From: Vineibacter terrae
Lineage (GTDB): Bacteria > Pseudomonadota > Alphaproteobacteria > Reyranellales > Reyranellaceae
Length of the DNA stretch: 24,000 nucleotides
Direction of reading: 5' to 3'
Assembly: GCF_008039615.1 (NCBI RefSeq)
Contig: NZ_VDUZ01000001.1
Coordinates: forward strand, 156,834 to 180,833
Shown here piece by piece: positions 1 to 24,000 of the stretch. The position numbers were made by a program, and so were the translations under genes. Numbering within the stretch: the stretch's first letter is position 1; each line of letters starts with the position of its first letter. Under the pieces are notes generated by a model. It worked only from the letters and a program-made list of their open reading frames with translations, ran no database searches and was not told the origin of the DNA.

Positions 1-570
1 CTTGCCCCAGAGATAGCCCCAGACGTTGTCGGTCAGCACCGCGTCCGGCTCGAACCGCCGCAGCAGCGCATGCATCGAGTGCGTGCGCTCGCGCACGGCG
101 CCGTCGATCTCGCCCACCACCACGGCGCCGCGGTTGCCGAACAGGATGCGTCCTGGCCCCAGCCAGTCGGCGCCGAAATTGACGAAGCAGCCCATGGTGC
201 GGGCGGCGCCGACGCGCCGGGCGATGGCGATCTCGTTCAGGCCGTTCTGCGCCGACAGCACGTAGCCGTCCGGCGCCAGGTGCGGCGCCAGGTCCTCGAG
301 CGCAGCCTCGGTGGCATGCGCCTTCACCGCCAGCACGATGCGCCCGTAGATGCCTTCGAGCGCGTCGGGCGTCACCGCCGGGATGACCTGGGTGAAGGTG
401 TCGACCGGCCCTTCGATGGCGAGGCCGGATGTGCGGCAGGCCTCGACATGCTCGCGCACGACGTCGACCAGCAGCACCGGCACGCCGGCCCGCGCCCAGA
501 AGGCGCCCAGCGTGCCGCCGATCGCGCCGGCGCCCCAGATCAGGATCGGCTCCTGGGCTTGTCGGCTCAT
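1..570 (-). CDS. 2-dehydropantoate 2-reductase (ApbA/PanE) family oxidoreductase, N-terminal ~190 aa; 3' end runs off the window
   Basis: Not in the ORF track because there is no stop in the window. My reverse-complement translation from ATG 570-568 reads MSRQAQEPILIWGAGAIGGTLGAFWARAGVPVLLVD... It has a GxGxxG Rossmann motif, then ...LSAQNGL... and ...NVWGYLWGK, the ketopantoate-reductase family pattern. The start overlaps the upstream stop as ATGA (567-570). Confidence 0.7.
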   Translation of the reverse strand, partial: MSRQAQEPILIWGAGAIGGTLGAFWARAGVPVLLVDVVREHVEACRTSGLAIEGPVDTFTQVIPAVTPDALEGIYGRIVLAVKAHATEAALEDLAPHLAPDGYVLSAQNGLNEIAIARRVGAARTMGCFVNFGADWLGPGRILFGNRGAVVVGEIDGAVRERTHSMHALLRRFEPDAVLTDNVWGYLWGK

Positions 571-1520
571 GCGCCCCCCATGTCGATGACGTCCTTGTGC
601 GTGGCGACCCTGAGCCTGCCGTCGGCCGCGATCCAGCCCCGCGCCATGCCCAGCGTGTTGAAGGGCATCGCGACATTGCCCGCGGCATCGACCGCGACCA
701 GGCCGGCGCCGATGCGATGCGAGGACAGCATATCGAGCACCAGCGCGTCGGTCGCCTGGCGCAGCGTCTGGCCGGCATAGGACATGCGGGCCACGACATC
801 GTAGGCCGCGACGCGGCGCATGAAGACCTCGCCCTGGCCGGTGCACGACACCGCGCACACGCCGTTGCGGGCATAGGTGCCGGCGCCGATCACGGGCGTG
901 TCGCCGACCCGCCCTGCCGGCTTGTTGTTGAAGCCGCCGGTCGAGGTCGCCGCCGCCAGGCGCCCGTCGCCATCGAGCGCCACGGCGCCGACCGTGCCAT
1001 GGCGCTCGGCCTCGGAGGCCAGCGCGATGGTGCCGCGCGCGGCACGGGCCTTCAGCGCCGCCAGCGCCTGCACCCGGCGCTCGGTGGTGAAGTAGCCGTT
1101 GCCGACGCATGCCAGTCCGTGGGCCTGCGCAAAGGCATCGGCGGCGGCGCCGGCCAGCAGGACACAGTCCGAGCGCTCCATGACGGCGCGCGCCGCGCGC
1201 ACCGGATTGCGGATGGTGCGCACGGTGCAGACGGCGCCGGCCGCCATGGTGGCGCCGTCCATGATGCTGGCGTCGAGCTCATGCACGGCATCCTCGGTCA
1301 GGGCGGCGCCATGGCCGGCATTGAAATGCGGGCTGTCCTCCAGGACGACCACCGCCGCCTCGACGGCATCGAGCGCCGCTCCGCCCGCCGCCAGGATCCG
1401 CCACGCCGCGCGCAGCGCGGCGGCCAGGTGCGCCCGGGTCTCGGCCCAGTCGGCCGCGCTCTGCAGATCGGCGGCCAGGGTGCCGCAGCCGCCATGGATG
1501 GCGATGACCGGTGAAGGCAT
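567..1520 (-). CDS. iaaA: isoaspartyl peptidase / L-asparaginase (Ntn-hydrolase, plant-type asparaginase family)
   Basis: ORF track 567..1646 trimmed to ATG 1520 (MPSPVIAIHGGCGTL...), with GGAGA 8 nt upstream. Contains HGTVGAVALD, the autoprocessing Thr-nucleophile motif of this family. The 42-codon N-terminal extension in the track is translated repeat element. Confidence 0.88.
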   Translation of the reverse strand: MPSPVIAIHGGCGTLAADLQSAADWAETRAHLAAALRAAWRILAAGGAALDAVEAAVVVLEDSPHFNAGHGAALTEDAVHELDASIMDGATMAAGAVCTVRTIRNPVRAARAVMERSDCVLLAGAAADAFAQAHGLACVGNGYFTTERRVQALAALKARAARGTIALASEAERHGTVGAVALDGDGRLAAATSTGGFNNKPAGRVGDTPVIGAGTYARNGVCAVSCTGQGEVFMRRVAAYDVVARMSYAGQTLRQATDALVLDMLSSHRIGAGLVAVDAAGNVAMPFNTLGMARGWIAADGRLRVATHKDVIDMGGA

Positions 1521-1533
1521 GGTGGTTATCTCC

Positions 1534-1658
1534 CCTCCCCCAACGCAGTCGGGGAGGTGGCCGAAGGCCGGAGGGGGAGCCGACGTGATGCTCCTTACCA
1601 AGGCCACGTCGGGTCCCCTCCGCCCCCTCCGGGGGCACCTCCCCACTGCGTGGGGAGG
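1534..1658. repeat. Family-A palindromic intergenic element, copy 1 (~125 nt, three hairpins)
   Basis: CCTCCCC-loop-GGGGAGG hairpins at both ends flank a long imperfect central stem (GGTGGCCGAAGGCCGGAGGGGGAGCCGACGTG ... CACGTCGGGTCCCCTCCGCCCCCTCCGGGGGCACC). A near-identical core recurs at 18851-18978. Confidence 0.85.
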
Positions 1659-1667
1659 AAGATGGGG

Positions 1668-3260
1668 TTACTTCGCCGGCCGGATGTTCATGGCCAGGGT
1701 GTCCTCGTCGACCCGGGGCGTGACCGTGACCTTGGCCTTCTGCATGGCCCAGGCCGAGCCCACCGAGACCAGCGACAGCCGCGGCCGGTCGGCCGCGACG
1801 ATCTCGTTGGCACGTTCCAGCAAGGCCCGGCGCCTGGCGTCATCCATCTCGACCGCGGCGTCCTGCAGGACCTTGTCGAGCTCCGGGTTCTTGTAGCCCA
1901 GCACGTTGAAGGCGCCCATCCGCTTCTCCTTGTCGTTGGAGTGCGCCACCGACGAGAGCGTGTAGTGCGCCTCACCGGTCAACGTGCCCCAGCCCGACAT
2001 CGCCATCGAGTAGTCGCCGCGCGTGCGGGCCGGGAAGAACACGGCGCCGGGCTGGGCGTTGGCCTGGGCGTCGATGCCCACCGCCGCCAGCATCTGCGCG
2101 ATCGAGGTGCCGACCTGGCGGTCGCCCGGCAGCCGGTCGCTGGTGAAGCTCAGCGTCACCTTGAAGCCGTTGGCATAGCCCGCCTCGGCGAGCAATTTCC
2201 TGGCGCGGGCCGGGTCGTATTTCGGCTCGGGGACCTTCTTGCTGTAGCCGAAGATGTTGGGCGTCACGAGCTGGTTCTGTGGCTTGCCCAGGCCCTCCAT
2301 CGCGATCTCGGCCAGCGCCTTGCGGTCGATCGCGATGTCGATCGCCTCCCGCACCTTGGGGTTCTGCAGCGGGTTCTTGTCGAGCGCCGAGCCGTCCTTG
2401 GCGGTGACCTGGGCCGGCTTGTCGCGCAGGTCCAGCTCCATGTTGAAGATGTAGACCGTGTCGACCTTCACCACGGCGAGCTTGGAGTCGCGCTCCAGCA
2501 TCGGCACGTCGGACGCCGGCGCCCGCACGATGAGGTCGACCTGGCCGGCCTTGAGCTGGGCCACGCGCGCGGCGTCGTTGGCGATCTCCTTGCGCACATG
2601 GCGCTGCCACGGCTCCTTGGGGCCCCAGTAGCCGTCGAAGCGCTCGAGCACGAGCTGCTCCTTGGGCGTCCAGGAGACGAACTTGTAGGGCCCCGTGCCG
2701 ATGGCGGCCTTGCCGGAATTGAACGCCTCGTTGGCGGTGTCCCTGGTCAGGCCGGAAGCCGCCTTGTGCGAGACGATGAACAGGCGGATGAAATCGTTGG
2801 GCAGGCTGGGCGCCGGCCCGTCGGTGATGATGTGGACGGTGTGCGCATCGATGATCTTCGTCTCCTTCACGCGCCGCACGTAGATCGTGGTCGGGTTGGG
2901 GCCGGCCACCACCGGGATGCGCTCGATCGAGAACTTCACGTCCTCGGCCGTGAAGTCGGAGCCGTCGTGGAACTTCACGCCCTGGCGCAGCTTGAACTCC
3001 CAGGTCGTGGCATCGATCGCCTTCCAGCTCAGCGCCAGCCGCGGCTCCAGCTGCAGCGCGTCGCCCGACCACACCAGCGTGTCGAACACGTGCTTCAGCG
3101 CCTCGGCGTGCGTGCCGGTAGCGGTGAAATGCGGATCGATGGATTCGGGGCCGGCGCGCACGCCGATGGTCAGCGTCTGCGCCAACCCCGGCAGCGGCGC
3201 CAGGGCCAGGCTGCCGGCCGCCAGCAGCACGGCGGCAATGTGACGTCCCCAGATCTTCAT
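1668..3260 (-). CDS. ABC transporter substrate-binding protein, family 5 (peptide/nickel, DppA/OppA/GsiB-like)
   Basis: 530-aa ORF with the signal peptide MKIWGRHIAAVLLAAGSLALAPLPGLAQ. Length and sequence are typical of SBP_bac_5 proteins. ATG 3260-3258 overlaps the marR-family stop as ATGA. Confidence 0.9.
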   Translation of the reverse strand: MKIWGRHIAAVLLAAGSLALAPLPGLAQTLTIGVRAGPESIDPHFTATGTHAEALKHVFDTLVWSGDALQLEPRLALSWKAIDATTWEFKLRQGVKFHDGSDFTAEDVKFSIERIPVVAGPNPTTIYVRRVKETKIIDAHTVHIITDGPAPSLPNDFIRLFIVSHKAASGLTRDTANEAFNSGKAAIGTGPYKFVSWTPKEQLVLERFDGYWGPKEPWQRHVRKEIANDAARVAQLKAGQVDLIVRAPASDVPMLERDSKLAVVKVDTVYIFNMELDLRDKPAQVTAKDGSALDKNPLQNPKVREAIDIAIDRKALAEIAMEGLGKPQNQLVTPNIFGYSKKVPEPKYDPARARKLLAEAGYANGFKVTLSFTSDRLPGDRQVGTSIAQMLAAVGIDAQANAQPGAVFFPARTRGDYSMAMSGWGTLTGEAHYTLSSVAHSNDKEKRMGAFNVLGYKNPELDKVLQDAAVEMDDARRRALLERANEIVAADRPRLSLVSVGSAWAMQKAKVTVTPRVDEDTLAMNIRPAK

Positions 3261-3820
3261 TGTGCTTCCTCCTGTTCGACTTGCGCCGGCCAGCCCGGCG
3301 AATCACTCACCAGATGCGCGAGCAGCTTGGACAGCACCTGCCGCTCGGCCTGCGTCAGCGCGGCGAGCATGCGCCGCTCGCGCTCCAGCATCGCCGGCAA
3401 GGTCTCATCGACGATGCGGCGGCCTTCGGCCGCCAGCCGCAGGCCGTAGCGCCGCCGGTCGAGCGGATCGGCGGCCCGGCGGATCAGGCGCCGGCGCAGC
3501 AGCTTCTGGATGGCGCGGCTGAGCGTGTTCTTGGGGAAGCCCGAGGACTGGCAGATGTCGTTGGCCGAGATGCCGTCCTTCAGGAACAGCGAATAGAGCA
3601 CGACATATTCCGGCCGCATCAGGCCGTAGCGCCGCTCGATCCAGCCATAGACCGGCGTGTTGAACTGCAGGCCCAGGTAGTTGATGCGGAAGGAGAACCA
3701 GCATGGGTTCTCCCACAGCTTCACGGCGATGACGGGATGCAGCTCAGGCGCCTGGGGCCCGGGAAAGCGGGCGATGGTGCCGGAAGATTTGCGTTGCGGG
3801 CCTGCCGCCATGCCGCCCAT
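3257..3820 (-). CDS. MarR-family transcriptional regulator
   Basis: The ORF track 3257..3868 starts at a TTG. I prefer ATG 3820, with ATG 3811 also possible. The winged-helix region ...ISANDICQSSGFPKNTLSRAIQKLLRRRLIRRAADPLDRRRYGLRLAAEGRRI... is typical MarR. The exact start is uncertain. Confidence 0.8.
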   Translation of the reverse strand: MGGMAAGPQRKSSGTIARFPGPQAPELHPVIAVKLWENPCWFSFRINYLGLQFNTPVYGWIERRYGLMRPEYVVLYSLFLKDGISANDICQSSGFPKNTLSRAIQKLLRRRLIRRAADPLDRRRYGLRLAAEGRRIVDETLPAMLERERRMLAALTQAERQVLSKLLAHLVSDSPGWPAQVEQEEAQ

Positions 3821-3826
3821 CCAATT

Positions 3827-3842
3827 AGTTCCATATGGAACT
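3827..3842. promoter_or_regulatory. Perfect 16-bp palindrome AGTTCCATATGGAACT in the divergent promoter gap; candidate MarR operator
   Basis: The reverse complement equals the forward sequence (hand-checked). It lies 6 nt upstream of the candidate marR ATG (3820) and 55 nt upstream of the creatininase-family ATG (3898). It sits in the AT-richest stretch of this gap. Confidence 0.45.
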
Positions 3843-3897
3843 TGACGATACTTGCAGCCCTTGGTCAAGTGGTCCGGCCGGAACCGGAAGCAGGCCC

Positions 3898-4599
3898 ATG
3901 AAGATCGCCGACATGAACTGGATGCAGGTCGAGGCCCGCGTGGCGGACGACGACCGCTGCGTGCTGCCGATCGGCAGCGTCGAGCAGCACGCCTATCTCA
4001 GCCTGTGCGTCGACATGATCCTGTCGGAGAAGGTGGCGGTCGATGCCGCCGCGCCGCTGGGCGTGCCGGTCTACCCGGCGGTGCCGTTCGGGCTCACGCC
4101 CTACTTCGCCGATTTCCCGGGCACCGTGACGCTGCGGCTGTCGACCTATGTGGCCCTGATCGAGGACATCCTGGAGAGCCTGTATCGCACCGGGTTCCGC
4201 CGCATCGTGGTGGTGAACGGCCATGGCGGCAACGGCCCGATCCAGGGGCTGTTCAAGGAATGGGTGGCGCGGCGGCAGGATGCGCGCATCAAGTTCCACG
4301 AATGGTGGAAGGCGCCGCGGACATGGGCCAGGACGATGGCCATCGACCCGGCGGCATCGCATGCGAGCTGGATGGAGAGCTTCCCCTGGACGCGCGTCGC
4401 CGGCGCGGTGGCGCCCGACGCCGCCAAGCCGCAGGTCGACATGGCGCGGCTGCAGACCGCCAACCCGGCCGAGGTGCGCGCCATCATCGGCGACGGCAAC
4501 TTCCACGGCCGCTACCAGCGGCCCGACAGCGACATGCTGGCGCTGTGGCAGGTCGCCGTCGAGGAGACACGGGCGGTGATCGAGACGGGTTGGCCTTAG
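3898..4599 (+). CDS. creatininase-family amidohydrolase
   Basis: ORF track 3835..4599 trimmed to ATG 3898 (MKIADMNWMQVEARV...). Family motifs are PIGSVEQHA and VVVNGHGGN. Confidence 0.8.
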   Translation: MKIADMNWMQVEARVADDDRCVLPIGSVEQHAYLSLCVDMILSEKVAVDAAAPLGVPVYPAVPFGLTPYFADFPGTVTLRLSTYVALIEDILESLYRTGFRRIVVVNGHGGNGPIQGLFKEWVARRQDARIKFHEWWKAPRTWARTMAIDPAASHASWMESFPWTRVAGAVAPDAAKPQVDMARLQTANPAEVRAIIGDGNFHGRYQRPDSDMLALWQVAVEETRAVIETGWP

Positions 4600-4616
4600 G
4601 GCATGCCCGGCGTGAT

Positions 4617-4694
4617 CCTTTCGGACCGCGCGCGTCCACGCGCGCTCATGATCCGGCGCTGGCGCGCCGGTGCGCGCGCGGGCGCGCGCGGTCC
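4617..4694. repeat. Family-D palindromic element, copy 1
   Basis: The terminal inverted repeat GGACCGCGCGCG (4623-4634) / CGCGCGCGGTCC (4683-4694) encloses the hairpin CCGGCGC-tggc-GCGCCGG. The left end CCTTTCGGACCGCGCGCGTCCACGCG matches the reverse complement of 12154-12180. Confidence 0.7.
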
Positions 4695-4711
4695 CAGAAG
4701 TTGACGGACCC

Positions 4712-5680
4712 ATGCTCGGCTTCCTGATCCAGCGCTTCCTGCAGGCGATCGTGGTGCTGGTGGTGATCGCGGCGCTGGTGTTCCTCGGCGTGTTCGCGAT
4801 CGGCAATCCCATCGACGTGCTGATCTCGCCCGACGCCACGCAGCAGATCCGGCTCGACACCATCGCCCGCTACGGGCTCGACCAGCCGCTGTGGCAGCAA
4901 TACCTCGCCTTCCTCGGCCGCCTGGCGCAGGGTGATCTCGGCCGCTCCTTCGTGTTCAACATGCCGGTGCTCGACCTCGTCCTGTCGCGGCTGCCGGCGA
5001 CGCTGGAGCTGACCCTGGCGGCGGTGGCCGGGGCGACGCTGCTGGGCGTGCCGCTGGGCATGTTCGCGGGCTACCGCCCGCACAGCAAGGTGGCGAAGCT
5101 GCTGATGGGCCTGTCGATCCTGGGCTTCTCGGTGCCGACATTCTGGATCGGCCTGGTGCTGATCCTGGTGTTCGCGGTGTCGCTGGGCTGGCTGCCGGCC
5201 GGCGGACGCGGCGAGACGGTCACGGTGCTGGGCGTCGAATGGAGCTTCCTGACCCTGGATGGCCTGAAGCACCTGCTGCTGCCGGCCGTCAACCTGTCGC
5301 TCTTCAAGCTGGCGATGATGATGCGGCTGGCGCGTGCCGGCACGCGCGAGATCGTGCTCACCGACACGGTGAAGTTCGCGCGCGCCTCGGGCCAGTCGGA
5401 GTGGACGATCCTGCGGCACCACGTGCTGCCGCTGATATCGATCCCGATCGTCACGGTCTTCGGCCTGGAGTTCGGCTCGACCCTGGCTTTCGCGGTGGTG
5501 ACGGAGACGATCTTCTCCTGGCCCGGGCTGGGCAAGCTGATCATCGAGTCGATCCAGAGCCTCGACCGGCCGGTGATGGTGGCCTACCTGATGCTGGTGG
5601 CCTGCCTGTTCATCGTCATCAACTTCCTGATCGACCTCGCCTATGCGGCGCTGGATCCGCGCATCCGGGCGCGGCGCTGA
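4712..5680 (+). CDS. ABC transporter permease (DppB/OppB/GsiC-like)
   Basis: ORF track 4670..5680 trimmed to ATG 4712 (MLGFLIQRFLQAIVVLVVI...), the canonical N-terminus of this permease family. The protein is multi-TM and hydrophobic. Confidence 0.9.
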   Translation: MLGFLIQRFLQAIVVLVVIAALVFLGVFAIGNPIDVLISPDATQQIRLDTIARYGLDQPLWQQYLAFLGRLAQGDLGRSFVFNMPVLDLVLSRLPATLELTLAAVAGATLLGVPLGMFAGYRPHSKVAKLLMGLSILGFSVPTFWIGLVLILVFAVSLGWLPAGGRGETVTVLGVEWSFLTLDGLKHLLLPAVNLSLFKLAMMMRLARAGTREIVLTDTVKFARASGQSEWTILRHHVLPLISIPIVTVFGLEFGSTLAFAVVTETIFSWPGLGKLIIESIQSLDRPVMVAYLMLVACLFIVINFLIDLAYAALDPRIRARR

Positions 5681-5682
5681 GC

Positions 5683-6561
5683 ATGGACGCCGACGCGCCC
5701 TTCCTGCGCTTCTGGGCGGCGTTCCGCGAGAACCGCATCGCGCTGGTGGCGCTTGCCGTCATCGTCGCGATCGCGCTGCTGGCCGTGCTGGCGCCGTTGA
5801 TCGCGCCGCAGGACCCCTATGACCTGGGCCGGCTGGTGCTGAGCGATGCCCGCCGCCCGCCCGGCCATGTCGGCAGCGGCGGCTATGTCCACTGGCTGGG
5901 CACCGACGCGCAGGGCCGCGACCTCTTCTCGGCGATCCTCTACGGCCTGCGCATCTCGGTGCTGATCGGCGTCGCCGCCGGCATCGTCGCCTTCGTGATC
6001 GGCGCCACGATGGGCGCCACGGCGGCCTTCGCCGGCGGCCGCAGCGAGATGCTGATCATGCGCTTCGTCGACCTGCAGCTGTCGCTCCCCGCCATCCTGC
6101 TGGCGCTGGTGCTGGCGGCCGTGCTGGGCCAGGGACGCCTGCAGATGATCGCGGCGCTGGTGGCGGCGCAATACGCCTATTTCGCGCGCACCGCGCACGG
6201 CGCCGCCGCCACAGAGCGCGCCAAGGACTATGTCGAGGCGGCGCTGTCGACGCCGCTGCCGGCGCGCACGGTGCTGTTCCGGCACATCCTGCCCAACTGC
6301 CTGCCGCCGCTGATCGTGGTGGCCACGGTGCAGGTGGCCAACGCCATCGCGCTGGAGGCGACGCTGTCGTTCCTCGGCGTCGGCCTGCCGGTGACCGAGC
6401 CGTCGCTGGGCATGCTGATCGCCAACGGCTTCCAGTACCTGCTGTCGGGCCGCTACTGGATCTCGATCTATCCCGGCGTCGCGCTGATCATCCTGATCGT
6501 CGCCATCAACCTGGTGGGCGACCAGGTCCGCGACCAGCTCAACCCGCGGCTCAAGCGATGA
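5683..6561 (+). CDS. ABC transporter permease (DppC/OppC/GsiD-like)
   Basis: This is the in-frame 3' part of ORF 5239..6561. ATG 5683 lies 2 nt after the upstream stop. It has the WLGTDAQGRDLFSAILYGLRIS motif typical of DppC/OppC. Confidence 0.9.
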   Translation: MDADAPFLRFWAAFRENRIALVALAVIVAIALLAVLAPLIAPQDPYDLGRLVLSDARRPPGHVGSGGYVHWLGTDAQGRDLFSAILYGLRISVLIGVAAGIVAFVIGATMGATAAFAGGRSEMLIMRFVDLQLSLPAILLALVLAAVLGQGRLQMIAALVAAQYAYFARTAHGAAATERAKDYVEAALSTPLPARTVLFRHILPNCLPPLIVVATVQVANAIALEATLSFLGVGLPVTEPSLGMLIANGFQYLLSGRYWISIYPGVALIILIVAINLVGDQVRDQLNPRLKR

Positions 6562-6571
6562 AAGCGACCAT

Positions 6572-6650
6572 GTCATCCCGAGCGCAGCGAGGGATCTCCT
6601 GCGGCAAGAGGCTCCGCTTCCGGGAGATCCCTCGCTGCGCTCGGGATGAC
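6572..6650. repeat. Family-B palindromic element, copy 1 (28-bp perfect arms)
   Basis: GTCATCCCGAGCGCAGCGAGGGATCTCC (6572-6599) pairs with its exact reverse complement (6623-6650) across a 23-nt loop. Identical arms recur at 10490-10574. Confidence 0.9.
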
Positions 6651-6664
6651 GGGCTGGTCGAGCC

Positions 6665-8652
<1,988 letters not shown>

Positions 8653-8661
8653 GCAGCGCCG

Positions 8662-8736
8662 CTCGGAGCGCGGGCCTCTGGCCCGCTCTTGTGTCGGCGC
8701 TACGCGCCGATGCGGGCGGGACGCCCGCGCTCCGAG
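8662..8736. terminator. GC-rich nested inverted repeat between convergent genes (candidate bidirectional terminator / palindromic element)
   Basis: CTCGGAGCGCGGGC (8662-8675) pairs perfectly with GCCCGCGCTCCGAG (8723-8736). It encloses the small hairpins TCGGCGC-tac-GCGCCGA and GCGGGCG-gga-CGCCCGC. There is no U-tract on either strand. Confidence 0.35.
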
Positions 8737-8749
8737 GGAATGTCTGCGA

Positions 8750-9964
8750 TCACGCCATCGCCGGGGCGCGGGAGAAGCGGCGGATCTGCAGCACGGTGAC
8801 CACGTTCAGCAGGTAGATCACGAAGGCGCCCCAGAAGATGGCGTGCGGCAGGTGGTGGTCCATCAGCCAGCCGAACACCGGCGGCCCGACCATCGAGCCG
8901 ATGTCGAGGCCGGAATAGACGAAGCCGAACACCTTGCCCGAGGCGCCCGGCGGCGTGGCGCCGCGCACGATCATGTCGCGCGACGGGCCGGTGAGGCCGC
9001 CAGCGAAGCCGCTCAGCGCCATCAGCGGCAGCACCAGCCACACCGGCACCGCGCCGGTCGCGATCAGCGCCGTGAGCGCGCCGGCCACGAACAGCCCGAT
9101 CGCCGCCACCGTGTCGTGGCGCGTGGCGCGGTCGGCGATCCAGCCGCCGAACACCACGCCGACAGCCGAGCCCAGCAGCAATGCGGTGAGCGCGGCGGCG
9201 GCCGCCTCCAGGCCGATCGGAAACATCTCGCGCAGCGCTGGCACGGCGAACTGCTGGATGCCGACCACCGTGATGGCGATGAAGGCGAAATACAGCATGC
9301 AGATCAGGATCGGTGCCGTCAGCAGCGACGCCATCTCGAAGCGCGGCGCAGCCCGCTGGTCGCCGCGCGCCAGGCGGTGATCGACCATCACGCTGCCCTG
9401 GCTGGCCACCGCCAGTGCAAGCAGGAACCCGGCCGCCGCCGCGATCAGGGCGGTCACGTGCCAGCCCACTGCTTGCGCGAGGAAGTAGATCACCGGCGCC
9501 GCCGGCACCCAGCCCAGGGTGCCGCCCAGGCCGTGCGCGCTATAGGCGCGCCCCAGCCGGCTGGCGTTCACCGAAGCGTTGAGGATGGCAAAGTCGGCGG
9601 GGTGGAAGACACAGTTGCCGATGCCGGCCAGCGCCACGATGGGCACCAGCGACCAGAAGCCCGAGGCGACGCCGGCGATGAGGACGAAGGCGCTGGCGGT
9701 CGCGAGCAAGCCGAAGGCCAGCACCGGACGGGCGCCGAAGCGATCGACAGCAAAGCCGGCCACGGTCTGCATCAGCCCGGAGACGCCGTAGAACACCGCG
9801 CCCAGCGCGCCGACCTGGGCATAGCTCATGCCGAAATCCGGCATCACGACGATCAGCAGCGTCGCCAGCGCGAGCTGATAGAAATGACTTAAGCCGTGGG
9901 CGATGCCGATGATGCCGATGACGCGTGCATCGCGCGCGAACGACTGAGACACCGCGACCGACAT
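8750..9964 (-). CDS. MFS transporter
   Basis: 404-aa polytopic hydrophobic ORF. The MFS loop motif G-x-x-x-D-R-x-G-x-R is present as AGFAVDRFGARP. GGAG lies 5 nt upstream of ATG 9964. Confidence 0.85.
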   Translation of the reverse strand: MSVAVSQSFARDARVIGIIGIAHGLSHFYQLALATLLIVVMPDFGMSYAQVGALGAVFYGVSGLMQTVAGFAVDRFGARPVLAFGLLATASAFVLIAGVASGFWSLVPIVALAGIGNCVFHPADFAILNASVNASRLGRAYSAHGLGGTLGWVPAAPVIYFLAQAVGWHVTALIAAAAGFLLALAVASQGSVMVDHRLARGDQRAAPRFEMASLLTAPILICMLYFAFIAITVVGIQQFAVPALREMFPIGLEAAAAALTALLLGSAVGVVFGGWIADRATRHDTVAAIGLFVAGALTALIATGAVPVWLVLPLMALSGFAGGLTGPSRDMIVRGATPPGASGKVFGFVYSGLDIGSMVGPPVFGWLMDHHLPHAIFWGAFVIYLLNVVTVLQIRRFSRAPAMA

Positions 9965-9981
9965 GGCAACTCCACCAAAGC

Positions 9982-10014
9982 GGGCACGCCGCGCACAGCC
10001 GCGCGGCGTGTCCC
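9982..10014 (-). terminator. Stem-loop between the small secreted-protein gene and the MFS gene
   Basis: GGGCACGCCGCGC / GCGCGGCGTG(T)CCC forms a 13-bp stem with one bulge and a 6-nt loop. On the minus strand it is followed by GCUUUGGUGGAG, which contains the MFS SD. It could be a weak terminator or a 5'-UTR structure. Confidence 0.3.
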
Positions 10015-10126
10015 GAACTCTACGCCATGGCAGCCGCAGCGGCGAGCGCCGCGGCTGGCATGCATGGCAGGTTTGCCGCCGACAGCCGGTTCCGGCGTGG
10101 AACAGCCTCCGGCGCGCAAGGCCTTT

Positions 10127-10396
10127 TCAGAGCTTGTAGCCCAGCGAACGCAGCCTGCGTTCCAGCACGGCGAGGCCAGCCTGCGTGTTGCCACGGCGGC
10201 AATCCTCCACCGCCGTGCGCGCTTCGAGCGCACTGGCCACGCTGCCCTGGCGGCTTTCGCCACCGGTGTTGCTGTAACGCTCGTACGTTGCGTAGTAGCG
10301 CTCGCAACGCGCCAGGTCCTCGGCGGGCGTCTGCGCAATGGCCGGCATGCCGACCATCAACACCATGGCGGCAAGAACGATCGTGGCTGGCTTCAT
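10127..10396 (-). CDS. small secreted protein (89 aa, two conserved Cys), paralog 1; function unknown
   Basis: ORF track 10127..10486 trimmed to ATG 10396, giving the signal peptide MKPATIVLAAMVLMVGMPAIAQ. It is paralogous to 10583..10852. No clear SD, so the start is less certain. Confidence 0.6.
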   Translation of the reverse strand: MKPATIVLAAMVLMVGMPAIAQTPAEDLARCERYYATYERYSNTGGESRQGSVASALEARTAVEDCRRGNTQAGLAVLERRLRSLGYKL

Positions 10397-10446
10397 GGGT
10401 GGTGCTCTGGGATCCTCGGGTCCCTGCTCATATAGGCGCGCCGGCC

Positions 10447-10574
10447 GGGATGACAACTTGCGCGTGCGGCACGAACATGGTCGCAAGCTGTCATCCCGAG
10501 CGCAGCGAGGGATCTCCTGCGAGCGACGCGCGGTGCTCGATTCGCGGGAGATCCCTCGCTGCGCTCGGGATGAC
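10447..10574. repeat. Family-B palindromic element, copy 2, with an extra upstream half-site (compound element)
   Basis: Arms 10490-10517 and 10547-10574 are identical to copy 1, with a different 29-nt loop. Upstream, GGGATGACAACTTGCG (10447-10462) pairs with CGCAAGCTGTCATCCC (10482-10497) with one mismatch, and shares GTCATCCC with the main left arm. Confidence 0.85.
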
Positions 10575-10582
10575 GGCGCGCC

Positions 10583-10852
10583 CTACGCCGGCGGCACGTT
10601 GAAGCCGGTCTTGCGGATCGCCTCTTCCAGCAGGCCGACGCCGCGCACGAAATCACCCTTGCGGCATGCGTCGTATCCCAGCTCGCGCTCGATGCGCCCG
10701 ACCGGCATGCGGCCTTCGCTGACGCGGCTGCCGCCGTAGCGGTCGAAATAGGCGGCGAGCTGATCGCAGCGTTTCATGTCCTGCGCCTGGGCGATCGCCG
10801 GACCGAACGCGATCGCCGCCGCCAGCACCGCCCAAGCCCGATCGCGCGCCAT
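10583..10852 (-). CDS. small secreted protein (89 aa, two conserved Cys), paralog 2; function unknown
   Basis: ORF track 10583..10873 trimmed to ATG 10852, with GGAGG 5 nt upstream. The signal peptide is MARDRAWAVLAAAIAFGPAIAQA. It aligns with paralog 1 at RC, RY, C-R-x-G, G-x-x-x-LE and G-Y/F. Confidence 0.65.
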   Translation of the reverse strand: MARDRAWAVLAAAIAFGPAIAQAQDMKRCDQLAAYFDRYGGSRVSEGRMPVGRIERELGYDACRKGDFVRGVGLLEEAIRKTGFNVPPA

Positions 10853-11031
10853 GTCTTCCTCCGGTGCCCCCAACGGCCATGTCCGCCTTAATGGGCGCGG
10901 CGCCGCATATCCAATCGCTTTCCTTCAACTCTGCGTCACGCGCTGCGCGGCCCTCGTCGCGCGCAAAGCGCTGGACCTTGCGCGCAGCGTCCGACCATCA
11001 TGATGCCGCAACCTGCGACGGAGGGAATGGG

Positions 11032-12066
11032 ATGAAGCGCTGGACACGGCGGCCGGAAGGTTCGACCTGGGGCGATTGGGGCGAGGACGATCAGCTGGGG
11101 CGGCTCAACCTGCTGACACCGCAGAAGATCCTGCAAGGCATCGCCGAGGTGAAGGAAGGGCGCACCTTCTGCCTGAGCCTGCCGCTGGACCTGCCCGGCG
11201 GCAACGTGCTCAACCCGCGCCGCCTGCCGCCGGTGCTGTCCCCGACCGGGGATCCGAACGGCTGGCGCTTCAACTTCCTCACCGGCAAGCTCGACCCGCG
11301 CCATCTCGACGTCGTGTCCGACGACCGCGTGATGCTGACGCTGCAGTACTCGACGCAGTGGGACACTCTGGCGCATGTCGGCAGCCTGTTCGACGTCGAC
11401 GGCAGCGGCACGCCGGTGCCGGTCTACTACAACGGCTATCGCGCCGGCACCGACATCGTCGGCCCGCAGCCCGATGCCGGCGCCGATGGCTGCGGCCATC
11501 TCTGCTATGCCCACAAGCTCGGCGTCGAGAACATGGCCGAGAAGCCGATCCAGGGCCGCGCCGTGCTGGTCGACCTCGAGAAGCATCTCGGCCGCGGCCA
11601 CACCTTCGTCGACTACGACCAGCTCATGCGCATCATGGCGGCCGACGATGTCGTCGTCGAACCGGGCGACATGCTGCTGTTGCATACCGGCTTCGCCACC
11701 ATGCTGGTCGAGATGGGCGGCAAGCCCGACCCGCAGAAAGTGCATGCGATGTGCGCCGTCCTCGACGGCCGCGACCAGCGCCTGCTGCAATGGATCACCG
11801 ACAGCCAGATCGCGTCGCTGATCGCCGACAACTACGGCGTCGAGGCGGTGCCGGCCCGGGATGCCGGCACCGGCGAGCAGCCGATGCTGCCGATCCACCA
11901 CCACTGCCTGTTCAAGCTCGGCATCAATCTGGGCGAGATGTGGTATTTGCACGAGCTGGCACTTTGGCTGCGCGCCAACAAGCGCTCGCGCTTCCTGCTG
12001 ACGGCGCCGCCGCTGCGCCTGCCGGGCGCGGTCGGCTCCCCCGCCAACGCCATCGCCACGGTGTGA
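11032..12066 (+). CDS. cyclase-family protein (PF04199-like, kynurenine formamidase / isatin hydrolase superfamily)
   Basis: ORF track 10864..12066 trimmed to ATG 11032, with GGAGGG upstream. The N-terminal WGDWGEDDQLGRLNLLTP motif is typical of this family. I did not see the canonical HxGTHxD metal motif, so the family call is moderate. Confidence 0.65.
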   Translation: MKRWTRRPEGSTWGDWGEDDQLGRLNLLTPQKILQGIAEVKEGRTFCLSLPLDLPGGNVLNPRRLPPVLSPTGDPNGWRFNFLTGKLDPRHLDVVSDDRVMLTLQYSTQWDTLAHVGSLFDVDGSGTPVPVYYNGYRAGTDIVGPQPDAGADGCGHLCYAHKLGVENMAEKPIQGRAVLVDLEKHLGRGHTFVDYDQLMRIMAADDVVVEPGDMLLLHTGFATMLVEMGGKPDPQKVHAMCAVLDGRDQRLLQWITDSQIASLIADNYGVEAVPARDAGTGEQPMLPIHHHCLFKLGINLGEMWYLHELALWLRANKRSRFLLTAPPLRLPGAVGSPANAIATV

Positions 12067-12071
12067 GCGTT

Positions 12072-12180
12072 CTTTTGGACCGCGGGCGTCTGCGCCCGCA
12101 TTCGCTCGTAGCGGAGCGAAGAGCGAAGGACAGCCGGCGCTGACGCGCCGATGCACGCGTGGACGCGCGGTCCGAAAGGG
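12072..12180. repeat. Family-D palindromic element, copy 2 (inverted relative to copy 1, ~30-nt internal insertion)
   Basis: CTTTTGGACCGCGGGCGTC (12072-12090) pairs imperfectly with GACGCGCGGTCCGAAAG (12162-12178). The central hairpin CGGCGC-tgac-GCGCCG matches copy 1. There is an extra hairpin TTCGCTC-gtagcg-GAGCGAA. Confidence 0.7.
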
Positions 12181-12228
12181 CGAAATACCCTTGCAAGGCA
12201 GCGCGACACCCCTCATCTTGGGCTTGTC

Positions 12229-12564
12229 ATGCTGCTAGCGCACCACGCTTTGGCCCGTAACAAGGCCGCCCACCGGGCTTCGCCCAGCGGGCAGCTGTTC
12301 GTCGCCTGCGTGGTGGTGCTGATGCTGGTGAGCATCTTCAGCGAGACCTGGGAGATCGCCTCGCTCGAGGCCGACGTGCTGGCCAGCGACATCGCGCTCG
12401 AGTTCCTGGGCTCGCTCGGCCTGCGGCACTGGAACCTGATCGAGCTGATCCTGGCCGGTGGCGTGCTGGCGCTGGCGCTCTCGACCCTGGCCACCATCGG
12501 CGTGCTGATCGTCAAGGCCATGACCCCGGCCGACCGCCGCCGCGCCGACAAGGTGCCCATCTAG
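12229..12564 (+). CDS. small integral membrane protein, function unknown
   Basis: High third-position GC throughout and two clear hydrophobic helices (LFVACVVVLMLVSIF, LILAGGVLALALSTLATIGVLIV). The ORF-track start at 12151 lies inside the repeat. I prefer ATG 12229, but there is no good SD and the start is uncertain. Confidence 0.5.
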   Translation: MLLAHHALARNKAAHRASPSGQLFVACVVVLMLVSIFSETWEIASLEADVLASDIALEFLGSLGLRHWNLIELILAGGVLALALSTLATIGVLIVKAMTPADRRRADKVPI

Positions 12565-12639
12565 CTCCTGCGAACCGTTCCGTCTGCTGCGCCGCCGCTG
12601 CAACGCGCGCGGCCCGTCTCGTTCGCAAGGGGCTATCCC

Positions 12640-13536
12640 ATGGAAATGGATATTCTGTCCGGCACATTCCTGTCGGCTCTGCTCGTCATCGTCCTCATCG
12701 ACCTGGTCCTCGCCGGCGACAACGCGCTGGTGATCGGGCTCGTCGCCCGCCACCTGCCCAAGGACAGGCAGCGCAAGGTGATCTTCTGGGGCACCTTCGC
12801 CGCCATCGCGGTGCGGGCCGCCATGGCCATCGGCGTCGTCTGGCTGCTGAAGATCCCGGGCTTCCTCGTCATCGGCGGCCTGGCGCTGGTGTGGATCGCA
12901 CGCAAGCTGCTCGATCCGCAGGAAGGCGGTGGCGGCCACGACGTCGCGGCTGCCCAGACCATGGCCGGCGCCATCCGCACGGTGGTGATCGCCGACGCCG
13001 TGATGGGTATCGACAACGTGCTGGCGATCGGTGGCGCGGCGCATGGCAGCATGCTGCTGATCGTGCTTGGCCTGCTGATCAGCGTGCCGATCATCGTCTG
13101 GGGCAGCCAGCTGGTGATCAAGCTGGTCGAGCGCTGGCCGGCCGTCGTGCTGCTGGGCGGCGCCGTGCTGGCGTGGACCGCCTACGGCATGATCGCGCAG
13201 GAGAAGCTGCTGCAGCCTTGGTTCGCCGCGCACGGCACCGCCAAGCCGATCCTGGCGACGCTGATCTTCGCCGTGGCGCTGGCGCCCTGGTACGCCACCC
13301 ATCTGCGGCCCAAGCACCGGCCGCTGACCGTGCTGCTGCCCGGCCTGCTGCTGTGGCTGCTGGCCTTCGAGGTGGCCGAGGAAGTCTGGCATTTCGAGGT
13401 CGACTACCTCGAGGCCAGCAGCCTGCGCGACTACGCCATCCAGGCGCTGCGCTGGTTCGGCTGGCTGCCGCTGGCCCTGGCCTACCTGGCATGGCGCGGA
13501 CGCGGGACCGCGGCCACCGCGGCTGCGCAGCGCTGA
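12640..13536 (+). CDS. TerC/YjbE-family integral membrane protein
   Basis: The LAGDNALVIG and MGIDNVLAIGG motifs are the duplicated TerC-family signature. 298 aa, polytopic. Confidence 0.85.
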   Translation: MEMDILSGTFLSALLVIVLIDLVLAGDNALVIGLVARHLPKDRQRKVIFWGTFAAIAVRAAMAIGVVWLLKIPGFLVIGGLALVWIARKLLDPQEGGGGHDVAAAQTMAGAIRTVVIADAVMGIDNVLAIGGAAHGSMLLIVLGLLISVPIIVWGSQLVIKLVERWPAVVLLGGAVLAWTAYGMIAQEKLLQPWFAAHGTAKPILATLIFAVALAPWYATHLRPKHRPLTVLLPGLLLWLLAFEVAEEVWHFEVDYLEASSLRDYAIQALRWFGWLPLALAYLAWRGRGTAATAAAQR

Positions 13537-13542
13537 TCTCCT

Positions 13543-14305
13543 CACCTCTCCCGCAGGCGGGAGAGGTCGACGGGCGCGCAAGCGGCCGGCAGGTGAGGGC
13601 CTCAGCACGAGGCGCCTCGTCCTGGGCCCCTCACCTTCCCATCGCTGCGCGATGGGCCCCTTCCTCTCCCGCCAAGCGGGAGAGGAGCAAGGGTCTTCAC
13701 CTCTCCCGCGGGCGGGAGAGGTCGACGGGCGCGCAAGCGGCCGGCGGGTGAGGGCCTCAGCACGGGGCGCCTCGTCCTGGGCCCCTCACCTTCCCATCGC
13801 TGCGCGATGGGCCCCTTCCTCTCCCGCCAAGCGGGAGAGGAGCAGGGTCTTTACCTCTCCCGCGGGCGGGAGAGGTCGACGGGCGCGCAAGCGGCCGGCG
13901 GGTGAGGGCTTCAGCACGAGGCGCCTCGTCCTGGGACCCTCACCTTCCCATCGCGTAGCGATGGGCCCCTTCCTCTCCCGCCAAGCGGGAGAGGAGCAGG
14001 GTCTTCACCTCTCCCGCAGGCGGGAGAGGTCGACGGGCGCGCAAGCGGCCGGCGGGTGAGGGCTTCAGCACGAGGCGCCTCGTCCTGGGACCCTCACCTT
14101 CCCATCGCTGCGCGATGGCCCCCTTCCCCTCCCGCCAAGCGGGAGAGGAGCAAGGGTCTTCACCTCTCCCGCGGGCGGGAGAGGTCGACGGGCGCGCAAG
14201 CGGCCGGCGGGTGAGGGCCTCAGCACGAGGCGCCTCGTCCTGGGCCCCTCACCTTCCCATCGCGTAGCGATGGGCCCCTTCCTCTCCCGCCAAGCGGGAG
14301 AGGAG
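13543..14305. repeat. Tandem array: 4.9 head-to-tail copies of a ~155-nt four-hairpin module
   Basis: Units start at 13543, 13698, 13852, 14006 and 14161. Lengths are 155, 154, 154 and 155 nt, and the last unit is truncated at 145 nt. Units are contiguous with no unique spacers. Each has the same four stem-loops. Differences between units are a handful of substitutions and 1-nt indels. Confidence 0.95.
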
Positions 14306-14320
14306 ATCATGCGTTCGTCT

Positions 14321-14405
14321 GGTCGGGCCGCGGCACTCCAGCGCCGCTCATGATCTTGAGCCAGCGCTGCGCGCCGGGGCGCCGCTGGAGCGGCGCGGCC
14401 CGACC
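14321..14405. other. Long interrupted hairpin just 3' of holC (candidate terminator / palindromic element)
   Basis: GGTCGGGCCGCG (14321-14332) pairs perfectly with CGCGGCCCGACC (14394-14405). CTCCAGCG (14336-14343) pairs with CGCTGGAG (14383-14390). There is no U-tract. Confidence 0.4.
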
Positions 14406-14410
14406 CAAGA

Positions 14411-14860
14411 TCATGCCTTCTTCTCCCAGCCGCCGCGCTCGCCCTGCTGCCAGTATTCGATGGCATGGCCGGCGGCCTTGTAGGCGGTCCAGCGTGCGCG
14501 CGCGTCGGCGACGGCCGCCTCGTCGCGGCCGTCGAAGATCTCCGACACGCGCTCGTAGTCGGCGACGCGCTCGCTCCGCGCACCGTCGGCGACGAACAGG
14601 TAGCTCGAGGCGTTGGGGTTCTCGTCCACATGCGTCAGCCAGATCGGATGGCGCGCGGCGTGGCCGTCGCGGGCGCTGCCATGCGGCAGGAAGCTGCCCG
14701 GATCGTAGGTCCACAGATGCGCGTTCAACGCCTCGACGCGCTCGGCCGAGCCCAGCAGCACCACGGCCCGCTTGCCGCGCTCCAGGGTCAGGTCGAGCAT
14801 GCGCGGCAGCACGTCCTCGAGGCTGCCGCGCATGAGATGATAGAAGCGGACCTCGCTCAC
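14411..14860 (-). CDS. holC: DNA polymerase III subunit chi
   Basis: This is the 3' part of ORF 14411..15121, starting at GTG 14860 (VSEVRFYHLMRGSLEDVLPRMLDLTLERGKRAVV...LWTYDPGSFLPHG). The start overlaps the pepA stop as GTGA (14857-14860). pepA-holC adjacency is the standard arrangement. Confidence 0.85.
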   Translation of the reverse strand: MSEVRFYHLMRGSLEDVLPRMLDLTLERGKRAVVLLGSAERVEALNAHLWTYDPGSFLPHGSARDGHAARHPIWLTHVDENPNASSYLFVADGARSERVADYERVSEIFDGRDEAAVADARARWTAYKAAGHAIEYWQQGERGGWEKKA

Positions 14861-16350
14861 CGCTCGTAGTGATCGGCCACGAACTGGTCGATCAGCCGCA
14901 CGCCGTAGGCGGTGGCACCCTTGGGCGTGGTGGCGTCGCCCTTGCTGCTCCAGGCCATGCCGGCGATGTCGATATGCGCCCACGGCCGGTTGCCCTGCAC
15001 GAAGCGCTTGAGGAACTGGGCCGCGGCGATCGAGCTGCCCTCGCGGCCGGCGCTGTTCACCATGTCGGCGACATCCGACTTGATGCTCTGGTCGTAGCCG
15101 TCGCCCAGCGGCATGCGCCACAGCTTCTCGCCGACCTTGGCGCCGGCATCGCGCAGCTGCGTCGCCAGCCGCGTGTCGTTGCTGAACAGCCCGGCGCGCT
15201 CATGGCCCAGGGCCACGACAATGGCGCCGGTCAGGGTCGAGAACTCGACCATCAGGCGGGGATCGAACTTCTGCTGCGCGTACCACATCACGTCGCACAG
15301 CACGAGGCGGCCCTCGGCATCGGTGTTGGTGATCTCGATGGTCTGGCCCGACATCGAGGTCACGATGTCGCCGGGACGCTGCGCGTTGCCGTCAGGCATG
15401 TTCTCGACCAGCCCGACCAGGCCGACGGCGTTGACGCGCGCCTTGCGTGCCGCCAGCAGACGCATGATGCCGATGACGGCGCCGGAGCCGGCCATGTCCC
15501 ACTTCATGTCGCCCATGCCGGCGGCCGGCTTGAGCGAGATGCCGCCAGTGTCGAAGCACACGCCCTTGCCGATGAACGACAGCGGCTTCTCGCCGCGGCG
15601 CCCGCCGTCCCAGCGCATCACCACCATCTGCGATTCGCGCCGGCTGCCCTGGCCGACACCCAGCAGCGCGTTCATGCCCTGGCGGCGCATCTGCGCCTCG
15701 CCCAGCACCTCGACCTTCAGGCCGAGCTTGGCCAGCTCTTTGGCGCGCTTGGCCAGGCTTTCGGGATGGATGACGTTGGGGGGCTCGCTCACCAGGTCGC
15801 GGGTCATGAACACCGCGTCGGCGACCGGCTCCAGCGCGGCGTAAAGCTTGCGCGCCGCCGCCGCGCCCGGCACGTGGAAGGTCACCGAGGCCACGGTCGG
15901 CTTTTGTTCCGGTTTCTCCTTGGTGCGGTACTTGTCGAAGCGGTAGGACCGCAGCTGCATGCCCAGCGCCACCCGCGCCGCCAGCTCGGCCGCCGGCAGC
16001 GGGCTGCCCGTGGGCGCATCGACCAGGACCGACAGCGCCTTCTGGCCGGCGCCGTTGGCATCCGCCAGCAGGACGCCGCCGATGCCTTCGGCGCTGCGGC
16101 GGGTGATCTCCTTGGCCGCGCCCAGGCCGGCGACGACGAGGCGGTCCGCGCTCAGGCCGTTGGGCGCCATCACCGCCAGGATCTGCCCCTTCTTGCCGGT
16201 GAAGCGGCTGGCGGCCATGGCCCGCTTGAGCGCGCCCTGCGTCGCCTTGTCCAGCGCCGCGCCGTACCCCAGCAAGGTCCGTTCCGGGGTTGCGAAGACC
16301 GCAACGCAGCCGGCCGGCGTCTTGGCGGGTTCGGCGAACACAATCCTCAT
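14857..16350 (-). CDS. pepA: leucyl aminopeptidase (M17)
   Basis: ORF track 14857..16527 trimmed to ATG 16350 (MRIVFAEPAKTPAG...), with GAGGAA upstream. M17 signature NTDAEGRLVLCD is present. Confidence 0.92.
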   Translation of the reverse strand: MRIVFAEPAKTPAGCVAVFATPERTLLGYGAALDKATQGALKRAMAASRFTGKKGQILAVMAPNGLSADRLVVAGLGAAKEITRRSAEGIGGVLLADANGAGQKALSVLVDAPTGSPLPAAELAARVALGMQLRSYRFDKYRTKEKPEQKPTVASVTFHVPGAAAARKLYAALEPVADAVFMTRDLVSEPPNVIHPESLAKRAKELAKLGLKVEVLGEAQMRRQGMNALLGVGQGSRRESQMVVMRWDGGRRGEKPLSFIGKGVCFDTGGISLKPAAGMGDMKWDMAGSGAVIGIMRLLAARKARVNAVGLVGLVENMPDGNAQRPGDIVTSMSGQTIEITNTDAEGRLVLCDVMWYAQQKFDPRLMVEFSTLTGAIVVALGHERAGLFSNDTRLATQLRDAGAKVGEKLWRMPLGDGYDQSIKSDVADMVNSAGREGSSIAAAQFLKRFVQGNRPWAHIDIAGMAWSSKGDATTPKGATAYGVRLIDQFVADHYER

Positions 16351-16464
16351 GACATTCCTCGCCTCAGAAACCTCTCGAAACCGAGCCACCTTGGCATGCG
16401 CATTTGTTGAAGAAAAGTGGCCGGCGGCGGCGAGTATCGCGATTTGGCCATGATTTCCAGATAT

Positions 16465-16494
16465 TTGCGCCAATGCGCGGGCGACCGCTATAAT
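16465..16494 (+). promoter_or_regulatory. sigma-70-like promoter candidate for surA operon (TTGCGC-N18-TATAAT)
   Basis: TTGCGC at 16465-16470 and TATAAT at 16489-16494, in an AT-enriched divergent gap ~50 nt upstream of the surA GTG. Motif match only. Confidence 0.35.
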
Positions 16495-16542
16495 GAATAA
16501 TCCTTTACCTGTCCCATCCTGAAACAAGACCGGAACCAGATC

Positions 16543-17832
16543 GTGCGTCGATTCTCCCTGCCCCGCATGCTCGCCGTTATCCTTGCCGTCGCCGGCGCCA
16601 CGTCCGCCGTCGTGCCGCCGGCAGCGGCGCAGGGCAATTGCGTCGCCGCCATGGTCAACGACCTGCCAATCACCGCCTTCGAGCTCAGCCAGCGGGTGCG
16701 CTTCACGCTGATGGTGAGCCGTGTCGCCGACAATGCCGACAACCGCGACAAGATGGGGCGCCAGGTGCTGCGCCAGATGATCGACGAGCGCCTGCAGCTG
16801 GGTGACGCCAGGCGCAACGGCGTCACCGTGAGCGACGAGGAGATAAACGAGCGCATCCAGCGGCTGGAGCAGGACAACAACATGCCGGCCGGCGGCGTGA
16901 AGGCATCACTGAGCCAGGCCGGCATTCCGCTCACCGTGCTGACCGACACGTTCCGCGCCCAGATCGCCTGGAGCAAGCTGGTGCTGCGCAAGCTGCGCGC
17001 CGGCATCGTCGTCAGCGAGGCCGAGGTCGAGGAGGCCATGCGCCAGCTGCGCGCCAATGTCGGCAAGTCCGAAAGCCGCGTGGCCGAGATCTTCCTGCCG
17101 GTCGACCGGGCCGACCAGTCCGACGAGGTGCTGCGCACGGCCAAGCGTATCGTCGAGCAGCTGCGCGGCGGCGCCTCGTTCCCGGGGCTGGTGCAGCAGT
17201 TCTCCAGCGGCGCCTCGGCCGCGGCCGGCGGCGACCTCGGCTGGGTGCTGCCGGGCACCCTCGACCCGTCGCTCGATGCCGCCATCGCCCGCATGTCGGT
17301 GAACCAGGTCTCGGAGCCGATCCGCACCCAGGCCGGCTGGCACGTGCTGAAGCTGCTGGGACAACGCGGCTTCGGGCGCCCGGGCAACACCAACGAGGCC
17401 CGGCTCAACATGATCCAGCTGCTGCTGCCGCTGCCGCCCAATTCCTCGCCGGACGAGGTCGAGCGCCAGAAAGGCATCGCGCAGGGCATCATCAGCCAGT
17501 CCAAGTCGTGCGCCGACCTGCGGCGCGCCTGTGCTCGCGCCAAGGGCTGCACGACCGGCGACTCCGACGGCGTCGCCGCCAGCTCCCTGCCGCAGGCGAT
17601 CGGCGAGGCCGCCCGCAATGCCCCGATCGGCCAGGGCCTGGGCCCGTTCTACGCCGGCAACGTCATGCAGGTGGTGGCGGTGTGCTCGCGCGACGGCGAC
17701 GGCAGCCTGCCGGCCCGCGAGAGTGTCGAGCGCGGCCTGCAGATGAGCAAGCTGGAGGCGGCATCGCGGCGCTACATGCGCGACATCCGCCGCACGGCCA
17801 TCATCAACATCCGCAGCAACTGCCGCATATGA
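16543..17832 (+). CDS. surA: periplasmic chaperone / peptidyl-prolyl isomerase SurA
   Basis: GTG start and the signal peptide [30 protein letters not shown]. SurA N-terminal region plus a parvulin motif (GGDLGWV). Positioned upstream of pdxA-rsmA as in the conserved operon. Confidence 0.85.
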
Positions 17833-18917
17833 GCACCGCGGCGACCCTTGCGCCGGTCGCCGTCACCATGGGCGAGCCGGCCGGCATCGGCGGCGAGCTG
17901 ACGCTCAAGGCCTGGCTGGCGCGGCGCGGCGCCCGTGACGCGTTCTTCGCCATCGATGATCCCGACCGGCTGCGGCGCCTGGCGCGCCGCCTGGCGCTGG
18001 ACGTGCCGGTGGCCGAGATCGACGCGCCCGCCGCGGCCGCCGCAGCCTTCGGCAATGCCCTGCCGGTGCTGCCGCAGAAGCTGGCGACGCCGGAACGCCC
18101 CGGCCAGCTCGATGTGCGCAACGCCCCGGCCGTCATCGCCAGCATCGAGCGCGCCGCGCGCTTCGCCGGCGACGGCAGCGCCGGCGCCATCGTCACCAAC
18201 CCGATCCAGAAGAAGACGCTGCAGGAAGCCGGCTTCCCACATCCGGGCCACACCGAGTTCCTGGCGGCGCTGGGCGGCACGGCCGGCCGGCCGGCCGAGG
18301 TGGTGATGATGCTCGCCTGCCCCGGGCTGCGCGTCGTGCCGGTGACGATCCATGTCGCGCTGCGCCGGGCGCTGGACCTGCTGAGCACGGACCTGATCGT
18401 GCGCGCCGGCCGCATCGCGGCCGATGCGCTGCGGCGCGATGTCGGCCTCGCGTCGCCGCGGCTGGCCGTCGCCGGCCTCAACCCGCATGCCGGCGAAGGC
18501 GGCACCATGGGCGAGGAGGACGCGCGCATCGTGGCGCCGGCGGTGGCGGCGCTGCGCGCCGCCGGCATCGACGCCACCGGGCCGCTGCCACCGGACACGA
18601 TGTTCCATGAAGCGGCGCGGGCCCGCTACGACCTGGCGCTGTGCATGTACCACGACCAGGCCTTGATTCCGCTGAAGACCATCGATTTCGCCGGCGGCGT
18701 CAACGTCACGCTCGGCCTGCCCTTCATCCGCACGTCGCCCGACCACGGCACGGCGCTGGACATCGCCGGCACCGGCACCGCCGACCCGGCGAGCTTCCTG
18801 GCGGCGCTGGACATGGCAGCCGACATGGCCCGCCGGCGTGCCAGTTCATCCCTCCCCCATGCACAGCATGGGGGAGGTGGCCGAAGGCCGGAGGGGGAGC
18901 CGACGTGGTCTTCGTAA
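17829..18917 (+). CDS. pdxA: 4-hydroxythreonine-4-phosphate dehydrogenase, with a repeat-encoded C-terminal tail
   Basis: In-frame part of ORF 17508..18917, from ATG 17829 (ATGA overlap with the surA stop). HPGHTEFLA motif present. The last ~22 codons and the TAA stop (18915-18917) lie inside family-A repeat copy 2. Confidence 0.9.
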
Positions 18918-18978
18918 CCAAGACCACGTCGGCTCCCCTCCGCCCCTTCGGGGCACCTCCCCAGCAAAGCTGGGGAGG
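18851..18978. repeat. Family-A palindromic intergenic element, copy 2 (~128 nt)
   Basis: Same core and same plus-strand orientation as 1534-1658. Terminal hairpins are CCTCCCCCATGC-aca-GCATGGGGGAGG (12 bp) and CCTCCCCAGC-aaa-GCTGGGGAGG (10 bp). Confidence 0.9.
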
Positions 18979-18986
18979 AATGTTTC

Positions 18987-19844
18987 ATGCCGTCCGCTGA
19001 CCCCCTCCCGCCGCTGCGCGAGGTGATCGCGCGTCATGGACTGGCGGCGCGCAAGTCGCTGGGCCAGCATTTCCTGCTCGATCTCAATCTCACCGACCGC
19101 ATCGCGCGCGCCGCCGGCGACCTGTCGGACGGCACCACCATCGAGGTCGGGCCTGGTCCCGGCGGCCTCACGCGATCGCTGATCCGCCAGGGCGCCGCGC
19201 GCCTGGTGTGCATCGAGCGCGATGCGCGCGCCGTGGCCGCGATCGGCGAGCTGGCGGCCGCCTTCCCCGGCCGCATCGAGGTGATCGCGGCCGACGCGCT
19301 CACCATCGACATGGCGGCGCTCGGCCCGGCGCCACGCCGCATCGTCGCCAACCTGCCCTACAACATCTCGACCGCGCTGCTGACGCGCTGGCTGCATGCC
19401 GCGCCGGCGCTCGAATCGATGACCCTGATGTTCCAGAAGGAGGTCGTCGACCGCCTGATCGCGCCGCCGCGCACCAAGGACTACGGCCGGCTGTCGGTGC
19501 TGACCCAGGTCGTGTGCGCCGTCACGCGGCTGTTCGACATCGCGCCGAGCGCGTTCGTGCCACCGCCGCGGGTCGTGTCGACCGTGGCGCGCCTGGTGCC
19601 GCATGCGCCGGCAGCCGCCCCTGCTGTGGACCTTCACGCGCTGGAAGCCGTGACGGCGGCCGCCTTCGGCCAGCGCCGCAAGATGCTGCGCACCAGCCTG
19701 CGCGCCGCCTTCCTCGCCCCCGAAGCCGCGCTCACAGCCTGCGGCATCCCGCCAACGGCCCGGGCGGAAGACCTCGAGCCGTCGCAATTCGTTGCGCTGG
19801 CGAGCCACAAGAGGCTGCAATCAAACGTTCTTCCTGAAAAATGA
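18987..19844 (+). CDS. rsmA: 16S rRNA (adenine1518/1519-N6)-dimethyltransferase
   Basis: Motifs GQHFLLD, EVGPGPGGLT (SAM binding) and NLPYNIST. It follows pdxA as in the conserved operon. Confidence 0.92.
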   Translation: MPSADPLPPLREVIARHGLAARKSLGQHFLLDLNLTDRIARAAGDLSDGTTIEVGPGPGGLTRSLIRQGAARLVCIERDARAVAAIGELAAAFPGRIEVIAADALTIDMAALGPAPRRIVANLPYNISTALLTRWLHAAPALESMTLMFQKEVVDRLIAPPRTKDYGRLSVLTQVVCAVTRLFDIAPSAFVPPPRVVSTVARLVPHAPAAAPAVDLHALEAVTAAAFGQRRKMLRTSLRAAFLAPEAALTACGIPPTARAEDLEPSQFVALASHKRLQSNVLPEK

Positions 19845-19860
19845 CGATACCGTCATTTTC
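19836..19860 (+). terminator. AT-rich hairpin overlapping the rsmA stop (weak intrinsic terminator candidate)
   Basis: GAAAAATGACG-atac-CGTCATTTTC gives a ~10-bp stem with one extra A and a 4-nt loop. The 3' arm runs into TTTTC. The stem is AT-rich, so it is weak. Confidence 0.4.
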
Positions 19861-19866
19861 ATCTTG

Positions 19867-19891
19867 AGTTATGAGTAATCACTCATTAACT
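19867..19891. promoter_or_regulatory. Imperfect inverted repeat AGTTATGAGT-aatc-ACTCAT(T)AACT in an AT-rich gap upstream of the acyltransferase gene
   Basis: 10-bp arms with one bulged T (hand-checked). It overlaps a weak TTGAGT (19864-19869) / TAACTG promoter-like pair. It could be an operator. Confidence 0.3.
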
Positions 19892-19965
19892 GAAGGCATG
19901 TAGGCTCGACGCGGCAAGCGGTCCCCCGCACAGTGCGTCCGGGCATCTCCAGCCGAAGGACCGCC

Positions 19966-20781
19966 ATGGCCCGCCTCCGCTCACTGGCCTTCAACCTGTT
20001 CTACTGGACCAGCACGGCGCTGGTGGTTCTGGGGGCGCTGCTGGTCGTGCCGATCCCCTCGCCGCGGCCGCTGCGCTGGCTGCTGCACAACTGGGCGCGG
20101 CTCACGGTGTGGGCGATGCGGGCGATCGGCGGCATGAGCGTCGAGGTGCGCGGCCGCGAGCATATGCCCGTGGAGGGGCCGGCGCTGATCGCCAGCAAGC
20201 ACCAGAGCGAGTGCGACGGCACGGTCATGGCGTCGCTGATCCCGGGCATCGCCTTCGTGGCCATGAAGGAGCTGTTCTCCTGGCCCCTGATCGGCACCAT
20301 CCTCTACCGCCTCGACATGATCCGTGTCGACACCTGCGGCGGCGAGCGCGAGCGGCGCAATCTCGCGGCCTTCGCGCGCCGCGCCGTCGAGGCCAGGCGC
20401 GTGCTCACGATCTACCCCGAGGGGCATCTCATGCCGATCGGCGAGAAGGAGCGCTATCGCACCGGCATCTACTACATGTCACGCGATCTTGCGCTGCCGG
20501 TGACGCCGGTCGCCACCTGCGTCGGCAGGCTGTGGGAACGATGGCAGTTCTGGAAGACGCCGGGCAAGGCCGCCGTCGAGTTCCTGCCGCCGATCCCGCC
20601 GTCGGACGACAAGGACGCCTTCATGCGCACGCTGGAGGATCGCATCGAGGAGGCCACCGCACGCTTGGTGGCCGAGTTCAGCGGCCAGCCCTGCAGCCTC
20701 GCCCGCTACGCGCCGCGCTCCGAGCCCAACACCGACCGCACCGCCGCCCTGGCGCCCAGCGCCGCCGACCCGGCGGGGTGA
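19966..20781 (+). CDS. lysophospholipid (1-acyl-sn-glycerol-3-phosphate) acyltransferase family protein
   Basis: ORF track 19933..20781 (GTG) trimmed to ATG 19966, with GAAGGA upstream. H-x4-D catalytic motif (HQSECD) and YPEGH motif. N-terminal membrane anchor. Confidence 0.8.
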   Translation: MARLRSLAFNLFYWTSTALVVLGALLVVPIPSPRPLRWLLHNWARLTVWAMRAIGGMSVEVRGREHMPVEGPALIASKHQSECDGTVMASLIPGIAFVAMKELFSWPLIGTILYRLDMIRVDTCGGERERRNLAAFARRAVEARRVLTIYPEGHLMPIGEKERYRTGIYYMSRDLALPVTPVATCVGRLWERWQFWKTPGKAAVEFLPPIPPSDDKDAFMRTLEDRIEEATARLVAEFSGQPCSLARYAPRSEPNTDRTAALAPSAADPAG

Positions 20782-20785
20782 TCAG

Positions 20786-20884
20786 TCCCTCCCCCACGTA
20801 GTCCGTCATCCCGAGCGCCCCTTCGACAGGCTCAGGAGATCCCTGTCGAAGGGGCGCTCGGGATGACGGACTACGTGGGGAGGA
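20786..20884. repeat. Family-B-related giant hairpin (39-bp perfect stem) between convergent genes; candidate bidirectional terminator
   Basis: 20792-20830 is the exact reverse complement of 20842-20880, with the 11-nt loop CTCAGGAGATC. The inner part carries GTCATCCCGAGCG / CGCTCGGGATGAC (family B). The outer part is CCTCCCC...GGGGAGG (family-A terminal hairpin arms). Confidence 0.9.
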
Positions 20885-21496
20885 TCACGAATAGATCCAT
20901 GGCCGAAGCGCGCGGTCGCGGGCCTGGAAGGCGGCGATCTCGGGCTCGCGCTGCAGCGTGACGCCGATCTCGTCGAGGCCCTCGAGCAGCGCCTCGCGGC
21001 GTCCGGGGTCGACCTCGAAGCCGATGGCGCGATTGGCGAGCCGCAGCTGCTGGCGCTCGAGATCGACGGTCAGCGGCTGGGCCTGCGGATCCTGGCGCAC
21101 GGTGTCGGCCAGCGACTCGATCGTGGCGGCGTCCAGCACGATCGGCAGCACGCCGTTCTGGAAGCAGTTGTTGAAGAAGATATCGCCGAAGCTGGGCGCG
21201 ATCACGCAGCGTATGCCGACGCACATCAGCGCCCAGACCGCGCCCTCGCGCGAGCTGCCGCAGCCGAAATTGCGGCCCGCCAGCAGGATGCGCGCGCCCT
21301 TGCTCGCCGGGTCGTTGAGGAAGAAGGCCGGATCGTCGCTGCCGTCCTCGCGGTAGCGCAGCGCCTCGAAGCAGTACGGCGCCAGCTCCTTGCGGCCCAG
21401 CGTGATCAGCCGCTCGATGCGCACGATGATGTCGGTGTCGATGTTCTGGCGCAGCAGGACGGCCGCCGGCGCCGTGAGCGTGGTGAACTTTTCCAT
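20885..21496 (-). CDS. aconitase-family dehydratase small subunit (LeuD-like)
   Basis: ORF track 20885..21712 trimmed to ATG 21496 (MEKFTTLTAPAAVLLRQNIDTDIIV...), 1 nt after the large-subunit stop. GRNFGCGSSREGAVWAL motif present. Confidence 0.85.
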   Translation of the reverse strand: MEKFTTLTAPAAVLLRQNIDTDIIVRIERLITLGRKELAPYCFEALRYREDGSDDPAFFLNDPASKGARILLAGRNFGCGSSREGAVWALMCVGIRCVIAPSFGDIFFNNCFQNGVLPIVLDAATIESLADTVRQDPQAQPLTVDLERQQLRLANRAIGFEVDPGRREALLEGLDEIGVTLQREPEIAAFQARDRALRPWIYS

Positions 21497-21497
21497 G

Positions 21498-22904
21498 TCA
21501 GGCCCCCAGCTTGCGCACGTCGGCGATGGCGCCGGTGACGGCGGCCGCGACCGCCATCGCCGGGCTGGCGAGATGGGTGCGCGCCAGCGGCCCCTGGCGG
21601 CCCACGAAATTGCGGTTGGAGGTCGAGACCGACCGCGCCTTGGGCGGCACCTGCTCGCCGTTGGCGGCGACGCACATCGAGCAGCCGGGCTGGCGCCATT
21701 CGAAGCCGGCATCGCGGAACACCGTGTGCAGCCCTTCCCGCTCGGCCTCGCGGCGCACGATCTCCGATCCTGGCACCACCCAGGCGTTCACGCCGGCCGC
21801 GACCTTGCGCCCCCTGGCGACGGCGGCGGCGGCGCGCAGGTCCGACAGGCGCGAGTTGGTGCACGAGCCGATGAACACCCAGTCGACCTTGGTGCCCTCG
21901 ATCGCCTCGCCCGGCTGCAGGCCCATGTAGTCCAGCGCCGCCGCCATCGCCTTGCGGCGGTCGGGATCGGCGGCCTTGTCGGGGTCGGGGATCCGGTCGC
22001 CGATCGCGATCACGTCCTGCGGGCTGGTGCCCCAGGTGATCTGCGGCGCCACCGCGGCGACATCGATCTCGTGCTCGACGTCGAAGGTCGCGTCGGCATC
22101 GCCGGGCAGGGTGCGCCAGAAGGCGACGGCGCGGTCCCACTGCGCATCGCGCGGCGCGAACGGCCGGCCCTGCAGATAGGCGTAGGTCGTGTCGTCGGGC
22201 GCGATCAGCCCCATCTTGGCGCCCAGCTCGATCGACAGGTTGCAGATGGTGAGGCGGCCCTCCAGCGGCAGCGCCCGGATCGCCGAGCCGGCATATTCCA
22301 CCGCGAAGCCGGTGCCGGCGGCGGCGCCGATGCAGCCGATCAGGAACAGGATCAGGTCCTTGGGCGTGACGCCGGGCTGCGGCGCGCCCTCGAAGCGCAC
22401 GCGCATGCGCCTGGGCTTGCGCTGCACCAGGGTCTGCGTCGCCAGCACGTGCGTGAGCTCCGAGGAGCCGATGCCGAACGCCAGCGCCCCCAGGCCGCCA
22501 TGCGTGCAGGTGTGGGAGTCGCCGCACACGATCGTCGCGCCCGGCAGGCTGATGCCCATCTCCGGCCCCACGACATGCACGATGCCCTGGCCTTCCTGGC
22601 CGAGGTCGAACAGCCGGATGCCGGTGCGCGCCGCCTGCTGGCGCAGCTCGCGCAGGAACTTGCCGCCGATGGGATTGGTGTCCTCGGTGCGGTCGGGCGC
22701 GCTCGACACGGCATGATCGGGCGTGGCGAACACCAGCTCGGGGTTGCGCACGCGGTAGCCCTTGGCCTCGATATCGGCCAGCCCGCGCGGCCCGCCGAGG
22801 TCATGCATGATGTGCCGATCGATATGCAGCAGCGCCGTGCCGTTGCCCAGGTCGGCCACGACATGCTGCGCCCAGATCTTGTCGAACAGCGTTTGCCCGC
22901 CCAT
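21498..22904 (-). CDS. aconitase-family dehydratase large subunit (LeuC-like paralog)
   Basis: ORF track 21498..23006 trimmed to ATG 22904, with GAGGAAG upstream. Fe-S ligand motifs VCGDSHT, GSCTNSR and PGCSMC are present. HDLGGPRGL replaces the canonical LeuC HEVTSPQAF. Confidence 0.85.
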   Translation of the reverse strand: MGGQTLFDKIWAQHVVADLGNGTALLHIDRHIMHDLGGPRGLADIEAKGYRVRNPELVFATPDHAVSSAPDRTEDTNPIGGKFLRELRQQAARTGIRLFDLGQEGQGIVHVVGPEMGISLPGATIVCGDSHTCTHGGLGALAFGIGSSELTHVLATQTLVQRKPRRMRVRFEGAPQPGVTPKDLILFLIGCIGAAAGTGFAVEYAGSAIRALPLEGRLTICNLSIELGAKMGLIAPDDTTYAYLQGRPFAPRDAQWDRAVAFWRTLPGDADATFDVEHEIDVAAVAPQITWGTSPQDVIAIGDRIPDPDKAADPDRRKAMAAALDYMGLQPGEAIEGTKVDWVFIGSCTNSRLSDLRAAAAVARGRKVAAGVNAWVVPGSEIVRREAEREGLHTVFRDAGFEWRQPGCSMCVAANGEQVPPKARSVSTSNRNFVGRQGPLARTHLASPAMAVAAAVTGAIADVRKLGA

Positions 22905-22928
22905 CGCTTCCTCGTTCAATGTCGTCGC

Positions 22929-23026
22929 GCCGGGAGCGCGCCACTCCAGTGGCGCCCCGGCGCGCAGCGCCGGATCGTGGGTTGGCCCTTCGGGCCAATG
23001 CGCCACTGGAGTGGCGCGCTCCCGGC
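22929..23026. repeat. 98-nt palindromic element (27-bp perfect outer stem, two inner hairpins) in the lyase/dehydratase intercistronic gap
   Basis: GCCGGGAGCGCGCCACTCCAGTGGCGC (22929-22955) is the exact reverse complement of 23000-23026. The loop holds CCGGCGC-gca-GCGCCGG and TTGGCCC-ttc-GGGCCAA. Confidence 0.85.
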
Positions 23027-23031
23027 AGTCC

Positions 23032-23934
23032 CTACTCCGCCGCCTTCGCGGCCGGCAGCTGCCACTGCTTCTCGAACGACCAGATGTCGGGGAAGCCCAT
23101 CAGCTCGTGCAGGTTCTGGCCCGACACCCTGGTCTCGTACAGCGGCACCTCGATGCCGATGCTGGAGCCGGCCTCCTTGAGGTGCAGGAAGGTCCGCCGC
23201 GCCGCCTCGGCCACCGCGCCCAGCGCCAGGCCGGGATAGATCGCGATCGAGAAGCCCATGGCCTTCAGCTTGTCGGCCGGCACGACCGGCGTGCGGCCGA
23301 ACTGCACCATGTTGGCCAGCAGCGGCTTGTCGATCGCCTTGCCGATGCGCGCCAGCTCGTCCTCGCTTTCCGGCGACTCCACGAAGATCACGTCGGCGCC
23401 GGCGGCGGCATAGGCCTCGGCGCGACGCAGCGCCTCGTCCAGGCCCAGCGTGGTGCGCGCATCGGTGCGGGCGATGATCAGCGTGTCGTCGCTGTCGCGG
23501 CTGTCGATCGCGACCTTGATCTTCAGCACCATCTCCTCGGCCGCGATCACGCGCCGGCCGGGCGTGTGGCCGCATTTCTTGGGCATCTCCTGATCCTCGA
23601 TCTGGATGCCCTGGGCGCCGGCGCGCTCGTAGCCGCGCACGGTGTGGCGCACGTTCACCAGGCCGCCATAGCCGGTGTCGGCATCGGCGATCAGCGGCGT
23701 GCTGGTGCCCTCGCAGATCGTGCGCACGCGGCCGACCATGTCGGTGTAGGTCGCGAGCCCGGCATCGGGCAGGCCCAGATGCGAGGCCGTGACGCCGTAG
23801 CCGGTCATGTACAGGGCGGGAAAGCCCATCGCGTCGGCGATCCGCGCCGTGATCATGTCGAAGATGCCCGGCGCCAGCACGAACTGGCCTGACGACAGAG
23901 TGCTGCGCAGCGAGGCGAGTTTGGGTTTCGCCAT
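23032..23934 (-). CDS. isocitrate lyase / PEP mutase superfamily C-C lyase (methylisocitrate-lyase / dimethylmalate-lyase-like)
   Basis: ORF track 23032..23991 trimmed to ATG 23934 (MAKPKLASLRSTL...), with GAGGAT upstream. Motifs are ADADTGYGG and EDQEMPKKCGH. K-[KR]-C-G-H is the lyase-type signature with the catalytic Cys. Confidence 0.85.
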   Translation of the reverse strand: MAKPKLASLRSTLSSGQFVLAPGIFDMITARIADAMGFPALYMTGYGVTASHLGLPDAGLATYTDMVGRVRTICEGTSTPLIADADTGYGGLVNVRHTVRGYERAGAQGIQIEDQEMPKKCGHTPGRRVIAAEEMVLKIKVAIDSRDSDDTLIIARTDARTTLGLDEALRRAEAYAAAGADVIFVESPESEDELARIGKAIDKPLLANMVQFGRTPVVPADKLKAMGFSIAIYPGLALGAVAEAARRTFLHLKEAGSSIGIEVPLYETRVSGQNLHELMGFPDIWSFEKQWQLPAAKAAE

Positions 23935-24000
23935 GACAATTATCCTCGTCGACCAGCAATTGTTGTACAGGTCATCATAAGATGATAACAATATGACTTG

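Follow-up and report, generated by a model that had tools for sequence, protein, structure and literature searches.

A tandem array of five BoxC-type palindromic modules between the convergent terC and holC genes of Vineibacter terrae, and the association of its repeat class with DUF559 nuclease genes

To our knowledge, no origin or partner has been known since the 1990s for the BoxC/PIT (potential intrastrand triplex)/TM_ECO class of repeats of E. coli and other Proteobacteria. The class was treated by Holder et al. 2015 (PMC4666352), where earlier work by Bergler, by Bachellier and from the Maher laboratory is cited, and its consensus is CCCTCNCCC N3-6 GGGNGAGGG N3 GGGNGAGGG. Strain MG1655 carries 23 TM_ECO copies, five as inverted pairs of two subtypes, and TM_ECO loci are markedly more variable between E. 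coli strains than control sites, with no association with mobile elements (PMC4666352). E. coli strains with 1 and with 29 TM_ECO copies are known, and Salmonella is reported to lack the repeat. The triplex of TM_ECO was observed in vitro on a single strand, and was not seen in duplex DNA or in vivo (PMC4666352). BIME-2 clusters form tandem arrays whose copy number is variable between strains (PMC3333891), and the Br-REP1 elements of Bradyrhizobium comprise three palindromes in overlapping convergent 3' UTRs that are transcribed from both strands (PMC5082802).

We analysed a 24-kb stretch of the Vineibacter terrae genome (the window; all coordinates are positions in it). Tandem Repeats Finder located a 763-bp array at 13542-14305, on neither strand in particular, with a period of 154, 4.9 copies, 95% matches and a score of 1395. 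Alignment of the five units gave a period of 154-155 nt, a mean column identity of 95% and pairwise differences of 3-8 substitutions. The array lies between terC (PF03741, 12640-13536, plus strand), whose stop codon at 13534-13536 ends 8 nt before the first hairpin, and the convergent holC, the gene of DNA polymerase III chi (PF04364, 14411-14860, minus strand); pepA and surA follow beyond holC. The best match of HolC, at 93% identity, places the window in an alphaproteobacterium near Vineibacter/Reyranellaceae, and look-ups of the exact TerC and HolC proteins gave no record. These results confirmed what a preliminary description, made from the sequence by itself, had said of the tandem array, its unit starts and lengths and its convergent flanks. 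That description had also held the array to be non-coding and not a CRISPR, and we came to the same view: a coding repeat protein was rejected because 3 does not divide the period and no Pfam match was obtained for the ORFs that cross the array, and a CRISPR because the whole 154-nt period repeats at 95% identity with no unique spacers. The genes of the window have ordinary housekeeping and transport functions, and no RAYT, DUF559 gene, Y1 or other transposase was found in the 24 kb.

The array was parsed into five complete 143-nt modules, all on the plus strand, at 13544-13686, 13699-13841, 13853-13995, 14007-14149 and 14162-14304, which are separated by four linkers of 11-12 nt at 13687-13698 (GCAAGGGTCTTC), 13842-13852, 13996-14006 and 14150-14161. 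The fifth unit had been taken for truncated; its module is complete, and the AGATCAT that follows it is the 3' extension conserved in single-copy homologues. Every module begins and ends with a 24-25-nt hairpin A and contains five hairpins, which in module 1 are A (13544-13567), a small hairpin X (about 13568-13591), a long imperfect hairpin SL2 (13592-13635), a small hairpin Y or SL3 (13638-13656, followed by CCCCTT) and A' (13662-13686). The count of four hairpins given earlier was not correct, since the supposed linker TCGACGGGCGCGCAAGCGGCCGGC folds into X. The stem CCTCTCCCGC occurs 19 times exactly in the window, each time within the array, and with one mismatch allowed it gave 28 window matches against 5.9 ± 2.4 in shuffled sequences. 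Hairpins of the same class (CCTCCCC...GGGGAGG) were present outside the array at 1638, 18851 and 18956, so the hairpins are not confined to the array as had been claimed, but no second copy of the module was found elsewhere in the 24 kb.

Variants are shared among the units in a mosaic pattern. The SL1 loop is A or G, and units 3 and 5 have GTA as their SL3 loop where the other three have TGC, both as described before, as is an A>G in unit 2; unit 1 has A at column 49 and unit 3 has T at column 1, neither of them noticed before. Units 3 and 4 carry the reported linked C>T and C>A in SL2, but only the C>A falls on a mismatch (C.C), while the C>T turns a C-G pair into U.G, and neither change is compensatory. 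Module 4 has, besides the T>C in SL4 already noticed, a G>C in SL3 that had been missed, and both disrupt their stems. The differences between units are not structure-preserving. The four internal junctions are identical except for one 1-nt indel. One part of the linker, GGTCTTCA, corresponds to a 5' extension that single-copy modules also conserve. AGATCA and GGTCTTCA, the conserved ends of the element, do not simply abut at the junction, which reads AGCA(A)GGGTCTTCA. Short reads are difficult to assemble over tandem repeats of 154 nt with 95-98% identity, and the assembler could have inflated or collapsed the copy number. We regard such an artefact as very unlikely, because the units have distinct and consistent variant combinations with 3-8 differences per pair, the ends of the array are clean in unique flanks, the last module keeps the normal 3' extension of the family, and one genuine copy occupies this site in a relative (L332).

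The history of the site was visible in the relatives. Their terC-holC gap measures 39-174 nt in seven genomes, compared with 874 nt in the window, and the five-module array is absent from all seven. Four of them (L002, L003, L004 and L331; HolC identity 87-89%) have gaps of 76-140 nt with no module, L330 (93%) has a lone A-type hairpin, L001 (87%) has a different five-hairpin element (family B), and L332 (89%) has exactly one homologous module, oriented as in the window and beginning 3 nt past the terC stop. This series of zero, one and five modules indicates that the array arose by tandem amplification in place, at a site that is hypervariable, and makes it comparable to the BIME-2 clusters of E. 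coli. Taken with the junctions and the mosaic of variants, its simplest reading is one insertion and one founding duplication, then slippage or unequal exchange. The gap of the window also holds a separate long hairpin at 14314-14408 (no strand assigned; 27-nt arms at 14321-14347 and 14379-14405). It belongs to a third palindromic repeat family, of which the window has a related copy at about 22915-23030, and it probably occupied the gap before the array did. We consider it likely that the array is selfish or neutral DNA, in which a mosaic palindromic element of about 150 bp behind the terC stop was amplified in place to five head-to-tail copies, and a dedicated function of the array is most likely absent.

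Comparison of the blocks of the module with described repeats identified its core, on sequence grounds, as the known BoxC/PIT/TM_ECO three-block motif. The module has a pyrimidine block CCTCTCCC, a purine block GGGAGAGG and a second purine block GGTGAGGG; the terminal hairpin of the unit is CCTCTCCC…GGGAGAGG, and together with GGTGAGGG it supplies all three blocks, CCCTCNCCC, GGGNGAGGG and GGGNGAGGG. Each module is an inverted pair of these motifs, with X-type and Y-type ends around a short variable spacer. In nine of ten half-modules, all 8 Watson-Crick pairs and all 8 purine-motif triads were of the allowed kind, and the tenth had one mismatch. Other features agree as well: the repeats are intergenic, occur without strand preference, frequently with two subtypes forming an inverted pair, occupy hypervariable loci and have no known function. 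The architecture differs in its loop. The third block stands 3 nt from the hairpin in the E. coli consensus, but here the second loop, between the purine blocks, spans 25 nt (top strand) or 27 nt (bottom strand), beyond the 1-6 nt of the ITxF search (PMC4666352), and it holds an extra conserved small hairpin before the third block, X on the left and Y on the right. Here, moreover, the inverted pair forms a defined module of roughly 143 nt in five tandem copies, and the host is an alphaproteobacterium with 70% G+C. The array is thus an extended-loop variant architecture of a BoxC-type repeat.

The preliminary description had implied that the unit is special, elaborate and unique to this locus; the searches showed instead that it belongs to a widespread alphaproteobacterial family. 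Single-copy homologues of the whole module were found in a Vineibacter MAG (L139, 86%; L176, 85% and 84%; L141, 78%) and in Reyranella sp. CPCC 100927 (L170, 81%; L159, 79%). They lie at unrelated loci, each beginning 6-8 nt past the stop of a gene in the same orientation, and carry GGTYTTCA and AGATCA as conserved ends. The 3' half of the module (CCCTCACC, the small hairpin, GGGCCCCTY and hairpin A) matched at least 117 genome stretches; among the matches listed, nearly all were from Alphaproteobacteria (Rhodospirillales, Sphingomonadales, Caulobacterales and Hyphomicrobiales), there were one or two copies per stretch, almost always one, and never in tandem, and Reyranella or Vineibacter genomes had at least 3-4 each. 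No species genome among 185,579, and no JGI metagenome, matched a 24-nt signature from SL2, and a search of published full text for the hairpin sequence returned unrelated eukaryotic and viral primers only. The hairpin alone was present in at least 120 viral contigs, and of 140 viral-contig hairpins, 83 were followed within 7 nt by the third block, GGGGTGAGGG or GGGGAGAGGG, and 25 had it at 8-60 nt. Tandem Repeats Finder detected no other tandem array of the same module in about 330 loci. As the only tandem array among the sampled family loci, this one may be subject to a locus-specific factor, possibly selection.

The likeness to a BIME-type cluster of palindromes between convergent genes, drawn in the preliminary description, was supported in architecture. 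As in BIME-2 clusters, inverted palindromes and short linkers form a head-to-tail mosaic, copies within the locus are near-identical, copy number differs between relatives, and the location is at gene 3' ends (PMC3333891, PMC2817692). The sequence is unrelated, however, and the unit has five hairpins in about 154 nt, where that of BIME-2 has two in about 100 nt. A copy number above 100 per genome is also typical of RAYT-associated REP/BIME elements. A classical REP/BIME cluster mobilised by a RAYT (TnpA-REP) Y1 transposase would fit the tandem palindromes in alternating orientation, a BIME hallmark, and the transposase could lie outside the window since RAYTs are single-copy genes (PMC3333891, PMC2817692). 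We nevertheless hold this origin, which had been suggested earlier, to be extremely improbable. No GTAG/CGTC tag stands at the foot of the array hairpins; the GTAG within the SL3 loops of units 3 and 5 is a chance occurrence. Membership of the two REP superfamilies was rejected on the missing tag and on stem and loop rules that these hairpins do not follow (PMC3733652). No RAYT link was found, the window has no Y1 transposase, the copies are few where a count was possible (1-3 places per Azospirillum replicon), and the gene family embedded in these repeats is DUF559. REPIN-RAYT systems (Bertels and Rainey 2011; PMC3116915) share with the family a gene-less inverted doublet that would form a long hairpin and a small nuclease-family gene between inverted repeats; the gene here is a PD-(D/E)XK DUF559 gene rather than an HUH/Y1 transposase, copy number appears low, and mobilisation is only putative. 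Like Br-REP1, the array is an alphaproteobacterial multi-palindrome intergenic mosaic at gene 3' ends, but its sequence is another one and no tandem amplification has been described for Br-REP1. MITEs resemble the modules in a length below 300 bp, inverted terminal structure, a gene-bearing counterpart and presence/absence polymorphism. They differ in that no target-site duplication was found at the array or at the single copies, and a MITE was rejected because the array flanks TGATCTCCTCA (left) and AGATCATG (right) are not direct repeats; the AGATCAT at the right edge is part of the element. We know of no transposase for a MITE-like mobility of these modules. By description, the modules may also be likened to the RIME elements of rhizobia, which are multi-palindrome intergenic mosaic repeats at gene 3' ends.

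The module is strongly structured, and its structure was conserved across the family. Folding of the module as RNA gave z-scores of -5.3 and -6.6 for the two strands, and folding as DNA gave -7.5. Hairpins A and A' pair with each other in the RNA fold of lowest predicted energy, which is the SL1/SL4 cross-pairing that had been named as possible. In an alignment of 11 module copies, 93.8% of cells were paired, compared with 41-51% when partners were slid, and six pairs had changes on both sides. Hairpin Y showed abundant compensatory variation among 110 distinct family copies, with a mean stem of 5.68 against 4.06 ± 0.08 in chimeric controls.

Such a stable fold on both strands, with conserved hairpins and compensatory changes, is what would be expected had the array been selected as a functional structured RNA or insulator, namely a multi-hairpin 3' UTR, a bidirectional attenuator or an sRNA source between terC and holC. 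Promoter and terminator scans found no sigma-70 promoter and no intrinsic terminator in or around the array, and the absence of a canonical terminator from the gap would suit this idea, as would the seven of seven Reyranellaceae modules that are sense-oriented and start 6-8 nt after stop codons, and the transcribed Br-REP elements in convergent 3' UTRs of Bradyrhizobium (PMC5082802). We consider the idea improbable. The array is absent from the gap in all seven relatives, the differences between its units do not preserve structure, and the same sequence also flanks DUF559 genes. Rfam 15 gave no match to the array at the gathering threshold, and a permissive search gave only matches of 16-31 bits to miRNA-precursor, sRNA and lncRNA models whose gathering scores are 50-168. 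PIT/BoxC elements have neither promoter nor terminator activity in E. coli (PMC4666352). In a crude GC3-based context analysis of 122 family copies, orientation to the neighbouring genes was roughly symmetric, which argues for a DNA-level palindrome rather than a strand-specific RNA; a strand-specific role read from orientation was accordingly rejected. The symmetric orientation and the empty or differently filled gaps of the relatives would likewise speak against a dedicated protein-binding role.

The family is physically associated with genes of the DUF559 nuclease family. Seven of the 122 sampled copies abut a DUF559 gene (PF04480, E about 1e-38), and at loci L155, L182, L194, L229 and L241 the gene occupies precisely the interval from the GGTGAGGG arm to the CCCTCACC arm, which is the central spacer of the module. 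An independent sample comprised 80 metagenome loci with DUF559 genes, chosen regardless of the repeat, and 224 control windows from the same loci. Results showed that the three-block motif occurs within about 200 nt of 49 of the 80 genes and in none of the 224 control windows. By side, it was upstream in 41 of 76 and downstream in 35 of 76, with 27 having it on both sides; at 14 loci of the 80 the gene is flanked on either side by alpha-type module ends, which are inverted relative to each other. At L311, a tandem hairpin array of 5.4 copies directly follows a DUF559 gene. In E. coli, the last codons and stop of ycjD lie inside a BoxC, and the motif also stands beside DUF559 genes of S. meliloti, Azospirillum, Neisseria, Deinococcus and Synechocystis. 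These results show a strong physical association of triplex-motif repeats with DUF559 genes that crosses phyla. The literature search found no paper connecting DUF559 or ycjD with BoxC. DUF559 groups with Vsr and a homing endonuclease (PMC3424549), and its only solved relative in the PDB is 3HRL, an uncharacterised 'endonuclease-like protein'.

The nuclease might mobilise the repeats, home into them or merely persist at unstable sites. We put forward, tentatively, that the BoxC/PIT/triplex-motif repeats, this module family included, could be the cis partner of DUF559 nucleases (YcjD-like, with a Vsr-fold PD-(D/E)XK domain). The nuclease gene would then sit in the central spacer between two inverted motif ends, and gene-less modules such as these five would be non-autonomous derivatives or homing sites of the nuclease. 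Extended to the array, the proposal would cast its modules as non-autonomous and tie them to a DUF559 nuclease whose gene lies elsewhere in the genome; cleavage by this enzyme at the ends or the central spacer, followed by repair or copying, would drive dispersal and tandem addition, by analogy with TnpA(REP) and BIMEs. The genes placed exactly between module arms, the enrichment around DUF559 genes with its inverted ends, the same link in distant bacteria and the tandem hairpins of L311 all point this way, and a site-specific reaction would also fit the four identical junctions. An enzyme-made array nonetheless seems rather unlikely to us, given that no DUF559 gene was found in the 24-kb window, that a PD-(D/E)XK nuclease of about 110 aa is not a known transposase, that just 7 of 122 sampled modules adjoin such a gene, and that DUF559 genes could equally home into, or be retained at, unstable triplex-motif sites.

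In the reading that we prefer, local amplification of selfish or neutral DNA, one founding duplication would most likely have been followed by replication slippage or unequal recombination. Either process is expected to be favoured because single-stranded DNA of the array forms hairpins and possibly triplexes, and later point mutations and exchange between units would have produced the mosaic variant pattern. The only likely effect, by analogy with REP/BIME in E. coli, would come from the stable hairpins stacked where the 3' regions of terC and holC overlap, which would be a barrier to 3' exonucleases and read-through, and the two convergent transcripts may in this way be stabilised or attenuated. 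Beginning 8 nt downstream of the terC stop, the array might also cause ribosomes to stall at termination, following a rule for E. coli that is cited in PMC5082802.

The array adds an alphaproteobacterial, extended-loop and tandem form to the BoxC/PIT/TM class, which has been described mostly in enterobacteria, and the orthologous site, with 0, 1 and 5 copies in different genomes, offers a clean natural series for the study of how such DNA is amplified. The nuclease association is the more consequential point and the part that deserves pursuit. It makes the spread or destabilisation of these repeats directly testable, including in E. coli through ycjD. If the repeats are indeed partners of DUF559 nucleases, nuclease action at the motif structures would explain both the hypervariability of triplex-motif loci and tandem amplifications like this array, and the pair would stand beside the RAYT-REPIN system as its second counterpart, with a different mechanism.

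BoxC/triplex-motif repeats, the three-block class known from E. coli, flanked or enclosed genes of the DUF559/YcjD nuclease family in Alpha-, Beta- and Gammaproteobacteria, Deinococcus and Cyanobacteria. The pairing was found at comparison loci L155 (1-480), L182 (350-900), L194 (3390-3890), L229 (2500-3030) and L241 (3150-3760), at L242-L321, at L322 and L325-L329, and at E. coli ycjD (L323). In an unbiased sample, triplex motifs occurred at 49 of 80 DUF559 loci and in none of 224 control windows, and no earlier report of this association was found in the literature searched. At the Neisseria gonorrhoeae locus (L326), a repeat of about 100 nt lay on both sides of the DUF559 gene, with its copies direct rather than inverted, and held a degenerate three-block motif, CCTCTCTCCC TGT GGGAGAGAG CTA GAGAGAGGG. 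Tandem repetition was seen at L311, where 5.4 copies of a 65-nt unit based on a CCCTCCCCC...GGGGGAGGG hairpin (1084-1431) directly followed a DUF559 gene (754-1071). Apart from the five-unit array between terC and holC in the window, this was the only sizeable tandem array of the BoxC-type repeat class among the approximately 330 loci.

Within the window array, the loop of the small SL3 hairpin read TGC in units 1, 2 and 4 (13646-13648 in unit 1) and GTA in units 3 and 5 (13954-13956 and 14263-14265). Since GTA is the reverse complement of TGC with one change, the loop sequences suggest an inversion by intra-hairpin template switching instead of three independent substitutions.

The window also held a second dispersed mosaic element, family B, with five hairpins in the order CCTCCCC hairpin, small GGCCGAAGGCC hairpin, 19-bp-stem hairpin, small GCCCCTTCGGGGC hairpin and second CCTCCCC hairpin. 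Of its two copies in the window (1530-1658 and 18851-18978), one lay between pdxA and rsmA and the other between genes for a solute-binding protein and an asparaginase. Further copies were located in L170 (1805-1962), L176 (55-136) and the relative L001 (10457-10619), whose terC-holC gap was filled by a family B copy. A third palindromic family, C, comprised long hairpins with GCGCCRCTGGAGYGGCGCG arms and a CAGCGCTGCGCGCCGGGGCGCC core in common, between the array and holC (14314-14408) and between aconitase-like and PEP-mutase genes (about 22915-23030).

Reyranellaceae modules and family B elements had a co-oriented gene upstream and started 2-9 nt past its stop codon, as seen in L139, L141, L159, L170, L176, L332, L001 and the window (13536-13544). 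Several lay within apparent ABC-transporter operons, resembling E. coli REPs downstream of binding-protein genes. A (CA)TGATCT / AGATCA(TG) motif recurred at both array edges, at the apex of the adjacent long hairpin and across both stop codons (13534-13539, 14305-14312, 14350-14357 and 14409-14416), and similar GATC-containing sequence lay on both sides of the lone hairpin in the terC-holC gap of the relative L330. This recurrence may be due to chance, or else may represent a target-site signature.
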